DNA of 64,000 nucleotides from a virus, in IMG/VR virus record IMGVR_UViG_3300042991_001118, positions 32,001 to 96,000 of that record; one strand, 5' to 3'. This document shows positions 1-64,000 of the stretch, one piece after another. Numbering within the stretch: the stretch's first letter is position 1; each line of letters opens with the position of its first letter. The translations under genes were made by a program, and so were the position numbers. The notes under the pieces are model-generated. The model was not told the origin of the DNA. It did no database searches and worked only from the letters and a program-made list of their open reading frames with translations.

Positions 1-102
1 CAATACAGAAATGTACCTCTCCGACGCATCCAATAATGCAGCGTGTATCCCCTGCTGCACCACCTCAATCCTCTTAACCTCTTCTTTTGTCCTCTTACTC
101 AT
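1..102 (-). CDS. hypothetical protein, 5' part (runs off the window edge)
   Basis: ATG at 102 with AAGGAG RBS upstream; open frame MSKRTKEEVKRIEVVQQGIHAALLDASERYISVL to position 1. Confidence 0.6.
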   Translation of the reverse strand, partial: MSKRTKEEVKRIEVVQQGIHAALLDASERYISVL

Positions 103-268
103 TTGAATATCTCCTTATGCAAAACCTCAAATTGACTCTGGAATAAACTCAAAGAACAAATTAAATATAAAACGAAAATGGAAATGTAGTCAAAACTGTA
201 GTCAACCCCAGAACCAATATCATGAGAAAATATAGAAATACCCAACTTGCTAGTTGGCAAAAATATTC

Positions 269-296
269 TTGACTATGCAAAATAACTTATTATACT
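269..296 (+). promoter_or_regulatory. sigma70-type promoter of the transposase
   Basis: TTGACT-N16-TATACT inside the left IR; AGGAG RBS before the ATG at 339. Confidence 0.55.
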
Positions 297-338
297 CCTA
301 ATAATAAATCTAATATCAATAAAAATTAGGAGTTATAC

Positions 339-1166
339 ATGAAAAAAGATCAAGAAACAACTATCATCACAATTTACATAATCATTGACGCTCTTTGTGA
401 AAATTTATTACGCCATCCAGCACAAAAACAGAAATTAACGGATGCTGAAATAATAACGATAGCAATATGTTCTGCCATTTTCTTCAACAGCAATCATGAC
501 AAAGCTCTTTCCTGGCTGCGCATAGCTGGCTATTTCCCTGAGATGCTTAGTTTATCCAGGTTCAATCGAAGGATACATCGTCTAAAAGAGTTTATCAAAT
601 TCTGTTTCGAGAGCGTCAGCGAGTTGTTTCTTACGAAAAAATTATACATCGCCGATTCTATGCCTTTGCCTGTATGCAAAAGAGTGCGGGCTTGTCGAAA
701 TAAAAAAGTCCGAGGCAGAGAATACTATGGCTGCTGTGTTGCAAAAAATGAAAAATTCTTTGGATTCCGGCTGCATCTCATTGTGGATACCCAAGGAATT
801 CCTGCATCTGTCGCCATTATGCCTGGAGCATACCACGATATCACTCCTGTGTATGAAGTTACGTCGCCGTTGCCGGAACAATCGACTGTCATGGGAGATA
901 AAGCATACAACTGTAAAAATGTCGAAGATGCTTTGAAAGAATTCGGCACCACACTGATGCCCAAACGTCGTAAAAATATGAAAATGCAGTGGTCTTTGTT
1001 CGAGCAATATTTTATCATAGGTCAACACAGAAGGCAAATAGAAACATCGTTTAGCATTCTCTCCGACACTATGGGACTCAATCATATCAAAACTACGACA
1101 CTAAAAGGCTTTATGATTAAAACCTACGCTGCCGTGCTCGCTATGATTTTCTATATCGTTTTCTAA
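339..1166 (+). CDS. IS982 family DDE transposase
   Basis: 275 aa; KLTDAEIITI and LSRFNRR N-terminal motifs; IADSMP, FFGFRLH, GDKAY and RRQIETSF (D-D-E triad). Confidence 0.92.
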   Translation: MKKDQETTIITIYIIIDALCENLLRHPAQKQKLTDAEIITIAICSAIFFNSNHDKALSWLRIAGYFPEMLSLSRFNRRIHRLKEFIKFCFESVSELFLTKKLYIADSMPLPVCKRVRACRNKKVRGREYYGCCVAKNEKFFGFRLHLIVDTQGIPASVAIMPGAYHDITPVYEVTSPLPEQSTVMGDKAYNCKNVEDALKEFGTTLMPKRRKNMKMQWSLFEQYFIIGQHRRQIETSFSILSDTMGLNHIKTTTLKGFMIKTYAAVLAMIFYIVF

Positions 1167-1173
1167 AATCATC

Positions 1174-2646
1174 TTACAAACAAACCATACCTGCATTTTG
1201 CAACACGAGGCTGCACTCTTTAGATGGGACATAATCTTTTTGCATCGCAAAACCGACCCGCATGCCCATTTCTCCGTATCCTTTGATTACACAATATGTT
1301 CCCTTATATCGAACCACATCTCCTTTTCTCAGTTCGTCGTATCCGCTTCGTATGACTTTCTTTCCAGGCAGCACACGCAAACGTGCCAGAATTTGTTTGC
1401 CTTTTTTAGCGACTAGCTCTGTCAGGCTGTCAGACTTTTGTCCCGTTCTTTTGTTGCGATTTTTAGCCACGATTTTTGTGCCATCTTTATAGTTTCTCTC
1501 CCTTGTGGCATGGATAAGCTGGCGATGGTGCCTTCGGAACTGTTTGTATTCATATACGATAAGGTCGCTAGATTTTATCGAGCCTATTTTATCTTCGTCA
1601 GAAAAGGAGACCAGATATGCGTCTATGCAATGGCTTTTGGGAAGTCCCAGATTTTGCCGTTTTTCTTTGGTCTCGTATCCATAAGTTAGACAAACAGTTG
1701 AAACAATTTGCATCAACCATTCATAAAATAAAGGCATGATTGTGTTTAGAATCGTCGTATGAACATACTTCTTACACATGCCTGCAAATACAGCCTTGAC
1801 CTGGGCATCTACTTTCTCATGGCGATGCACTTTCTCATGGCATTTTGCGCAAAGGGTGATCAGATTTTCCGGATTGTCCCCGCCTTTCTGGCTTGCCCAT
1901 ATTACATGGTGTACGTGCAAATTCCCTTTTGTGTTACCACACAACTGGCACGTATGCTTGTCTCGGCAAAGCACGTATTCCTGGCTGTTGGCGTACCCTT
2001 TTTTTCTGCCGTTTTGGTACTGCACGCCTTGAACGGAGGGATTGTCAAGTTTGTGGATGTCGAATTTGCCATATTCCAGATGCACATGCGCTATAGGCAA
2101 TATTTTAGCTGCTTTGTCACTGAATCTTTTGTGCGTTTCCAACAAATGGCTGGCCGTAGGCGTGAGCCAACCTCTGTTTCGGCGGCGATTATGAAAGCGG
2201 ATCGGCTTAGGTTTTATCCCTTTGCAAAGCAAATTTTCGGCGGTATTCGATATTTTGTATCTCTTTTCACCAAAGTATGTTTGCGCTTTTTTCGCCCTGC
2301 GTTTTCTAACCAAACGACGATGCCTCCTTCTGCTTTGCCTGTGCATCCTGCGTTCGGCCATATTTTCGGACACTTCCTTGCTTCTAGCTTCCACATGTGC
2401 CGCAAATACTACTTCTCCATTCTCTTTTCTCACGACTAGCGCGATATCTTTTCCGCCTGGGTCAATTCCCATAATCAAAGGTTGAGTGTAGGATGTAGTA
2501 TCATATAAAAGTTGTATCGTGAATGGTTTACGACGTATTACTTTTGCAAGGCCGGCTTTTAGCAACTTTTTCACTTTGCCAAATCTTTTCGTCGGCATGA
2601 GTGGCTGGCCATTTTCCGATACGACATAAACGTAATTATTTTCCAT
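1174..2646 (-). CDS. iscB: IscB RNA-guided endonuclease (OMEGA), about 490 aa; true start is the ATG at 2646
   Basis: PLMP motif (GQPLMPT), RuvC-I GIDPG, Arg-rich bridge helix, RuvC-II HLEYGKFD, HNH CQLC..HVHH..NLITLCAKCH, RuvC-III KSHCIDA; catalytic residues appear intact. Confidence 0.95.
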   Translation of the reverse strand: MENNYVYVVSENGQPLMPTKRFGKVKKLLKAGLAKVIRRKPFTIQLLYDTTSYTQPLIMGIDPGGKDIALVVRKENGEVVFAAHVEARSKEVSENMAERRMHRQSRRRHRRLVRKRRAKKAQTYFGEKRYKISNTAENLLCKGIKPKPIRFHNRRRNRGWLTPTASHLLETHKRFSDKAAKILPIAHVHLEYGKFDIHKLDNPSVQGVQYQNGRKKGYANSQEYVLCRDKHTCQLCGNTKGNLHVHHVIWASQKGGDNPENLITLCAKCHEKVHRHEKVDAQVKAVFAGMCKKYVHTTILNTIMPLFYEWLMQIVSTVCLTYGYETKEKRQNLGLPKSHCIDAYLVSFSDEDKIGSIKSSDLIVYEYKQFRRHHRQLIHATRERNYKDGTKIVAKNRNKRTGQKSDSLTELVAKKGKQILARLRVLPGKKVIRSGYDELRKGDVVRYKGTYCVIKGYGEMGMRVGFAMQKDYVPSKECSLVLQNAGMVCL

Positions 2647-2649
2647 ATT

Positions 2650-2835
2650 TTGCTCATTTATAAAAAATTCCGAAGAATAATTCCACACGAAGGTGGTCGG
2701 TCTCCCTGAACTGGGTGCAGGATTGGCATAGAGCCTGGGATTGGGAAGTTCATCCCAGGGTACTACCTGCATCCGTGTGTCACGTCCCTACTCAACTAGC
2801 AAGCAGGGTAACCCTGATAACTACAGCGTTCAATC
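2650..2835 (-). ncRNA. omegaRNA (HEARO-like) scaffold of IscB; 5' boundary uncertain (2809-2835)
   Basis: Minus strand has TAGTTGAGTAG..., CCCTGGGATG-AACTTCCC-AATCCCAGG stem, TGCAGG/CCTGCA pairing and CAGGGAGAC pseudoknot-like segment, directly upstream of the PLMP start. Confidence 0.8.
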
Positions 2836-2933
2836 CTAAAAACTTCGTGATACAGACGAAAACTAAAGCAAAATTCAATAAAGTCTGCACCAGGGCGAAT
2901 CTCGATAAAAGCTCCTTTGCTTTTCCCTTGTCA

Positions 2934-3137
2934 TTATTCTTCTGCTGCTGTTCCATTCTTGTCCTCACTTATGTTTTTCCTTATCGGCCTACCAGTCCTG
3001 ACTACCTCATGAGGCATTTTATACCTGTCCTCTAAGGCCCTCCGAATTATCGTAACAACAGGGGACCCAGTCGCAAACATCTCCTCTTCGATTTTCTCGA
3101 AAATATTGTCCGGAATCCTTACAACCGTGTTTTTCAT
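2934..3137 (-). CDS. ribbon-helix-helix (Arc/CopG-like) repressor
   Basis: 67 aa; KNTVVRIPDNIFEKIEE...VTIIRRALE fits the RHH pattern; GGGG RBS. Confidence 0.65.
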   Translation of the reverse strand: MKNTVVRIPDNIFEKIEEEMFATGSPVVTIIRRALEDRYKMPHEVVRTGRPIRKNISEDKNGTAAEE

Positions 3138-3180
3138 CTTTTTTTATTCCCCTTCTTTTATTATTTTCTTAATATAAACA

Positions 3181-3270
3181 ATTTTAAATAATAAAACATA
3201 AAGATATTTATTTGTCAAGAAGAAAATAAAATATTTTATGCTTTATTATTTAAAATTTTTATGTTATAAT
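3181..3270. promoter_or_regulatory. divergent promoter/operator region with a long imperfect inverted repeat
   Basis: About 30-bp arms 3181-3210 / 3228-3256 flank a minus-strand TTGACA (3213-3218); plus-strand extended -10 TGTTATAAT (3262-3270). Confidence 0.55.
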
Positions 3271-3321
3271 ATTCTATGCAATCTTATATGGCTTTGTTTA
3301 ATTTTATGTTAGGAGATAATA

Positions 3322-4098
3322 ATGGATAATAATATCTTAATGAAGATAGAGGAAAAATTGCTTGGTGGAGAGTTGGTTCGGACCGCAAATGCAAGAGAAC
3401 TTCATGAGAAATTGCAGGTGTCTACGTATTTCACTACGTGGATACAAAGAAGATTGTGTGAGGCTCAAGCGATTGAAGGACAAGACTTTATAAGCCTTTC
3501 AAATTTGGAAGCCTCTGGGCAGACTAGTAAAATGATATATGTCTCTGCAAATATGTGCCAGCACATCGCGATGTTGGAGCGAACCGAAATTGGTAGGAAG
3601 GTGCGCCAGTACTTTATCGATGTCGAGAAAAAAGTAAAGGATATCGTATTGGAACAGACCCTCAAGGAAAAGGCCATGAGGGACTTTAAAGTGTACAAAG
3701 AATTAGGCGAGATTGTACAATTGCCTACGTCCACGATTATTTCGGAAGCATCAAAACTCGTGGACAGAACCTACGGCACAAACTTCGTCGAGTTTATTTC
3801 TAAGTCCCCACTCCTCGATAACGTGAAAGAATCAGACGAATACCTGGAACCCACAGAACTCGGAAAAATTCTGGGGATATCTGCAATCTCCTTAAATAAA
3901 AACCTGGAATCGCTCGGACTTCAAGATAAAACCGGAAATTCCTGGACTCCTACAGCAATTGGGAAAAAATTCTGCTTTGTACACCAGTGGTCCACTAGGG
4001 CAAAATCTGGTTACAACTTGAAATGGAATGTCAGGGAAATCTCTAATCTCCTTTTGAACAGAAATCCAACCCCACGTGTGGTTGGTGATGGCGGATAA
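3322..4098 (+). CDS. phage antirepressor (AntA/AntB N-terminus, KilAC-like C-terminus)
   Basis: [41 protein letters not shown]; C-terminal PTELGKILGISAISLNK..W.PT..G. Confidence 0.85.
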   Translation: MDNNILMKIEEKLLGGELVRTANARELHEKLQVSTYFTTWIQRRLCEAQAIEGQDFISLSNLEASGQTSKMIYVSANMCQHIAMLERTEIGRKVRQYFIDVEKKVKDIVLEQTLKEKAMRDFKVYKELGEIVQLPTSTIISEASKLVDRTYGTNFVEFISKSPLLDNVKESDEYLEPTELGKILGISAISLNKNLESLGLQDKTGNSWTPTAIGKKFCFVHQWSTRAKSGYNLKWNVREISNLLLNRNPTPRVVGDGG

Positions 4099-4389
4099 TC
4101 GATAAAAGACGAGGGGTTTGCAGTCTGGGATAATTGAATTCCAAAATTCAATTTCAAAAATCAGAAAAAAGTTCTGGGGTGTAGCGACCCCCTCCACATC
4201 TTTTCCATCCGCCGTAAACCCTTCGGACACCCCTCTAAGCCAACCCCTGCCTAAGCCCCTGAGTGCCGCAAAGAGGGGACAAAAAAGACCCAACAAGACC
4301 AAAAGGAGACAAGGGGACACCTTTCACCACACTCGTACACTTCAATAGAAGCCAGTGGCTGCATTCTGATGAGTCCAACCGTCTATTGA

Positions 4390-4790
4390 GTCCATCTAAT
4401 CCATCCACGTGGCTATATTACATCCCAATCGCCTCGACAATGAACACCCAACCCATCCATCCCATCCCTTTTATCCTATCTAACCCATCCCATCCATCCC
4501 TTTGACCCCCTTTAGCCCGACCGCCCTTTCCATTCCATCCATTTTGTCCTATCCAATCCATCCCATCCATCCCTTTCATCCATCCCTAGACTCGATTACA
4601 GCCATTTTTATCCATACCAAAGACCTTTTCCATCCCTTTTATCCATCCAGGTCTATCCCCGGGCTAAAAACGCCTCCTACGTGGAGAAAAAGACCAAAGA
4701 GATATTCCCATCCATCCATTCCATCCCACCCAGCCTTTTAGCCCGACCGCCTTTTCCCCTCCATCCCTTCCATCGATTCCATCCTTATCA
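4390..4790. repeat. C-rich low-complexity tract of CCATC(C) units
   Basis: Dozens of CATCC/CCATC copies, all in one orientation; TTTAGCCCGACCGCC duplicated at about 4511 and 4737. Confidence 0.8.
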
Positions 4791-4889
4791 ACAATGCAAT
4801 AGTTGTACACCACTTTCACAGGATAAAAAAGACAACAGGAGAGAACAACCCTAGAGCCTTAATAGGAATCATTGTCGCAACTAGCCCAC

Positions 4890-5170
4890 AACCCAGGACA
4901 GAACAGACAGAAAAGATTTTTTAGGATTGGAACATAGGGAAGGTAAAGGGTGCAGGGTGATTCCATAGGACAAACCCGACAAGATAGACAGAAAATCCAG
5001 GAGAAAATCGACAAGACAGACAGAACAGACAGGAAAAAACCGATAGACCGGACAGAAAAGCCAGGACAGGACAGACAGAAACGACTTTTCATCCAGGATT
5101 TCCAGGCATGACAAGGGAAAAAGACCGTTTTTTAGGGTATTTTCGAGAAAAAACAGACAAAAAAGACATT
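4890..5170. repeat. purine-rich tract of GACA(G) units
   Basis: Many GGACAG/AGACAG/GACAA copies, single orientation. Confidence 0.75.
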
Positions 5171-5580
5171 TTTCACAGGATTCATGAGAAAATTACTAGA
5201 CGGAAAAGATTCCAGCACAGCAACATGTGGAAATTTTAAAAAATCGTCGCGATAAGACGAGAAAGATGAATAGGTTATAGCCGTGTTAAAAAATATGCTT
5301 GGACGAAAAAAATAAAAACGACTCGACAGATAAAAAAGATAAGGCTTACAGAGGACTTTCGTGAAAGTGAAAATAGGAAAAAAACGAAAAATGGGTAGCT
5401 CTGTGAGGCTTATCCTACGGCCTTCTCCGCACCTATGCCAATCAAGAGGATTACCTGCCTTATCTGCATGGATGGAAGACTAAAAGTCTTAGTAACACAA
5501 GAGATAGGACAATATTGAGAAACCTGGCATGTATATCAGTATACCAGAATGAGATATTCCGGGGAATGTCCCACGTAAAA

Positions 5581-5634
5581 TGCAGACTAAAGTCTACATA
5601 TCTCTAGGGATGCAGACTAAAGTCTACATATCTC
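5581..5634. repeat. 24-bp direct repeat x2 with an internal palindrome
   Basis: TGCAGACTAAAGTCTACATATCTC at 5581-5604 and 5611-5634. Confidence 0.85.
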
Positions 5635-5989
5635 CGGGGGAATAATGAGAAGAAGGATAAGCCGTGGTGGGTGGAGTCCTATCGGACTATGGAATGGATG
5701 GCAATTTGTTCCTAGCAAATCACATCTACTAGGAACATTTTAAATATATCGAGGACACGAAGATACAGAAGATTTTTCTAAAAAAACAGCATTTGTTCCT
5801 AGCACTTTCCAACTTTCTTTTTTTACCAGGACGAAATTTTGAATTTAAAACCGAACGACCATTCTCAAGAAGAGAACCACGCGCGATGACAATTAAAAGA
5901 ATTTCTCGAAGAAGAGAAAATCGTGAAATAGAATGAAGCTCTGTCGGGATTTTTTCTCGAATCCAAAGTGGCTTTCCCCCCAAAAATTT

Positions 5990-6805
<816 letters not shown>

Positions 6806-6827
6806 GGTTATGTCCGTATAATTATAC

Positions 6828-6918
6828 GAATCAATATACAGATATAGATATTATTGCGAATCATTATGAATCATTATACAGATATAGATATCGTTACGAA
6901 TCATTATGAATCATTATT
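6828..6918. repeat. about 40-bp tandem duplication with GAATCATTAT sub-repeats
   Basis: TATACAGATATAGATAT..CGAATCATTATGAATCATTAT occurs twice. Confidence 0.75.
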
Positions 6919-6937
6919 CAATAATATATTAGGATTT

Positions 6938-6964
6938 GAACTGTCAAGGATTTCTTGACAGTTC
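6938..6964. promoter_or_regulatory. palindrome giving back-to-back TTGACA -35 boxes
   Basis: GAACTGTCAAG-GATTT-CTTGACAGTTC. Confidence 0.45.
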
Positions 6965-7052
6965 GAGATGTGCTAGGATATGGTGATTCGAGGTGCATGT
7001 GGATTAGAACCATTGGGGTTATTGGGATACAGGGGTATGTGGTTAGAATTCA

Positions 7053-7389
7053 TCCCCAAACCTTGTTATATTGGATGTTGTGTTGCAACCCGAATATGGA
7101 GTCAAAAGCCCAAGAGTGATAGGAAAAAGTCTCAACCCTTGTTATATTGGATGCTGGGTTGCAACAAAGAGACACAAGGAACATTGTTTGACCTATACTA
7201 TACGTCTCAAACCTTGTTATATTGGATGCTGGGTTTCAACATACATAAGGACACTGACGTTCACAGAGGAATTCATGTCTCAAACCTTGTTATATTGGAT
7301 GCTGGGTTGCAACTGACCACATAGAGAAAAAGATTGAAAAGGAGCTAGAATGGTCTCAAACCTTGTTATATTGGATGTTGTGTTGCAAC
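7053..7389 (-). CRISPR. orphan CRISPR mini-array: 5 repeats (37 bp), 4 spacers (39, 38, 36, 39 bp)
   Basis: Repeat GTCTCAAACCTTGTTATATTGGATGCTGGGTTGCAAC at 7053 (degenerate), 7129, 7204, 7277 and 7353. Minus orientation inferred from the ...AACAAGGTTTGAGAC 3' end and the degenerate left repeat. No cas genes in the window. Confidence 0.95.
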
Positions 7390-7451
7390 CCCTAGTTCCA
7401 ATCTATCTCACATTTTATGATGCTTAATTGATAAAAGGAACTTCATCTTAA

Positions 7452-7901
7452 TTATATCTTTTTGGAATAAGAAGTCAAGAGAATTTTCCCCCTTAAGAAT
7501 CGGGATTCCATCCGCCTTTGACATTCTTCTCTGAGGTGTTCCCCTACCTTTTCCTCCTGCTTTAGCATGGCGAATTCGTCATTAGGGTTATGGGACTTCC
7601 TCTCTTTTTCCTGGAGGAATACGACTTCATGTTCCCAGAGGAACGCGAGGTTGATATGCTTTGACCCACAAAATGGACACGCAACGCGCGTTGCGTCCAA
7701 GATTTTTCTGTCTCTATCAAGAATTCCCTCAACAAAGGGTTTCCCACAGCGATAACAAAGAAAATTTGCCACATTACTCTCCTTTTTTGTGTTGAGGCTG
7801 CCCCGTCGTTGAGGACACCCAACAGTTTTTAATCCAGTTGAACTCCCAATCTCCTTGGGATTCGCCGCAGCATTTACACGGATTTTCTCCACAAAATTCA
7901 C
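7452..7901 (-). CDS. Zn-ribbon protein (start possibly GTG near 7772)
   Basis: CYRC...CPFCGS. Confidence 0.55.
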   Translation of the reverse strand: MNFVEKIRVNAAANPKEIGSSTGLKTVGCPQRRGSLNTKKESNVANFLCYRCGKPFVEGILDRDRKILDATRVACPFCGSKHINLAFLWEHEVVFLQEKERKSHNPNDEFAMLKQEEKVGEHLREECQRRMESRFLRGKILLTSYSKKI

Positions 7902-7923
7902 ATTTCATCTTTATCACGCCCTT

Positions 7924-8115
7924 TCATTTTCCGCTAATCTTGACGTTCAGTCCTGCTTTCAGCATCCCCTTATTGATTCCCTTTAAAGCCTCCGCAACGA
8001 CCTCGAAAGGGATTTCCGTCTTCCCAGGATCCCCCATGAATTTACCAAGGAGTACATGGAGTTCCTCCACAACGGTATATGGCACGACAACTTCTTTCAT
8101 GTTTTTTTTCGTCAT
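7924..8115 (-). CDS. hypothetical phage protein
   Basis: 63 aa, AAGGA RBS, within the minus-strand operon. Confidence 0.6.
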   Translation of the reverse strand: MTKKNMKEVVVPYTVVEELHVLLGKFMGDPGKTEIPFEVVAEALKGINKGMLKAGLNVKISGK

Positions 8116-8126
8116 ATATGTTCCTT

Positions 8127-8369
8127 CTATTTTCTATCTGCTGATGTGGTGGTGTATGGCTGATTCATTTTTTTTATTTGGACAGGGAATCCAAGCCATT
8201 TCCCGGATGATCGAAGAAATTCCCAGTTTGCATCACGGGGATTCCCTGCAAAAACGATTATCTGCTCTGCATCTCCGGTATCCAGAATACAGATTGATCT
8301 GAATTCTGGTATGGCTATAGCTCTTTTTAAAAGATCCTTTGCGGCGGTTTCCAATTCTGCTCTTGACAT
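8127..8369 (-). CDS. hypothetical protein (likely start MSRAEL)
   Basis: AAGGAGG RBS before the ATG at 8369. Confidence 0.55.
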   Translation of the reverse strand: MSRAELETAAKDLLKRAIAIPEFRSICILDTGDAEQIIVFAGNPRDANWEFLRSSGKWLGFPVQIKKMNQPYTTTSADRK

Positions 8370-8382
8370 CGGAATTCCCTCC

Positions 8383-8592
8383 TTAACATTCGCCTGTCTT
8401 TTCCTTATCCTGTTTGGGCTTGGACTTGCAGGATATTGACATATGCAACATGGTTTTTGCTTCACTAAAGCCTTTGTAGTAACAGGCTTTGCAATAAACA
8501 GAATACCATGGCGTGAACATAGCATTGTTTCCTATTATTTCTTTCCCGCACTTTTTACACTTTGTTGCTTTTGACATCAGTATTCCTTTCAT
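8383..8592 (-). CDS. small Zn-finger protein
   Basis: CKKC...YCKAC. Confidence 0.5.
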   Translation of the reverse strand: MKGILMSKATKCKKCGKEIIGNNAMFTPWYSVYCKACYYKGFSEAKTMLHMSISCKSKPKQDKEKTGEC

Positions 8593-8625
8593 CGTATAAT
8601 CCCAAAGGCTTTCAGGAATTCCCTT

Positions 8626-9117
8626 TCAGCCTCTGCATCCACACCTTTTTTGTCGATATACCATAGTTTGAATTTTCCCGTAGATAGAATTAGCATACTG
8701 TGGTTCTGTTTCTTCTACCATTCCAGAATTAAAGCATACTGGACATATATTGGCCTCGACCAATAATTGACCAGCCCTACAATCACAAAAGGTGCCATGT
8801 ACTATCCCTTTGCAATAGCACTTTGGACACGATTCCAATTTTCCCCCACGCATCTGATATTCCGAGATGATTTCATATGGCTGTATTAGCCTTTCTTCCC
8901 GTATGAACTTGGCTATTGTTGCTCCGTTCAATTTGTCCTGTTCCGTCCTGGTGGAAGCAGATTCTTCAGAGCTTTCATCAAAAATTTCATCGGATTTTTG
9001 CCTCATATCCAATCCTTTCACGTTTTTTTCCTGATCGTTAGGTTGTTCCGGGATTCCCGGTATCCAGAATTTCGATTTCCTTTCCATCGATGACCCAGAA
9101 TGCCATGTCCAGATCAA
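8626..9117 (-). CDS. Cys-rich (DnaJ-like CxxCxxxG) hypothetical protein; start probably near 9008
   Basis: CPKCYCKG, CDC, CPVCFNSG, CGC. Confidence 0.55.
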   Translation of the reverse strand: MIWTWHSGSSMERKSKFWIPGIPEQPNDQEKNVKGLDMRQKSDEIFDESSEESASTRTEQDKLNGATIAKFIREERLIQPYEIISEYQMRGGKLESCPKCYCKGIVHGTFCDCRAGQLLVEANICPVCFNSGMVEETEPQYANSIYGKIQTMVYRQKRCGCRG

Positions 9118-11197
9118 CTAACTCCTGCATTTTCTCTCGCGCTTTCTTAGCGGATCCGCAGCCTCGTATCCTCGCGACGTATAGTGTCCTTGGTTTAATC
9201 CTAGAGAGTCCTTTTTTCTTTGCGAAGTCTATGATTGCGTTCTGTTCGACTTCCTCCGGGCTTTTCTTTGAAAGTCCTCTAGCCTTTTCATTGTGGCTTT
9301 CAAAGTACTGGGAAAATTCAATAGCCTTCTGGATGATTTGAACGTCGCATATCTTTGCGTCGTGCAGCAGGCAAAGGCATAGTGCAATGCGAAGGCAATG
9401 GGCCGGCATCTTTGACCAGAAGTCGCCTTCTTTTCCGTTGCACGCGTCGTAGTACTGTCCGAACACGGCCTCGGCTTCATCCGACATGATGATTCTTGGC
9501 GATTCCGTTTTGCAACATTCGTAGATGCTTCGGAGTTTGTCCTTGGCTTTTTCTCGGATCTCCGAATCAATTTTTTCGGAGTCCCATTTTCTTTGCATTG
9601 CTTCTGGATAGCAGCATACCAGACGGTCAAAGAATCCGTCATTGGCGTTCCCAGATAGCAGGGGAAGTTTGTCTGGAACGATTCCTCCGAGGATGGATAG
9701 GTGTGGGCTTCTAATAAAGATTGCGGGCTTTCCCTTCCTATCGATTTTCGCGAAGGTTCCAGACCAGGCAGACAAGTAGAATTCCTTGTCCGCACCTTTA
9801 CCTGCCCTGTACTGGTCCATGGAGTTTATCCAGGACGACAATTCATCCCGCATTAACAGGAGAGATGGGTTCCCATTAAGAATAGGACCCAAACTTTCCG
9901 TCGTCGCGTCCGTCGTGAGGAGGGTTTTGTCGCAAATTTCTTTAGGCGGTTCAGGTCGCTCTGTATCCGGGGATCCTTTTTTCGCGTTTTTCTTCCACTC
10001 TGCCAGGGCTTCCCGATACTCTTCCTTTTCCACCTCGAATTCATTCCGATTCGCCTCGTTTTCACCACGGAGTTCCTCCTCGATTTCAAAGACGACACCT
10101 AGCGTCTTTTCCATCGCCGGGGTTTTCCCGCTTCCTGGCGATCCGATTAACGCTGAGTACATTATCGCCTTGGTTGACCAGTCCTTGGATGGGATCGTTA
10201 TCGTAGCGTTCCCTGAGAGCAGGGAAACTGCGGACAATAAGGAAACCCCTGGGTAATCGATATTCGTCGAGAGATTTCCAGAGATGTTTTTCACGTATTT
10301 CTGGAACAGTTCCGGCAGTACATGTGTCGGAAATGGCTTTACCTTCACGTCCTCTCCTATGGACGCTTCTTTCCTGACCTCTTCCAGTATTTTCCCAAAC
10401 CTATCGCAGAATGTATCAGGACTTTGCACGTAAAAATCAGACGCGTCCTTCACAGGGAGTGTGACGACGTGCAGATTCCTATGCCATCCCAAAACCTTTA
10501 GGTGTTTCTTTAGACCAGATTCCATGGTATCCCCACCCTGGTCTGGGTCCTTCAAGAGGTATATCGTCTTTGCATGTTCCACCTGTGGGTAGTTCAATTT
10601 CGCGAACATCGAAGCCCCTGGTATCCCTAAAGCTGGGTATCCATTCAACCAGAGCGTCCAGCAGTTCGATTCGCCCTCACATATAATCAGTTCCGTGGCG
10701 CATTTATTCATCTCTAGCCATTGCCCATATACTCCGATGGGTAGGTCTCTTGTTCTTCCAGTCGTATCCCATCGCGAACCACTAGAACTTATACCTTTCC
10801 GGATTCTGTTCCGGAGTGCGTTTTTTCCATTCCCATCCAGATACGGGATGCATATACCATCTTCTTCGTTATAAACTCCCAACCCCTGGAGAAATTTCAA
10901 TGGAATGAATTTTTTCTTTGCCAGTTCTTCTGCGGTCGGGACGCATTTTACTTCCGAGTAAGTTTTTGTTTGTGTCGTGCTCGTCGGTCTCATATCTCCC
11001 CCGGTCAACCCCATAGACTTCACAATATCTTCAAAACTGCAACCTGCTTTGCAATTGAGCAGGATTTTACTTTCTTTCCCTTCCCCAATTACCAGGGAGT
11101 TATGCTTATCATCATGGCATGGGCATTTGGACGTGTACCCACCCGTCGTTAATCTTCGGACTCCATTTAATTTTTTCAGAACTTCTGTGATTTCCAT
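9038..11197 (-). CDS. primase-helicase replication protein (Zn-binding + TOPRIM + DUF3987/YfjI-like P-loop)
   Basis: KCPCHDD...NCKAGC; IICEGE..ALGIPG..DPDQGG..KDASD; GSPGSGKTP, DATTESL, RDEL, GFFDR. Confidence 0.88.
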   Translation of the reverse strand: MEITEVLKKLNGVRRLTTGGYTSKCPCHDDKHNSLVIGEGKESKILLNCKAGCSFEDIVKSMGLTGGDMRPTSTTQTKTYSEVKCVPTAEELAKKKFIPLKFLQGLGVYNEEDGICIPYLDGNGKNALRNRIRKGISSSGSRWDTTGRTRDLPIGVYGQWLEMNKCATELIICEGESNCWTLWLNGYPALGIPGASMFAKLNYPQVEHAKTIYLLKDPDQGGDTMESGLKKHLKVLGWHRNLHVVTLPVKDASDFYVQSPDTFCDRFGKILEEVRKEASIGEDVKVKPFPTHVLPELFQKYVKNISGNLSTNIDYPGVSLLSAVSLLSGNATITIPSKDWSTKAIMYSALIGSPGSGKTPAMEKTLGVVFEIEEELRGENEANRNEFEVEKEEYREALAEWKKNAKKGSPDTERPEPPKEICDKTLLTTDATTESLGPILNGNPSLLLMRDELSSWINSMDQYRAGKGADKEFYLSAWSGTFAKIDRKGKPAIFIRSPHLSILGGIVPDKLPLLSGNANDGFFDRLVCCYPEAMQRKWDSEKIDSEIREKAKDKLRSIYECCKTESPRIIMSDEAEAVFGQYYDACNGKEGDFWSKMPAHCLRIALCLCLLHDAKICDVQIIQKAIEFSQYFESHNEKARGLSKKSPEEVEQNAIIDFAKKKGLSRIKPRTLYVARIRGCGSAKKAREKMQELVDLDMAFWVIDGKEIEILDTGNPGTT

Positions 11198-11216
11198 TGG
11201 AAATTCCTTTATCTCC

Positions 11217-11305
11217 TTGACACTACACGATAAATGTCGTATAATGTCATCGTAATAGACGCTTTAGTATAGTAACCCAGGGTATACACACCCTGGGTTT
11301 ATTTT
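11217..11305 (+). ncRNA. putative antisense RNA (about 55 nt) with its promoter and terminator
   Basis: Perfect TTGACA(11217)-N17-TATAAT(11240); hairpin AACCCAGGGT/ACCCTGGGTT at 11274-11299 followed by a T-tract; antisense to the primase leader. Confidence 0.6.
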
Positions 11306-11313
11306 CCTTCTGT

Positions 11314-11565
11314 CTATACCATAGTCCATAACGAATCCCCAAGCAAATCCATTTCCAAAAACTTTACAAGCCTTAGCAGAGCCAGTCCAGATGGCTCTCT
11401 ATTTCCATTCTCCCAATTACTCAAGTGGTTGGCACTATAGCCAACAGCCTTGGCAACATCCGATATTAACAGCCCTTTTTTTACCCTGGACTTCCGAATC
11501 AGCAAGCCAAGCTGCTTTTTATCCTCTTCTTTTCTTTTCCCGATAACTTTGATCGACTTTCTCAT
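11314..11565 (-). CDS. XRE/Cro-CI family HTH regulator
   Basis: LGLLIRKSRVKKGLLISDVAKAVGYSANHLSNWENGNREP. Confidence 0.88.
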   Translation of the reverse strand: MRKSIKVIGKRKEEDKKQLGLLIRKSRVKKGLLISDVAKAVGYSANHLSNWENGNREPSGLALLRLVKFLEMDLLGDSLWTMV

Positions 11566-11610
11566 TTCTATTCTCCAAAAATAAAACTTCTGTAACCCTT
11601 AATTTCCTTG

Positions 11611-11639
11611 ATTATATCTCTCATTTTGAGATTGGTCAA
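11611..11639 (-). promoter_or_regulatory. sigma70-type promoter of the HTH-primase operon
   Basis: TTGACC-N17-TATAAT; spacer overlaps an ATCTC..GAGAT dyad. Confidence 0.65.
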
Positions 11640-11715
11640 GATAAATTTAGGAATTATTTTGTTTTTTTTGCGGGTTTGATTAGTTCTTAGGATTTATGGG
11701 GGTTCGTGAGAGGGG

Positions 11716-11818
11716 GAAAAAGCACGCAGCAAAGGAGAAAATGGACATTATTATTGAGAGAGTTATGTTGGGACATGAAGGTATTCGATTCATGTCAGGA
11801 GATGATTGCTGCGTGCTT
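11716..11818 (-). terminator. large-loop stem with U-tract (terminator or sRNA)
   Basis: 13-bp IR AAGCACGCAGCAA at 11720-11732 / 11806-11818 with an internal GACATGAA/TTCATGTC hairpin. Confidence 0.5.
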
Positions 11819-11832
11819 GTAATTTTAGTCTG

Positions 11833-12408
11833 CTAATCCGAGTAGTCAACCTTATCGGAATCCATATAATCTTTGGCTTTAGCCCAGTATTCTATGTTAT
11901 ATTCCAAAACGTCTGGTTTTTTGAACCAGGCTTCTTTTATTTTAGATTCCGAATCCGCATCTAAAACGTTGTGATTTTTGTATAATGTCAGGATTTCATT
12001 TCCAGCCTTTTTGTATATCGCATCCAGCTTCGCTGCATATTTTTCATAGATGTCGTCTTCGTATTCCCCGAATATTTTCCGATATTTCCCGCCTTTTTGT
12101 GCCGAAGCAGCCTCTTTCTTAGCCTTCTCTTTAGCCGAACTAATTTCATCCTGTACCGAATTGATAATTTTCCACTTTTCCTCTTGGAATACTTCCTGAA
12201 TTTTTTCTATATCAGGACGTATCGCTTTCAGGATTTTTTCCTTTGAATTTGCTTCTTTTCTATCCTTTGCCGCAGCCTCTTTCTTTGCCTTCGCAGCCTG
12301 TTCTTTATCGTATGCGGCCTTGTACTTCTTGATGTCTTCTGGGCTATCTGCTTCATCCAGACGATGTGTTCCGAGAATCCTAGCGATTTCTTCATCTTTC
12401 CTCAGCAT
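11833..12408 (-). CDS. charged helical protein, paralogue 1 (putative internal head protein)
   Basis: N-terminal MLRKDEEIARILGTHRLDE; shares AKEKAKKEA..QxGGKxYRKIF with its neighbour. Confidence 0.7.
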   Translation of the reverse strand: MLRKDEEIARILGTHRLDEADSPEDIKKYKAAYDKEQAAKAKKEAAAKDRKEANSKEKILKAIRPDIEKIQEVFQEEKWKIINSVQDEISSAKEKAKKEAASAQKGGKYRKIFGEYEDDIYEKYAAKLDAIYKKAGNEILTLYKNHNVLDADSESKIKEAWFKKPDVLEYNIEYWAKAKDYMDSDKVDYSD

Positions 12409-12417
12409 TTTCGTCTC

Positions 12418-12969
12418 CTATTGTCCTGTCATATTTTTCCTATTGATAGCTTCTGCCCAACGTTCTAATTTGGATTTTAGAATGTCTTCTGTTAGGAACC
12501 AGGTACTTTTTATCTTGTCTTCCATTTCTTTACTTAAGGCGTTATTTTTTTTATATAGTGAAAGCATCTCAGTCCCAGCTTGTCTATATGCGTCTTCTAA
12601 TTTGGGGAGGTATTCCTTGAAGAGAATCTCTATATATTCCATAAATATTTTTCGATATTTTTTTCCCCCTTGGGATACTTCGGCTTCTTTCTTGGCTTTT
12701 TCTTTTGCCAAGATTTTACGATTAGCAAATTCTTCAATTATGGAATACCTATTTTTTTTAAATTTATTTTCTATCTCTTTTTTTTCTATAGATTTATCAA
12801 CTTTACTTTTTGCTATTTGGTTTCTCAGTTGATGCGATCTTGATAGTATGCTTTTTGTTACAGAAGATTCAAAATCTTTGTCTTCTGTTTCGGCAGCTTC
12901 GTCCATATCGGATTCGTCCAGACGATGTGTTCCGAGAATCCTAGCGATTTCTTCATCTTGCCTCAGCAT
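12418..12969 (-). CDS. charged helical protein, paralogue 2 (putative internal head protein)
   Basis: N-terminal MLRQDEEIARILGTHRLDE. Confidence 0.7.
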   Translation of the reverse strand: MLRQDEEIARILGTHRLDESDMDEAAETEDKDFESSVTKSILSRSHQLRNQIAKSKVDKSIEKKEIENKFKKNRYSIIEEFANRKILAKEKAKKEAEVSQGGKKYRKIFMEYIEILFKEYLPKLEDAYRQAGTEMLSLYKKNNALSKEMEDKIKSTWFLTEDILKSKLERWAEAINRKNMTGQ

Positions 12970-13538
12970 TTTCGTCTCCTATTGTCCTTTAATATCTCCT
13001 GATATCTCTTGTAATATCCCTCTTTGCATTTATCGCACACATTGATGTAGTGGTCGCCCACTCTCTCAATTGTGCTCCCATCATTTGCGCTGTAATAGAC
13101 ATGTTTATCATTTCCACATGGGCAGGGGTTCATAGAGGAGAGCAAGTGGCATGTTGATACGGGGGCGATCCTCTCCCAGATTTGGAAGGGTCTATAATGA
13201 TCATAGAAGTCGAAATAGATTCCGGACAATATGCATTTTGTCCTGGTGGAATCAGCCGTTTTCAATGTGTCGAGCAGGACATGTTCATTTTTAAACACGG
13301 CATACAGATGTACCTCATCGAAAATGACGAGGTCATAATTTCCGATATCTACGGCTTCCTGTAGTCGTAGCACTCCGGGTAAGATATTTGAGATATCCCG
13401 TTTACTATTTCTTGTGTTTCCCGGATGATCGAATACCTCCACTTTCTTTTTCAAAGACACCGCGTTATCGAAGGCTATTTTTAGCCTTGTAGTCTTTCCA
13501 GACATCCAAGGACCAACGAGGCATTCACATTCAAGCAT
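12963..13538 (-). CDS. tdk: thymidine kinase-like protein
   Basis: GPWMSGKTT P-loop, FDEVH, GIYFDF..PF, C-terminal CPCG...VCDKC Zn site. Confidence 0.75.
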   Translation of the reverse strand: MLECECLVGPWMSGKTTRLKIAFDNAVSLKKKVEVFDHPGNTRNSKRDISNILPGVLRLQEAVDIGNYDLVIFDEVHLYAVFKNEHVLLDTLKTADSTRTKCILSGIYFDFYDHYRPFQIWERIAPVSTCHLLSSMNPCPCGNDKHVYYSANDGSTIERVGDHYINVCDKCKEGYYKRYQEILKDNRRRKC

Positions 13539-13554
13539 AAAAATACTCCATAAC

Positions 13555-13627
13555 TTGGGACATGGACTCCATACCTTTGGACATGGACTCCATACCTTTG
13601 GACATGGACTCCATACCTTTTGGACAT
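13555..13627. repeat. 21-bp intergenic tandem repeat, about 3.3 copies
   Basis: GGACATGGACTCCATACCTTT. Confidence 0.9.
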
Positions 13628-14443
13628 TTATTTTTCATTATAGCGTTCTCTTAGTTTTTTTTCCACAATATTGTAGTATTCCGCCTCGATTTCTATCCCG
13701 AAGGCATCCCGACCTAAATCTATTGCGGCGTATAAAGAGGTTCCGGATCCCATGAATGGGTCTAATATGGAATCGCCTTCACGTGTAAACAGTTTAATGA
13801 ACCACTCAGGCAGAGCGTACGGGAATGTGGCGCAATGATTTTTATTTCCGCATTCCGTCGAGATGTGTAGGACGTTTGTTGGATACACCAGGGTTTTATC
13901 TTTCCAGTTGGAGATATTCTTTCCAAATCCGCTTCCAACAGAAGATTCTTGGCGTTGCATATCCTTTGCACTAAGGGTTTTCAACCTAGATTTAGACCAA
14001 GAACCTATTTGGACTTTAACTGCGTCTTGATACATCGCGAATTTCTTGTTTTTATTGAATTGGAGCACCCTTTCCCATGCATCTCGGAACCTGTTAGGCC
14101 ATTTCCCAGGGAAGCTATTCTTTTTATGCCAAATAAATTCCTCTGTCCATCTCCATCCCTGCTGTTTCAATGCGAGGATTAGCTCTAAAACGTATGTGCT
14201 TCGTTCACCCTGGACGACGTTTTCCTTGATGTTCAGGATGAACGTGCCATCCATTCGCAAAACTCTAAAGAGTTCCTTCGAGATTGGCAGAAACCAATCG
14301 ATGTATTCCCCGTGGTGTATCCCAGGATATCTGGATTTCCGTTGCATTGCATATGGTGGAGACGTAATGATGAGGTTGACTGAGTTGTCTGGAAAATTTT
14401 TTAGAACTTCCAGACAATCACCATGGTAAATTTTATGTCTCAT
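13628..14443 (-). CDS. N4-cytosine/N6-adenine DNA methyltransferase (beta class)
   Basis: TSPPY; H.A.FP; LDPFMGSGT. Confidence 0.92.
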   Translation of the reverse strand: MRHKIYHGDCLEVLKNFPDNSVNLIITSPPYAMQRKSRYPGIHHGEYIDWFLPISKELFRVLRMDGTFILNIKENVVQGERSTYVLELILALKQQGWRWTEEFIWHKKNSFPGKWPNRFRDAWERVLQFNKNKKFAMYQDAVKVQIGSWSKSRLKTLSAKDMQRQESSVGSGFGKNISNWKDKTLVYPTNVLHISTECGNKNHCATFPYALPEWFIKLFTREGDSILDPFMGSGTSLYAAIDLGRDAFGIEIEAEYYNIVEKKLRERYNEK

Positions 14444-14903
14444 TTCGTTTCACTGCCCAATCTTTCACGAGTTGATTTAGCTTTTCTAATGCTTGGTCTG
14501 GGTGTATAAACTTCCATTTAGACGAAACCAATCTATCGCCATCTATCGCTGTGAGCATTTCTAGTTCCGATAATCCGCCTCTTCTGTCGAGTTCTTCTAG
14601 GGTTTGCCCGTGATTATTTTGGATTTCCTTCTCGTATTGCTTCGCAAATTCCCAAGGGATGGATAATTTTGAACGGGAATAATTAGAAGATTGAATATTG
14701 AATCTCTTCCCTGTGAGATTCTTGGCATTGATAACCACACACATTTCTGGAACTTTCTCTTTGCACCATGCTAGAACTTCTTCTCGGCATGTTTCGTCTA
14801 TGATTTCAATTTCTAGAGTTGGCTTCATCTTAATCTTTGCTGCAATCACCCCACGTTTATTCAAGACATTGTGGATAATTTGTAATTTAGCATCTTGCTC
14901 CAT
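14433..14903 (-). CDS. hypothetical phage protein
   Basis: IPW...NHGQTLEELDRRGGLS; coupled to neighbours. Confidence 0.65.
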   Translation of the reverse strand: MEQDAKLQIIHNVLNKRGVIAAKIKMKPTLEIEIIDETCREEVLAWCKEKVPEMCVVINAKNLTGKRFNIQSSNYSRSKLSIPWEFAKQYEKEIQNNHGQTLEELDRRGGLSELEMLTAIDGDRLVSSKWKFIHPDQALEKLNQLVKDWAVKRNET

Positions 14904-14914
14904 TGTCCATTTCC

Positions 14915-15703
14915 TTAAAAATCGAACGTCAGTTGCATTATGAGTTTCTTCTCAGCAATGAGTCTCTTCACACTTCGCAGTTTAGGGAAGCTCTCTTCGT
15001 GCATTGTCTTGAATGCTTCGATGTCATAGCGGCTTCCACGGATAAGTCCAATCATCGCGAATGAATGCGAACGAAGCCAATCTTTTGTATAGTCCGTCAT
15101 GTACTGGGTATACTTGTTCTTCCGTCTCCAAAACGTCCCAGCACATCTCTCGGTCAATTCTTCATAGACCTGCTGCGGCATGCATTGGTACACATACCGT
15201 TGAATGAAATTCCCTATAATTGGCTGGAACTTTCCTGGAACACAATTTTCTTTTCCATACAGCTTTCCGACTTCTTTCCAGAGTTGCTTCGGGATGACAC
15301 CTTTTTGGAGTTCTCCTGGGCATGGTAGCAGGCACGAATCGATGAGTTCCTTTTCCAGCATTCTGTACCTGGCTTCCGCCTCTCGAGCCGCTTTCTCGAC
15401 ATCGATAAAGTACTGGCGTACCTCCCGACCCTTTTCCGAGCGTTCCAACATCGCGATGTGCTTCGCAATGTCCAGGGCGAGGATGTATTCATTCATAGGT
15501 CTACCGCCAACAGGGTTTTCGCCAGATTTGGCGAAAACTGTAAAGTCTTTATCTTTAACAGCTTGTGAATCCTCTAATCTTTGTTTTATCCAGTTTGAAA
15601 AGTCTCGTTTTACTTCCAACTTTTCATGCAATTCCCTCGCATCCACGGCATTTAATTTTTCTTTTCCGATTTCGACTTCGCTAATCTTGATGAGTTCCTT
15701 CAT
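14915..15703 (-). CDS. AntA/AntB antirepressor with a P63C-like C-terminus
   Basis: [36 protein letters not shown]; C-terminal RYVY..P..VYEEL. Confidence 0.82.
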
Positions 15704-15962
15704 TTTGTTCCCTTTCTGCTATTTGTTTTCCAAGAAAATTCCTTATCCAGACGATTTGTTTTGACCTTTTGGTTGGGCTATATTGGTATTGGAAATATGT
15801 ACCACCTCGTTCCCATTTCCCCCTCTCTTTCCTCTCTTGGTATTCTGCATCTTCTAAAATTTTGAGAAGGAAATCAATATACCATCGAGGAATTTGTATA
15901 GGAATTAGCTCGTTTTTATCTTTGATTAGACTTTTTAAATAGTCATTGATTTTGTCACACAT
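15681..15962 (-). CDS. hypothetical protein
   Basis: 93-aa ORF in the operon. Confidence 0.5.
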
Positions 15963-16145
15963 TTTTCGTTTCTTTCAAGAAAATAATTTTTCCACGGCAA
16001 TAATTGCACTCACAGTCGTAATTATGTACACATTCAGAATTGCAGCAATCTATTGCATCCTCTATTGCGTTATAGACATCACCACAAAGAGAGCATTTAT
16101 ATTTCATAGTTTTTATTGATGTTTTCTGTATCACTTTTATTTATC

Positions 16146-16712
16146 CTAATCTCCCGAAACATGAAGATTAGGGTCTTTATTTTCTAGACGTTGTTTTTCT
16201 GCAAGATAGATACAGCGTTTGTACCAGGGGTGCTTGCGGGGTACACCTAGTTTCTCTTTTTTCTTCTCACGACTCTTTCTTGCATATCCGTTTACTTTGT
16301 CTCTATTTTTCTCGCGCCATAGCCTTTGTAGTTCTCTCACCTTTTCCTTATTTTTCTCGCGCCACAGCCTTTGTTTTTCTCTCACCTTATCCCTGTGTTT
16401 TTCGCTCCATCGCTTTTGTGCTTTTTTTGCATATTCCTTTACCTTTTCCTTATTTTCCGCACACCATTTCTTGTTTTTTTCTCTTACCCTTTCCCTATTT
16501 TCCTTCTGCCATTTCTTAGCCCTTTCGCTTTCTTGTTTTCTATGTTTACTTTGCCATTTCTTGGTTCTTTCATTTTCTTGCTCCCTGTGTGCCTCTCGCC
16601 ATTTCTTTTGACACTCTCTTACTCTTTCCCTGTGTTCCTCTCTCCACCTCTTTTGATACTCCCTGTTTTTCTTTATTTTTTCCACGCTTTCATTTAAGAT
16701 TTCCTCAGACAT
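16146..16712 (-). CDS. basic helical repeat protein (15-aa WREKNxEK-type repeats)
   Basis: Repeated KxWREx(H/N)RE units; GAGGAG RBS. Confidence 0.65.
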   Translation of the reverse strand: MSEEILNESVEKIKKNREYQKRWREEHRERVRECQKKWREAHREQENERTKKWQSKHRKQESERAKKWQKENRERVREKNKKWCAENKEKVKEYAKKAQKRWSEKHRDKVREKQRLWREKNKEKVRELQRLWREKNRDKVNGYARKSREKKKEKLGVPRKHPWYKRCIYLAEKQRLENKDPNLHVSGD

Positions 16713-16725
16713 ACCTTATCTCCTC

Positions 16726-16977
16726 TTAGCATTGATTAGTTCTGTATCCATGAAGTAGAACGGACTCCAGACTTTCACCTCCTAGAAATTCTCCCACGAA
16801 ACAAGTTGCAACATCATGTGAAATGTACAGCATATTTTCCTTTGCGAAATCGTGGAGGTATTTTGTTTCGGCGTAGTGATACATTTTTTCTCTTTTCACA
16901 ACGACGTGGTCTTCAAAAAAGATTATCTCGTTACGAAGTATCCACGTTGTTTTTATCACGTTGTAAACTTTCTTCAT
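16726..16977 (-). CDS. hypothetical protein
   Basis: ATGA overlap with the upstream gene. Confidence 0.55.
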   Translation of the reverse strand: MKKVYNVIKTTWILRNEIIFFEDHVVVKREKMYHYAETKYLHDFAKENMLYISHDVATCFVGEFLGGESLESVLLHGYRTNQC

Positions 16978-17288
16978 ATTTTCCTTATCTCCTCTTCCAT
17001 TTCATGTATTGCTTGTCTCCAGCCTTCTCGGACATATTCAGGCAACCTAGTGTCCGTTGTTAGACGAAACAACGTTTCTTTAAGACCTGGTATCCGTTTC
17101 AACAAAGATAGAGACTTAGACATGTCTTGCGGGTCAAAGGGGGAATCCCGCCCTGGGAAGATTTTGTTGAATCCGCATAGCCAGAACAGTGTATTGCTTG
17201 ATGCCGAATGCCTTCCCTCAAATATATAGTCTATCGCATTGACTAGTTCTTCTCGTGTCAGATAAATCGAATCTGTTTTTTTACTCAT
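16974..17288 (-). CDS. hypothetical protein (true start likely MSKKTDS, after the repeat)
   Basis: P.D..D..KSL.LL..IP motif; the ORF-track N-terminus is a repeat artefact. Confidence 0.55.
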   Translation of the reverse strand: MSKKTDSIYLTREELVNAIDYIFEGRHSASSNTLFWLCGFNKIFPGRDSPFDPQDMSKSLSLLKRIPGLKETLFRLTTDTRLPEYVREGWRQAIHEMEEEIRKI

Positions 17289-17613
17289 CGTCATCGGAAC
17301 ACGCCTCCTCATCGTCATCGGAACACGCCTCCTCATCGTCATCGGAACACGCCTCCTCATCGTCATCGGAACACGCCTCCTCATCGTCATCGGCATAAGT
17401 ATCTTTATTGTAATGATATAGAAGCATTTGGATTACGTCTCCATACTGCTCTATACTTCCATCTTTCCATGTTTTGCCCTGGTCCATGCTGATTTTTACG
17501 ATATACTTCGCATCTCGAAAGCATATCGCAACGTATTCATTATCGGGAGTTTTTAGTTCCGCAATACAAATTTCTCCATCTATTTTTACAAAATTATCGT
17601 GAATTTTTAACAT
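17281..17613 (-). CDS. hypothetical protein with an acidic C-terminal ACSDDDEE tandem repeat
   Basis: 24-bp unit, about 4.4 copies, at 17286-17392. Confidence 0.6.
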   Translation of the reverse strand: MLKIHDNFVKIDGEICIAELKTPDNEYVAICFRDAKYIVKISMDQGKTWKDGSIEQYGDVIQMLLYHYNKDTYADDDEEACSDDDEEACSDDDEEACSDDDEEACSDDDE

Positions 17614-17854
17614 TTATTTCCCAATCTAACGAGAATTCTATGAGAGATATCTTAGAATATTTTTTCTCACAGTTTAGGCAAGTGAGTATGTCCTCATCTT
17701 GTCCTTTCAATATCCACCCACAGTGGGGACAGCAAAACATTTTAGTCTTAGGCAAATTATTTCCCTTCAAGATTTTTCTTTCTCGCCTTAAGCATCTCGT
17801 TAAGGCGGATGGCGTATTCGTATAAATTTTGTAAATATTCAGATTCCTTCCCAT
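17594..17854 (-). CDS. Zn-ribbon protein
   Basis: CPHCG...TCLNC. Confidence 0.55.
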   Translation of the reverse strand: MGRNLNIYKIYTNTPSALTRCLRRERKILKGNNLPKTKMFCCPHCGWILKGQDEDILTCLNCEKKYSKISLIEFSLDWEINVKNSR

Positions 17855-17883
17855 CTCCTACGGCATTTTCTATTTCTTCTGTG

Positions 17884-18396
17884 TCAATTGTTACTTTTAT
17901 CTTCAAGTTTGTCCTCCTTTTCATACTCTTTTACAAGATTTCGTACAAACTCTGCAAATCCAGGAGATTTGCCATCCCGTTTCTCCGCGAGATATCTGGA
18001 ATAGATTTTTCCGAAAAATTTTGATCTCCTCTCGTTGTATTCACAAGTTTCTCCTGTGTAGACAGGCTTAACTGTGGATATCATTATTTTCCCTCTTTCC
18101 CCATCAAATCCTTCCATCGCAGAGCGTATCGCTATGGATATTTCCTTTAGCGTTTTCTCCTCAGACTTTATAGGAGTTGACGATCGACCGCCCCAGGATA
18201 CCTCCGACACGATTATTTGAGAATTTTTCAGAACATTCTCTACGATTGCACGGATTTGTCTTTCTATTTCACCGTATTCATATGCTTGTTTTAATTCTTC
18301 CAATATATTATTCCCTCTCTTCTGGTGGCAATCCCATTTTTTTTCTCTTAGAAATTGGACATGTTTTACATTGGTTTTCTCCGGATGCACACCCAC
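17884..18396 (-). CDS. hypothetical protein (start uncertain)
   Basis: 170-aa ORF with phage-like composition. Confidence 0.45.
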   Translation of the reverse strand: MGVHPEKTNVKHVQFLREKKWDCHQKRGNNILEELKQAYEYGEIERQIRAIVENVLKNSQIIVSEVSWGGRSSTPIKSEEKTLKEISIAIRSAMEGFDGERGKIMISTVKPVYTGETCEYNERRSKFFGKIYSRYLAEKRDGKSPGFAEFVRNLVKEYEKEDKLEDKSNN

Positions 18397-18526
18397 AACA
18401 AAGTCTCCAACCTGATGCTGTGAGTCGTTTTATTTCTAGGAAAAAGGCTGTCCCGTCCGTTGGTGTCAAATTTTCCTGACGATATTTATCAATCATTTCC
18501 CTTCCTCCTACTTATCCTTCGTTATT

Positions 18527-19447
18527 TCATAGATCAGTTTTGTTCCTAAAAGAGCAAAAACTAGTATTATCATTATTGCTTGCGTTTCTGGTGACATCGT
18601 CCATTTCCTCCAAAAATTTTTGTATTCTAATTTTCCCGACATCTATGTATTTGGATTCTTTCTCCACACCAATAGCTTTTCTACCATGCTTTATTGTGGC
18701 AACTATTGTCGTAGATACTCCGGCATATGGGTCTAAAACCAACTCTCCGATATTGCTCATCGCGAGAATACAACGCTCTGCGAGTTCAATCGGGTACTGA
18801 CATGGGTGAATCGTCTTTTCTGGGTGATTGTGTTTCACATTGGGAATACACCACACTTCATTGTGTGTTGTATCCAGTTGGAACTCCCAAAAATCAGACG
18901 GATTTTTCCCTAAAGGATTACAGGATAATTGCCCTTTCCTTGGACCTTTGAAATGTTTTTTCCCTGGATATTTTTGTGGAACCCTGACTTGGTCCAAATT
19001 GAACGTCGAAGTCTTTGACTTGGCAAAGCACAAGATCGTCTCATACCGACCTGAAAATTTATGTTTTGCATGCAGTCCATGTCCAAAATGCCACACCACG
19101 CGATTTCTCAAGAATAAAGGGGCTTTAAAAGATTTGAATATGTGGTAGTAGAAAATATCTAGAGGAAACAATTCACCGTCCTCTATGTAATTACCTACTT
19201 GCCAGCAGATGTTCCCATCTGGCTTTAGCACCCTTATGATTTCCTGGATTACTCCACGTTGTTCTGCTAAATATGTGAATAGTGGGGCTTTATTTTCATA
19301 CTCCTTTTGCATATTATATGGCGGAGATGAGACCACGAGATGCACAGATTCGTTTGACATGGTCTTTAGAAACGACAGGGCATCCCCGTGGTACAGGGTT
19401 ATTTTATTGTCTTCGTGATATTCGTTATGGATTTCAATGTTTTTCAT
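18527..19447 (-). CDS. N4-cytosine/N6-adenine DNA methyltransferase (beta class)
   Basis: SSPPYN; HPCQYP; LDPYAGVST. Confidence 0.9.
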   Translation of the reverse strand: MKNIEIHNEYHEDNKITLYHGDALSFLKTMSNESVHLVVSSPPYNMQKEYENKAPLFTYLAEQRGVIQEIIRVLKPDGNICWQVGNYIEDGELFPLDIFYYHIFKSFKAPLFLRNRVVWHFGHGLHAKHKFSGRYETILCFAKSKTSTFNLDQVRVPQKYPGKKHFKGPRKGQLSCNPLGKNPSDFWEFQLDTTHNEVWCIPNVKHNHPEKTIHPCQYPIELAERCILAMSNIGELVLDPYAGVSTTIVATIKHGRKAIGVEKESKYIDVGKIRIQKFLEEMDDVTRNASNNDNTSFCSFRNKTDL

Positions 19448-19991
19448 GTTTTGAATTCTTTTTCATTTTTTTAGACAGGTATCCAAACCAATATGCTCCA
19501 TAATCCTTAGCGCATTGGGATAGCTCAAATCCATGCTTTTTATAAAATTCTTTGGCTGTTTCAGGACACAGGACGCAAAACATTTTCATACTTGGCGCAG
19601 ATGTTAGGACATGAGAAATTAGGTATTTCACGATGTAGTCCCCTACGCCTTTACTTTGAAACTCAGGCTTTACTACGACATCCTGGAGATAAAAATATAC
19701 CCCATCTCCGATGACCCTACCCATCCCAGCAATTCCATCCTCGGTTTTTACCAAGATGAGAGAGAGTGTGTTCTGTATGGCTTTTTTTGTTGCTTCCGGA
19801 TCTAATTTGTCCCAACCAACAGATTCTCTCAATTTGTTGAAATCTTGGCATGTTATGCCATAGCTCAAGAAAATATGGAGTCCTTTCCTCGTATATGTTT
19901 CAAACATCTTTCTACCTTGAGATTCTCTTTCTATTTGCCTCTTCACGTCTTCTTTAATTTTTATTCTTGACATACAATCTATATCTCCCAT
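19434..19991 (-). CDS. GNAT family N-acetyltransferase
   Basis: GMGRVIGDG..YLQDVVVKPEFQSKGVG..FYKKHGF. Confidence 0.88.
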   Translation of the reverse strand: MGDIDCMSRIKIKEDVKRQIERESQGRKMFETYTRKGLHIFLSYGITCQDFNKLRESVGWDKLDPEATKKAIQNTLSLILVKTEDGIAGMGRVIGDGVYFYLQDVVVKPEFQSKGVGDYIVKYLISHVLTSAPSMKMFCVLCPETAKEFYKKHGFELSQCAKDYGAYWFGYLSKKMKKNSKHEKH

Positions 19992-20109
19992 GTGGATATG
20001 GCTTTTCTTGTGCCTGCAAAATTCCGATTTTTCTTAGCATATCATAGAGAATGCATCGCGAAAACTCGTCTAGTTGGATATACGACATTTCTAAATCCAT
20101 CCTAGAAAA

Positions 20110-20343
20110 TTATGATACATGATAAACAGTCTCATTCCTTGGCAGGCAACTAGTTACCTGCCTTATCTCACAACTGAATGGATTATATTCAATTTTTGGT
20201 TTTTTTATGGTCTGCTGGATAATAATCCATTCAGTTGTGTCCATTGAGACACGTATTGATATCTTAAGGGAATATGTCTCCCCGATATCTACGCTTTGCC
20301 TTCTCAATTCGTCCCCCAACATTTTAATCAGAGCGCATTTCAT
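20110..20343 (-). CDS. hypothetical protein
   Basis: ATGA overlap with the upstream gene. Confidence 0.5.
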   Translation of the reverse strand: MKCALIKMLGDELRRQSVDIGETYSLKISIRVSMDTTEWIIIQQTIKKPKIEYNPFSCEIRQVTSCLPRNETVYHVS

Positions 20344-20783
20344 AATAGTTTCCCTCTAAATATTTTTGCTGTCACGATGGTGTATTCTTCCAGGATTTCA
20401 AAACACTTTTTTATAATTGGTGTCCCGTCGGGTATTCCATCCGATGCATAAAGTATCCAGTCTTCTTTCTGGATTTTATCGAATTTTTGATAGATATCAG
20501 GGGCATCGGTCGATGCCCAAATTTTTATGCATTTACCCGGATTGCCTTTTTGTGAAAATATCTGGATCGGAATTTTTTGGTTTGTCTTTGTTATCACGAT
20601 ATCCCCTATAAGAGATATCCTTCGTGCGAAAAACGATGTACCACGCTTTTCGAGATATTGCACCCTTTCACTTTTTTCTCGATTTTTAGATTTTGCATTC
20701 CTCCTCAACGCAATCTTTTGTTTCTTGAGATTTCGTGCGCTCTGATTGCGTATCCTTTGTTTTTTTAGACGTGGATTCTCCAT
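20340..20783 (-). CDS. hypothetical protein with a basic N-terminus
   Basis: AAGGG RBS, operon context. Confidence 0.55.
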   Translation of the reverse strand: MENPRLKKQRIRNQSARNLKKQKIALRRNAKSKNREKSERVQYLEKRGTSFFARRISLIGDIVITKTNQKIPIQIFSQKGNPGKCIKIWASTDAPDIYQKFDKIQKEDWILYASDGIPDGTPIIKKCFEILEEYTIVTAKIFRGKLL

Positions 20784-20791
20784 GTTCCCTC

Positions 20792-21403
20792 TTATTTTCT
20801 TATTGATGTATTTGAAAGAGTCAATGCCCTATTGTGGCGAATACAGGATTGGCATTCGCCACATGGTCTGGATTCGTCTCCTTGGCAAAACCAAATGTTT
20901 TCTAGGCATTTTTTTTGTACTTTGTCAGACATCATATTCTCTATGATTTCCGATTTTTCCATGTTAATTATTGGAAAGGAAATAGAGATGCCTTTTCTTG
21001 TTATCGAATTGTACTCAGAAGCGATCCCTTTAATTTCGTGGAGATATTGGATCGCCACATCTCCCGAAACATACCCAAGATAAAGAGTCTCTTCTGGCAT
21101 TGCATGTATTAGTCCTAAAAAAGCCCATATCGCGGGTTGTGCTATTCCATCTTCACCTGCTGGTCCAAGCCAGTATCTTTTGCTTTCATAAGAAAGAGAT
21201 ATTTCAGTATGAAAGAATTTCCAGCCCTCGTCATTGAGAATTTTTTTGATTTTATTTCGACTTCCCCTGCATTTCTTCGATCCAGATATCTGCGGGCAAT
21301 TGAGAGAAATTGTTCTAATTACATGTGGAGAATCTTGCTGTTCTATGAGCGTCTTTATCAAGAGATATGTACTGTCTAGTCCACCAGACCATAAAATCAA
21401 CAT
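20792..21403 (-). CDS. queC: QueC-like 7-cyano-7-deazaguanine synthase / PP-loop ATPase
   Basis: LWSGGLDST PP-loop; P.I.M.KSEI; WFC...PCGECQSC Zn motif. Confidence 0.78.
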   Translation of the reverse strand: MLILWSGGLDSTYLLIKTLIEQQDSPHVIRTISLNCPQISGSKKCRGSRNKIKKILNDEGWKFFHTEISLSYESKRYWLGPAGEDGIAQPAIWAFLGLIHAMPEETLYLGYVSGDVAIQYLHEIKGIASEYNSITRKGISISFPIINMEKSEIIENMMSDKVQKKCLENIWFCQGDESRPCGECQSCIRHNRALTLSNTSIRK

Positions 21404-21416
21404 GTTTTATTTTCCT

Positions 21417-21836
21417 TTATGATATTGGGTTTGGTACCACTGGTTTTGGTTCAAGAAAAAATTCGATGAATTCAGCAGATGTTACCTTGTCTATATCTTT
21501 GGGATCGTCCGATGAGGTTTTTATTTTATAACCTAAAACATACATGTCTGAGACATTCAGACTTTTGGACTCGTACAGTGCCTTCGCGATATATCTGCAC
21601 GCCGAGTTTTTTCTGGGGCTGTCCAGTATCAATTGGCACTGAACAGATTCTATAACGGAATTTTTTGGTTTGTCTTTATATGTGCAGAGAAACGAAAATT
21701 CCTTTAGTATACCGATTGGATGTCCCTCCAGAAGAATGGGAATTTCTCCATGGTATTTTGCCACGATTTTAACAAATTCTTTATGCCAATCAATGCCCTG
21801 AATAGGCATTGGCAGCTTGATATTTACATATTCCAT
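21417..21836 (-). CDS. hypothetical protein
   Basis: AGGAG RBS. Confidence 0.55.
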   Translation of the reverse strand: MEYVNIKLPMPIQGIDWHKEFVKIVAKYHGEIPILLEGHPIGILKEFSFLCTYKDKPKNSVIESVQCQLILDSPRKNSACRYIAKALYESKSLNVSDMYVLGYKIKTSSDDPKDIDKVTSAEFIEFFLEPKPVVPNPIS

Positions 21837-21838
21837 CG

Positions 21839-22039
21839 CTAATTTTCTCCTAACTTTTCCATCCTCTTATCAATTTCCATGGCGCATTCCATACAGCAAG
21901 TATGCATCTCTAGGATAGAGATTGCGCTAAATTTTACGGTACGGATATACCAATCTTTAGGCTGTATGGAACTCCCGTTAATATTTATCCTGGCAGGTTC
22001 CTGCTTTCCACATGCGTCACACTGGTATTTTACAGACAT
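21839..22039 (-). CDS. small Zn-binding protein
   Basis: CDACG...CCMEC. Confidence 0.6.
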   Translation of the reverse strand: MSVKYQCDACGKQEPARININGSSIQPKDWYIRTVKFSAISILEMHTCCMECAMEIDKRMEKLGEN

Positions 22040-22051
22040 ATTGTGTCCTTT

Positions 22052-22573
22052 TTACTGAGCCAACAAGAGTGTTGTCTTATCAGCCCAGATATCGTATTCG
22101 CTCGCATTCTTTTCGTAATCGATATATTTCTTCTCAATTTCTTGTAAAACATCTTGGTATTCATTTACATCAAGATGTTTTATTTGAGTTCTCTCCATCT
22201 GCTTTTCAATGAACTCTCTCTGCTTTTGTAAGGTTAAAATGTTGTCTTTTTGATATGGGAACAGAGGCAGAGTTTCCAATATTTCCACGGCATTTTTAAA
22301 TCCTTTTACATGCCTTCCCGTCCAGGTTTGGAGCAGATATGTATAGGCTTCTAAGAGGTATCCCAATAGTCGAAGACTCTTTATTATTGGTTCTATTTTT
22401 CGATGTGGTGGATCGACATCTTCTGTGGCATATGTCTTGTCTTTTTTATATTCTCCCTGTTCCAAATCCAGGGAATTTTTGATTCCATATATTAGAGGGA
22501 GAACCCTTGATTTTTTGTCAAGGAATCTGACGTTGATATATGGAATCAAAGATTCTATTTTTTCTGTTTTCAT
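22052..22573 (-). CDS. hypothetical protein (start likely MKTEK)
   Basis: ORF follows the MTase stop. Confidence 0.5.
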   Translation of the reverse strand: MKTEKIESLIPYINVRFLDKKSRVLPLIYGIKNSLDLEQGEYKKDKTYATEDVDPPHRKIEPIIKSLRLLGYLLEAYTYLLQTWTGRHVKGFKNAVEILETLPLFPYQKDNILTLQKQREFIEKQMERTQIKHLDVNEYQDVLQEIEKKYIDYEKNASEYDIWADKTTLLLAQ

Positions 22574-22583
22574 GTTTTGTCTT

Positions 22584-23285
22584 TTACCAGGAGAATATAT
22601 CCTGGCGTTCCTTCCCTGAAATATGCAGAACAACTTCTGTTGTCTTTTTCCTTAATCCTACGATTTCTCCCAGTTTAGACTTAAATGGCATCCAGTTTGC
22701 GCCAAGAGATTCGCATACTATTTTTTGTCCAAGTCTTGTTTCAATCCAGAATGCCAGGGCTTTATAGTCCAGGTTGTTCCCGACCTTATAGTTTTTCCCT
22801 GCAACTTGGTAAGGCGGATCGATGAACCAAGTTGCTTTTATGTCAGGTGACAGAAGATAACTGCCCTGGACGAATTTCCAATGGCGTATCTTATAGAGAT
22901 TTTCCGCTATGTATTTCAATCGTTTCCCTTGGGATTCTGGTCTATCTATCGTCCGCCATCTCGTAGGCATTCTCCTTGGACTTTCAGGCGCAGCCGAAAT
23001 AATAAAGCCAACTAGGTCTTTCTGTTCTTTGCAATCCCAGGAGAAGTCATCCACGCATTCTCCTAATTTCATTTGGCGTATCCCAAGGATATCTTTCTCG
23101 GTACACCCCTGTAGCCATTTCCAAAGATTGATAATGACATCATATGCGTCAACTAGAATGACATCATTCTCCCAATATCTCAAGGAATATTGTGCGCTTC
23201 CGGCGAATGGTTCAATGATCGTCGAGAATTCTGGTTTTGGATATTTTTTGGCCAGACGAAATTTAGAACCAAAATATGGGAACAT
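22584..23285 (-). CDS. Dam/D12-class N6-adenine methyltransferase-like protein
   Basis: FPYFGSK, EPFAGSA, IDPPY. Confidence 0.85.
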   Translation of the reverse strand: MFPYFGSKFRLAKKYPKPEFSTIIEPFAGSAQYSLRYWENDVILVDAYDVIINLWKWLQGCTEKDILGIRQMKLGECVDDFSWDCKEQKDLVGFIISAAPESPRRMPTRWRTIDRPESQGKRLKYIAENLYKIRHWKFVQGSYLLSPDIKATWFIDPPYQVAGKNYKVGNNLDYKALAFWIETRLGQKIVCESLGANWMPFKSKLGEIVGLRKKTTEVVLHISGKERQDIFSW

Positions 23286-23289
23286 ATCT

Positions 23290-23595
23290 TTACTCCTTCA
23301 ACAAGGATTCCATTTTTTTAATGATTTCCAGCAGTTTTTCCTTTTCGCTCCTAATCTCTCTGGAAAGCAGGTAATGCGCAACGCTATATTCCACAGCCCA
23401 TTCGTCTACTTTGTACATTTTTGAACCAACTTTCAATTGACCTTTTCTTGGGGCATTGAAGTTTACTATGACGATTTTCTTTCCATTTTGGTATTGAGCA
23501 TAGCCTTCACTAATATCTTCTTTCACGAATTTTATTTTTTGCAATCCATTTTTACATGGATTTTTGAGCAAAAATAGTTCATTTGGGTATTCCAT
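23290..23595 (-). CDS. hypothetical protein
   Basis: operon context, RBS. Confidence 0.55.
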   Translation of the reverse strand: MEYPNELFLLKNPCKNGLQKIKFVKEDISEGYAQYQNGKKIVIVNFNAPRKGQLKVGSKMYKVDEWAVEYSVAHYLLSREIRSEKEKLLEIIKKMESLLKE

Positions 23596-23597
23596 AT

Positions 23598-24014
23598 TTA
23601 GTCCTTTAAATAGGCTGCAAAATATTCCATTTTCCCTGGTCCATAAGTGTGCGATTTTACTCTAATTTTTACGGAGGAATCTTCTATAACATGAAAAGAA
23701 TCAAAGAGCATTTCTGTACTTAGAATATTTTCTAATGCTTTAAGACATGGCAGAAATAATTTCGTCCTGTCTATAAATTCTGTTTTCAAAATAGGTTCAA
23801 AATTCATATAAAATATATGGTGAACTACTGGGGGATTCCCCACAAGGGAACTTTCGTTTTCATATTTTGAGTAGTGGGAAAACAATATATGGTTTTCTCT
23901 TGCCTTTAAATAACTGAAGAGAAACGACCTATTTTGTGGCTTATTGTCTATTTCTTCCTTTCCGTTTCCACCCTCTCGTTCTATACATAGTTTTTCTAAC
24001 GCTCTCTCATCCAT
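23598..24014 (-). CDS. hypothetical protein
   Basis: GAGG RBS. Confidence 0.55.
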   Translation of the reverse strand: MDERALEKLCIEREGGNGKEEIDNKPQNRSFLFSYLKARENHILFSHYSKYENESSLVGNPPVVHHIFYMNFEPILKTEFIDRTKLFLPCLKALENILSTEMLFDSFHVIEDSSVKIRVKSHTYGPGKMEYFAAYLKD

Positions 24015-24364
24015 TTAGCATCCTCTCTTTCCATCTTTATCGCTTCTTGTTCTGCCTCGTATCTGATAAACCACCACCAGAACTTTCCATCTTCTGTTGT
24101 TTCCCATTCCCCAGTTTTCCAGGATTCCCATTTCTTCTCCCATTTGCGCACCATTGCTTCGTCGCTCATGGTGTCGCATCCTTCGCAAGTGATGGGATTC
24201 CCAAAGATTTTTTTATGATTTGTCGTGATGATTCGGAAATAATCTCCCAGAACGAATTTCTTTCCACAGAATGCACACCTACAATACTCTCCAGGCTTAC
24301 CACGAAGCCACCTAGATTTTAAATGTGATTCCGCTATGCGTTGTGGTTTTCCATGAAATTGCAT
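23996..24364 (-). CDS. Cys-rich hypothetical protein (start uncertain)
   Basis: CAFCG...TCEGC. Confidence 0.45.
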   Translation of the reverse strand: MQFHGKPQRIAESHLKSRWLRGKPGEYCRCAFCGKKFVLGDYFRIITTNHKKIFGNPITCEGCDTMSDEAMVRKWEKKWESWKTGEWETTEDGKFWWWFIRYEAEQEAIKMEREDAKWMRER

Positions 24365-24651
24365 TTTTTCCAATCCTTCTCTGCAATAATTTTGCTGCGT
24401 AACAAGAATTCTTCTACGTCCTGTAGAAGCGTTTTCTTGATGGATGCTGATTTGGTAATCGCAAAGCGCACTTTGTTTTCCTGTAAAGAATTTTCTACAG
24501 GGACATATATCAGGGTGCAGAGGAATCCAGTGGTTCCAAGTCCCAATTTTGGAACCGTGCATTGCAGCAAATTTGGGACAAAAACTACTTCTAGTCTTAC
24601 CCGATAAAGTCTAGATTTCAAATGGGATTCTAAGTTTTCTAAAATATCCAT
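24334..24651 (-). CDS. Cys-containing hypothetical protein
   Basis: GGAGG RBS. Confidence 0.55.
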   Translation of the reverse strand: MDILENLESHLKSRLYRVRLEVVFVPNLLQCTVPKLGLGTTGFLCTLIYVPVENSLQENKVRFAITKSASIKKTLLQDVEEFLLRSKIIAEKDWKKCNFMENHNA

Positions 24652-24662
24652 ATTCCTCCTAT

Positions 24663-24683
24663 GAGGTCGCGTATTGCGACCTC
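24663..24683. terminator. intergenic GC-rich hairpin
   Basis: GAGGTCGC-GTATT-GCGACCTC. Confidence 0.5.
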
Positions 24684-24687
24684 TCCT

Positions 24688-25119
24688 TTAGAATGGGCAT
24701 TCAGGTTTTGTTGACGGTTGGAGAATTTTTTCTTCTGTTTGTGGATATTCTATCCCAGATATTTGTGCTGTTTTTAGTGGTAAAGGTATCTTTAAAGGCA
24801 CTTCTTGTTTTACGATTTTTTTTGGCTTTGTCTTGTGTTTTTGTTCTTCCGCTGAGACGTACGAATACGAAAGAACAATCCCATCCTTCAATTGAAGGAA
24901 AAATTTTGCGATTAAATAAACATCTCCCGTAGAATACTCCACAGTGGAACTCTCATGAATTCCCTTCCCGCATAAGTATCCCACTCTCTCATCAGATGGG
25001 GAGTCCTCGGCAATTACCTTCCCACCCGACATGATTTTAAAGGTACCTGGGACTATCGGAGTAAACTCCGTCTTCCCAATAATTTTGGTTTGGCACATTG
25101 ATTCTTTCTTGATATTCAC
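24688..25119 (-). CDS. protein with one copy of the beta-rich domain repeated in the sheath and baseplate
   Basis: PIVPGTFKI..IAED...GYL.G....STVEYSTGDV.L. Confidence 0.6.
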   Translation of the reverse strand: MNIKKESMCQTKIIGKTEFTPIVPGTFKIMSGGKVIAEDSPSDERVGYLCGKGIHESSTVEYSTGDVYLIAKFFLQLKDGIVLSYSYVSAEEQKHKTKPKKIVKQEVPLKIPLPLKTAQISGIEYPQTEEKILQPSTKPECPF

Positions 25120-25228
25120 TTATTTTTCCTCCAGGTTAAGATGTTTTCTTGCATCTCATACAAAAAACTTTGTTATTTTGTCTCTCTATCGTCATACGAG
25201 ACCCACAATTTGGACAAGGTTTCATTTT

Positions 25229-25924
25229 TTATCCCCAAAATAATCTTTTGATTTCCTCACAAGAAGTGTTTAAAACCTCTTCTTGTCCCTTCGCTGCGTC
25301 TATCTCTACAATTTTCGTCATGGGCGGGACATGAGAGAAGACGTACTTGTAGTTTTCCTTCACATTTTCGAGTGTCGCATCGAAAATGTCGCTATGTTGC
25401 CCATCTCGCGATTTTCTTCTTTTCCCTGCGACCTCAATCGGCAAATTGAGATACAGCACGATATCTGGTAGAGGTATTGAAGAGAAAGACATTCCATTTA
25501 TTCCGATCAGCCAAGACCAAAGACTCCGGTCCTTGTCCAGTTGGTATGCTAGCGTTGAGTATACATACCTGTCACAGATAATGTTGTACCCAGACAATAA
25601 TGCCGGGCGCAGCACGTTATTGATATGATCTATCCTGTCAGCCGCAAAGAGCAGCGATAGCTCGGCGATTGCTAATTCATTGTATGTTTTTGCTGCTGAT
25701 GGGTTATTTAAACCCTCTGCCGTAAAGAGGGAAGTCCTTCCCGTGATGAATTGCTTTAAAAGACATCCAACCGGACCGTCCGTTGGCTCTTTTGTTCCTA
25801 ATATTGGGACTTCTTTACTTTTAAAGTATGACACGATCCCTTTTTGGAGCGTCGTGATTCCGCTACCATCAATACCTTCTATCACGATAAATTTCCCAAT
25901 ATTCATACGTATTCCTCTTTCCAT
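25229..25924 (-). CDS. tmk: thymidylate kinase
   Basis: FIVIEGIDGSG, KEPT, LLFAADR.DH, CDRY..S.LAYQ, PD. Confidence 0.9.
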   Translation of the reverse strand: MERGIRMNIGKFIVIEGIDGSGITTLQKGIVSYFKSKEVPILGTKEPTDGPVGCLLKQFITGRTSLFTAEGLNNPSAAKTYNELAIAELSLLFAADRIDHINNVLRPALLSGYNIICDRYVYSTLAYQLDKDRSLWSWLIGINGMSFSSIPLPDIVLYLNLPIEVAGKRRKSRDGQHSDIFDATLENVKENYKYVFSHVPPMTKIVEIDAAKGQEEVLNTSCEEIKRLFWG

Positions 25925-26202
25925 CTTGGTCGTAATAGAGGGAAGGCGTTCTTGTGGTTCCCCTTTAGCATGTCAAATAACATATACCCTAGTCCTAGTG
26001 ACTTCAATCCAAAATCTCCTTTCAATTCTTTCAAAAACTCTTTACACAAATCCTCCGGTGGTTCAGATTTAAACACCAAGATTCCATTGATGTTTAAATC
26101 TGGATTTTTTAAAAACATTACAAAACCACCGCCACTTTCTAAATTTGGCTTTGGATCGAATACAAGCCTTTTATATTGGCTTTGTTGTTCTAGAATAGGC
26201 AT
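25903..26202 (-). CDS. hypothetical protein
   Basis: GGAGG RBS, overlaps neighbours. Confidence 0.55.
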   Translation of the reverse strand: MPILEQQSQYKRLVFDPKPNLESGGGFVMFLKNPDLNINGILVFKSEPPEDLCKEFLKELKGDFGLKSLGLGYMLFDMLKGNHKNAFPLLRPRWKEEYV

Positions 26203-27089
26203 TTTTTGCCCTCCATGTAACTAAAAATATGCGCAACTACATCTACGGTCCACCCATTCCCCAGCATTTTATACCTCTGAAAATTTGATACACCATAGGT
26301 GTACCCAATCGGGACGGTCTGTAATTTTTCGCACTCTTCCGGGGTGAACTTCCGTAGCTCTCCGTGGACGTTTATTTTATTATTTTCTATCCAACTACCG
26401 TTGGATGTAATGGTTGGTGTAATGTCAAAAAACTTTTTACCTTTGTTGTATCCATGTGCCCTTTGGTCTACATAGACCATCGTCCTCTGCGATCTACCTC
26501 GCAGATAGTCGTTTCTCCCACATTTAGCATACGTTGCCGTTAAGCAGTATGCTAACTGTCGGTCTACCATGCCGGATTCGATTATGTCTTCCAGCACGAC
26601 ATTTCTCTTATCCGGTTGCGGAAAAGGCCAATTCGCCCAATACATTCTTTTCCTAGACTGTGCTGAGACTAAGGAGGAATCGACCTTTACTGGACGTATC
26701 CCTATCCTGTCTGAAATCACATCTAGCCATTCTTGTTTCATGCATACGTTTTCTAAAAAAACGTATTTTGGCTTTATCGCTTGGACAATAGAGATAAATT
26801 CCAGAACCAACTGACTTCTTGGGTCTTTAAATCCCAGGGATTTACCACATATTGAAAACCCCTGGCATGGAGACCCACCCATGACTAAATCGATTTTCGG
26901 TAGCGTTCCGATCCAATCACTCCACTCCTTGATATCTCCAAGCTGAATCGTGGAGGGGAAATTTTTCTGGGTAATCGAAATACAATATTTATCGGTCTCT
27001 GACGAAAAATATTGATCTACCGGAATCCCTGCTTTTTTTAGTGCTATCTGTCCACACGACATCCCATCGAAACAAGACAAAACATTCAT
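26190..27089 (-). CDS. dcm: C5-cytosine DNA methyltransferase
   Basis: VLSCFDG, GGSPCQGFS, LENV, QSRKR, LGNGW. Confidence 0.92.
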   Translation of the reverse strand: MNVLSCFDGMSCGQIALKKAGIPVDQYFSSETDKYCISITQKNFPSTIQLGDIKEWSDWIGTLPKIDLVMGGSPCQGFSICGKSLGFKDPRSQLVLEFISIVQAIKPKYVFLENVCMKQEWLDVISDRIGIRPVKVDSSLVSAQSRKRMYWANWPFPQPDKRNVVLEDIIESGMVDRQLAYCLTATYAKCGRNDYLRGRSQRTMVYVDQRAHGYNKGKKFFDITPTITSNGSWIENNKINVHGELRKFTPEECEKLQTVPIGYTYGVSNFQRYKMLGNGWTVDVVAHIFSYMEGKKCLF

Positions 27090-27113
27090 GTCTAATCCTC
27101 CTTTCTAAGGATG

Positions 27114-27204
27114 ATTGTACCTGTTTTGTCTTGTATTGTCAAGAATAAAATTATAAAAAATATAGCATAAAGGTTAAGAAAATTTTATATGCTATATTTT
27201 TTAT
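27114..27204 (-). promoter_or_regulatory. sigma70 promoter of the early operon plus an upstream 17-bp perfect inverted repeat
   Basis: TTGACA(27142-27137)-N17-TACAAT; ATAAAAAATATAGCATA at 27153-27169 / 27188-27204. Confidence 0.65.
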
Positions 27205-27211
27205 TAGGATG

Positions 27212-27811
27212 TTATCCGTTTAGGATTTGCCGGATAAAATTCTGTTTCTGTCGTGATAGTAAATGTTCCAATATCTCGAAGACATCTGGTTCTATTGCAT
27301 AAAGCAATTCTAGGATTCTAGCATGTGCGGATACCTGCCCAAATTCTTTATCTATTGCTTTTGGCAGAAGTATCGGACCTGGTGTATAGAGCGCGTCTAC
27401 TTTGATTTCATAGCTGGTGTAAATCCATGGGAGTTTGAATTTTTTTGCTAAAATCAATTCTGGATATTTCTCCAGGTATACATCTTTTTCATATCCAACT
27501 GGCAAGACCGTCGTCCCGATTGGAAGGATTTGCCATGTGGATTTTTTCCATTTTTTATTTTTTGCCCAGTACTGGACATGCAGAGCCTCTTTTAACAAAA
27601 TCCACTCGTTATTTTTTGTACACCATTTCCCCCAATATTCAAGCCTTTCCGCCACGGTATTAAATGAAATTAAGTCTCCAATAGAAGCTACAGAGATTTT
27701 ATCTTCTGTGATATTCCTGTTTTTAATAACAGAATTTACCCAATCAATCGAGCTTCCTCGTGGAATAGAAAATCCTATCATATCAATTTCCTTGGCCAAT
27801 ATTGTACACAT
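27212..27811 (-). CDS. hypothetical protein
   Basis: 199-aa ORF. Confidence 0.55.
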   Translation of the reverse strand: MCTILAKEIDMIGFSIPRGSSIDWVNSVIKNRNITEDKISVASIGDLISFNTVAERLEYWGKWCTKNNEWILLKEALHVQYWAKNKKWKKSTWQILPIGTTVLPVGYEKDVYLEKYPELILAKKFKLPWIYTSYEIKVDALYTPGPILLPKAIDKEFGQVSAHARILELLYAIEPDVFEILEHLLSRQKQNFIRQILNG

Positions 27812-28221
27812 TCATGTCCATTGGCTAAAAAACACTCCGTTGTATGGAACCTATTTAGTTTAATAGCAAAATCGATATCGTCTTTTTTTGCGATTAAATC
27901 TGGGAGAACGCCAGAAAACAAACGCTCTTCTGGCATCCTGCAATCGAAACAACGTACACATATAAATTTTCGGAACACTACCATTTTGGATATTGGGACA
28001 TCTTTGTCTAAATTTGGGACATTTTTGTCTGGAGTAGATGCCGTGGTATACCAAGCCTTCTGTGGAATTTTGTTCCCAGACAATGCGATAATGCAGAGAA
28101 TTTCATTACAAGAATCAATAAAGCCTAAATCTAGCATGGCTTTGTGTATTTCGTTAGGTTTACTGATTGGTGATATTCCAATTTTTTTATTCAATACATG
28201 TTCGGACATGACATGCCACAT
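27778..28221 (-). CDS. hypothetical protein
   Basis: GAGG RBS. Confidence 0.5.
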   Translation of the reverse strand: MWHVMSEHVLNKKIGISPISKPNEIHKAMLDLGFIDSCNEILCIIALSGNKIPQKAWYTTASTPDKNVPNLDKDVPISKMVVFRKFICVRCFDCRMPEERLFSGVLPDLIAKKDDIDFAIKLNRFHTTECFLANGHECVQYWPRKLI

Positions 28222-28225
28222 TGCC

Positions 28226-28633
28226 TTACCCTCGAAATATATCCTTTAGTCTACTTGGTGGTGATTCTTGTTCTTTTTGTTTTTGCTTGCCAGTTTCTTG
28301 TTCCGGTTGTTCGACGGTTGCGCCACTATTTAGCAACAAGAGAGAGACAATTGAGTCTAGTGAATCTTTGATTTCCTGCAAAGTCTTCATGACTTTGTCG
28401 TCTGTTTCATGTGAAAGGATGGCTGAAATAACTTTGCAAACGTATACTTTGTCCTGGCTATTGCCATTCTTGGCATACAAAATCAATTCTGGAATTAACC
28501 CAGCCAGATCAAATCCGGTATCTTTAAGCTGTACTTTTATCCCAGTTCCATAGAGAAGTTGTAGGGCAGATTCTTTTTCATCATGCACCTGGCTAAACAT
28601 CATTTCTTTCAGAAAATTTAACAAATTATCCAT
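28226..28633 (-). CDS. hypothetical protein
   Basis: GGAG RBS, overlap with the upstream gene. Confidence 0.6.
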   Translation of the reverse strand: MDNLLNFLKEMMFSQVHDEKESALQLLYGTGIKVQLKDTGFDLAGLIPELILYAKNGNSQDKVYVCKVISAILSHETDDKVMKTLQEIKDSLDSIVSLLLLNSGATVEQPEQETGKQKQKEQESPPSRLKDIFRG

Positions 28634-29114
28634 TTCCGAACTCCAATATTTCCGTAAGGACTTCCTTTGATTTTTGTTTTGACTTTGGAATAGATTCCTG
28701 AGATTTGGAAATTGTATTTTCCAATACCTTCACGCTTTTCCAAAGCTGCATGATTTGCATTTCTTGTTTCACGTCTTCTGAGTTTAGATTCCCTGCCATG
28801 GATTTCAATGATTCGATAGATAGAGTTGTTTCCCTAACGGAGGATAATTCATGTCCCAATGAGGACACCTTTTGCTCCAATATAGAAACCCTAGAAATCA
28901 AAGCTATCACCTCCTGCGATAGCTTGTCGTTAATAATGACTTCTAGCCTTTCCCTTGTTAGGGAGTCTAGTCTTTTTAACAGTGCTTCGGATTCTGGGTC
29001 TTTGTCGCTTTTGATTTCAGTATTGAATGCCTGGAAAATTGGCTTTATGATAGTCCGCATAATCCAAACGATAATTCCTACTTTGTCCGACATAAATACA
29101 CCTTCCCATATCAC
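28626..29114 (-). CDS. coiled-coil protein with an N-terminal hydrophobic segment
   Basis: VGIIVWIMRTII; heptad-like region. Confidence 0.6.
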   Translation of the reverse strand: MIWEGVFMSDKVGIIVWIMRTIIKPIFQAFNTEIKSDKDPESEALLKRLDSLTRERLEVIINDKLSQEVIALISRVSILEQKVSSLGHELSSVRETTLSIESLKSMAGNLNSEDVKQEMQIMQLWKSVKVLENTISKSQESIPKSKQKSKEVLTEILEFGNG

Positions 29115-30163
29115 TTTGTTTCGTCCTTAATTGGGGCAAAATTTAGGACGTTTTCCTTGGCCATTTGCATTAGAAGTTCCCATTCGGCCAAATTCATGTT
29201 AAATATTTTTTTTACCTTTCCCGTGTTCCCCCCACACAGGATTAAAAAATCAGAAAATGCCCTAGCTACAGACAACGCATCTTGCGCTATGATTTTCTTT
29301 TCTTCTCCAAGATTAAATTCTGGGAATGCGTCTATAATGTCCTGAAAAAATTCGACAGTATTTCCTGGTCTTCGTTCTCTATCATCTTGCCATGCTTTTG
29401 GCAAGGTCATTAGGAGTTCTACCGGGAGATTTTCTGGGGCAAATTCATCGTCATTCGCAACCATGAAATAACATATCTTTGCGAGTGCAAAGATATCTGC
29501 TCTTTCATCGACATTCCCAGCGTCCTCCATCTGTTCTGGTGCGGCATATCCAGGCGTGCCAAGAATTGCATTAGTCCTCGTCAGGACATTTTCTATTCCA
29601 GACATCGCTATACCGAAATCTATGAGCTTTGCCTGTCCAGATTCCGTTATGATGATATTGTCAGGTTTTAAGTCCCGATGCACGACGTTATATGAATGCA
29701 GTAGCCCGACTCCCTGCACTATTTGTTTAAATAACAACAACTTGTCTTTTAGAGACAAGGACGCACCCTGTGTTTGTATATATTTTCTTAGGTTGCTTCC
29801 TTTGCAATACTCGCATACAAAGTAGAATGGGGATTCTCTTAAGTCATATACCAGGGGGAATGGAGGAATTCTTCCAGACAAGATTTCACTATCTGATATC
29901 GTTGCCATTATTCTAGTGCTTCTGATAAACCTTTTTTCGTTCTCTTGACTGAGGTCAGGGAGTCTAATATTGAGAACTCTCTTTTGATTCAAAAGCATGT
30001 CTTTGTATAAAATGACTAGTTTTTCAGATCCCATTCCGAGGGTTTCTAAATACTCTCCCTGTGGTACGCAATCCCGTATCATGGAATTTGCATACATATC
30101 GACATTCCCAGCCATGAAGAGTTTTAATTTTTCGTAAAAATTTTTGTCTTTTCTCCCCAACAT
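29111..30163 (-). CDS. Hanks-type Ser/Thr protein kinase with a non-canonical ATP site
   Basis: HRDLKPDN, DFG, GTPGYAAPEQ, RADIFAL; Gly loop GMGSEK, beta3 RVLNI. Confidence 0.9.
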   Translation of the reverse strand: MLGRKDKNFYEKLKLFMAGNVDMYANSMIRDCVPQGEYLETLGMGSEKLVILYKDMLLNQKRVLNIRLPDLSQENEKRFIRSTRIMATISDSEILSGRIPPFPLVYDLRESPFYFVCEYCKGSNLRKYIQTQGASLSLKDKLLLFKQIVQGVGLLHSYNVVHRDLKPDNIIITESGQAKLIDFGIAMSGIENVLTRTNAILGTPGYAAPEQMEDAGNVDERADIFALAKICYFMVANDDEFAPENLPVELLMTLPKAWQDDRERRPGNTVEFFQDIIDAFPEFNLGEEKKIIAQDALSVARAFSDFLILCGGNTGKVKKIFNMNLAEWELLMQMAKENVLNFAPIKDETK

Positions 30164-30173
30164 AGTTCGCTCC

Positions 30174-31658
30174 TCATTTACTTGGTGTGGGGTTTTTCTT
30201 TTCTTCTATTGGTGTCCATTTACAGACAACTCCACCAGAATTTTTTAAAAGCAAATCTTTAAATTCGATTGGAGTTTTTTTCTTATCGAAATAATCTACC
30301 AAAGTTTGTGGATCCGTGGTGGACAGAACACATATCGTCTCTTCTGTTAATCCAGAAAATTGAGATTCTGCATTGACCTTGTCTTTTATCCCAGAACCCC
30401 ATTTTGCCCTAGACTCTGAATAGAACGCCGAGTTTTTATTTTTTGTTTTTAATACGATATTGCATTCTTCAAGTCCTATAAAATTGGCAGAATTTCCTAA
30501 AATAGAGACGATTCCGATAGAGCAAATAGCTTTTCCGCGAAGTTGGGGACACCAGTACGAGTCTAATTTATGCAAAAATAATGGGCCAGAACTATAAACA
30601 AATTCTGTAGTTTGTATCAGAGAGAATAGCCCAGCGAATAGCATAAGCTGTGTTGTAAAATCTCCTCCTGTTTGGTTCTGGAAGGAACAAAAAATTAAAT
30701 TATTGCTGTTGTCTACGCCTTTCTTCCCTATCGAAAAATTTTGCAATTGCTTATCAAATGCAGTACACGTGATATTGGTATCCACATCGAATCTTTGCAG
30801 CGATAAAATCATTGTTGCAGCTTGTTGTCTCACGGTTTCTTGATATAGCAAGACAGAGAAAACCCCTTCCATTCCGGGCATTAAGGCACTTAAAAGCAAT
30901 AAGTCTTCTTGTGTTAGGGCTTCTTTGTCCTCTAATGTGTCAATGTATAGAATTCCGATAAGTGTATCGCTATGGAACATAGGAAAGCATATGGAGCTAC
31001 AAACCTTATTTTCAACAATGCTCCTGGATAGGTCGTCAGGGTCTTCGACTTCTGTTGTCGAGAATCTTTTTGCTTCTTTCGTCTCCCAAACTTGATCTAA
31101 GATATACCGTGGCGGAACGAAGTTTTGTGGTGCTTTTGCTACGATAGGTATCCATTTTTTATTATCTACACGGTATACCACGCCACGATTGATATGGAAA
31201 TTTTGTTCTAGGAAGTCCAATAAAAATTTTGAAAATTGTGAAAGACTCCTGGGCATCCGGTTAAAAAAATCGCGTGACAATTTTTCTGCCACGTTCTTTT
31301 TATTGATTAGCTCCACGCCAATAGCCCGGACCTTACTTGTCTCCATTCTCCTGGTAGCCTGAGCTTCGTCTTTAAAAATTACAATGCACCCCTGTTTGGG
31401 ATGCCCCAAGACAATCACGTCGTTGTGATTTATCTTTATCGTGCTACTTGGTGCGATGGATACCCCATTGACCCAGGTGGATCCATCTAGAGTTTCCATT
31501 ATGACGCTTTCTGAATCGCGTCGTATTCTCGCATGTGCTGCCGATACGTTTTTACATTTTAATCCTAATGCTTGTAGCCATTCTAGGCTAAAAATGACAG
31601 GGTCATCACCTAGTATGATATTTTTCCCTGATTCTTGCAAGACGATATATGCGGGCAT
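30174..31658 (-). CDS. FHA-GAF domain protein with a degenerate SpoIIE/PP2C-like tail
   Basis: VSAAHARI..TWVNG (FHA); S.SI....SSICFPM....IGILYID....T.EDL.LL (GAF); GGDF..LD (SpoIIE-like). Confidence 0.75.
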   Translation of the reverse strand: MPAYIVLQESGKNIILGDDPVIFSLEWLQALGLKCKNVSAAHARIRRDSESVIMETLDGSTWVNGVSIAPSSTIKINHNDVIVLGHPKQGCIVIFKDEAQATRRMETSKVRAIGVELINKKNVAEKLSRDFFNRMPRSLSQFSKFLLDFLEQNFHINRGVVYRVDNKKWIPIVAKAPQNFVPPRYILDQVWETKEAKRFSTTEVEDPDDLSRSIVENKVCSSICFPMFHSDTLIGILYIDTLEDKEALTQEDLLLLSALMPGMEGVFSVLLYQETVRQQAATMILSLQRFDVDTNITCTAFDKQLQNFSIGKKGVDNSNNLIFCSFQNQTGGDFTTQLMLFAGLFSLIQTTEFVYSSGPLFLHKLDSYWCPQLRGKAICSIGIVSILGNSANFIGLEECNIVLKTKNKNSAFYSESRAKWGSGIKDKVNAESQFSGLTEETICVLSTTDPQTLVDYFDKKKTPIEFKDLLLKNSGGVVCKWTPIEEKKNPTPSK

Positions 31659-31662
31659 GCCT

Positions 31663-32241
31663 TTACCCCTTTCTCTTCGTCACCCAGACCTTTACTTTGT
31701 CTTCACGCTCTTCTGATGCGTTTAATTGCAAACATCTGATGACGCAAACAACAAAAACACCATGCAACGCGATGTATTTTGTATTGTTAGACGAAAAGTC
31801 AATCCCGAATAAAATTGCGGAGAACATGAGAAGGAAAATCAACAACATGAATGTTGAAGACCACAAAACAAACATAAATCCTTTCGTCGCTACGATAAAT
31901 TCGTACAACAAGGAAGCAAATTTTTTCTGCACCACAACGCAATTATCCGTACGCTTTTTTTGTTCTGTATGATTTTCCTTTTGTGTTTCTTGTGATGTTT
32001 TTGGGTTTTCCACGATAGGTTCCGGTGTTTCTTGTGATGTTTTTGGGTTTTCCACGATAGGTTCCGGTGTTTCTTGCTCTATTTTGGGATTTTCCACAAT
32101 AGGTACCTGTGTTACCTTTGGTGTCCCGATTACAAATTCGTCCTGTAGTATTGGTTTTTTAAAATTCATGAGCATTGTTTGATCTACTGGGGATGTTTCA
32201 CACACCGTTGATGCCGCATCATTCTTTTCTTCGTTTTGCAT
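31663..32241 (-). CDS. membrane protein with a 14-aa repeat x3
   Basis: IVENPKxxQETPEP repeats; two C-terminal hydrophobic helices. Confidence 0.65.
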   Translation of the reverse strand: MQNEEKNDAASTVCETSPVDQTMLMNFKKPILQDEFVIGTPKVTQVPIVENPKIEQETPEPIVENPKTSQETPEPIVENPKTSQETQKENHTEQKKRTDNCVVVQKKFASLLYEFIVATKGFMFVLWSSTFMLLIFLLMFSAILFGIDFSSNNTKYIALHGVFVVCVIRCLQLNASEEREDKVKVWVTKRKG

Positions 32242-32396
32242 CTAAAAACTCCTTTATTATATTCATACATGTCAACATATGACGGGCTGTTCCTGCTGGC
32301 TGTTGTGATATCCAGGCGCATTCTATCGGGATAAGAGCGTCTGGATATTTCATAGAAACCAGCATCTCTCGATATAAAGATGCTTCTGTGGACATT

Positions 32397-33032
32397 TTAT
32401 TGAGCCTTTAACGTCAAAGATATTCCTCTCAAGGATTCGATACCTTCCTTCACGGATAAGGAAAAAATTTCTTGCATGGATGCGATCACTTTGTTTGAAT
32501 TTTCGGATATTGCTGATGCGAATTCACGTGATGCAAAGTATTCCTTTAGCCTGGTCGAAAATCCATTGAGTATCAAATTGACAACATTGGTCATGTCTTG
32601 AGACGCAATCATTTTTCCACCTATTGTCACAATGTTCTTTTGAGCATCTGCATCGGCTACTAGCCGTTTGAATCCAGCGTATACTCCTTCTGACACTACT
32701 CCCTTGGCATTCTCACTTGTGATTGCAGCGTTTAGAATATTGGTTATTCCCGTTTTAGAACTTTCATCAGTTAGTAGGTTTTTCAAAACCCCTGTAATGG
32801 TTTTTTCTAAACTTCCATTCGCTACGATATTGCTCCAACCTGTTTTTAATGCGGAGCTAAATTTTTCCGTTACGGACTCTGAGGTAAGGGCAGAGACAAT
32901 CGCATCCTGAAATTGGTCCACCAAATTTGATAGTCCAAGCAGGTTTTGCAAAACCTTGCTTGCATCATTATTGGATTGGTTGGATACAGCATTGGATGCG
33001 GTATTGTTTGGAATTGTTGGAACTGTTGGCAT
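32397..33032 (-). CDS. helical hypothetical protein (start MPTVP)
   Basis: AGGAG RBS before 33032. Confidence 0.6.
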   Translation of the reverse strand: MPTVPTIPNNTASNAVSNQSNNDASKVLQNLLGLSNLVDQFQDAIVSALTSESVTEKFSSALKTGWSNIVANGSLEKTITGVLKNLLTDESSKTGITNILNAAITSENAKGVVSEGVYAGFKRLVADADAQKNIVTIGGKMIASQDMTNVVNLILNGFSTRLKEYFASREFASAISENSNKVIASMQEIFSLSVKEGIESLRGISLTLKAQ

Positions 33033-33204
33033 ATTTTTTCTCCTATTTGAACGCAGCCCATATAAACACTCGAACACTGAATCCAATGATCGCCGCGATT
33101 ATGGGCGCAAATAACAATGACAAGACCATAAGGCTTATTATAGCCTTACAGTATTCCTCGAAAGTTTTTTCACTTTTAGCTTTTTCATTTTTGTCTTCCA
33201 TCGC

Positions 33205-33612
33205 TTAAGTTTCCTTACTGTCCTTACCTATTTTTTTCGCAGAAGTTATAACAAATTGATTATAGCTTATTTCTTCAATCTTGTCTAGTTTCTTTGTAAC
33301 TTTAGACAAATTTGTATCTATTGATGACAAAACATCTAAGAGGAAAAGGCACAAAACACAAAGATAAATCAATATGCAAAGTCCAATAATACATGCGTTC
33401 CGCACAAGAAGAGTTAAACCAGCCGTTAAAACATAAAATAGCCCTACTATCAGCATTAAAATAGCCAGGACAAACAAGGCAAAGACAATCGCCCCCAAGA
33501 TGCTAGATGCAGAAGAAAACTTCCGTGTTAGGAAAAAAGTTGGAGTGCATATTGTTGAATTCTTTTCATTCCTATCGTTCATTTTAATCTCTTTCTCGCC
33601 TTTCCATTCCAT
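33205..33612 (-). CDS. membrane protein (holin-like, 2 TM)
   Basis: Two long hydrophobic stretches and a charged C-terminus. Confidence 0.45.
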   Translation of the reverse strand: MEWKGEKEIKMNDRNEKNSTICTPTFFLTRKFSSASSILGAIVFALFVLAILMLIVGLFYVLTAGLTLLVRNACIIGLCILIYLCVLCLFLLDVLSSIDTNLSKVTKKLDKIEEISYNQFVITSAKKIGKDSKET

Positions 33613-34502
33613 GGGTTAGCCTCTTTTGATAACCGAATTGGGCGGTATTTCATAAAACGCTTTAAATCAGCAATCATTGAATCTTTTCCTGGAAGCTCAG
33701 ATTCCCTCTTTAGCATAACGTCCTCAGAGACCACCCTGACGATTACTTTATGTACACACCTCATAAGACAAGGCGTATCGCCTCCGCGTGGCACAGTGGG
33801 CATTGTGCGCTGCGTGAAGGGTGAATGATTCACCATGTAGGTACATCCAGGACACATTCTTCCTAGTTTCTTTTCTGGATACCAAAATAGTAGGACGTTT
33901 TTAGGCAATCCTGACAGCCTTCCGGCATTGAATACAGCCTGCATATTTTTTACGTACATTTCAAGTCTTAAAGCTGGGTCAAATTTCGTTTTTTTCTCGT
34001 TGTAGGAATCTGACATGAATTTTTGCCAGAACGCAGCTTCCGTTGATACCAGATTATTGAACCACTTGGTTTCCTTAGCCGTAATCGGTATTGGTGTATC
34101 ATAAAATGTTCCGGATGATTTTCGACCTAGCTCCCAGGCTTTTCTGTAATATTTATCGAATAGCCTAGAACCCCGTAGTTGGTTCAATTTAGATAGAGAA
34201 TCTCTATCTAGAATTTTTATGAGAGATTTTTCAAAATCTAGTTCTAACTCGGCATATTGTTTAGCTGCGTCATTTTCTTCTTTCTGAACGAATTTTTTAT
34301 ATTCTTCTCCATCTTCAATACTTGGATGTCTTTTGGACATCGGTTGTCCGGCAAATGACCTGATCCCCTCCATCAAATGGAAGGATTTGCAATGTTTTAG
34401 ATACGCGATGTCAAATTGTTGTCCTTCTGATATCCCAGATAATGGAGATTTACCATCGCATCCGTCCTCATGGCAGTAGATAAACATTCCAGCCTCAATC
34501 AT
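33579..34502 (-). CDS. head morphogenesis (MuF-like) protein
   Basis: Downstream of the portal; R..MY..F.AG, CPGC..PF..PR.G.T.C..C motif. Confidence 0.55.
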   Translation of the reverse strand: MIEAGMFIYCHEDGCDGKSPLSGISEGQQFDIAYLKHCKSFHLMEGIRSFAGQPMSKRHPSIEDGEEYKKFVQKEENDAAKQYAELELDFEKSLIKILDRDSLSKLNQLRGSRLFDKYYRKAWELGRKSSGTFYDTPIPITAKETKWFNNLVSTEAAFWQKFMSDSYNEKKTKFDPALRLEMYVKNMQAVFNAGRLSGLPKNVLLFWYPEKKLGRMCPGCTYMVNHSPFTQRTMPTVPRGGDTPCLMRCVHKVIVRVVSEDVMLKRESELPGKDSMIADLKRFMKYRPIRLSKEANPWNGKARKRLK

Positions 34503-34965
34503 TTTTCCCTTTCTTCATGCTTTTTCTTTCGGCCTTGGATTTAACCGATCCATCGTCTAGGATATCACAATAGTTGTAAATTGCCTTCCGGATATTTGCT
34601 CTTCCATTTGGATTTAGGTATATGTGTACCGACATACCAAATTTCTTTTCGTATCCTTTATACTTCCTGGCAGCCTGTACCGTGGCATTTGGTGCCGTTG
34701 TTTTGACTTGTAACCATCCTATTCCATGTAGGACAACGGGGTATGTCGTTCCTAATGCAAATCGTAAAGTTTCTAAGTATGTCATAATGATTTGTTGAAG
34801 TTTTTTCTTGGAATATCCCAATTTTTTCAGTTTATTGACAGTGCTATCCATAATTTCTTTTTGGCTAATCCTGGCACGAATTTGTGTAGGAATTTTTTTT
34901 TCTTTGTTATAGTCACGCATATGTTTTCTCCGAAATTCCCGCATAACGTTTTTTACAACGTTCAA
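34495..34965 (-). CDS. HU/IHF-like DNA-binding protein
   Basis: GYSKKKLQQII..YLE.L..AL....VVLHGIGWLQV matches the HU helix-helix-GFG pattern. Confidence 0.55.
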   Translation of the reverse strand: MNVVKNVMREFRRKHMRDYNKEKKIPTQIRARISQKEIMDSTVNKLKKLGYSKKKLQQIIMTYLETLRFALGTTYPVVLHGIGWLQVKTTAPNATVQAARKYKGYEKKFGMSVHIYLNPNGRANIRKAIYNYCDILDDGSVKSKAERKSMKKGKND

Positions 34966-36661
34966 TTACGAGATTTTTTATAAACGATTTTGTCGTAGAA
35001 TTTTCGACTAAATTAGACAATTCTACGGGATTTATATCTTTTGGCAGATAGAAATTTGAAGAAGAGACCACTGCACTTGCTCCTCCATCACGCAAAAGTT
35101 CTATCGCTTTTTTTGATCGTGGTCTACTTTCCAATAAAGAAAAGACCTCCATTCTTTCTTTTTCTTCATTTTCAATACTCTCTAAGGTGTCCATCGCTTG
35201 TCCTATTTCTTCTTTTGGTTCTTCTGGCGGTTTTTGCAACAATTTCTCCACCATAGAAGGTGTAAATTGGGCATATTCCGTCATAACGTGTTTGGTCCAG
35301 AATTCGGAATTCCACTCGTGCTCTTTCCCTAAACTTAGTGCTCTATCCAATAAATCAAATCTGAGAGCTAAAAGCTCCTTCCGTTCCAATTCTTGGTAGA
35401 CAGATACAGGCTGCATCATCAAGACGAAACTATTTTGTGGATCTCGGGTATTGATATTGTGCCAGGCAAGATGGGTTTCTAGAATTGTCGCGAGGGTTTT
35501 TAAAAATGCATGTTGCGGACGGATACATGCTGTCGAGAATCCAACGTCCTGTTTTGCTAGGGATTCTTTCCTATCATATGACCCACCCAAATCAAGACCG
35601 AGATACCCGGCAGGGAAGTTCAATACGGCAAATAGCCTAGCCATAATCATATTTGCATCGTCCAAAGACGCTACGTTTCCGGCAGAAACGTGAGAAATTG
35701 ATGTCCTATTATCACCGCATGTCGGGATGACGAAAGCCCGCATTTCACCCCAGGCGGCAGGTGATGTCAACATCTCTCCAGTTTCTGGATTAGAATACAA
35801 CGTTTGGTACATCCGTTCCTGCCATTCTTTACATGCTAAGAATGCGTCTTCTGTGGACATTCCACCTACATCCAACGTAATCATTTCTTTGTCTGAACGT
35901 CGCAGCCTTTCTATCAAAATTTTATCCCAGCACCATTGTAGTTCTTGCCAGTATTCTCGAATATTGAAAAGTAAGGAGCATTCAGACCCATACCAGGCTG
36001 TCCTCTTTCTATTTGGCATTCTAAAATGTGCGACAGAATAGTATGGGACACTATTTGTCGCGTCCACAGGTTTCCCTTCATTGTCCGCATGAGAATAAGC
36101 AGATACTTTTCTGCTTTCATCAAAACAACACGCAAGTTCCCATGGTTCGTATGGAAGTAAAGATATAATTCCCTGGTCTTGATTTGCTGGCAAATATTCA
36201 AAATGGTCGCCGAGATGGTACATTGTCCGCAACATCGCGAATGTATTTTCATCGAGGGCATGGGTGTCTAAAAATTTGTAAAGAATATTTTCGATGTCTT
36301 TATTCGCAGAATAAAGCCAAACTGCTCTACCAGCCTCCACACCCGAAGTATCTGTGTTGAACTGTGTACAGGCACCAGCATATGCGTCCAAGACTCTTCC
36401 TATCAATGGGTCTTGTTCTATCTCGACATATGTGGCGTAAAGCTGAATGCGATTGTAATCATGTAATGCCCTAAAGTAGTCGTGCATTACATTGTGTGCT
36501 GTTCGATGTGGATTTATGCTGCTACCTTTTGAGAACGAATTTTGCACCACGGGTTCCCTATAAAAGTTGTGGACTGCCCGGAGCGCACTAATGGGATGTG
36601 CGATATATTCCAAAATCTTATCCATGTGATCTTCCTTTGATAATTTGTAGATATTCGTCAT
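34913..36661 (-). CDS. portal protein (T4 gp20-like)
   Basis: 582 aa next to TerL; IEQDP.I..VLD.YA, Y.LGD.F, HFR, YG..SLL, DVG.M, LN.P..YLG. Confidence 0.8.
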   Translation of the reverse strand: MTNIYKLSKEDHMDKILEYIAHPISALRAVHNFYREPVVQNSFSKGSSINPHRTAHNVMHDYFRALHDYNRIQLYATYVEIEQDPLIGRVLDAYAGACTQFNTDTSGVEAGRAVWLYSANKDIENILYKFLDTHALDENTFAMLRTMYHLGDHFEYLPANQDQGIISLLPYEPWELACCFDESRKVSAYSHADNEGKPVDATNSVPYYSVAHFRMPNRKRTAWYGSECSLLFNIREYWQELQWCWDKILIERLRRSDKEMITLDVGGMSTEDAFLACKEWQERMYQTLYSNPETGEMLTSPAAWGEMRAFVIPTCGDNRTSISHVSAGNVASLDDANMIMARLFAVLNFPAGYLGLDLGGSYDRKESLAKQDVGFSTACIRPQHAFLKTLATILETHLAWHNINTRDPQNSFVLMMQPVSVYQELERKELLALRFDLLDRALSLGKEHEWNSEFWTKHVMTEYAQFTPSMVEKLLQKPPEEPKEEIGQAMDTLESIENEEKERMEVFSLLESRPRSKKAIELLRDGGASAVVSSSNFYLPKDINPVELSNLVENSTTKSFIKNLVIERCKKRYAGISEKTYA

Positions 36662-39600
36662 ACGCTAATTTGTTTGGAACATGAACGTCTTTTACGTCTG
36701 TAGGGCTTATTGTGTCAATAAGACAAGCGTATGTCGCACCAGCAAGAGCATCGGATGTGTCTTTTGACCCGCCCTCTGGGTGATCTACTTTGTTTTCAGC
36801 CAAGTTAAAATCTAAGTCTAGCAATTCCTGTTCTAGAATCGGGATAATTGGCATATTCATTTTTTTTGCATTTATTGTGTTTCGCGTGATTAAGTATGGC
36901 TTCACATCCCGGTCGATCGAAATCACGACAGCCTTAATTCCTGCTTCTGTTAATCTTTGGATAGAGTCTTCCGATTGCCATGAATCGTATGATACTTGGC
37001 GTATCCAAAAATTTAATTTTCGTAAAAAAAAGATTAGTCTTCTGATATTGTCAAAATCAATTGGCTGTTTATTACGACCGCCTTCCAATGCAATAACGAA
37101 ATCTACCTCTATTTCTTTGCATATGTCCAGTAAATTCAAGTCTTCATTTTGTGTCGAATAGGGTGTCAGGATATGCTTGCTAGGATGTACACAAGCGATT
37201 CCAGCACGACATGTGTTTTTAGCCAAGTCAACATGTAGATATCTTGGACAATCGGGATGCCTTCTTGGGTAGTATTGGCTACCACGAATCGTGCAGCCTA
37301 TTTTTTCCAAAAACAAAGAGGCCAATTCAATTCCACAACCCAAATGAATCTGCATTATATCAGATTCAAATAAATTCTTCAAATCCTTATTTTGACAAGA
37401 GAGCACCCGTTCTTTATTTGAGAAGAGTTTCATAAAGCTCTTGGTTGAAATCCCTGCGAGATTCCTTGTCGCGCTTTCGCAGTCAATATCGAAAGCGTCG
37501 AAATGCTCTACAGGAACTTCAAAAACCTGACAATTTACGTTTGCTTCACATCGTGGAGAGGTTGTGTAGTTGCCTAGTTCATCTTTTATCACGTCATCTA
37601 AAACCTTACAGTCGGATGTGTTATTTCCCAGTTGTACATGGAATTTCTTTCCGCAATACGCAACTTTTTGATTGAAATCCCAAATAGATCCTCGGACGAC
37701 ATATCTACCAGCCTTATTCTTTACGGTTTTGATTCTTTTTTCAATAAAGTCGTCTTCCGATCCAGCACTCCCTATAAAGACCGCAACTCCAGGGATATCT
37801 CCACTTCTTTGTATAAAACGTGATTCTAGACGTGTTGCCACGGCATTGGCTAAGTCGTATGCTCGTTTTGCGGTAGCCTGCCCTTTCCTCATCAGGTTCA
37901 TTTCATCGACGGAGATAAAAAACAAGTTTTTTCCAGCCGCATGCAATGCCTGTGATCCCGTCATCACGACTAAGGATTTTGGGAATATCATTTCTTCTGT
38001 GCCAAAAGGGCTTCTACGATAGAGGTTTTGGAAAAAGGGTGAGTCTTTGAGAATTTGGTCACGGAGAATATAAAATCCAGTATCCTCTGCACTTTTTAGG
38101 TCGTAAGAATAAATTCCAAAGACGATTTTTGATTTGCGTCCAAGTCCAAAAAATTTAGCTGGGTCACGGAGGCACAGCACACGATGCAGTTGGTATGCCG
38201 CGATTACTCCATTTGCGATTGTGCTATTATGCGTTACAAAGCCATTTGCCACATATGACGGATTTCCATCGACTGTTAAATCAAAACATGGAGCACATCC
38301 CTTCGTGATAGAAATAACCTTATTTTGGCAAATGTCTCCATCAACTATCTTTTTTAGCAGACATGGCATCCCATTTCCCAAGATGCTGTCTATTTTTTCA
38401 AGAATTCCAATCGTTATATCTTGCGATCCCATCTTGCAATTTACAAACATATTCCTATATGGTTTTCTACTCGGTACTCTTCCTTTTAAATTTTCCCATG
38501 CCATTCTTATAAGATTGGAGCAGTTGTAAATAGATTCGCAATCATTTTTCCCACCACAATTAAGCTGCTGGCTGATTTTTTCAAGTTTTCTTTTATTGGA
38601 AAATCCGATTTTTTTGAGAAACGTTATCTTAGAACGATTCCCTTTAATCCTTATAGTCCATGCCCTGTTATGTCCGATACCTTTAATTTGTGGTATTTTA
38701 CTTGTTCTACTTGTTCTAATCCCTAAAGCCAATAATGCTATTTGTGCTTGTCTTCCTAATTCTTCGCTTATCGTAGTAAATTCGATAATGTTTTTTCCAT
38801 ATACCGTACCATCCGTATCGAATAATCCACGTAAAAATGCACATAGCAAATCAGGATGAGACAAAACGCATCCTGGTATACTTTTATTGATAGCCCCAGT
38901 TTTTATGCCAAATGATTTCCATCGAAGGTATATTGTTTTGTTTGTCTGTTTTAACGCAAATCTGTAACATTGATATTCCTTTATGTTGTATCTAAAATTT
39001 ATTTTGTTGCATAATTGCGATAAATGTTCGATGTATTGTTTGTCTTGGAATCCTATTGATATGGAAATTGCACCAGAATCTTCATACCAATGTCCATTTC
39101 CTGTCCAGCTACCAAGAATTTCTGCTTCAGCCAAATCCATCACGGCTTTGTATTCACAATTTGCCCTTTTATCTTCCAAAGAAAATACTAGGACATCATC
39201 AATTGATATGTCCTGTAAAAATTTCCATATCAATTCTCCATTTTTGTTCCAGGCACGGACTCTATGCTCTCCCCTTCCTTCTATCTCATATCCATCTAAA
39301 GTCTTTATTTTAATTGTATCGGATACCCCAGCATCATATACGCCATCCACTCTTCTAAATCCATCTTCGGTTAAAACTTTTTTACCAATTTCAATCTTCC
39401 CTAATTCGCATAGGAAATCAGCACTGGATTTACATAATGTATTATCTCTTAGGCATTTGCCTATACCCATTGCGCCCGTTAGAATTACCTCAAATACTGG
39501 CTTAACGGGATCGCATATTTTGAGGATATGCGGCCACCAAGCCTTAAAAATTTCCTCTTTGAAATGTCCTAGATAATCCTGGTGCGTGAAAAAGGTTTCT

Positions 39601-39899
39601 GGATCTACCCTTTTGTGTTCGTAGTCCACGCTATAGAGTTCGTCCAAGAGGGCATCGTTTCCAGCCATCATAGAATCCATTACTTGCCGGACGTACTCTC
39701 TAGATTCTGGATTAAGACCCTTAAACATCTCTGAGTATCCCTTATGGAATTCATTGAGGCATTTCTCCAGGACTTCGTCCGTCACTAATTTCTGCTGGTT
39801 TTCTATCGTGTTCATTGCTGGAATCCCCAGGAATGGAGGAGGACATGATTCCTTTTTGTTCGTCTTGTCTTTCAGTTGCTGTTCCATTTGCTGTTCCAT
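36618..39899 (-). CDS. terL: terminase large subunit with intein (start may be further downstream)
   Basis: LTGAMGIGK|S Walker A, VDE Walker B, HVDLA, YDSWQS, DHP.GGSKD.SDA nuclease. Confidence 0.9.
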   Translation of the reverse strand: MEQQMEQQLKDKTNKKESCPPPFLGIPAMNTIENQQKLVTDEVLEKCLNEFHKGYSEMFKGLNPESREYVRQVMDSMMAGNDALLDELYSVDYEHKRVDPETFFTHQDYLGHFKEEIFKAWWPHILKICDPVKPVFEVILTGAMGIGKCLRDNTLCKSSADFLCELGKIEIGKKVLTEDGFRRVDGVYDAGVSDTIKIKTLDGYEIEGRGEHRVRAWNKNGELIWKFLQDISIDDVLVFSLEDKRANCEYKAVMDLAEAEILGSWTGNGHWYEDSGAISISIGFQDKQYIEHLSQLCNKINFRYNIKEYQCYRFALKQTNKTIYLRWKSFGIKTGAINKSIPGCVLSHPDLLCAFLRGLFDTDGTVYGKNIIEFTTISEELGRQAQIALLALGIRTSRTSKIPQIKGIGHNRAWTIRIKGNRSKITFLKKIGFSNKRKLEKISQQLNCGGKNDCESIYNCSNLIRMAWENLKGRVPSRKPYRNMFVNCKMGSQDITIGILEKIDSILGNGMPCLLKKIVDGDICQNKVISITKGCAPCFDLTVDGNPSYVANGFVTHNSTIANGVIAAYQLHRVLCLRDPAKFFGLGRKSKIVFGIYSYDLKSAEDTGFYILRDQILKDSPFFQNLYRRSPFGTEEMIFPKSLVVMTGSQALHAAGKNLFFISVDEMNLMRKGQATAKRAYDLANAVATRLESRFIQRSGDIPGVAVFIGSAGSEDDFIEKRIKTVKNKAGRYVVRGSIWDFNQKVAYCGKKFHVQLGNNTSDCKVLDDVIKDELGNYTTSPRCEANVNCQVFEVPVEHFDAFDIDCESATRNLAGISTKSFMKLFSNKERVLSCQNKDLKNLFESDIMQIHLGCGIELASLFLEKIGCTIRGSQYYPRRHPDCPRYLHVDLAKNTCRAGIACVHPSKHILTPYSTQNEDLNLLDICKEIEVDFVIALEGGRNKQPIDFDNIRRLIFFLRKLNFWIRQVSYDSWQSEDSIQRLTEAGIKAVVISIDRDVKPYLITRNTINAKKMNMPIIPILEQELLDLDFNLAENKVDHPEGGSKDTSDALAGATYACLIDTISPTDVKDVHVPNKLAYDEYLQIIKGRSHG
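38226..39455 (-). mobile_element. intein with LAGLIDADG homing endonuclease (410 aa)
   Basis: Starts CLRD after GK and ends YVANGFVTHN before Ser; LGSWTGNG and FLRGLFDTDG blocks. Confidence 0.93.
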
Positions 39900-40575
39900 T
39901 TGGTTCCATTTCTATCACGGTTCTCTGTACCAACGCCATTTTTTCCGCTAAAATCTCGGTTAAAAGGCGTATTTTTTCTCTTTGCTGCGGGTCTGGTATC
40001 AAGCTCGGTAATTTGTCAAATTTTCCAGAGAAAACGCTTTCCGTTCCGGTCTGTGGTTTACCTAGTACCGCCTTATTTTCGGATATCGCCCAGGTCATCA
40101 GATTTGATATCCCGCCAGAAATTTTATCTATCACGGAATTCGCATATTCTCCTATGCGAATTTTATCTGCTATTTTTAACGGTTTCCCGTCGTCATCCAT
40201 TTGTACACGCCAATTGTGATTCAGGTCATTCAGCACCCTCGTCGCGAGTTCGACAGATTTTGTAAACATTTCTAGACGGGATACCAGCGTTGTGAAATAC
40301 AATTGGGATGCGTGTTTTGTAAAATTTTTCGTTATGACACGCATCTCTGATTTGACAATTGTGTCCCGTTGTTCTTCCGGCGACAACTCTTGCATAGCCT
40401 TTGAAATAATTTCTTTCATTGGGAAGACCGAGACAGCATGCATTTGCTTTTGTGGAGAGATAATGTCTCCATGTTTTTCCTTGTATTGTCGCATATTCAT
40501 GTCATGACAGCTTTGGAGATGAAACTCCGTTATCGTCATGAAATACTCGCCACATTCTCTGCATTGCACTCTCAT
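39751..40575 (-). CDS. Zn-finger (MucR-like) protein, candidate terminase small subunit
   Basis: CRECG..HL..H.M...YK..H; immediately upstream of terL. Confidence 0.5.
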   Translation of the reverse strand: MRVQCRECGEYFMTITEFHLQSCHDMNMRQYKEKHGDIISPQKQMHAVSVFPMKEIISKAMQELSPEEQRDTIVKSEMRVITKNFTKHASQLYFTTLVSRLEMFTKSVELATRVLNDLNHNWRVQMDDDGKPLKIADKIRIGEYANSVIDKISGGISNLMTWAISENKAVLGKPQTGTESVFSGKFDKLPSLIPDPQQREKIRLLTEILAEKMALVQRTVIEMEPNGTANGTATERQDEQKGIMSSSIPGDSSNEHDRKPAEISDGRSPGEMPQ

Positions 40576-40922
40576 TCTTTTCCGCCTTCCAACTCAACGA
40601 ATAAGAAATTTTGTACCCAATAATGAACACGACCGTCTGGTAGAACTATGTTGAGGTTTAACAAATTTTCGCATTTATTGAGATTCATCTCACTGTCTGG
40701 AAGACCAGCCAATGCACACCATTGGGACAAAGAGATGGCATTGAGAGAATCTCTGTTTTTTCCATGTGGCATTGCTGCCCAGACTGATACTAATTTTCTC
40801 ATCGCGATATCGTCTTTTATCACAAGGCACTTCATCTGTTCCGATGGTGCCTTTGTCCCCTTAAAAATTTCTCCACACCACTTCTCGAATTCTTCTAATT
40901 CTGTCATTTGCTTTATCTCCAT
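40572..40922 (-). CDS. hypothetical protein
   Basis: ATGA overlap with the downstream gene. Confidence 0.5.
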   Translation of the reverse strand: MEIKQMTELEEFEKWCGEIFKGTKAPSEQMKCLVIKDDIAMRKLVSVWAAMPHGKNRDSLNAISLSQWCALAGLPDSEMNLNKCENLLNLNIVLPDGRVHYWVQNFLFVELEGGKE

Positions 40923-41412
40923 ATAGTAAAATCAAAAATTCCTCTAGGGATACCATATCAAAACTTGTATACCCCACATCTTTGCATTGTGTAAGTAATT
41001 CTGATATGGGGAAAAAGGATATAAATTGATTTAACGAAAATTCTTTATCGTCGAATTGCGTAAATTGAATTGTTTCAATATCGCCCAATATCGATAAAAA
41101 GGTACATAAAACACCAAATTTCTTGGGACTTTCCAAATATTGTATAAATGGCCAAGATTCCGTTTTATAAAAAAATCTTTGCAAAGCCGTCTCAACATTG
41201 ATTTTTTTCATGGCGGATTTCCACCAATTTTCGTTCTGATAATATATCGTCTTTGAGTGTGCAAATTCGGCGTAAAAATAATCTATTATCCTTTTACATT
41301 CTAGTGGTGAAATTAACAGTTGTGCCGAGATTCCTACATAGTCTAGCACTTTCCTATATTGTGCCAAATGTAGAGTTTCCATCTTAATGTATTCATTTGT
41401 TTTCAAGTTCAT
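40861..41412 (-). CDS. hypothetical protein
   Basis: 183-aa ORF. Confidence 0.55.
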   Translation of the reverse strand: MNLKTNEYIKMETLHLAQYRKVLDYVGISAQLLISPLECKRIIDYFYAEFAHSKTIYYQNENWWKSAMKKINVETALQRFFYKTESWPFIQYLESPKKFGVLCTFLSILGDIETIQFTQFDDKEFSLNQFISFFPISELLTQCKDVGYTSFDMVSLEEFLILLYGDKANDRIRRIREVVWRNF

Positions 41413-41564
41413 CTTTATATTTTTTGAATAATTTGATGTATAAATTGATTGAGATTCCCAACAATGCGGATATCTCTTTTATATTTTTGTGAAAATTCAA
41501 TGTCATGAAAACAGGATACGATTTATATCCAGAATTTATTGAATATTGATTTAGGGAATCCATT

Positions 41565-42068
41565 TTACACAACGCCTATACAAAAAATTTTTTCTTGTAG
41601 TATGACCTTTTTTGTCTTTTTAATTGCCTCTTTTTTTTCTTTCAGAGATAAGTCTTTGAAATTGATTTTCCTCAACCTTTTAATCACAACATCTGGTATC
41701 CATATGCCTTGTTTCAAATCAATCAATGTTGGTAATTTCCCACATTCTATCCAATTCAATATTGTTTTATATGAGACATATAAAATTTTTTGTAATTGGA
41801 ATGGTGGATATAATAACGACACGGAATTATCTGATAAATGTATAATCCTTGGCATGTTGCTACCTCTTGGACTTTTGCTTTTCTTATTCTTTTCTCTATA
41901 TTTTTTTAGTCTATCTATTATCCCTTTTCGGTATGTCTCATCCATTTCCCATTTATTCTTTTTCTTTTCCTGTATTCTTTTTTTGTTTTCTTGATAATAT
42001 AGTTTGTTGTACTCTTTTTGAGAGAGATTTCTCTTCAAAATTTTTTTAGTATGTATCAATTTGGGCAT
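41565..42068 (-). CDS. basic DNA-binding protein (MerR/excisionase-like HTH)
   Basis: KILYVSYKTILNWIECGKLP. Confidence 0.5.
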   Translation of the reverse strand: MPKLIHTKKILKRNLSQKEYNKLYYQENKKRIQEKKKNKWEMDETYRKGIIDRLKKYREKNKKSKSPRGSNMPRIIHLSDNSVSLLYPPFQLQKILYVSYKTILNWIECGKLPTLIDLKQGIWIPDVVIKRLRKINFKDLSLKEKKEAIKKTKKVILQEKIFCIGVV

Positions 42069-43453
42069 ATATTTCCCCTGTTGAAATCAAATTTTACATC
42101 CAAATGTGGAATCTGTATTTCTGAGAATGATGCATTTTCGGCAAGCCATTTCCATTTCCTGGATATCCCTTTATTCTTTAACGGAATCCAGTAGTCATCG
42201 ATTATATCGATGATTATAGGGGTTTTCTTATCAGGGTATTCTCTTTCTATCCTACCCTTAAGCTGTTTGATATTCGATGGTGGTGGTGTCGCGCAAATTA
42301 TTGTGTCTTTCCATGGCGCGTTAAGCCCCTCGTTCCCCATAGAATATGTCGTAAAAGTTATTTTTTTATTTACTGCATCATTGAGTTGTTTTGCAGTTTC
42401 ATCCCCTGTGAATTTTCCACTTTCCTCTAAAATATTTTGCGGTAGACTAGATATCAATCTTTCCAGTGGCAATTTCAATGCGTGAAAAACTAAAATGTTT
42501 CGTCCCATCTCCCATAATTGGGTAATTATCGTGGTGATTATTTGGTTTCTTTTGTGGTTCGCTGCTAATTTTTTAGCGACGATGACCCTTAATTCTGTTT
42601 TCCCTTGACATGATTTATGCGCAAAAAAATTTGATAGTGATAGCTGGATTACTTTAGTCTTTTCCGCGCATGTTGGTGCCTTAGCCTCCGCTAGGGTTTC
42701 CCCTATCAGCAAGGAAAACATGTTTTGTAAATTATCGCTGCGATGGAAAGACGCAGTCAATCCAAACATGTATTGGCTTCTCAGCCTTCCCAGTGCAGAC
42801 AAATACATCCCTGCTGGTAAATGGTGGCACTCATCAAATAAAACCACGCCAAATCGATTGTAAAAATCGGTATCATTGTTATCCATGAGAGAGTTTATGA
42901 CGCATAACACAATGGAATGCTCGATGTCTTTCACGCCAGATTTAATTACTCCTAATTGCAACGGGGATCCATTTTCTGTAAAACTTTCATTTCCTTCTTT
43001 TTTCCATTGATCTATTTGAAATTGTCTGCTGACGATAACGAGAGCAGACATTCCCATGCGTCGAATCAATTCCAATCCCATCAAGGTTTTTCCTACACCA
43101 CATGGTGCCAATCCATATCCACCAATTCCATTTTGTAGAGCCTTTTGCCTCATATTTTCTATCCAATTTTCTTGATCTACTCCTTTCCAATTCAACGACT
43201 TCCCTGGCACCATGGAAATATCTAGTTTTGTAAATTTTTGGGTATAATCTTGCTGGATTATATTTATCGGATAGCATCTCGGCACGACGAATAAGTAAGA
43301 GTCTTCCTTCTTCGTCTCTGACCAACAATGGAACGGGACATTTCTCTTTTCTATGTAGTCAAATCTTTGGTATGTTAAATCCGTCCTTATTTTTTCTGCA
43401 TCTTGTTCTGACGCTTTAATCCAGGAAACTCCGCCTTTTATCACGGCTTTCAA
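42056..43453 (-). CDS. SF2 DNA helicase (UvsW/XPB-like)
   Basis: APCGVGKT, FDECHH, GLTAS, EGLNAP, QLKGRIER. Confidence 0.88.
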   Translation of the reverse strand: MKAVIKGGVSWIKASEQDAEKIRTDLTYQRFDYIEKRNVPFHCWSETKKEDSYLFVVPRCYPINIIQQDYTQKFTKLDISMVPGKSLNWKGVDQENWIENMRQKALQNGIGGYGLAPCGVGKTLMGLELIRRMGMSALVIVSRQFQIDQWKKEGNESFTENGSPLQLGVIKSGVKDIEHSIVLCVINSLMDNNDTDFYNRFGVVLFDECHHLPAGMYLSALGRLRSQYMFGLTASFHRSDNLQNMFSLLIGETLAEAKAPTCAEKTKVIQLSLSNFFAHKSCQGKTELRVIVAKKLAANHKRNQIITTIITQLWEMGRNILVFHALKLPLERLISSLPQNILEESGKFTGDETAKQLNDAVNKKITFTTYSMGNEGLNAPWKDTIICATPPPSNIKQLKGRIEREYPDKKTPIIIDIIDDYWIPLKNKGISRKWKWLAENASFSEIQIPHLDVKFDFNRGNICPN

Positions 43454-43472
43454 TTTTTTCTCCTAATAAAAT

Positions 43473-43490
43473 GGGCGGCATTTGCCGCCC
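43473..43490 (-). terminator. intergenic hairpin
   Basis: GGGCGGCA-TT-TGCCGCCC followed by T-rich sequence on the minus strand. Confidence 0.55.
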
Positions 43491-43529
43491 GTAAGCTGAA
43501 AGGAAATCATAAAAAAGGAGTATTGCATT

Positions 43530-44516
43530 CTAGGAAGGTTTTTGCCCTATGGACTGTTGTGGTTGAGAACCTGCCAAGACTTGGGGCGGTGGTTGAATAT
43601 TTTCAAAATCAAAATTGTTTATGTCTTCCGTTGTTCCGAAGGCATTTCCGGAAATGGTCGGGTTCTGTTGATGTAAAAATGCCGTTCCTCCTGACGACGT
43701 ATCTTTCTGAGAAGCGTATTGTGTATTTTCCCATCCATGCTCCATAGATGGTGGAGGTGTTGATGGTGAACTACCACTAAATGTCCGTTTTCTCCGAATC
43801 GCCGCCATGAAATATTGAATTTTCTTTTGATCTGGGGTAAAGGCATCAATGCTCCAATTCAGAAAGTATTCTTGTACCCCTTGTTCTGCCGTCAATTGCT
43901 TGCCTTCACCTGCACACTTCTTTAGGTACCATGCTAATCTTGGACTTCCAAGGCAGTACTGGTTGATATCAAATGTCTTCACGTAGACAAATGTATCCCC
44001 ATATTGTGGAGCGTTTTGTTTAACACGTGAGACCTTAAATCCCATGCCCAGACATTTTCCATCTGGATTCACGGCTTTGATGTACTTTTCTAGCATCGTG
44101 ATAGTGTCTTTTCGTGCCATCATCCATTTAGGCGTGTCCGTCCAGGTCGTACCTGTTTCGTCTTTAAATGGGGTGTGGTCTATCACTCTTAGCGGAACAA
44201 CGAGAGTTCTCTTTATTGTGCTGTCGAATAGCCCCTCGTTACATATTGGGCATACTTTGGGGTCTGTCCCGTCGCTGCTGAAAGATGCACAAGTTACTCT
44301 CAACTTACTCGCATCTTTATCACGGAACTGATTTGCGTGGTCATAAATATAGTGTTCGTAAAAGAATGAAATTTCGTTTATGTTTGGTGTAAGGAAAACA
44401 ATTTGGCTTTCCTTTTCCTTAAAGACTATAAGTCTTTTTTCAAACTCAGGAGTCATGTGGGTATTTATAGCCGCATCCTTAAGATTGGCCAGCCCAGTTT
44501 TAAAAAATTGAGTCAT
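43530..44516 (-). CDS. single-stranded DNA-binding protein (T4 gp32-like)
   Basis: YEH..TC...CPIC Zn site, low-complexity acidic tail, next to the helicase; own TTGACA promoter at about 44579. Confidence 0.6.
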   Translation of the reverse strand: MTQFFKTGLANLKDAAINTHMTPEFEKRLIVFKEKESQIVFLTPNINEISFFYEHYIYDHANQFRDKDASKLRVTCASFSSDGTDPKVCPICNEGLFDSTIKRTLVVPLRVIDHTPFKDETGTTWTDTPKWMMARKDTITMLEKYIKAVNPDGKCLGMGFKVSRVKQNAPQYGDTFVYVKTFDINQYCLGSPRLAWYLKKCAGEGKQLTAEQGVQEYFLNWSIDAFTPDQKKIQYFMAAIRRKRTFSGSSPSTPPPSMEHGWENTQYASQKDTSSGGTAFLHQQNPTISGNAFGTTEDINNFDFENIQPPPQVLAGSQPQQSIGQKPS

Positions 44517-44603
44517 TGACTCTTCCTTTCAAAATAGAGAACATGATAATATCTATATCATTTTATTTTGTTTTGTCAAGAAGGTATGTGCTAAAAAATA
44601 AAA

Positions 44604-44626
44604 AAGGGTTGGTGGTGCCAACCCTT
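44604..44626 (-). terminator. rho-independent terminator ending the tail operon
   Basis: AAGGGTTGG-TGGTG-CCAACCCTT with an A-run on the plus strand (U-run on minus). Confidence 0.7.
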
Positions 44627-44677
44627 ACTTATGCGTACTATGTACTATCGGTAAGGTGTAAGGGACGCATAGAAAAT

Positions 44678-45043
44678 CTATATGGCTATTGCAGATTTTA
44701 TCAAAATGGATATTGCTACGGTCGCAACTCTTCTAACTGTTTCCCAAAATATTTTTTTAATCGGGAAATATTTTGCGACTGTAATATTTCCAAGTGTCGC
44801 ATTAACGATTTTTATTTCTTGCTGTAGTGAATCAGAATTATCAGATAAAGCTCTAATCTGTAATTTTGCGGCATCTGATGCGCATGATTTTAAAAGTTCT
44901 AAGTCTTTTTTTGTTAAAGAATCCCATGCGGATCCCATAAATTCTTTCAGGTTCCCTTGTATTTCTTGCTCCAGTTTAGATAGATTTACTTCCATGGGAC
45001 ACCTATTTCGGGCTTTCTTTGAGAGAAGATTCTGTGTTTTCAA
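44678..45043 (-). CDS. helical protein with a C-terminal hydrophobic segment (lysis-associated?)
   Basis: End of the late operon, overlaps the lipoprotein gene. Confidence 0.45.
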   Translation of the reverse strand: MKTQNLLSKKARNRCPMEVNLSKLEQEIQGNLKEFMGSAWDSLTKKDLELLKSCASDAAKLQIRALSDNSDSLQQEIKIVNATLGNITVAKYFPIKKIFWETVRRVATVAISILIKSAIAI

Positions 45044-45269
45044 TCCTCAATTTCCAGGATTGAATTAAACTTTCACGTCGGCTGATTTGTTCCGATGAAA
45101 ATTTTGCTGTTTTTCCATCATCTTCTTTCGCGTTTTTAACAAGCCCAATATATTCTTCTGCGATTGAATCCATTGTCGCTTTGTCTGCGACAATATACCC
45201 ACGCAATTCCTCATTGGCGCATCCAGAAATCAACAATATACAAAGTATACAAAAAAATATTTTCTTCAT
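45003..45269 (-). CDS. lipoprotein (spanin-like candidate)
   Basis: MKK + hydrophobic stretch + LISGC lipobox. Confidence 0.65.
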   Translation of the reverse strand: MKKIFFCILCILLISGCANEELRGYIVADKATMDSIAEEYIGLVKNAKEDDGKTAKFSSEQISRRESLIQSWKLRIENTESSLKESPK

Positions 45270-45281
45270 CTTTGATATCTC

Positions 45282-45815
45282 CTAAATAATTTCGATTGTT
45301 GCCAAAGGCGTTTTTGCTGTAGTTCTCAATGCGTTGAACGCTCTTTGTGATATTGATAACCTAATTGTTTTGTTCTCTGCCGGAGCAGTAAATATTGTGT
45401 CGAGAAAATTAAGGGTTCCACTTAAAATCCATTTTTTTTGTGATAATACTCCACCATCATTCTTTAATGAGACTTCTCCATTTGGGTAAAAATCGACATC
45501 ATTGTCTGTTTTAAATTTAACTCTCAACGTTAGGGCATTTCCCATGTCTAATTCTTCCGGTGTTGAGAGTTCTATTTCCGAACCATTTATCATTTTGTAA
45601 AGATAGATGTAATATTTTGGTGCCAAGACGACTTCACCACTTTCTACAATATATAAATTTGGATTTTCTACAACGGTTAAGTTGTTTGGCTTTTCTAATG
45701 TGGCACAATTCTCGTCAAGCGATAGCCCAGGGAAATCTTCTAAACTCGGTGTTTTGTTCGGTCCATATAAAATCGTTACGATTTCTTTCGTATTTGTGTT
45801 GTAAATAATAAGCAT
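45282..45815 (-). CDS. tail fibre assembly-like protein
   Basis: MLIIYNTNTKEIV N-terminus; follows the fibre genes. Confidence 0.45.
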   Translation of the reverse strand: MLIIYNTNTKEIVTILYGPNKTPSLEDFPGLSLDENCATLEKPNNLTVVENPNLYIVESGEVVLAPKYYIYLYKMINGSEIELSTPEELDMGNALTLRVKFKTDNDVDFYPNGEVSLKNDGGVLSQKKWILSGTLNFLDTIFTAPAENKTIRLSISQRAFNALRTTAKTPLATIEII

Positions 45816-45829
45816 TTCATTCCCCTCAA

Positions 45830-46327
45830 TTATCTTACGTCAAATTTTAATTCGACAGCAAACCAGTATGTTCCCTGATGTACATGATCTCCATAACTGT
45901 TTTCTGCTATTCTAAAAACATATGGACTTGTAGAATATGGATTGGATGAGATGAGAGAATTTCCTGGACCCCAAGACTCAGAGTTAGATGCACCCGCAAA
46001 GCATACTAAGACTAATGTCTTTTTATAATCAAATCCTGAACTCCCAAGTATAACACCACTTGTTGTTGTCAAATCCGTTAAATTTATTGATACGGTTCTC
46101 GAACTGTCTCCACTTCCACCAAAACCTATCGTTTTTCCCTGTGCAAATTTTATAGGGTCTAAAAATTTGGGGTCAGTTTCTGTTACAAATTTATTGTCTG
46201 TTCCAGGGGTACCATATGTTCCAGTTAAGGCTTGTTTAATTGCGTCCGTTGGAATATTTTCATGATTAAAAGTCGGACCAACAAATAAATGTCCATCTTC
46301 AAATGCGGGATATAATAAATTAGCCAT
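45830..46327 (-). CDS. tail fibre/tip protein (short paralogue)
   Basis: ALTGT.GTPG..NKFVT.TD; C-terminal domain shared with the next gene. Confidence 0.55.
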   Translation of the reverse strand: MANLLYPAFEDGHLFVGPTFNHENIPTDAIKQALTGTYGTPGTDNKFVTETDPKFLDPIKFAQGKTIGFGGSGDSSRTVSINLTDLTTTSGVILGSSGFDYKKTLVLVCFAGASNSESWGPGNSLISSNPYSTSPYVFRIAENSYGDHVHQGTYWFAVELKFDVR

Positions 46328-46342
46328 AAAAATTCTCCATTA

Positions 46343-47464
46343 TCATCGGACTGCTATATTTAATTCTAATGCCATCCAATACGTACCCCTGTGTATATGA
46401 TCTCCATAACTCTCTTCATATACATTAAAGACAAATGGGCTTGTCGTTGCTGGGACAGCCGATACCTGAGAATATCCAGGACCCCAAATTTCTGCATTCC
46501 CACCACCAGAAAATGAGCCATACATTAAAGTTTTTGTTGGTTCAAAATTATCATGCCCCAAAATTGTTCCATTTGATGCAGTCTTGCTTGTAAGGTTGAT
46601 ACTAACAGTTCTTGTGGCATCCCCTGAACCTCCAAATGGCGTGGTTTTTCCCATTATGGCTTTCGTTATGGCAATTTGAGATGTAACCCACGGCATCGTT
46701 GCAAAAAGATTTGCTGCGGATGGTTTGTATGGTGCTGATGGTCCGAGCATCGCTGCGGCCTGTGCCGCATTTGCGTGATATAATTCATCTAAAACACCTT
46801 CGGGTGCCCGTTGTAGCCCCTCGTGTTTGTTGTGGGGGTGTTCAAATAGAGCCTGATCTAATTTCCCAATTGCGTTTCGGACTGGATCATTCTCTAAGAT
46901 GTAATTGTGATCCGTAAAGGCAGAATAATCTGGTAGTGTCTGTATGAGAGAATCTTTTCCTATAAACCCGGATTTTCTGGCTGTTTCCTGGTCTAAGGCT
47001 TCTAATGCATTCTTATAATATAGCCCTACGGCGAGGGAATATAAGGATGTAAAAGCCCTATCCTCCATTAAATTGCTCATGGTTCGGAGGTCTATAATAT
47101 CACTTTGCTCTACAATCACTGTTCCAGTCTCTGTGATTTTTATTCCAGCAACAGGACATCCATAAGCAGGAATTAAAGGAAGCCCAAACAAATCTGGTAT
47201 GGGATTCACGTTTTCAGTACCAGGAAGAATTCTTGCATCTCCAAGTAAATCAATATAAACCAAATCCCATCTGGTTCTATTTGATGTAGTCACAGGATTG
47301 AATCCAACAGTGTTCTGTTGTTCGGGTTTCCAAATCAAATTGGATCCATCCTTTAACACACCTTTTCCTACACGAATTTGGTTTCCTACTGGGTCTTCTG
47401 CTTGTGGTATAAAACTTTCCGCAAATCCTAATTCAAGTTGTCTTGCAGTTAATTTTGTTAGCAT
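46343..47464 (-). CDS. tail fibre/tip protein
   Basis: R.DLVYID..G, I.DLR, AIGKLD motifs typical of fibre proteins. Confidence 0.6.
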   Translation of the reverse strand: MLTKLTARQLELGFAESFIPQAEDPVGNQIRVGKGVLKDGSNLIWKPEQQNTVGFNPVTTSNRTRWDLVYIDLLGDARILPGTENVNPIPDLFGLPLIPAYGCPVAGIKITETGTVIVEQSDIIDLRTMSNLMEDRAFTSLYSLAVGLYYKNALEALDQETARKSGFIGKDSLIQTLPDYSAFTDHNYILENDPVRNAIGKLDQALFEHPHNKHEGLQRAPEGVLDELYHANAAQAAAMLGPSAPYKPSAANLFATMPWVTSQIAITKAIMGKTTPFGGSGDATRTVSINLTSKTASNGTILGHDNFEPTKTLMYGSFSGGGNAEIWGPGYSQVSAVPATTSPFVFNVYEESYGDHIHRGTYWMALELNIAVR

Positions 47465-47473
47465 AGGTATCTC

Positions 47474-48295
47474 CTACATCAATTCTCTATTTACGACGTA
47501 TATTTCATTGTCTGGATTTAACGAAAAGCCCATAAATTTAATTCCTTTTGATGTTCCAGTCAGGACGCTTTCATAATAATTCTTGTTATAAGCTAATCTT
47601 TGTCCATTTAGGAAAACATCGAGATTTTTTGTTCCAGGAGTAAAATCGATTGGGATAACCAACTCTGTTTCGCCTCCGGTAGCTTCGTAAAAATAATCAT
47701 AGCAAATCGTATCTCTGCCTACAATAGATACGCCAGAACATCCACTTTGCCCTGAATTATTGATTTGAAAAACGATTGTCCAGGTAAACTGGAGTGAAAA
47801 TGCATTTGTCTTTGTTATTTTACCAAAAGTTTTCCTTGCGAACAATAGCCCAGTTAGGAATGGAGAAGTAAAAACTCCTGCCTCTGTATAGTCATATCCA
47901 TTCCCGTCGTCCACTCCCCATGTGGCTTCTAGAATTACAGAATTGCTATTTATCGTTCCTGTAACTGCTTTGCTTTGTCCTGTCGATTGCTGTAACGTTG
48001 TGTCGGCTAAATCAGGTGCTTGTGCTGGGTCTGGATCGCCCAATTCTATATATGAAAATTGTCTTAATCCCGCAGACATTTGCGCCATGACAATTTCGCT
48101 TTGTTTTACCACGAGATTTTTCTCATCGACTATTTTCTCTTTTTTCCCGTTTGGATAAATAGCCGTAATTTCTAAATTTCCTTTAATTTTGAATGGGCTA
48201 TTTTCCTTATTTTCCGTGGTAACAGAACCACGAATGCGATTTTCTTTTTTTAAAATTTCTTGTCGAGTTCTTTGTATTTCCTGGAAGAAATTCAT
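47474..48295 (-). CDS. baseplate/tail-fibre attachment protein
   Basis: NLVV, IELG, TEAGVF, LFARKTF..ITK, W.I.F. Confidence 0.65.
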   Translation of the reverse strand: MNFFQEIQRTRQEILKKENRIRGSVTTENKENSPFKIKGNLEITAIYPNGKKEKIVDEKNLVVKQSEIVMAQMSAGLRQFSYIELGDPDPAQAPDLADTTLQQSTGQSKAVTGTINSNSVILEATWGVDDGNGYDYTEAGVFTSPFLTGLLFARKTFGKITKTNAFSLQFTWTIVFQINNSGQSGCSGVSIVGRDTICYDYFYEATGGETELVIPIDFTPGTKNLDVFLNGQRLAYNKNYYESVLTGTSKGIKFMGFSLNPDNEIYVVNRELM

Positions 48296-48298
48296 TTT

Positions 48299-48754
48299 TT
48301 ACCCTACCACTATAATTTTCCCAGTTATCCCTAATCTATGCTGAACGATAACTCGGTTTACAGATGCATGCGTAATTGATTCTGGCACGACGACGTTCCC
48401 TTCGTTATCCAACACTTCTGTTGAAGGGAAATTACCCAAATCATGATCAAAAACCCATGTCGGTGTTGCTGTATCAAAACTCTTTTCTTTCACTCTTGCC
48501 GATTTCGTTGCATTCCCAGTTTGGAATAAGGTGATCCAGCCATCAATATACGTCTGCAAGTAAACTATTTTTAACACTTTGTCATAATAGATACGGAGCA
48601 TGCCATTCCTTGGTGTTTTGGGATATTCAGGATCGGTCGTGTAGTTAGACCGTCCTAATGCCTCAAAGTTTTCCCGTATCAACTTTGCCGTTGCCATTGT
48701 ATTATTTTGCGGCAAATCAAACCTGAATTGCTCCATGTAAAAATTCCTTACCAA
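48299..48754 (-). CDS. virion structural protein
   Basis: W.F.H.LG.FP..V.D motif. Confidence 0.55.
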   Translation of the reverse strand: MVRNFYMEQFRFDLPQNNTMATAKLIRENFEALGRSNYTTDPEYPKTPRNGMLRIYYDKVLKIVYLQTYIDGWITLFQTGNATKSARVKEKSFDTATPTWVFDHDLGNFPSTEVLDNEGNVVVPESITHASVNRVIVQHRLGITGKIIVVG

Positions 48755-49935
48755 TATTGTATCTCTTCACCAATTCTGATCTTTAATGTTTCAGGGAAAT
48801 ATGTGTTGATAAGACAGTTGTCGTCTAATATCGCAATCTTTTCCTCGTTATTTTTTGTCAAAATTAAGATTTCATCTTGGTTTAGAGGAACTCCATCAAC
48901 AGGGTATGCACGATAATTATCATCTCTCGGATCCATCGCGATTAACTGTCCACAAGATACCGAATCCGTGGCGAAATCGTTGACTATGTCTTCTGGCAAT
49001 AACGCCAAGACAACCAATCTTAATAAGACATGGATCGGACGGACTTCCTCTGCCATCGCAATAATTTTGTCCAGCAATTTTGTCGTCAAAAATTCAGAAG
49101 AATCTTCATGTGCAGCAAAATAGACATCTAGATCTATTCTCGCAGCAGAATATGGGAATTCATCTGTAATATGTTCGTAATCTGTTTTCACGTCTTCTGT
49201 CGTCGCAGACGTGAAAGATAAGGAAAATTTTCCAGTCGCATAATTTATCTTTCCAGAACAATTCTGACCTAACAAAGAACCATATTTTTCGTCTAGAGAA
49301 TTTCCGATATCTCTTAAAGAATAATCGCTAGAATAGACGAACACACTACCAGGCTTAATTGGAAGCTTTGCAAAGAATCCAGTATACTCCGCACTGCCCA
49401 TTGTTGCAAGAACTTCTTTAGTTATTTTTTCCGTTGTATATCTATGCCTGGAATATTGATTATTTGACTCGTGAATGTTTTTTTTGTAGAGAGGAATCGG
49501 GTTGACCTTTATCCCCAATGTCCGATAAAAAGCTGTCCAAGAAATTGGCGTACCTCTCGTTTTATTTAAAGCCACGATGCTTTTTACAATTTCACGTTGC
49601 TCTATCTCTGGCTTCGACGTATCCAGGGGATACCCAAAAGATTCTGATAAATTTCGTAAAAATTTCAATGGGCATCTATCTGGGTCTATAAGGTCTGTCA
49701 GCTTAGAGATTTCCATCTCGTCATGGGTCTCTTCCTGCTCGATACCATAATATAGATTTTTTATTACTGGAAGGAGTCCTATTTCATCCCAGAACTTACC
49801 CTCATCCCATACAAACAAAGGGTCATCCCAAAATGTTATGTTAGAATATACTCCGGTCTTTATGTCTTCTCTTATGATTGCAGGAATTAACCGCCCATAC
49901 AAATCTACCGGAAGATGATTTCCAGGATTTGTCAT
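48748..49935 (-). CDS. baseplate wedge protein (P2 gpI-like)
   Basis: LIDPDRCP.KFL..L...FG, K.RGT, VRPIHV. Confidence 0.75.
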   Translation of the reverse strand: MTNPGNHLPVDLYGRLIPAIIREDIKTGVYSNITFWDDPLFVWDEGKFWDEIGLLPVIKNLYYGIEQEETHDEMEISKLTDLIDPDRCPLKFLRNLSESFGYPLDTSKPEIEQREIVKSIVALNKTRGTPISWTAFYRTLGIKVNPIPLYKKNIHESNNQYSRHRYTTEKITKEVLATMGSAEYTGFFAKLPIKPGSVFVYSSDYSLRDIGNSLDEKYGSLLGQNCSGKINYATGKFSLSFTSATTEDVKTDYEHITDEFPYSAARIDLDVYFAAHEDSSEFLTTKLLDKIIAMAEEVRPIHVLLRLVVLALLPEDIVNDFATDSVSCGQLIAMDPRDDNYRAYPVDGVPLNQDEILILTKNNEEKIAILDDNCLINTYFPETLKIRIGEEIQYW

Positions 49936-52823
49936 ATGTCTAACTCCTCAATAGTTTCAGTTAGGGATACCACAGACAATGCAGGCATGATGTGAGATGG
50001 GACATTCAAATTTCTATATCTTGAGGAAAAATATGTATCGTAATCAATTGTGAAATTCTTTCCCACAATGGGTTGATATGTAAGGTCTGCCTTTAAATGC
50101 CCTGTATCGTAGTCCAGATTGGAATATGGATAAGCGTTCGATAAGGTTCCAAACAGATGTCCGGAATTCTCTGCCAAGAGAATCTTTCTAGTCGAACCAA
50201 AATAATAGCCTACTAAAGGCGTGTACAACAACAAGGTTGTCCCGATAAATACTACAGGGAAATTCCTTGATGCCCCCACAGGTAAAGCCTCCTTAAAATA
50301 TACAAGACCTGTACCCGTAGAATAGTCTACAGTATTCTGTTCATGCGCATCTATATTTACCCCATCAAAATTCCCAGTTCCATTGTCATAAGCCGCATCA
50401 TAGCTTGCAACAATGGTGTCTAGATATAGTTTTATCCTGCCATAATTTTCCTGAAAATTTACCTGTGTTCCGTCCTTGTCTGGGAGTGTCCAGGTTGAAA
50501 AGGTGAATTTTTTACGGATGCCATCGGGAGTTTCCTCAAGATATCCAAATCGAAATGTTTCTATTTCTGGTGCCGGATTAGTATTCCAAACAAAATTTAC
50601 TTGCCCAGAATCATAGTTGATTTTTCCTCCGGACGCAACATCTCCAAGAATATTGCCTTCGCCATCATCATACGCTAGAAGCTGTCCACCAGATTGCATA
50701 CCATAATGGTCATATCCCCCAATGAACGCAACATGGTGTTTCTGGAATGGCAGATACTCTTCAGGCAAAATTAAAGAGACATCCGTTCCAGAACACAACC
50801 CAATATTCCTACGTTTTAAAATTGGGCTATATGCTGCGATAAAATCTACAGAATTTGTTTCTGGTATCTTTAAAGACTCAACCGTATTCATTTTCGCTTC
50901 AAAACGGCATTCTGCCATGACGAATTCCGCTACACCTGGAGCATTTTTAAATGTTGCAGTAAATTTCCCGCCAAGATAATCTATTGCGTTCTCTCCACTT
51001 TCGTCTATATCTCCACCCAACGTTCCATCGCCATTGTCGGATATCTTTTGCAGTCCTCCTGAAATCGCAAAGGATTTTGGGATTATTTGTTGTCCACGAG
51101 GGAAATTGAATACGCCTTCAAATGTCGTTTTTAAAGAGGTATTTTGCCCATAATCGATTGAAGTTTTTGTTGTCCCAATGATGTTTTTAATCGTAACATG
51201 AGAAATCTGTGGAGCTTCTAATATTTTGTCTACTAGTAAGGACATCGCTAAATCCACGCCTGGTCTAACCACGGCGGAATTAAAATAGTTCTCCAATAAA
51301 GTTGATACTGCCTCCGACGCATCGGACAACGAATACCCAGATTTTAAAGCGACATCAAGTTCAATATCAAAATAAAGAACCTCTCCATCTATAATTTCTA
51401 TCGTTACACACGTGGATTTATGCGCATTCATGAAATTCAAAAGTCCATATTTCAAAGCAGAGGTCGCTTTGGAAATTCTTCCATCCGAATCTCTACTCCA
51501 AAGTGCCAGTTGTACAGTGTTCAATTCTGGAATTTTTTGTTTCAATTTAGCATGTGCAAATGATGGCGAACCATATTTTTCATCATTGTATGACATCGCC
51601 AAGACTGAATAATCCTGCGACCTTACAGCCTTTTTGGAAGTCATGGCGTATTTAGGAGCAAGAAATTTGACCCTGTCAAAACTTTCAGCATCCTCTCCAC
51701 CACTTCCAGATTCCGCATTGAATACCAAGACATTTACCCCAGAACCAGACGATATGTAACCCCTGATCGACGTGTTGATAAGACCACGCGATATATTACC
51801 CTTCACGCCATTTCCTACACGATATGTGCATTCAATAGACGCACCTTCTTGAGGTATTCTTCCATATGTCCCATCGCCAAAACGAATAGAAATTTTTCCA
51901 TCAAGAGAATGGCTTGTAACAAATCTCTTTTGTGAACCAGAGATCAAATAGTGGACATCTATCGCCACACCATCGCCTGGTGCCGATGCACTGTCTACAT
52001 CACCAAACATTATCACGGATTCCCCATCTTCGTTTTGGTCTATCTTATACTCCATCGGAGAACCCGAAAATTCATCTACCATAGCCCAGCTTTGATTTCC
52101 GATGGAGACAGAAGGTGTATGCTCTTCCTTGTTTATTATAGCGTTGAGCAACGTCAATTTGTATGATTGAGAACTCTCTCCATTGCCGAAAAAAATATCA
52201 CTTGCTATAGTATTTCCCTCTATAAGGATGAGAGAATCTGTCTTCTCCCAAGATTCGCCATCAATTTCTATTTTGAGAGAATTTTGTAGAAAATTAGGCT
52301 GTGACAACTGAAATGTTTGGAACGGCGTACCAGATGAAATAAAGTTTTCTTTCTTAGTTTCCCCCTCGCTAAAAATTGCTATAGTTGAGTCCTCTTCTCT
52401 TGGCCAGGAAACAGCGTTCGGCGGAATAACGTAAGTTTCAATTGATTCAAAATAAAGGCCATCTGCTGTAATCTTTTCTCCTTTTTTGATAGTTATCGGA
52501 ACATGCTGCGTAGGCTGTGGAGAAAATATAACAGGGACTGACGCACCCGTAGATAATCTACGTTCATATCCTAGCTGCCTAGCCAATACCAGGATGTGTT
52601 CAGGCAACGTTGCAGTTTCTAAAAAGCTGTTCCTCGCCTGCATATCGTAATAATAAGCCCTTTGCCCATGCGCCCAGGCTACGGAATCTATCAAGGCCAT
52701 ACCAATTCCAGTATCAACAATCTCTGGCCAGTCCTTCGGAAATCTGATTTTAATCCAATTTATTAAAGCCGCACGGACGCTTTGAAAACTTCGATCTGTA
52801 TAGGAAATTTTAGGCTCAACCAT
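49932..52823 (-). CDS. baseplate wedge subunit (T4 gp6 / gpJ-like)
   Basis: YTDRSF.S, FLETA, LGY, FGDG..G..P, YRVG.G..GN, GG.DAES, AV...DY. Confidence 0.88.
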   Translation of the reverse strand: MVEPKISYTDRSFQSVRAALINWIKIRFPKDWPEIVDTGIGMALIDSVAWAHGQRAYYYDMQARNSFLETATLPEHILVLARQLGYERRLSTGASVPVIFSPQPTQHVPITIKKGEKITADGLYFESIETYVIPPNAVSWPREEDSTIAIFSEGETKKENFISSGTPFQTFQLSQPNFLQNSLKIEIDGESWEKTDSLILIEGNTIASDIFFGNGESSQSYKLTLLNAIINKEEHTPSVSIGNQSWAMVDEFSGSPMEYKIDQNEDGESVIMFGDVDSASAPGDGVAIDVHYLISGSQKRFVTSHSLDGKISIRFGDGTYGRIPQEGASIECTYRVGNGVKGNISRGLINTSIRGYISSGSGVNVLVFNAESGSGGEDAESFDRVKFLAPKYAMTSKKAVRSQDYSVLAMSYNDEKYGSPSFAHAKLKQKIPELNTVQLALWSRDSDGRISKATSALKYGLLNFMNAHKSTCVTIEIIDGEVLYFDIELDVALKSGYSLSDASEAVSTLLENYFNSAVVRPGVDLAMSLLVDKILEAPQISHVTIKNIIGTTKTSIDYGQNTSLKTTFEGVFNFPRGQQIIPKSFAISGGLQKISDNGDGTLGGDIDESGENAIDYLGGKFTATFKNAPGVAEFVMAECRFEAKMNTVESLKIPETNSVDFIAAYSPILKRRNIGLCSGTDVSLILPEEYLPFQKHHVAFIGGYDHYGMQSGGQLLAYDDGEGNILGDVASGGKINYDSGQVNFVWNTNPAPEIETFRFGYLEETPDGIRKKFTFSTWTLPDKDGTQVNFQENYGRIKLYLDTIVASYDAAYDNGTGNFDGVNIDAHEQNTVDYSTGTGLVYFKEALPVGASRNFPVVFIGTTLLLYTPLVGYYFGSTRKILLAENSGHLFGTLSNAYPYSNLDYDTGHLKADLTYQPIVGKNFTIDYDTYFSSRYRNLNVPSHIMPALSVVSLTETIEELDI

Positions 52824-52825
52824 AT

Positions 52826-53209
52826 TTATTCCTTCGCGAACTGTAAAGTCGTTTGTTGTTGGATTCGATCATGGTCGTCTTGATCTTCATAATTTATTAC
52901 GATGACAATCTTTTTTTGCTCACGCTTAATGGAAATATTCGTTACTTTAATCCTAGAATCTTGTTCTAAATCTTTTTGGACATAAAAATAGATCAAATTG
53001 ATCACGGAATCCGTAATTAAATCGAATACGAGATATGGTATCCAGGAACCGAATTCTGGATTCCAAACAACCGTACCCTTGGGTGTCGTTAAAATCAATT
53101 CTATTGAAGTCCGAAGCGAATCTCTCCGTTTTTTATTCCCAATGATACCTTTTATCGTCGTACCAAAAGGAAATGCGGCATCCGATTTTTTTTCGCTTAT
53201 CTGTCCCAT
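52826..53209 (-). CDS. baseplate gp25/gpW-like protein
   Basis: SI.LILTTPKG...W.PEFGS, D.RI. Confidence 0.85.
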   Translation of the reverse strand: MGQISEKKSDAAFPFGTTIKGIIGNKKRRDSLRTSIELILTTPKGTVVWNPEFGSWIPYLVFDLITDSVINLIYFYVQKDLEQDSRIKVTNISIKREQKKIVIVINYEDQDDHDRIQQQTTLQFAKE

Positions 53210-53210
53210 A

Positions 53211-53924
53211 TTACGATCCCTTTATATTCACTGTTGCGTGTTCATCTTCTGTTGCTTGTTGCTCTGGAATCCCCGTAGTAGTCACAGTACCATCTCCTGG
53301 TATATACTTGTGAGTGTGAGAATTGTATAAATCCAACATCGCTTTCGTTAGTAATTTTTTTGCCTGTGCTTCCTGTCCTAAAATAATATTTGTACACACT
53401 AAAGTGAAAACTCCAGAAACCGTCGCTGTCAATGCAGCAGAAAACGATAGCATTGCAGCCGCAATCACGGACATGGTAAATGTCGCTCCGAGTGTTATTT
53501 TTAACGCCATGGCCTTTAAATTCATATCCTGCGATGCAACAATGTCTATCTTCCGATTTTTATCGTCAAGCAAAAGATAATTTCCGCCAGGAGATTGTAT
53601 CAGATAATTTTTTGGATCTGGGGTATACGCAATATTGGATAATTTTTCCTTATTACTTACCCAAGAACCAATCCAAATAGGAGAATCTGTATATCCAGCG
53701 AGGAACATAATCCATATCCCAGTCCCAATTTCTGGAATCATGAAAAACCCAGAATTTTTTCCAATAAATGGAAAACATGGGAAGGCCCAGGGTAAATCAG
53801 AATTCGATATTCCATCTTGTTCTGTTCCAAAAATTTGTTCAACTCGTATCTTAACCCGTCCTTGTTGCAGTGGGTCTTTATTATCAATGACAATTCCTGG
53901 ATAGATTCCGTGATAATTTTTCAA
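53211..53924 (-). CDS. baseplate spike (gp5/gpV-like)
   Basis: G.V.DN.DP...GRVK.RV, LPWA, P.IG..W..F..G....PIW.G, H.H tip. Confidence 0.85.
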   Translation of the reverse strand: MKNYHGIYPGIVIDNKDPLQQGRVKIRVEQIFGTEQDGISNSDLPWAFPCFPFIGKNSGFFMIPEIGTGIWIMFLAGYTDSPIWIGSWVSNKEKLSNIAYTPDPKNYLIQSPGGNYLLLDDKNRKIDIVASQDMNLKAMALKITLGATFTMSVIAAAMLSFSAALTATVSGVFTLVCTNIILGQEAQAKKLLTKAMLDLYNSHTHKYIPGDGTVTTTGIPEQQATEDEHATVNIKGS

Positions 53925-55141
53925 TTTAGCCTCCTAGCCGAAATTTTAGAAGACATATCCCTTTCTGATTCTGTTGGAATATACGAATCACTTCCCTGTG
54001 CTGAGTAAACCTGTCCATCAACATTTAATGTTCCATAATTGAAAGTTTGCCTAAAGCCAGCAATTGTCGTTGTGAAAACTAAAGGATTTTCAGCAGGGCT
54101 ATACTGGTATAGGATTTCATGTACAGGGTATTTCCCATTCATGCAAGAAACTCCCTTAGAATCCTTAGCCACTAATTCTACCATGTCTCCTAGTGAAATG
54201 TCAACCTCTCCGATAAGGGTAGCCTGATAGTCGAATTTCTTTTGTGCTGTATAGGAAAAAAACGCATTGGACATCATCTGCAATTCAGAATAACTCTGTT
54301 TCCCAGTAATAATTCTCTTTATCCCCGTACCAATTTGAGAATGCATTTTTTGTGATAGAGATGGGAATTCTCCCTTCTTTGGGGATGCATCTAGGAGTTT
54401 TTTATTTAAGATATCGTATCCGATAACATGGAGTTCAGACCCACCATTATTATCAATCTCGTCACCATTACACGAAAAATTTATACTATCTATTCTGTCA
54501 TCTCCGGATCCTATCCCGTATTTCTTACTGATTGGATTGGCGTATTTTAAAGACCTCAAAAATATCGTCCGATTCTTGACGTAAAGATATGGATAAAATG
54601 CTCCACCTGTAAATGCAATGTCTTCCCTCAAAGCCTGCAACATTTCCCAATCCGTCATGCTTGTTTGATACCATGTTCCAGAATACGGGATGTCATCCGA
54701 GTCTACTAATAACCCATATTCATTTGCTATTAAAGACAAAACGTTCCGGACTGGCATTTGAACAAATGCACGAAATTTTTCTTTTTGTTGGAGTAGAGAA
54801 CTCAAAGATTTTCCATGTACCGCAACAACAGGCGTTGTCCCATAAAAAAAAAGAGTTGTTTTAACAACTCTAAATAATCTCCAGGCTGTTGATTGCTCAA
54901 AATTATTCTTTTTTACGGATATCTTCACGGCGTGAATTTGCTTACTGAATTGCAATTCTTCATCGGATGAGACATTGGATGGGATGAATTGAAAATTAAA
55001 ATAGGATTCTCCCGAAAGAATAGATTCCAACATCGTGAAATTGATAATTTTATCAGTATAGTCAATTCCAATCAGTTTTGTGTCTATAAAATCCGGAACA
55101 TTTAACGCTAAATTGATAGAAACAGAATTTATTTTCCCCAT
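53921..55141 (-). CDS. baseplate hub (gp27 / late control D-like)
   Basis: Q..MTDW..L..L, G.Y.V.E..Y; position in the module. Confidence 0.7.
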   Translation of the reverse strand: MGKINSVSINLALNVPDFIDTKLIGIDYTDKIINFTMLESILSGESYFNFQFIPSNVSSDEELQFSKQIHAVKISVKKNNFEQSTAWRLFRVVKTTLFFYGTTPVVAVHGKSLSSLLQQKEKFRAFVQMPVRNVLSLIANEYGLLVDSDDIPYSGTWYQTSMTDWEMLQALREDIAFTGGAFYPYLYVKNRTIFLRSLKYANPISKKYGIGSGDDRIDSINFSCNGDEIDNNGGSELHVIGYDILNKKLLDASPKKGEFPSLSQKMHSQIGTGIKRIITGKQSYSELQMMSNAFFSYTAQKKFDYQATLIGEVDISLGDMVELVAKDSKGVSCMNGKYPVHEILYQYSPAENPLVFTTTIAGFRQTFNYGTLNVDGQVYSAQGSDSYIPTESERDMSSKISARRLN

Positions 55142-55142
55142 T

Positions 55143-55457
55143 TTACTGTCCCAATAATGCAGATTTAATATTTTCCAATTTAGGGATAACCAAAGGTTTC
55201 CCTGGGACTACTTCTGTATTCAAATTTTTGATTCCATTTACGTATGCAATACACCACCATAGGTCGCTATCACCATATTCTTTGAATGCTATAGTATTCA
55301 ATTGACCAAGCATCCCTCTGTTGACCGTGATGATTTTCTCATCACCATCTAATCGAATGTATGGTGGATTCCACATCCCAAAAAACGCCTTCCCACTGGA
55401 TGTGTACAGCGATGTCGTTTTAAATCTGGACGTGAAAGGGAGTGTTAATTCTATCAT
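55143..55457 (-). CDS. LysM-like baseplate protein (gp53/gpX-like)
   Basis: L..IA...YGD..LWW.IA..N.I...G..L.IP. Confidence 0.8.
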   Translation of the reverse strand: MIELTLPFTSRFKTTSLYTSSGKAFFGMWNPPYIRLDGDEKIITVNRGMLGQLNTIAFKEYGDSDLWWCIAYVNGIKNLNTEVVPGKPLVIPKLENIKSALLGQ

Positions 55458-56080
55458 GACTTCACTCCTAGCGAACTATCTGATCCTAATGGTGGAAGCG
55501 ATTCTCTACAACTTGCCCGTTGCACGATGTCATACCAGTCTGAATAGTAAGATGCCACTCTTTTAATCGATAAAGAGACCTCTGCAACTTTTGGTCTGAC
55601 GGTTTCTGGCTGTAATTGAGACCATTGAATATTTACGCGTTGAACAACGCCTTGGACTCGCGTAAACTGTCCAAACGTTACCAAAACGAATGGCGGAGAA
55701 CCGACCGCCATAAATCTTTTTTCAGAAGATGATCGTCGAATCGTAGGCTTTGGGAAGGCTAATGCCTGTAGCCAACGCGCCTTATTCTCTAGGTCTATTA
55801 AGTCCTGTTCAAGATTTTGTTTTCTTTGAGCATCATTTTGTGCTGGGACTCTAGAAACATGCATCCCCGCAACGAAAACCAATTTCAAATCTAAATCTCC
55901 AAAATCTCCGCCAGAATATTGCGCCGTTACAGCTTCTGAGGCTCTTCCTCGTTTCCCACTATAACTACAGCCGTAATTCTCGTCTAGCCCGTCAGGAGGA
56001 AATGACTCGAATGCCATTCTCTGAGTTGGATCATCAAGTAAAGCGATAGAGCATTCAATGGGTGGTCCCTGTGTCGCCAT
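55454..56080 (-). CDS. tail tube initiator-like protein
   Basis: PP.VLV.FG...GVV..V.I.W, P..AEVSL; follows the tape measure. Confidence 0.65.
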   Translation of the reverse strand: MATQGPPIECSIALLDDPTQRMAFESFPPDGLDENYGCSYSGKRGRASEAVTAQYSGGDFGDLDLKLVFVAGMHVSRVPAQNDAQRKQNLEQDLIDLENKARWLQALAFPKPTIRRSSSEKRFMAVGSPPFVLVTFGQFTRVQGVVQRVNIQWSQLQPETVRPKVAEVSLSIKRVASYYSDWYDIVQRASCRESLPPLGSDSSLGVKS

Positions 56081-58363
56081 TTAGCTTCCGCCTCCAATAA
56101 ATCCTGTTAATGCGAATTTGATATCTGGTCCGGTACGTATCGGGACATCCTGTGATGCTTTTTGACGTAATAAGTCTTTCAACAATGCGACCTCTTCTCT
56201 CAATAAAGAGATGATTGTCCGATTGATTTCCGTGTTATCATCCACCACGATTTTAGATTGTGTCGGGAACATCGTTGGTAAAATTTCTTGGATAATCTCT
56301 GGCTTTAACGGCAAAATCATTTCTGGACCAGCTTCTCCGACAATTGCCCTGGTCGGAGTGCGAACTACCCCACCTTCGGCAAAAGGCGTTGGAAGTTCTA
56401 ATCCGAACAAAGAGGCTAAAGATTCGCCGATAATGGGAATTTGTCCTGTTAAGGCATATCGTAATGGTTCAACGAGAGATGTATTGATAAGGCTTTTCAT
56501 TATCTCTAAAGGCGATTGAATTAGGGATAGCATAGATGAGAAAACGCTTCCGACATTGTCAATGGCTGAATCGAAGCCGAGCACAGACATCACGCTGGAA
56601 CCGAAACTTGAGAAAAAATCTAAGACAGCATTGAATGCGTCAGATACAGCCGTAGGCAACCACGTAAAAAATTTCCCAATATTGACGAAAATATCATCGA
56701 ATACCCCGACAACGGTTTCGCCATATTCTCGGAAAACATCCCCTAAGATTTCAGAAAACCACTCGACCACAAATGCTGCAAGTTCCAAAATCTTCGACAA
56801 AGCCCAAATCACAGGAGGCAAAACTTTGCTGAACACATTGGCTAAGATTTTTACGATTGCGCTTAGTGCTGGTGCCAATGCGATAGCTAATTGCCCTATC
56901 GCTCTAAATGCCTTTTCCAACACAGGCATGACATCCACTAAGGCTTCGCCAATGGTCTTTAGGAGAGGAGGCAACGCAGTCGCCAATGTCGAGAAAACGG
57001 TCTTCCATACCGAGAATATTGTCTGTAAAAGTGTGCGAATTGCTGGCAGCAAAGAATTTACCAAATTTTTAAAAACCGGAGCCAAGACCGTTCCAATTTC
57101 TCTAAAAATAGGGACTAAGGTCTTTGCCATTTCCTGAACAATTCCAATCATTTCGGAAAACAATGGTGTCAGGATAGGGATAATTGTCTCCATGATAAAA
57201 GAAAACATCCCGACTAAAATCTCTCCTATTCCAGACACCACTTGGCTCATGAAATTTAATCCTTCTGAAAATCCTTTGCTTTCAGTCATGAGTTTATTGA
57301 CATAATCCAATGATTTCAAAAGAATTTCTGATATTGCCAAGAAAAATGGAGTCAAAACTCTGGCAACAACTTCCGAAAGCCTGCCCGCCAGTTGCAGTAG
57401 AATATTTGACATTGGTTCAAAAACTGTTTCTATCGTTTCTGAAACTACAGAAAATGCTTCAAACATGCTTCCAAATTCGTCGCCTGAACCCCAGACAAAT
57501 TTTTTAATCATCGCGAGGGCGGCACCGACACCAGTCACTTGAAGTGCAAAAGTCACAAATTTCTGGGCTCCCATGAGGGCATAAGTAATCCCAGATATTT
57601 TCCCAAGGAATAGCGTAATATCTTTGCTTTTTTGGTAAAGTGTAACCCCTAAATCTAAGGCAATTTTGCCGACAGCCAACATAGAAATCCCTGCATTTTG
57701 GAAGGTATTTAAAATTGCGGATCCATAAGATTTTAAAAAATCGATACCCTTTCCGATCATTTGAGGTATTTCTACTACGGTCTTCGCTACACCTAAACTC
57801 GCAACCTTTGCCATTAACCAGGTACCTTCGATTGCCTTTGCGACTTTGGGATAGTTTGTTAATACGTGGTTGATTGTTGTATCATATATTTCTTTAGACA
57901 GTTGATATGCTTTTCCTATCGTCGCAGCATAAGTTTTTTCCGCAAAATCCGAGACGAATCCATATGCAATATTAAATTTCTCTTTCACGAAATCCACTGC
58001 TATGGATGCCTTATCTTTCATTTCAGAAATCGCCTTATTCAAAGGCGATAAAAAACTGTTTTGCAATTGCGTGAAAATAGCAGGTTGAGAAATTCCCATA
58101 ACCTTTGCCAGGTCTGCATACCAAATCTCTAAATTAGACAATGCTTTATTATATTGGATAGACAGAGATTGATTTATCCCAGACGTGCTTTTATCTATAA
58201 GTTCTACGGCTTTTTCTGGAAGACTCTTAGCGGACTCAAATCCATCCTGAATCCCTTTAATAATGTCTAAAGAGGCTTTTTCAACTCTTGAAAGTTGACT
58301 CTCAAAAGCTGGTAACTCCCTTAGTCCAAACAAAACCTCTATTGTGTTCAATGTGTCTGACAT
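56081..58363 (-). CDS. tape measure protein
   Basis: 760 aa, Ala/Leu-rich helical 11-residue periodicity; FAEGGVV..PT...VGEAGPE..LPL. Confidence 0.85.
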   Translation of the reverse strand: MSDTLNTIEVLFGLRELPAFESQLSRVEKASLDIIKGIQDGFESAKSLPEKAVELIDKSTSGINQSLSIQYNKALSNLEIWYADLAKVMGISQPAIFTQLQNSFLSPLNKAISEMKDKASIAVDFVKEKFNIAYGFVSDFAEKTYAATIGKAYQLSKEIYDTTINHVLTNYPKVAKAIEGTWLMAKVASLGVAKTVVEIPQMIGKGIDFLKSYGSAILNTFQNAGISMLAVGKIALDLGVTLYQKSKDITLFLGKISGITYALMGAQKFVTFALQVTGVGAALAMIKKFVWGSGDEFGSMFEAFSVVSETIETVFEPMSNILLQLAGRLSEVVARVLTPFFLAISEILLKSLDYVNKLMTESKGFSEGLNFMSQVVSGIGEILVGMFSFIMETIIPILTPLFSEMIGIVQEMAKTLVPIFREIGTVLAPVFKNLVNSLLPAIRTLLQTIFSVWKTVFSTLATALPPLLKTIGEALVDVMPVLEKAFRAIGQLAIALAPALSAIVKILANVFSKVLPPVIWALSKILELAAFVVEWFSEILGDVFREYGETVVGVFDDIFVNIGKFFTWLPTAVSDAFNAVLDFFSSFGSSVMSVLGFDSAIDNVGSVFSSMLSLIQSPLEIMKSLINTSLVEPLRYALTGQIPIIGESLASLFGLELPTPFAEGGVVRTPTRAIVGEAGPEMILPLKPEIIQEILPTMFPTQSKIVVDDNTEINRTIISLLREEVALLKDLLRQKASQDVPIRTGPDIKFALTGFIGGGS

Positions 58364-58364
58364 C

Positions 58365-58565
58365 TTAGCGACTCCTCATTTTATGCTCTTGTGCATGCTG
58401 CGCGTCTTCCATTTGTTTCTTTTGCTCTTTGGCTCTTTTTACATATCTTCGGATATAGTCGTCTCTTTGCCATGGAACCATCGTTGCCCATTCATCATAA
58501 GACCGTGAACAATAGAACATTAAATCTGCTCTTTGTTCACGGATATCTTCTAATCTAGGAACCAA
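58365..58565 (-). CDS. tail assembly chaperone C-terminal frame (probable +1 frameshift product)
   Basis: M.P.QR...I motif; no RBS; open from the TTTTTTC site. Confidence 0.6.
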   Translation of the reverse strand: MVPRLEDIREQRADLMFYCSRSYDEWATMVPWQRDDYIRRYVKRAKEQKKQMEDAQHAQEHKMRSR

Positions 58566-59295
58566 GGCTCCGAAAAAAGTCTAAAGGCAACTCCACTGCG
58601 AATTTAGCGTTGCACTCCGGACAGGCAACCTCTGTTCGCGTATTGTAACCAGTCTCTTTTTCTTTAATTGCACGGCGGAACACACGCAAGTCGCCACCTA
58701 GTGCCTTTTCAATCCAAGACATCTTTTCCATATCCGTCATGTTTTGATTCCCGTTAATCGCAATAATATGCTGTGCCAAAGTATACGTTTCTGTTTTATT
58801 CTTGGGCAAATTGAAACGGGATTGCTCTGAACTGAAATTTTCGATGATTTGCCAATCTCTCATCCTTAACATCCGAAACGTAACTTTGTGTTTTTCCATT
58901 GGCAATTCTTCTGTATCAAATGGCTCTTGCCATTTAGCACCAGTTGGAGCCATAACACATTTTAAATCGGTCATTTTCTTAGAGACAGACACGCTTTTAT
59001 TGCATCCAGGACATGTTGGATTCAATTTTACGTCAGGGCCGTAAGAAAAAGAAAAAATATTTATGAGTAAAGCAAACCAGTCATTGATGAGGAGGTCTTG
59101 AGAATTGAATTTTTGTGGAAATTGCACAAGCTCAGAAATCAAATGGTGAAGCAAAACTATATGATTTTGCTTTCCACTTCCCGCAAATAATTCTTCTTGT
59201 TCTCCACGGATTGGTAAAATAATCACATTCCCATCTGGGATCGCTCCTTGGTACAGGATACCACGTGATGGCAATGTATATGGTAATGATAACAT
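58555..59295 (-). CDS. tail/baseplate hub assembly chaperone (gp26-like)
   Basis: LPSRG..Y, EE.L, SYG, CPGC, CPEC..FF. Confidence 0.7.
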   Translation of the reverse strand: MLSLPYTLPSRGILYQGAIPDGNVIILPIRGEQEELFAGSGKQNHIVLLHHLISELVQFPQKFNSQDLLINDWFALLINIFSFSYGPDVKLNPTCPGCNKSVSVSKKMTDLKCVMAPTGAKWQEPFDTEELPMEKHKVTFRMLRMRDWQIIENFSSEQSRFNLPKNKTETYTLAQHIIAINGNQNMTDMEKMSWIEKALGGDLRVFRRAIKEKETGYNTRTEVACPECNAKFAVELPLDFFRSLGS

Positions 59296-59320
59296 TCTGT
59301 GTCCCTTTCACCTTATGCTT

Positions 59321-59923
59321 TTATATTTGGCTTGTCTCGCCTTGGAATGCTGGAGTTCCAATCGTTACAACTTCGACAATATCGCTAAATTTTTCTTCAA
59401 ACCAGTCTACCGAAAAACTCATATCGATTGTGACTAGACTTCCAGACTTGTAGTCCACATTAGGGAATGAAGGGTCTTGCGTTGGCCAAAGCCCATGCAT
59501 CTCATATTTCATTCTTGGCATGCCATTCCGGTCAAAAAGTATCGCCACACCATCTGCTTTTAAATCAGATACTGGTGCGCCAAGTCCTGTTCTCTCGTCA
59601 AAAACTAGGTCAAACCATTTATGCAATACCCTGCGCTGTCTACCATTTATGTAGTCATTAAAAGTGCAAGACAAATCACCAGCTTTCCCAACTTTCCCAG
59701 GATAATTGACGCTGCCAAACAAATAATTGATCGTCTCAGGAGATACTTTTCGAGTTTCAGGCAATTTAAAATCAGATAAGCCAATCATTAGGGCCGCCTT
59801 ACCTTCCGGTATACCAATTCGTGAAAGATGCAATTCTAGCATCCCCATATTGGACATCTGAGGCGCAAGACCAAGAGACCCCAATGCCGTCGCATTGAAA
59901 TCATAATTTAATTGTACCGCCAT
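59321..59923 (-). CDS. tail tube protein (gp19-like)
   Basis: LP, YPG, F.D, W, G.WP, F.VD; follows the sheath. Confidence 0.8.
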   Translation of the reverse strand: MAVQLNYDFNATALGSLGLAPQMSNMGMLELHLSRIGIPEGKAALMIGLSDFKLPETRKVSPETINYLFGSVNYPGKVGKAGDLSCTFNDYINGRQRRVLHKWFDLVFDERTGLGAPVSDLKADGVAILFDRNGMPRMKYEMHGLWPTQDPSFPNVDYKSGSLVTIDMSFSVDWFEEKFSDIVEVVTIGTPAFQGETSQI

Positions 59924-59933
59924 TTTTTACTCC

Positions 59934-62912
59934 TTAACCTGCTGGCGCAACATCGGCAAAACTTGCATTTGTCGGTGTATAAATCATTTGGAATTCGATT
60001 TCTTCCGCAGCCTCAGCGAACTGTAAGAAAATTTTACACAAGGCTTTCTTTTGGGCAATAGAATCTGCCGTATTCGTTGTGCTGTCACACAATACCTGGA
60101 AATCATATATCCCACGTGCGGCTTTTATAGGACGCAATATACTCTCGACCATTGCTGAAATTTCACGCCACAAAATCGAGTCGTTTAGCTCAAAGACAAA
60201 AGAACGGCCAATTCTGACAAGTTCCGCAGCAATTAAATTTGCAGTCCAACGGGAATGTATCCTATCCATCGATGTGGCTTTCCTCGCCATGGTATTTTCA
60301 CCATACAGATAAATTCCATCACCGATAAACTCGACGATAGGATTGACAACCTCTATGTTGTCTCCATACAGCCCTAGCATGCGTTCTCTCTCACCCTCAT
60401 CTGGTGAATACCGGAGATCATCGACGTTGATATTCCCACGACCAATTCCGGACATCGGATACCATGGTTTGAACTGGATGTCAATTCGGGCCATCAATGC
60501 TAAAATATCTCCCTCAGGAGGCTCCCAGACATTTTTGTCTGAATACTGGTCGTAGTAATTTAGCCAGCCATAGAAACACATTGCCTGGTCTGAATTGATA
60601 GAGGCGAGAGGAGGATAAGGAACATCTGCCATAGGGATTGCTGAACCACCAGGTGTAATGGCATTGTATTCTCCATTCACGAAGGCTTTTGCATTATCAC
60701 TATGCGGCAAATCCGGAATAGAGAAAATCCACATCCCTCTTCTGGCTTCCATCATCTCAATTCCTGCCAATTGTATCTGTCGATGGAATAGCCCTGGAGC
60801 CGTAGCGACATGTAGTGGCACTAATTCTGGATTAGCGAATAACTGTAATCCAGTCGAAACAGCTTCGATTTTTGTCCCAATTACATCCGACAACGTAAAA
60901 GCCCCAGACATCCCAATCTTTTGTCCGACGTAAGAATCATAGGAGACATCAGGTTCGCCCTGGAAAGCAGTTTCTTCCAATGTGATATACCTGGAACCAT
61001 TTTCAGAATCATTCACTGTTTCAACTAATTCCTTCATGGTTTTCAAGCTATCAAAAGTTTCAATCGCCGTGGTTCCGGATCCATGGTTAAACATAACTCG
61101 TAATCGATACCATTGTGAAGATTCAGGGTCTTCTGGCGAGGATTCGCTTTTATCAATCCAAACGTATAGTCCATCTGACAATATATCTCTCTCGTTTCCA
61201 ATCGGACCAGGATATTTACTCGTGCTATGCAAAACTATTGCGTCTGAATAAATTTGGATAGGGTAAGCCAACGCGGGTGCGCCTATAAACGTGATAGAGA
61301 ATTCTCCTGTGTTGTAATCAATCGAACCCGAACCACCAGAACCCTCAATATTCCCATCCCCATCATCTACTAACGGAGATGTTCCGACTGCATAATAAAT
61401 TTCTAAAGAACCAAGCTTTACAGGATATTCCTCAAGTGTTCCAGAAAACTCTAAGGTTGTTGAATCGCCATAAAAAACCGTCGCATGTCTGAAAAACGCA
61501 TCATATGATCCGCCATCTTCTAGTCCAGGGATGTAATCTCCAAGTGTCACAAAAGTGTGTACCAACGTCCACGAACCGGTTTGGTAATTTAAAGCACCAA
61601 TAACCGAGCTTCCAGATAGAACGCCAGTGCCATCATCTCGGACAAAAATGTCATATCTCGCGATGATAAGGGCTAAATTCTTCACGTTTGAGTTGAACTG
61701 GAACGCCACGGAACCACTTTGGTAATTGATGGTGCCAGGAATCGCCACATCTCCACTAAAGGTGCCATCGACTGCATCTGTCGCGGTCATTTCGATAGAA
61801 GATGTGTTTAAGGCTTTTATACTCAAAGAACCAGGCTTAATATTCGCTCCCAAATTTATCGCATATGAAGCCGATGCTCCATCGCCGATATCGCATTGAT
61901 CTTTACGGGGAACCAAAACCGTAAAAAATCCTGGACGTATTCCATTCCTAGATATTATTCCAGAATAACTCAATTGTGTAGACGACGTACTCCCAATAAT
62001 TTCATTCGTTCCACTCTTATAGGAGACTATAATATTCGCGGTCGGCGCAGCATTGAATGTGACAGTCCAATCTCCTGTTTCGTAATTTATCCTGCCTGTA
62101 CCACCATCATCTCCTGTTAAAATCCCTAGTCCGTTATCCGTAAAAGATTCGGCAGGCGTGGCGGTGCTTATTGTAAAAGTCCCTGGAGCAATCACCCTAC
62201 CTTCGGAACGGGAAAATTCTAATTCCGTGTTCGCTGGGATTGTATAGCCCCAAGAATTCCTAGCGGAAATTCCTCCGGAAGATGAGCTACTTGATTTAGA
62301 TGACGCGAAGGCACCATCATTTCCACCATTCAGCACCATTGGAACCATAACACCAGAAATCGGATCCAATGTCGAATCAGGGAACAACGCACCAGCATCT
62401 TCATGAAGTTCAACCGTGACATATGAAGGGGATGCGTTCATCACGTTCTTTATCGTAGAATTCGTAAGGTTAATAAATTTTTGTACTGGTTTGTCCAAAA
62501 AATAAATGTACACGTTGTATGAAGTCGCTGGACTTCCATTATGCGTAATGTTGATTTTTACCTGCCCGTTTGCCCAGGTACCAGCAGACGCTGCCTTAAA
62601 CGTGATAATTGGGATATTCTGTCCAGAAACAACTTTGTATTGCGATACCGACGCGTATTCCAACAAGGTACCAGCGATGCGAATCGCATTGAGCCTATTC
62701 CCATATCGCAAATATCGTATTCCCGCACACACCATGTGTTCGCCATCTATTGGGCGACCAAAGGCAGAAACTAAATTACCCTCATCTGTAAAGGTAAGCC
62801 GTTGGTTCACTGGACCCTTGGCCGCCGCACCAATTATCCCAACAATTGCGTTAGAATTAGCTGGCGCGTACGCCGATAGGTCAAATTCTCGTACTTTAAC
62901 TCCTGCAACCAT
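59934..62912 (-). CDS. tail sheath protein with inserted domains
   Basis: GV.VRE.DLS, G.A.KGP, FG.P, PWY..SG..RG, VNPI, FVFE.ND, V.CD...NT. Confidence 0.93.
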   Translation of the reverse strand: MVAGVKVREFDLSAYAPANSNAIVGIIGAAAKGPVNQRLTFTDEGNLVSAFGRPIDGEHMVCAGIRYLRYGNRLNAIRIAGTLLEYASVSQYKVVSGQNIPIITFKAASAGTWANGQVKINITHNGSPATSYNVYIYFLDKPVQKFINLTNSTIKNVMNASPSYVTVELHEDAGALFPDSTLDPISGVMVPMVLNGGNDGAFASSKSSSSSSGGISARNSWGYTIPANTELEFSRSEGRVIAPGTFTISTATPAESFTDNGLGILTGDDGGTGRINYETGDWTVTFNAAPTANIIVSYKSGTNEIIGSTSSTQLSYSGIISRNGIRPGFFTVLVPRKDQCDIGDGASASYAINLGANIKPGSLSIKALNTSSIEMTATDAVDGTFSGDVAIPGTINYQSGSVAFQFNSNVKNLALIIARYDIFVRDDGTGVLSGSSVIGALNYQTGSWTLVHTFVTLGDYIPGLEDGGSYDAFFRHATVFYGDSTTLEFSGTLEEYPVKLGSLEIYYAVGTSPLVDDGDGNIEGSGGSGSIDYNTGEFSITFIGAPALAYPIQIYSDAIVLHSTSKYPGPIGNERDILSDGLYVWIDKSESSPEDPESSQWYRLRVMFNHGSGTTAIETFDSLKTMKELVETVNDSENGSRYITLEETAFQGEPDVSYDSYVGQKIGMSGAFTLSDVIGTKIEAVSTGLQLFANPELVPLHVATAPGLFHRQIQLAGIEMMEARRGMWIFSIPDLPHSDNAKAFVNGEYNAITPGGSAIPMADVPYPPLASINSDQAMCFYGWLNYYDQYSDKNVWEPPEGDILALMARIDIQFKPWYPMSGIGRGNINVDDLRYSPDEGERERMLGLYGDNIEVVNPIVEFIGDGIYLYGENTMARKATSMDRIHSRWTANLIAAELVRIGRSFVFELNDSILWREISAMVESILRPIKAARGIYDFQVLCDSTTNTADSIAQKKALCKIFLQFAEAAEEIEFQMIYTPTNASFADVAPAG

Positions 62913-62927
62913 TTTGTATCCTCTCTA

Positions 62928-63629
62928 CTATTCTGGTTCAGTTTCCGCTTTAAAAATCGTCTCTTCTGAGACTTTATCGATAAATTCGCATACTATCCCA
63001 TGCGCGACTGGTACGGAATAGTATTGATGTGGAATCCATCCAAATAGAGTAAATGTGAAGGTTAGCCTGATTTCTGATTGTCTAAGTCCGCTATCCTCTA
63101 ACGAGGAATTATCTACTAGACTATCTTCCTGTAAGAGTAAATCTTGATATCCTAAGATTTTAGCAAAAGAAAAAACATCATTGGGCGGTTGATACCATCT
63201 AGAATCTGTAAAATCTACAGGGATACCCGACCATCCGTCAACAAATAATCTTCTGAGTTGGAATTCAATAATCCCAGATTGCGTTAAATCTTTGCAATAA
63301 ATATTGACTTCGCATTTTGATTTTACATACGATGGACTCCTCATCGCGTATCCAAACGAGGAATTTTTATTTGGAGTTATCCTATAAATTCCCTGTCCAG
63401 ATAATTCTTTCGCTTCAACAAATGGGTCTCTCCAGGCCGCCATGAATGGACGTGGTATAGATGCCTCTCCGGAGGATACGCTGATTTCAACATTCCTTTC
63501 ACGTTTGTACCACTCTCTGATTTGCGCATAGGCACGATCGCCTCCAGACCAGACACATGGTACGGCCTTCCCGTTCCATTTTATCTGTTGCATAAACCTC
63601 AAGATTGCATCGTTATATATTTCCATCAT
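62928..63629 (-). CDS. tail terminator / sheath stabiliser (gp15-like)
   Basis: Position before the sheath; P.P.MA..R, FTFTL.GWIP. Confidence 0.55.
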   Translation of the reverse strand: MMEIYNDAILRFMQQIKWNGKAVPCVWSGGDRAYAQIREWYKRERNVEISVSSGEASIPRPFMAAWRDPFVEAKELSGQGIYRITPNKNSSFGYAMRSPSYVKSKCEVNIYCKDLTQSGIIEFQLRRLFVDGWSGIPVDFTDSRWYQPPNDVFSFAKILGYQDLLLQEDSLVDNSSLEDSGLRQSEIRLTFTFTLFGWIPHQYYSVPVAHGIVCEFIDKVSEETIFKAETEPE

Positions 63630-63645
63630 GGCCTATATTCCAGTC

Positions 63646-63999
63646 CTATTCTTCGATATAGAAAACAGCATAGAGATCAATTGTGATATTTTCATTTCCT
63701 GCCGTAGTCGCCCACGTTGCAGATGTGTCAATCATCGCGCCTAATTTTTGTCCAGAACCGAATACAGGCGTTCCACTATAATGACTAATAGGTATCGAAT
63801 TTATTTGTTCAGAAGGAGCTATAGAATCAAGCTGTATCTGCAATTCTGTATCAGTAGATGCAACCCCCTCAAAAGACGGCTTCGCCGTAAGGATACCAGC
63901 CGACCTAGGAGAAGATGATTGGACTGCTATTCCAACGATGAATCCGGCTAGTGGCATAACGATTGATTGTCTTGAACCACTTTCGGAATGAACTGGAGC
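63646..63999 (-). CDS. structural protein, 5'-truncated by the window edge
   Basis: Frame stays open upstream of the annotated ATG to the window end. Confidence 0.5.
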   Translation of the reverse strand, partial: APVHSESGSRQSIVMPLAGFIVGIAVQSSSPRSAGILTAKPSFEGVASTDTELQIQLDSIAPSEQINSIPISHYSGTPVFGSGQKLGAMIDTSATWATTAGNENITIDLYAVFYIEE

Positions 64000-64000
64000 A

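Follow-up and report, generated by a model that had tools for sequence, protein, structure and literature searches.

The window analysed here, a stretch of 64,000 nucleotides from a virus record (IMG/VR IMGVR_UViG_3300042991_001118, positions 32,001 to 96,000), carries near its start two converging genes, one for an IS982-family DDE transposase and one for an IscB RNA-guided nuclease. Together with an omegaRNA they lie within a discrete element of 2,570 bp (Table 1).

Table 1. Features of the composite element and its immediate flanks, in positions of the window
Feature	Position	Strand	Basis
ATATTT motif, candidate TAM or target motif, 6 nt outside the IscB-distal end	228..233	-	Recurrence in flanks on the IscB-distal (D) side
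Whole composite IS982-IscB element, 2,570 bp	240..2809	.	ACCC...GGGT termini conserved in L002, L003 and L051; X2-X4 contigs limited to 241-2809
Transposase-side terminal inverted repeat (ACCCAACTTGCTAGTTG), IscB-distal "D" end	240..256	+	Same repeat in IscB-less sister IS982 elements
Transposase promoter-like site, TTGACT-16-TATACT, 10/12	269..296	+	Consensus match only
IS982-family DDE transposase, 275 aa	339..1166	+	NCBIfam NF033520, 189.1 bits (cut-off 130); Pfam DDE_Tnp_1_3
IscB RNA-guided nuclease, 490 aa (PLMP, split RuvC, HNH, C-terminal region)	1174..2646	-	NCBIfam NF040563, 264.5 bits (cut-off 175); Pfam RRXRR, 168 bits; HNH
omegaRNA scaffold (3' end may run into the IscB start)	2647..2809 (about)	-	Consensus fold of 5 homologous leaders; partial HEARO match 2729-2762
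First omegaRNA hairpin (guide-adaptor hairpin), predicted; 5' arm is the IscB-side repeat 2795-2809	2784..2809	-	Helix 1: 8 pairs, 3 with compensatory change
Predicted 16-nt guide TGTAGTTATCAGGGTT, flanking phage DNA	2810..2825	-	Position directly 5' of the scaffold

The transposase is placed in IS982 by the curated family model, and the models for IS5 and IS4 score far under their own cut-offs against it. Residues D106, D187 and E235 are invariant across 22 homologs and, from their motif context (DSMP, GDKA and IETSF), are predicted to form the DDE catalytic triad. Conserved DDE residues and short terminal repeats that start with AC likewise place the element in this family, although an IS982 element normally measures about 1 kb and has the transposase as its only gene, without a passenger, and the present one reaches 2,570 bp with IscB and an omegaRNA on board.

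IscB is regarded as the ancestor of Cas9 and in the literature is tied to IS200/IS605 elements, which are without inverted repeats. The open reading frame in the window spans 1174-2772, with the real start at the ATG at 2646. We found that the protein matches the PLMP, split RuvC, bridge helix and HNH architecture of the curated model, has the RuvC and HNH catalytic residues, and aligns to OgeuIscB (PDB 7xht) with an E value of 2e-92, the motifs GIDPG, LEYGKFD, HVHHV...N (HNH histidine and asparagine) and HCIDAY (HxxD) falling on those of OgeuIscB. In one related locus, L002, about 120 aa are inserted into IscB where Cas9 has its REC lobe.

The terminal inverted repeats of the phage element are ACCCnnnTTGCTAGT, at 240 and 2809. 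A sequence-only reading of this DNA had described an 18-nt repeat pair (239-256 and 2793-2810, 16/18 complementary), convergent stop codons 7 bp apart, a full-length IscB and no visible target-site duplication. The repeat is indeed present, with the true ends one base further in on either side; the stops are separated by exactly 1167-1173; IscB is intact (NCBIfam guided_IscB, 264 against a cut-off of 175); and our search of the element flanks likewise found no duplication around the window copy. By itself the repeat is no better than chance, another 17-nt pair at 88% occurring within the same 4 kb, but we take it to be real because homologous loci have matching termini: ACCCTRATTGCTAGT termini enclose both transposase and IscB in L002 (15/15), L003 and L051.

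Next to IscB lies the omegaRNA. The consensus fold of the five homologous leaders has 37 pairs and is 89% paired, with compensatory change in 15 pairs against 6.8 in shuffles (0/500), and the Rfam HEARO model gives a partial match of 19.4 bits against a gathering threshold of 83. Matches to miRNA and snoRNA families in Rfam were set aside as chance, and the interior of another locus, L050, does not align to the omegaRNA. In each of the five cases in which its 5' end could be read, the omegaRNA begins at the IS982 repeat, and it adjoins a repeat in both of the gene orders that we describe below. Since the first omegaRNA hairpin would thus take its 5' arm from the IscB-side repeat, the guide is predicted to be the flanking DNA; this hairpin holds the position equivalent to stem loop 1 of OgeuIscB, which directly follows the guide (PMC9640706). 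The predicted 16-mer has its sole match in the window at its own position. Furthermore, the guide-side flank at 2811-2825 resembles a degraded repeat, and the sequence of the original empty site may therefore differ from the present guide.

We then compared the locus with its relatives. In all eight transposase loci at 60% identity or above with enough flank (from Actinomycetota, Planctomycetota, unclassified MAGs and metagenomes), IscB adjoins the transposase, while no locus at 46% identity or below has IscB beside the transposase. Contigs of further transposase hits agree in length with those of IscB hits (5552, 2600, 2769 and 2356), which is no more than a hint of linkage. Repeats enclose both genes in the window, L002, L003 and L051, and the same repeat marks single ends in L004, L008-L011 and L023. 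Two gene orders occur; in the co-directional form (L003 and L051) the repeat follows the transposase stop and IscB lies upstream, still within the repeats. The IscB-carrying clade is monophyletic (support 100/100, branch 0.77), with sizes of 2.55-3.0 kb, and IscB stays intact with its catalytic motifs down to about 57-65% identity, across phyla. Sister elements without IscB (L005, L012, L015, L017, L019 and L022) are 902-906 bp long, about 905, and share the repeat ACCTTGATTGCTAGTTG..., which makes the repeat ancestral to the IS982 lineage and older than the capture of IscB. Among the relatives, transposase and IscB distances are uncorrelated (r about 0), a comparison that is uninformative on co-divergence because all identities lie between 56% and 72%. 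Given these distances and the intermixing of the two gene orders in the tree, the modules may have re-assorted.

The transposase occurs in 1 of 401 sampled Planctomycetota genomes, a figure that shows rarity only. A blastn search of the element against INPHARED phages gave no match, and scans of IMG/VR with the transposase, with IscB and by alignment found no relatives; the sole IMG/VR match to the pattern of the repeat-omegaRNA junction, L069, was rejected as chance, having neither gene nor the repeat.

We found several indications that the unit moves as a whole. In L051 a perfect 6-bp duplication, TTCTCC (6/6), surrounds the whole unit, target duplications of 6/7 and 4/5 flank L050 and L003, respectively, and 4 of 9 sister elements have perfect duplications of 5-7 bp; the flanks of L002 have none. 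Three sequencing runs, X2 (soil, 2023), X3 (soil, 2012) and X4 (biofilm, 2014), contain pieces 95-99% identical to the element and only within 241-2809, and one X2 contig departs at 2809 into a different flank. As L051 has its duplication and near-identical copies have another flank, we infer that the IS982-IscB unit is mobile. The phage record holds a single copy of the element and G001 a single full copy. No match was found to a gapped pattern joining both flanks, as an empty site would show, nor was a sister phage found, and relatives of the AntA neighbour are at most 40% identical, too distant for such a search. Read mapping left uncovered stretches inside the element, a joint 290>992 at depth 2 in the X2 reads, short loose ends at 255 and 2705, and low-identity matches around 3190-3300, none of which we counted as evidence.

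These comparisons bear on the central claim of the sequence-only reading, that an IS982 DDE transposon had taken up IscB with its omegaRNA to form a single mobile unit. The eight close loci and the L051 duplication support it, and X2-X4 offer the near-identical copies that it called for, in an X2 contig with a different flank. Copies of this transposase without IscB, which would have spoken for a one-off nesting, were looked for and none appeared among the eight readable loci at 60% identity or above; nor was any member of the clade seen with ends of the IS200/IS605 type that would mark an IscB independent of IS982.

Next, we examined the sequences outside the ends. Just beyond the duplication on the IscB-distal side, 6 of 9 elements have an ATATTT-like motif (offset 5-7, at most one mismatch), a score that none of 20,000 shuffles equalled, for a motif that was picked after looking, from nine flanks. 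The motif is present in 0 of 5 IscB-proximal flanks, and the sister clade without IscB has it in 2 of 21 flanks. Furthermore, this asymmetric flank motif tracks the orientation of IscB, and not that of the transposase, in the window and in L009. We therefore regard the ATATTT-like motif as a candidate TAM for IscB.

In its nuclease the element is of the same type as ISC and other IS200/IS605 systems (OgeuIscB, PDB 7xht and 7utn; K. racemifer ISC; Kapitonov et al. 2016, PMC4810608; Kato et al. 2022, PMC9640706). As in ISC, the omegaRNA lies upstream of the gene, the scaffold runs from the element boundary and flanking DNA forms the predicted guide, and as in OgeuIscB the order is guide, stem loop 1 or guide-adaptor hairpin, and then the nexus and central long-range stems (PMC9640706). 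ISC elements, however, have a Y1 TnpA, subterminal hairpins and 4-nt insertion sites and are without terminal inverted repeats or duplication (PMC4810608), whereas the IS982-IscB elements have 15-18-bp inverted repeats, an internal DDE transposase and, in relatives, 5-7-bp duplications; the first hairpin in the window is about 9 bp and built on the transposase repeat, against 14 bp in ISC systems. With symmetric repeats and only 7 bp behind the IscB stop, the element does not belong to IS200/IS605, and a search for Y1 TnpA (PF01797) in the phage record and in G002 found none; G003 has a Y1 TnpA beside a different IscB, 32% identical.

A parallel in architecture is offered by DDE-associated TnpB, known from branches DDE-1 to DDE-6 with IS630, ISL2 and IS1031 types (Altae-Tran et al. 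2023, PMC10691335). There too an OMEGA nuclease resides in a repeat-bounded DDE transposon with the guide-RNA end near the transposon end, and solo-nuclease derivatives retain the same ends, to which L051 may be likened. TnpB, in contrast, has RuvC only and a 3' guide read outwards, while the IscB here has RuvC and HNH and a 5' guide read inwards. IS982 is absent from the families named in that study, and neither it nor a 2026 review (PMC13565253) mentions IscB with a DDE transposase; in the searchable literature we found published TnpB-DDE pairings and no description of an IscB-DDE partnership. Ordinary IS982 elements share the NF033520 family, the repeat and, where one is seen, the 5-7-bp duplication with the IscB lineage but are about 0.9-1 kb long with one gene, whereas the IscB lineage has the IscB-omegaRNA passenger, a repeat that appears to double as RNA structure and the asymmetric flank motif.

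We conclude that 240-2809 is probably an autonomous IS982 insertion sequence with an IscB-omegaRNA (OMEGA) module inside its repeats, from an old monophyletic sub-lineage in which this cargo is the rule, and we propose the following mechanism for its transposition and homing. The DDE transposase would bind the 15-18-bp repeats, move the whole unit and duplicate 5-7 bp of the target. Read-in transcription from the flank, where a co-oriented phage gene (2934-3137) lies upstream, would produce the omegaRNA; its scaffold begins with the final base of the repeat, so that the neighbouring 16 nt of host DNA would become the guide. The repeat would thus have two roles: the transposase would bind it, and it would provide the 5' arm of the guide-adaptor hairpin. 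IscB and its omegaRNA would cut the element-free site, that is, the flank with an ATATTT-like TAM past the duplicated bases on the far side, and would spare the occupied site because there the repeat (ACCCT...) takes the TAM position. Repair from the occupied copy would re-install the element, leading to retention after excision or to homing into co-infecting phage genomes. Cleavage, homing and transposition by the window element are predicted here from sequence comparison.

We also considered that IscB is simply carried along as cargo, selfish or neutral and functionally unconnected with IS982, the remnant of an ISC element that landed at an IS982 end and lost its own ends, with a guide that serves not homing but perhaps conflict between elements or between phage and host, or nothing. 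The window copy without duplication and with an odd guide-side flank, the single copies per genome and the distances that do not co-vary would all fit. So would the published view that OMEGA nucleases bring DDE transposons little gain: cut-and-paste by a DDE transposase already breaks the donor, so that a homing nuclease is of less evident use there than in IS200/IS605 (PMC13565253). The stable association of OMEGA nucleases with scarless transposases has also served to explain why they are rare in DDE transposons. An idle cargo would nonetheless hardly account for catalytic motifs kept across phyla, for an omegaRNA in exact register with the transposon end in two gene orders, for a first hairpin that covaries with the repeat, or for a flank motif on the IscB-distal side that is missing from most flanks of the IscB-less relatives (present in 2 of 21), and we consider this explanation unlikely.

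Much less probable still is that IscB acts in transposition itself, by RNA-guided choice or preparation of the target or by a donor-flank cut that aids excision, instead of in homing after the event. A guide made of the DNA abutting the transposon end could in principle act on the donor junction, and the flank motif does follow IscB orientation in the window and L009; yet the IscB-less sisters with the same repeats transpose with normal duplications, a flank-derived guide cannot direct the element to a new target, and cutting of the element's own junction is disfavoured because the repeat, which takes the TAM position there, is unlike the conserved flank motif. That an IS982 and an independent IS200/IS605-type IscB element merely came to lie together here by chance, or through a single nesting event, is barely credible, for even though inverted repeats of similar size arise by chance in the same 4 kb and the window copy has no duplication, the arrangement and its repeats recur in at least eight independent loci with different flanks, the L051 duplication encloses the complete unit, cover in other metagenomes is confined to exactly 241-2809, and 7 bp between the stops and a scaffold that begins at the repeat leave no room for IS200/IS605 ends.

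Returning to the IS982 insertion sequence with its OMEGA module, the broader proposal is that an IS982 lineage fused its terminal repeat with the guide-adaptor hairpin of an IscB omegaRNA and that, in phage populations too, a flank-derived guide together with an ATATTT-like TAM directs its homing or retention, a proposal that we judge evenly poised between right and wrong. If true, this would be the first IscB-DDE partnership, with OMEGA homing independent of scarless IS200/IS605 or IS607 excision. The lineage offers a natural case for testing the benefit of homing to a transposon that makes duplications, and it provides compact IscB variants that resemble OgeuIscB and come with a TAM prediction open to test. 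An IS982 lineage that keeps IscB intact, and in which one DNA segment is both transposase binding site and RNA hairpin, would widen the known routes by which RNA-guided nucleases spread.

A protein search returned about 36 IS982-type transposases at 60-92% identity to the one in the window, and below these the next hits stood at 47% or less. Among the 47 loci that we retrieved by scanning genome and metagenome collections, an IscB gene adjoins the transposase gene in every locus at 60% identity or above with a readable neighbourhood, and none was found beside the transposase among the loci at 46% or below. The IscB-linked loci come from an unclassified MAG (L002, on a 1.48-Mb contig), from Actinomycetota (L003), from Planctomycetota (L004, and L051 as a second copy in the same genome) and from metagenome contigs (L008, L009, L011 and L023). 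The genes converge, transposase rightward and IscB leftward, in the window, L002, L008, L009 and L011, and are co-directional, IscB first, in L003, L004, L023, L051 and probably L010. The IscB-linked transposases fall into a single clade of a maximum-likelihood tree (support 100/100, branch 0.77), inside which both gene orders are intermixed. Where copies could be counted there is one per genome, and no co-variation is seen between transposase distances and IscB distances.

We found that the 18-nt inverted repeat described from the window alone (239-256 and 2793-2810) is present and complementary at 16 of 18 positions. By itself such a repeat is within chance, the same 4 kb containing a 17-nt repeat at 88%, and we accept it as real because homologous loci show the same termini. 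The 15-mer ACCCTRATTGCTAGT lies at both ends of the transposase and IscB unit in the window (240 and 2809), L002 (4880 and 7889, 15/15 complementary), L003 (677 and 3228) and L051 (1180 and 3150), and is also the single readable end of L004, L008, L009, L010, L011 and L023. In the IscB-less sister clade (about 45% identity), elements of 902-906 bp share the repeat ACCTTGATTGCTAGTTG...; since these elements have the same repeat without IscB, it belongs to the IS982 lineage and predates the IscB acquisition. Collectively, IscB beside all readable transposase loci at 60% identity or above and common repeats bracketing both genes support the sequence-only reading that an IS982 transposon captured an IscB-omegaRNA module (239-2835).

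The parent IMG/VR record of 116 kb encodes a portal, terminase, tail sheath, tape measure, baseplate and primase-helicase, and is therefore a tailed phage. The two genes of the element leave 7 bp between their stops. The IscB aligns with the solved OgeuIscB (7xht; E 2e-92), including the catalytic motifs of RuvC and HNH. Its homologs begin with MxxxxVYVxSxxGxPLMPT, so that the true start is the ATG at 2646, giving a product of 490 aa; the 126 nt in frame upstream are RNA, with a fortuitous frame, and not IscB protein.

Features of the window in and around the IS982-IscB element
Feature	Position	Strand or direction	Remarks
Small phage gene left of element	ends near 103	leftward	
Transposase, 275 aa	339-1166	+	NCBIfam IS982-transposase model, 189 bits (cut-off 130); Pfam DDE_Tnp_1_3
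IscB open frame	1174-2772	-	NCBIfam RNA-guided endonuclease IscB model, 264 bits (cut-off 175); Pfam RRXRR, HNH
Predicted guide	2810-2825	-	adjoins scaffold start; host DNA
Phage gene right of element	2934-3137	leftward	co-oriented with IscB
Tandem repeat	4967-5066		32-nt unit
Tandem repeats	near 6064 and 6215		9-nt units
Tandem repeat	6718-6802		17-nt unit x5, perfect
Tandem repeat	6828-6931		40-nt unit
Primase-helicase gene	9038-11197		

Upstream of the primase-helicase gene, about 3 kb of the window without a convincing gene (4100-7000) carry several tandem repeats; these may be iterons, and the region a replication origin. Within this region, a sequence of about 23 nt (GATATGTAGACTTTAGTCTGCAT) occurs twice in direct orientation at 5567-5641 (minus strand), each copy with an internal palindrome; the pair may serve as operators or binding sites, and an Rfam microRNA match there is spurious.

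The region upstream of IscB extends unbroken to a repeat 146-191 nt away in both gene orders. A consensus fold of only five leaders (window, L002, L003, L023 and L051), scored on the very alignment from which it was derived, has 37 pairs, with 89% of pair cells paired. Compensatory change occurs at 15 pairs, compared with 6.8 ± 1.8 in shuffles (0 of 500 reaching this count) and at most 4 with the partners slid. The Rfam HEARO model of the IscB omegaRNA matches one hairpin only (2729-2762; 19 bits for a gathering score of 83, E 0.049 in a 341-nt search). In the first helix, repeat bases 2-9 pair with a segment some 5 nt downstream (window, CCCTGCTT...GAGTAGGG), with compensatory change in 3 of 8 pairs. 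As the leader reaches the repeat and its first helix uses it, the scaffold begins exactly where the transposon ends, so that the guide can only come from adjoining host DNA, a predicted arrangement like that of IS200/IS605 elements, where the guide comes from DNA flanking the element end. The predicted fold also shows the order of OgeuIscB, where stem loop 1 (the guide-adaptor hairpin) comes directly after the guide and precedes the nexus and central stems (PMC9640706). To judge from weak promoter-like sites, the phage gene upstream of the omegaRNA (2934-3137), which has the same direction, could provide read-in transcription.

Just outside the IscB-side end, window 2811-2825 (plus strand) reads ACCCTGATAACTACA, which matches the repeat of the element at 11 of 15 positions and at all of the first 8. 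It faces the opposite way, one base from the true repeat, forming an abutted repeat-repeat junction that may be left over from an earlier element or from a tandem or circle junction; the IscB-side flank of this copy may have been rearranged. Owing to this resemblance, the predicted guide is complementary in part to the ends of IS982-type elements. Consistent with the sequence-only reading, no target-site duplication was found at the window copy, nor at L002. Given the repeat-like flank, the guide that this copy now specifies may differ from the site of the original insertion.

Duplications at other copies, together with contigs from other samples, speak for mobility of the unit. L051 (contig 152 of its genome; 1,971 bp) is flanked on either side by a perfect 6-bp duplication, TTCTCC, L003 by one of 5 bp (4/5 match), and 4 of 9 sister elements without IscB by perfect ones of 5-7 bp. 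The genome of L002 also contains an element of 930 bp that lacks a credible gene (L050; contig 4, 993-1922), with the same repeats, ACCCTGATTGCTAGT, at its ends and a 7-bp duplication (6/7 match), probably a miniature derivative mobilised in trans by the L002 transposase. L051 itself is a deletion derivative of the co-directional form, in which the repeats, omegaRNA and IscB are kept and the transposase is cut down to its final 50 codons; in a second such derivative (protein P0023), an in-frame fusion joins IscB residues 1-120 to a transposase that begins at about residue 20.

We compared window 1-3300 with metagenome contigs from three other studies (X2, soil, 2023; X3, soil, 2012; X4, biofilm, 2014). 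These contigs cover 241-2809 only, mostly at ≥95-99% identity, leaving the phage flanks uncovered, and one X2 contig reaches 2809 and then enters unrelated sequence. X1, the probable source sample, covers the whole stretch and does not count as independent. Contigs of 2.55-2.77 kb, the element size, carry many of the IscB and transposase homologs; multi-copy repeats look like this in short-read assemblies, although this is only a hint. A search for an empty site found none.

With elements oriented by IscB, and going outward from the IscB-distal repeat, ATATTT (at most 1 mismatch) occurs at a distance of 5-7 nt, immediately past the bases that are duplicated, in 6 of 9 flanks, a small sample in which the motif was picked post hoc. 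Three of the six, those of the window, L003 and L051, have ATATTT without mismatch. None of 20,000 shuffles reached this count, and the best hexamer of whatever sequence attained at most 4 loci (60 shuffles). The 5 IscB-proximal flanks lack the motif, and among 21 flanks from the IscB-less sister clade it occurs in only 2. A reconstructed empty site puts ATATTT directly 3′ of the protospacer, the expected IscB TAM position, making it a candidate TAM or co-selected target motif.

The IS982-borne IscBs of L002 (5842-7683, minus strand), P0132, P0137 and P0141 have 613 aa, with an insertion of about 120 aa directly after the arginine-rich bridge helix, the site of the REC lobe in Cas9. Directly upstream of the L002 element lies an IS607-type pair (2109-4596, minus strand), a serine recombinase with a MerR-like N-terminus and a 490-aa TnpB-like protein, so that two different OMEGA-type elements stand side by side.

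ISC (IscB) elements are reported to be without inverted repeats and to use Y1 TnpA (PMC4810608), unlike the element in the window, which has inverted repeats and a DDE transposase. Y1 TnpA was not found in the phage record or in genome G002. The Planctomycetota genome with two IS982-borne IscB elements also holds a canonical Y1 TnpA adjoining a distant IscB, 32% identical to that of the window (L057/L085; contig 89, 444-2146), hence both forms coexist in one genome. Published carriers of TnpB include DDE transposons with inverted repeats of the IS630, ISL2 and IS1031 types (PMC10691335; review PMC13565253), and neither article speaks of a DDE transposase paired with IscB. In the searchable literature, from which many subscription papers are missing, no paper joining IS982 and IscB was found, which is not proof of absence.

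Most likely, the DDE transposase would move the whole unit, IscB with its flank-derived guide would cut unoccupied copies of the site, and recombination after cutting would restore or spread the element. The occupied site would be spared, as we propose, because the repeat fills the TAM position. The missing duplication at the window copy, its repeat-like flank, the single copies, the missing empty site and the lack of co-variation count against or complicate this homing reading. Taken together, these results support an OMEGA nuclease in a DDE transposon, a known kind of association that is new here in pairing IscB with IS982. What distinguishes the element is a dual-use repeat, at once transposon end and arm of the first omegaRNA hairpin, together with a testable TAM prediction.

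Follow-up and report, generated by a model that had tools for sequence, protein, structure and literature searches.

IscB is the presumed ancestor of Cas9. A typical insertion sequence of the IS982 family is about 1 kb in length and holds a single gene. The inverted repeats of this family start with AC, and its target-site duplications are short and variable in length. In the solved OgeuIscB complex, stem loop 1, also called the guide adaptor hairpin, comes immediately after the guide (PMC9640706). In IscB elements of the IS200/IS605 type, the transposon end bounds the omegaRNA and the guide lies outside, and both homing or retention and a co-evolved specificity of transposase and nuclease have been shown (bioRxiv 10.1101/2023.03.14.532601). 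ISC/IS605 elements are described as having no inverted repeats and making no duplications (PMC4810608). IscB is rarely linked to TnpA and is not linked to serine recombinases (bioRxiv 10.1101/2023.03.14.532601), and rare linkage to any transposase was reported by Altae-Tran et al. 2023 (PMC10691335) and by Meers et al. Links to DDE transposases have been reported for TnpB (PMC10691335; review PMC13565253), and according to a proposal in the TnpB survey of Altae-Tran et al. 2023, transposon ends are included in guide adapter hairpins (PMC10691335). No description of IscB together with IS982 was found in the papers searched, and the papers that join IS982 and "RNA-guided" were unrelated.

The window, that is, the whole 64,000-nt stretch of DNA analysed here, comes from a 116-kb viral contig of IMG/VR and contains one copy of the element described below. 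Window positions 240–2809 are interpreted as a 2570-bp IS982-type transposon carrying a DDE transposase gene together with an IscB-omegaRNA module. Its omegaRNA-side inverted repeat would perform two jobs, as the transposon end in DNA and as the start of the scaffold in RNA, and the guide would be supplied by the flanking DNA; this explanation as a whole is given a probability of about 0.75. The features are as follows.

228–239, minus strand: far flank, in which 239–234 read ATTTCT (the place of a target-site duplication) and 233–228 read ATATTT (an RTAW-type sequence)
240–256, plus strand: far terminal inverted repeat, ACCCAACTTGCTAGTTG, matching the omegaRNA-side repeat
269–296, plus strand: promoter-like site to the inside of the far inverted repeat, upstream of the transposase gene (TTGACT-16-TATACT, 10/12; a consensus match only)
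339–1166, plus strand: IS982-family DDE transposase gene (NCBIfam transpos_IS982 and Pfam PF13612)
1174–2646, minus strand: intact iscB gene encoding 490 aa (Pfam RRXRR and HNH; NCBIfam guided_IscB)
2647–2809, minus strand: non-coding stretch upstream of iscB, the omegaRNA region including the inverted repeat
2647–2785, minus strand: rest of the predicted omegaRNA scaffold (covariation, weak HEARO match)
2786–2808, minus strand: predicted P1 hairpin, analogue of the guide adaptor hairpin (RNAalifold, pair counts and pair probabilities)
2793–2809, minus strand: omegaRNA-side terminal inverted repeat of 17 nt, with position 1 at base 2809, the element boundary
2810–2825, minus strand: predicted flank-derived guide (about 16 nt), immediately 5' of the scaffold (from the boundary and the hairpin order of OgeuIscB)
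2811–2823, plus strand: partial repeat-like sequence ACCCTGATAACTA, head-to-head with the inverted repeat and one base (2810) apart from it

The repeats at 240–256 and 2793–2809 are identical at 15 of 17 positions, or at 16 of 18 when one flanking base is included, and the chance expectation for such a 16/18 match in the window is 0.22. The transposase scored 189.1 bits against NCBIfam NF033520 (transpos_IS982; cut-off 130), and IscB scored 264.5 bits against NF040563 (guided_IscB; cut-off 175). The IscB translation is full length, with PLMP, a split RuvC and HNH, and the motifs QPLMPT, GIDPG and HVHH are visible; the transposase gene is likewise intact. The stop codons of the two convergent genes are 7 bp apart, and the nuclease module (iscB and omegaRNA) occupies 1.65 kb between the transposase gene and one inverted repeat. 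The omegaRNA is compact, the boundary lying about 163 nt from the iscB start codon. Comparison with phage and plasmid collections gave no DNA similarity, and single-protein scans of viral contigs gave no matches. Many metagenome contigs of 2.3–3 kb seem to contain both the transposase and IscB.

The locus shares several properties with the canonical ISC/IS200-IS605 IscB elements (OgeuIscB, GstIscB; HEARO), including the PLMP, RuvC and HNH parts of the protein and a structured RNA upstream on the same strand. As in the canonical omegaRNA, a first hairpin comes directly after the guide, which is predicted here, and is accompanied by a central stem and a pseudoknot. Likewise, the transposon end adjoins the scaffold, here with a putative flank guide, and a motif next to the insertion site lies at the TAM position. 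However, subterminal hairpins, a Y1 TnpA and the absence of a duplication mark the canonical elements, whereas this family has 17-nt inverted repeats, duplications of 4–9 bp and an IS982-family DDE transposase. The first hairpin has 8 bp here and 14 bp in OgeuIscB, and the RNA falls below the Rfam HEARO threshold. The scanned ORFs beside iscB included no Y1 transposase, and the neighbour is the DDE transposase. With the DDE-associated TnpB elements (IS630-linked and other DDE branches, PMC10691335), the locus has in common an OMEGA nuclease on a symmetric inverted-repeat transposon and a gene near one end. It differs from them in carrying IscB, which is Cas9-like, with the omegaRNA 5' of the gene and an IS982-family transposase, whereas TnpB is Cas12-like and its omegaRNA lies 3' of the gene. 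A transposase above the NCBIfam cut-off and inverted repeats starting with AC agree with the IS982 family, and duplications, absent from the window copy, are short and variable in the relatives, but at 2570 bp the element is longer than the typical transposase-only member of about 1 kb, carries iscB and an omegaRNA in addition, and has one inverted repeat that is predicted to be RNA-coding as well. For IscB, no description of such a dual-role inverted repeat that pairs it with IS982 was found in the papers searched; the idea of a hairpin at the transposon end has already been proposed for TnpB.

The first-pass annotation had claimed that the inverted repeat continues straight into the omegaRNA scaffold, and the sequence bears this out: ACCCTGCTTGCTAGTTG (2809 to 2793 on the minus strand) directly abuts the scaffold start AGTAGGGACGTGAC. 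It left two possibilities for the guide, namely that the scaffold begins at the boundary of the insertion sequence and the flank gives the guide, or that the first stem is formed by a head-to-head junction of repeats and the guide lies beyond about 2835, and it suggested comparing where conservation stops among homologous loci, at 2810 or at about 2835. Relatives of the IscB protein were collected, and the DNA upstream of iscB was aligned. At seven loci with 57–92% identical IscB, the similarity starts exactly at ACCC, and the preceding DNA is unrelated. Further copies were sought with a pattern comprising the inner half of the inverted repeat and the scaffold start, with the reversed pattern as a control. 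In one Planctomycetota family, 28 copies were found in the genome that holds L164 and 30 in a second genome (0–1 with the reversed control); about 58 matches to one miniature copy were present in the second genome. Among 61 distinct junctions, many of which are recent copies in two genomes, with about a dozen independent lineages behind the covariation, the fraction of the commonest base is 0.33–0.48 at flank positions -16 to -1 and rises to 0.92–0.98 at positions +1 to +5, which lie outside the search pattern. Conservation ends at ACCC in these 61 junctions, and its stop is therefore placed at 2809/2810 rather than at 2835.

The inverted repeat is predicted to take part in an 8-bp hairpin, P1, in which repeat positions 2–9 pair with positions 17–24 across a 7-nt loop. 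The 5' arm (2808–2801) is formed by repeat positions 2–9 and the loop (2800–2794) by positions 10–16, while the 3' arm (2793–2786) comprises the last base of the repeat and the 7 nt just inside it. The predicted pair probabilities are 0.92–0.97, at -11.0 kcal/mol. In a covariation set of 16 sequences from about a dozen lineages, analysed by pair counts on alignments rather than with a covariance model, the main helix of P1 is 92.7% paired, with compensatory change in three of six pairs. Alignment columns 17 and 49, for example, hold AU nine times, CG four times and GC three times, with no unpaired case. Across the 61 junctions, position 7 (G29, C20, A12) mirrors position 19 (C29, G21, T11). 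The leading claim of the first-pass annotation, that the transposon inverted repeat doubles as the 5' stem of the omegaRNA, is supported in this form, with the outer half of the repeat as the 5' arm of a covarying hairpin, and this hairpin together with the boundary supports the first of its two possibilities. By analogy, P1 corresponds to the guide adaptor hairpin, formed in this case on an inverted repeat of the DDE type.

The rest of the scaffold contains a central stem (2774–2766/2721–2713), a pseudoknot hairpin (2759–2752/2741–2734), downstream hairpins and a pseudoknot between 2748–2743 and 2706–2702. In the 16 sequences, the whole structure has 29 pairs in five helices, with compensatory change in 17 pairs. 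Its cells are 90.5% paired, a level reached by none of 500 shuffles, compared with 79.8% after shuffling and 31–52% in slid controls. A GAACU/AGUUC pseudoknot was considered and rejected, as one-sided changes break its pairing in the L166 and G102 copies; a CUYCC/GGGAG pseudoknot, which hardly varies, was retained. The Rfam HEARO model (RF02033) gave 19.4 bits against a gathering score of 83, with a match confined to 2729–2762 (model positions 94–126), and had no match at E≤1 in a 10-kb scan. The first-pass annotation had noted the absence of the usual GTCAAC-CCCC 5' arm; since HEARO matches only the internal pseudoknot hairpin, the 5' part of this RNA differs from the HEARO consensus.

Conservation of the terminal sequence might alternatively reflect DNA. 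The terminal hairpin could be a feature of transposition control, such as transposase binding or read-through, with the functional omegaRNA starting after it. ACCC and the loop TTGCTAGT are conserved at both element ends, which points to a constraint at the DNA level, and these are probably what the transposase reads, judging from the sequences of the ends; moreover, covariation alone does not separate RNA from single-stranded DNA. However, the repeats of the far end lack the GGG complement, so the hairpin is not formed there and P1 belongs to the omegaRNA side. We know of no use of single-stranded hairpins in IS982-type DDE transposition, which also counts against this explanation. A scaffold without P1 would have nothing linking the guide and the nexus stem, and the position of P1 is that of the guide adaptor hairpin (PMC9640706). 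The DNA-level explanation is therefore considered distinctly unlikely.

The second possibility raised by the first-pass annotation involves the partial repeat at 2811–2823, which was described as pairing with the inverted repeat over about 13 bp with two mismatches. The description is fair: the complement of ACCCTGATAACTA matches the repeat in 11 of 13 pairs including one G-U (10 of 13 Watson-Crick), a GGGT-A-ACCC palindrome exists, and at this single site the leading run of six against the window's own repeat is rarer than chance (reached in 13 of 20,000 shuffles). The first stem might thus be the head-to-head junction of 2811–2823 with 2797–2809, which would put the guide beyond about 2835. 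Against this, the head-to-head match is private to the window copy and occurs at none of 29 other junctions, while conservation ends at ACCC in all 61. Its pairing is predicted with a probability of at most 0.002, at -7.0 kcal/mol, well below the values for the internal hairpin, and nothing resembling the element family was found beyond 2823. A guide beyond 2835 is accordingly regarded as extremely improbable.

The preferred explanation, with P1 as the first hairpin, leaves the partial repeat as a peculiarity of this copy. The leading run of ACCCTGATAACTA matches the ACCCTGAT variant of relatives in 8 of 8 positions, which is better than its match to the window's own repeat. Its origin as the remnant of a miniature element was considered and rejected, as the similarity ends at 2823. 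The window copy also has no target-site duplication: its far flank reads ATTTCT and then ATATTT, like those of the relatives, but the near flank (2810–2815) does not repeat ATTTCT and ends in AGGGTT. What now lies on the near side is thus not just the sequence into which the element originally inserted. Either a rearrangement of the near junction or an insertion next to a relative that has since been lost might account for this.

Inverted-repeat pairs enclose full elements at L162, L164, L166 and L170, and L163 is an element of repeat, omegaRNA, iscB and repeat that has no transposase and is flanked by a 6-bp target-site duplication. Miniature elements consisting of an omegaRNA between two repeats are 188–317 bp long, with no protein gene within 1.5 kb, and two Planctomycetota MAGs of one family contain dozens of them per genome. 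Clean target-site duplications of 4–9 bp were found for nine insertions (L163 and eight miniature copies). The repeats are working transposon ends. The first-pass annotation had held that the inverted-repeat match would be coincidental if homologous omegaRNAs with no IS982 nearby had the same repeat. Such copies do exist, but coincidence does not follow, because a second, inverted copy of the repeat is present in them and several have target-site duplications; the omegaRNAs without a nearby transposase are non-autonomous derivatives.

The transposase gene is convergent with iscB in the window, in L166 (5353–6168) and, in degraded form, in L164 (3024–3439), and it is co-directional with iscB in L162 (2388–3206) and L170 (1045–1866). 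The part comprising the repeat, the omegaRNA and iscB is unchanged whichever way the transposase gene points, which suggests that the transposase segment was inverted or reassorted between near-identical repeats. These relatives also bear on the possibility of accidental adjacency, in which an IS982 copy landed next to, or enclosed, an IscB element of the ordinary IS200/IS605 type and its inverted repeat plays no part in the RNA. The usual setting described for IscB is an element of the IS200/IS605 type, which lacks inverted repeats and duplications (PMC4810608), and the window taken by itself shows iscB and the transposase gene just side by side. However, every relative has the inverted repeat at the same base before the scaffold, whether its transposase is convergent, co-directional, degraded or absent, and copies of this transposase were found only beside iscB in five host genomes. 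In addition, the hairpin covaries across the border between repeat and scaffold, and the miniatures keep repeat and omegaRNA as a unit, with duplications. Accidental adjacency is thus very improbable.

Several further observations were made on the relatives. The genomes G003 and G102 (loci L267–L289, L301–L312 and L321–L340) hold miniatures of 190–320 bp and few or fragmentary iscB genes. In G003, many of the copies lie 65–90 nt from contig ends, which points to a longer multicopy element as the probable cause of the broken assembly. L280 (1494–1672) has two tandem members, of which the first is cut off about 45 nt in and followed about 83 nt later by a complete second start; the pair looks like a nested or abutting insertion. 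IscB of L166 has an insertion of about 115 residues (3860–4206) between residues ~125 and ~121 in the numbering of the window protein, and 613-aa forms with the same insertion were found in P0012, P0017 and P0021 as well as in L166. Three loci (L003, L168 and L169), whose IscB is about 50% identical to that of the window, form a sister clade with a different conserved 5' end (TTTTATTAAATA...) and an inverted look-alike of this end about 60 nt or less after the iscB stop. No transposase was seen near these three loci, and they may be on yet another type of inverted-repeat transposon. Over all 17 positions, the far repeat of the window (240–256) is the same as that of a miniature in a Brocadiia MAG (L301, 1717–1733), and the omegaRNAs align closely, which hints that the phage host, or the donor of the element, is related to the group of this MAG.

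Because the scaffold is predicted to start at the first base of the element, the guide would have to come from the flank. The RNA would thus begin with about 16 nt of outside DNA, here at about 2810–2825, and each transposition would install a new guide from the neighbouring DNA. The inverted repeat itself was also considered as the guide and rejected, as its 5' half is paired and positions 5–7 differ between the two ends. No promoter-like site was found on the minus strand at 2810–2933, so that expression would depend on read-through, presumably from the co-oriented upstream gene at 2934–3137. This gene, on the minus strand, has 67 codons and no family match. This gene and an antirepressor-like gene (AntA/KilAC, 3322–4098) diverge from an AT-rich region at 3140–3320 that is rich in inverted repeats and is likely the control region whose leftward transcript would read into the omegaRNA. 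Long tracts without coding sequence follow downstream of the antirepressor gene at 4360–5200, rich first in CATCC/TATCC and then in GACAG/GACAA repeats.

A candidate TAM emerges from the insertions with clear duplications. With the elements oriented so that the omegaRNA side is on the left, RTAW stands right after the far-side duplication in all nine insertions (chance about 1e-11 from base composition), and the sequence at this site is often ATATTT. RTAW occurs in 0/9 at offsets 1–9, and the mirrored motif before the near-side duplication in 0/9. In an empty site, RTAW would come directly after the match to the guide (upstream flank plus duplicated bases), where the TAM of an IscB lies, while in an occupied site this place would be taken by ACCC. 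IscB could then cut empty alleles and spare its own element, leading to homing or retention. The RTAW pattern fits a co-evolved specificity of transposase and nuclease, by analogy with IS200/IS605. Alternatively, RTAW might reflect nothing more than the target choice of the transposase.

Searches for the corresponding targets gave the following results. The window guide was found once only in the phage contig, where no target was identifiable, and the guide followed by RTAW had four exact matches in viral contigs, with unrelated surroundings and in about the number expected by chance from a rough estimate. An empty site was sought in related phages via the antirepressor gene, which has relatives only 25–40% identical, and none was found; nor was an orthologous empty site of a miniature element found in the host family.

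The structural reading might hold without homing. RTAW would then be a preference of the transposase, and IscB and the miniatures would serve trans-guided targeting, regulation or inter-element conflict. This alternative agrees with the lack of a recognisable target for the window guide, with the dozens of omegaRNA-only copies beside few iscB genes, and with the consideration that the break left by cut-and-paste DDE excision makes the need for restorative homing less obvious (PMC13565253). However, the motif is asymmetric and coincides exactly with the TAM position at the end opposite the omegaRNA, a pattern that the co-evolved specificity of IS200/IS605 gives. Target motifs of DDE transposases are usually symmetric, which also counts against the alternative. 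A structure of this kind without homing is considered rather unlikely.

The homing explanation can be extended to a broader proposal, in which an IS982-family transposon of the cut-and-paste type and IscB have co-evolved. The inverted repeat would act as the guide adaptor hairpin, insertion would make RTAW the TAM of the flank guide, empty alleles, including those of rival phages in co-infection, would be cut and converted, and omegaRNA-only miniatures would guide in trans. This proposal is tentative, and its chance is put at somewhat short of even.

On an autonomous IS982-family DDE transposon, the same 17 bases would be both a substrate of the transposase and part of the first hairpin of a guide RNA. 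On this reading, the rule of "scaffold inside, guide outside" can also be realised with a very different chemistry of transposition. The compact omegaRNA, with its short, exchangeable first hairpin, comes in a family that offers autonomous members, iscB elements without transposase, dozens of guide-RNA-only miniatures and a candidate TAM, and this family may provide a natural test of RNA-guided homing for duplication-making transposons. If the broader proposal is true, RNA-guided homing would reach beyond IS200/IS605 and IS607 to include a DDE transposon that makes target-site duplications and carries the presumed ancestor of Cas9.
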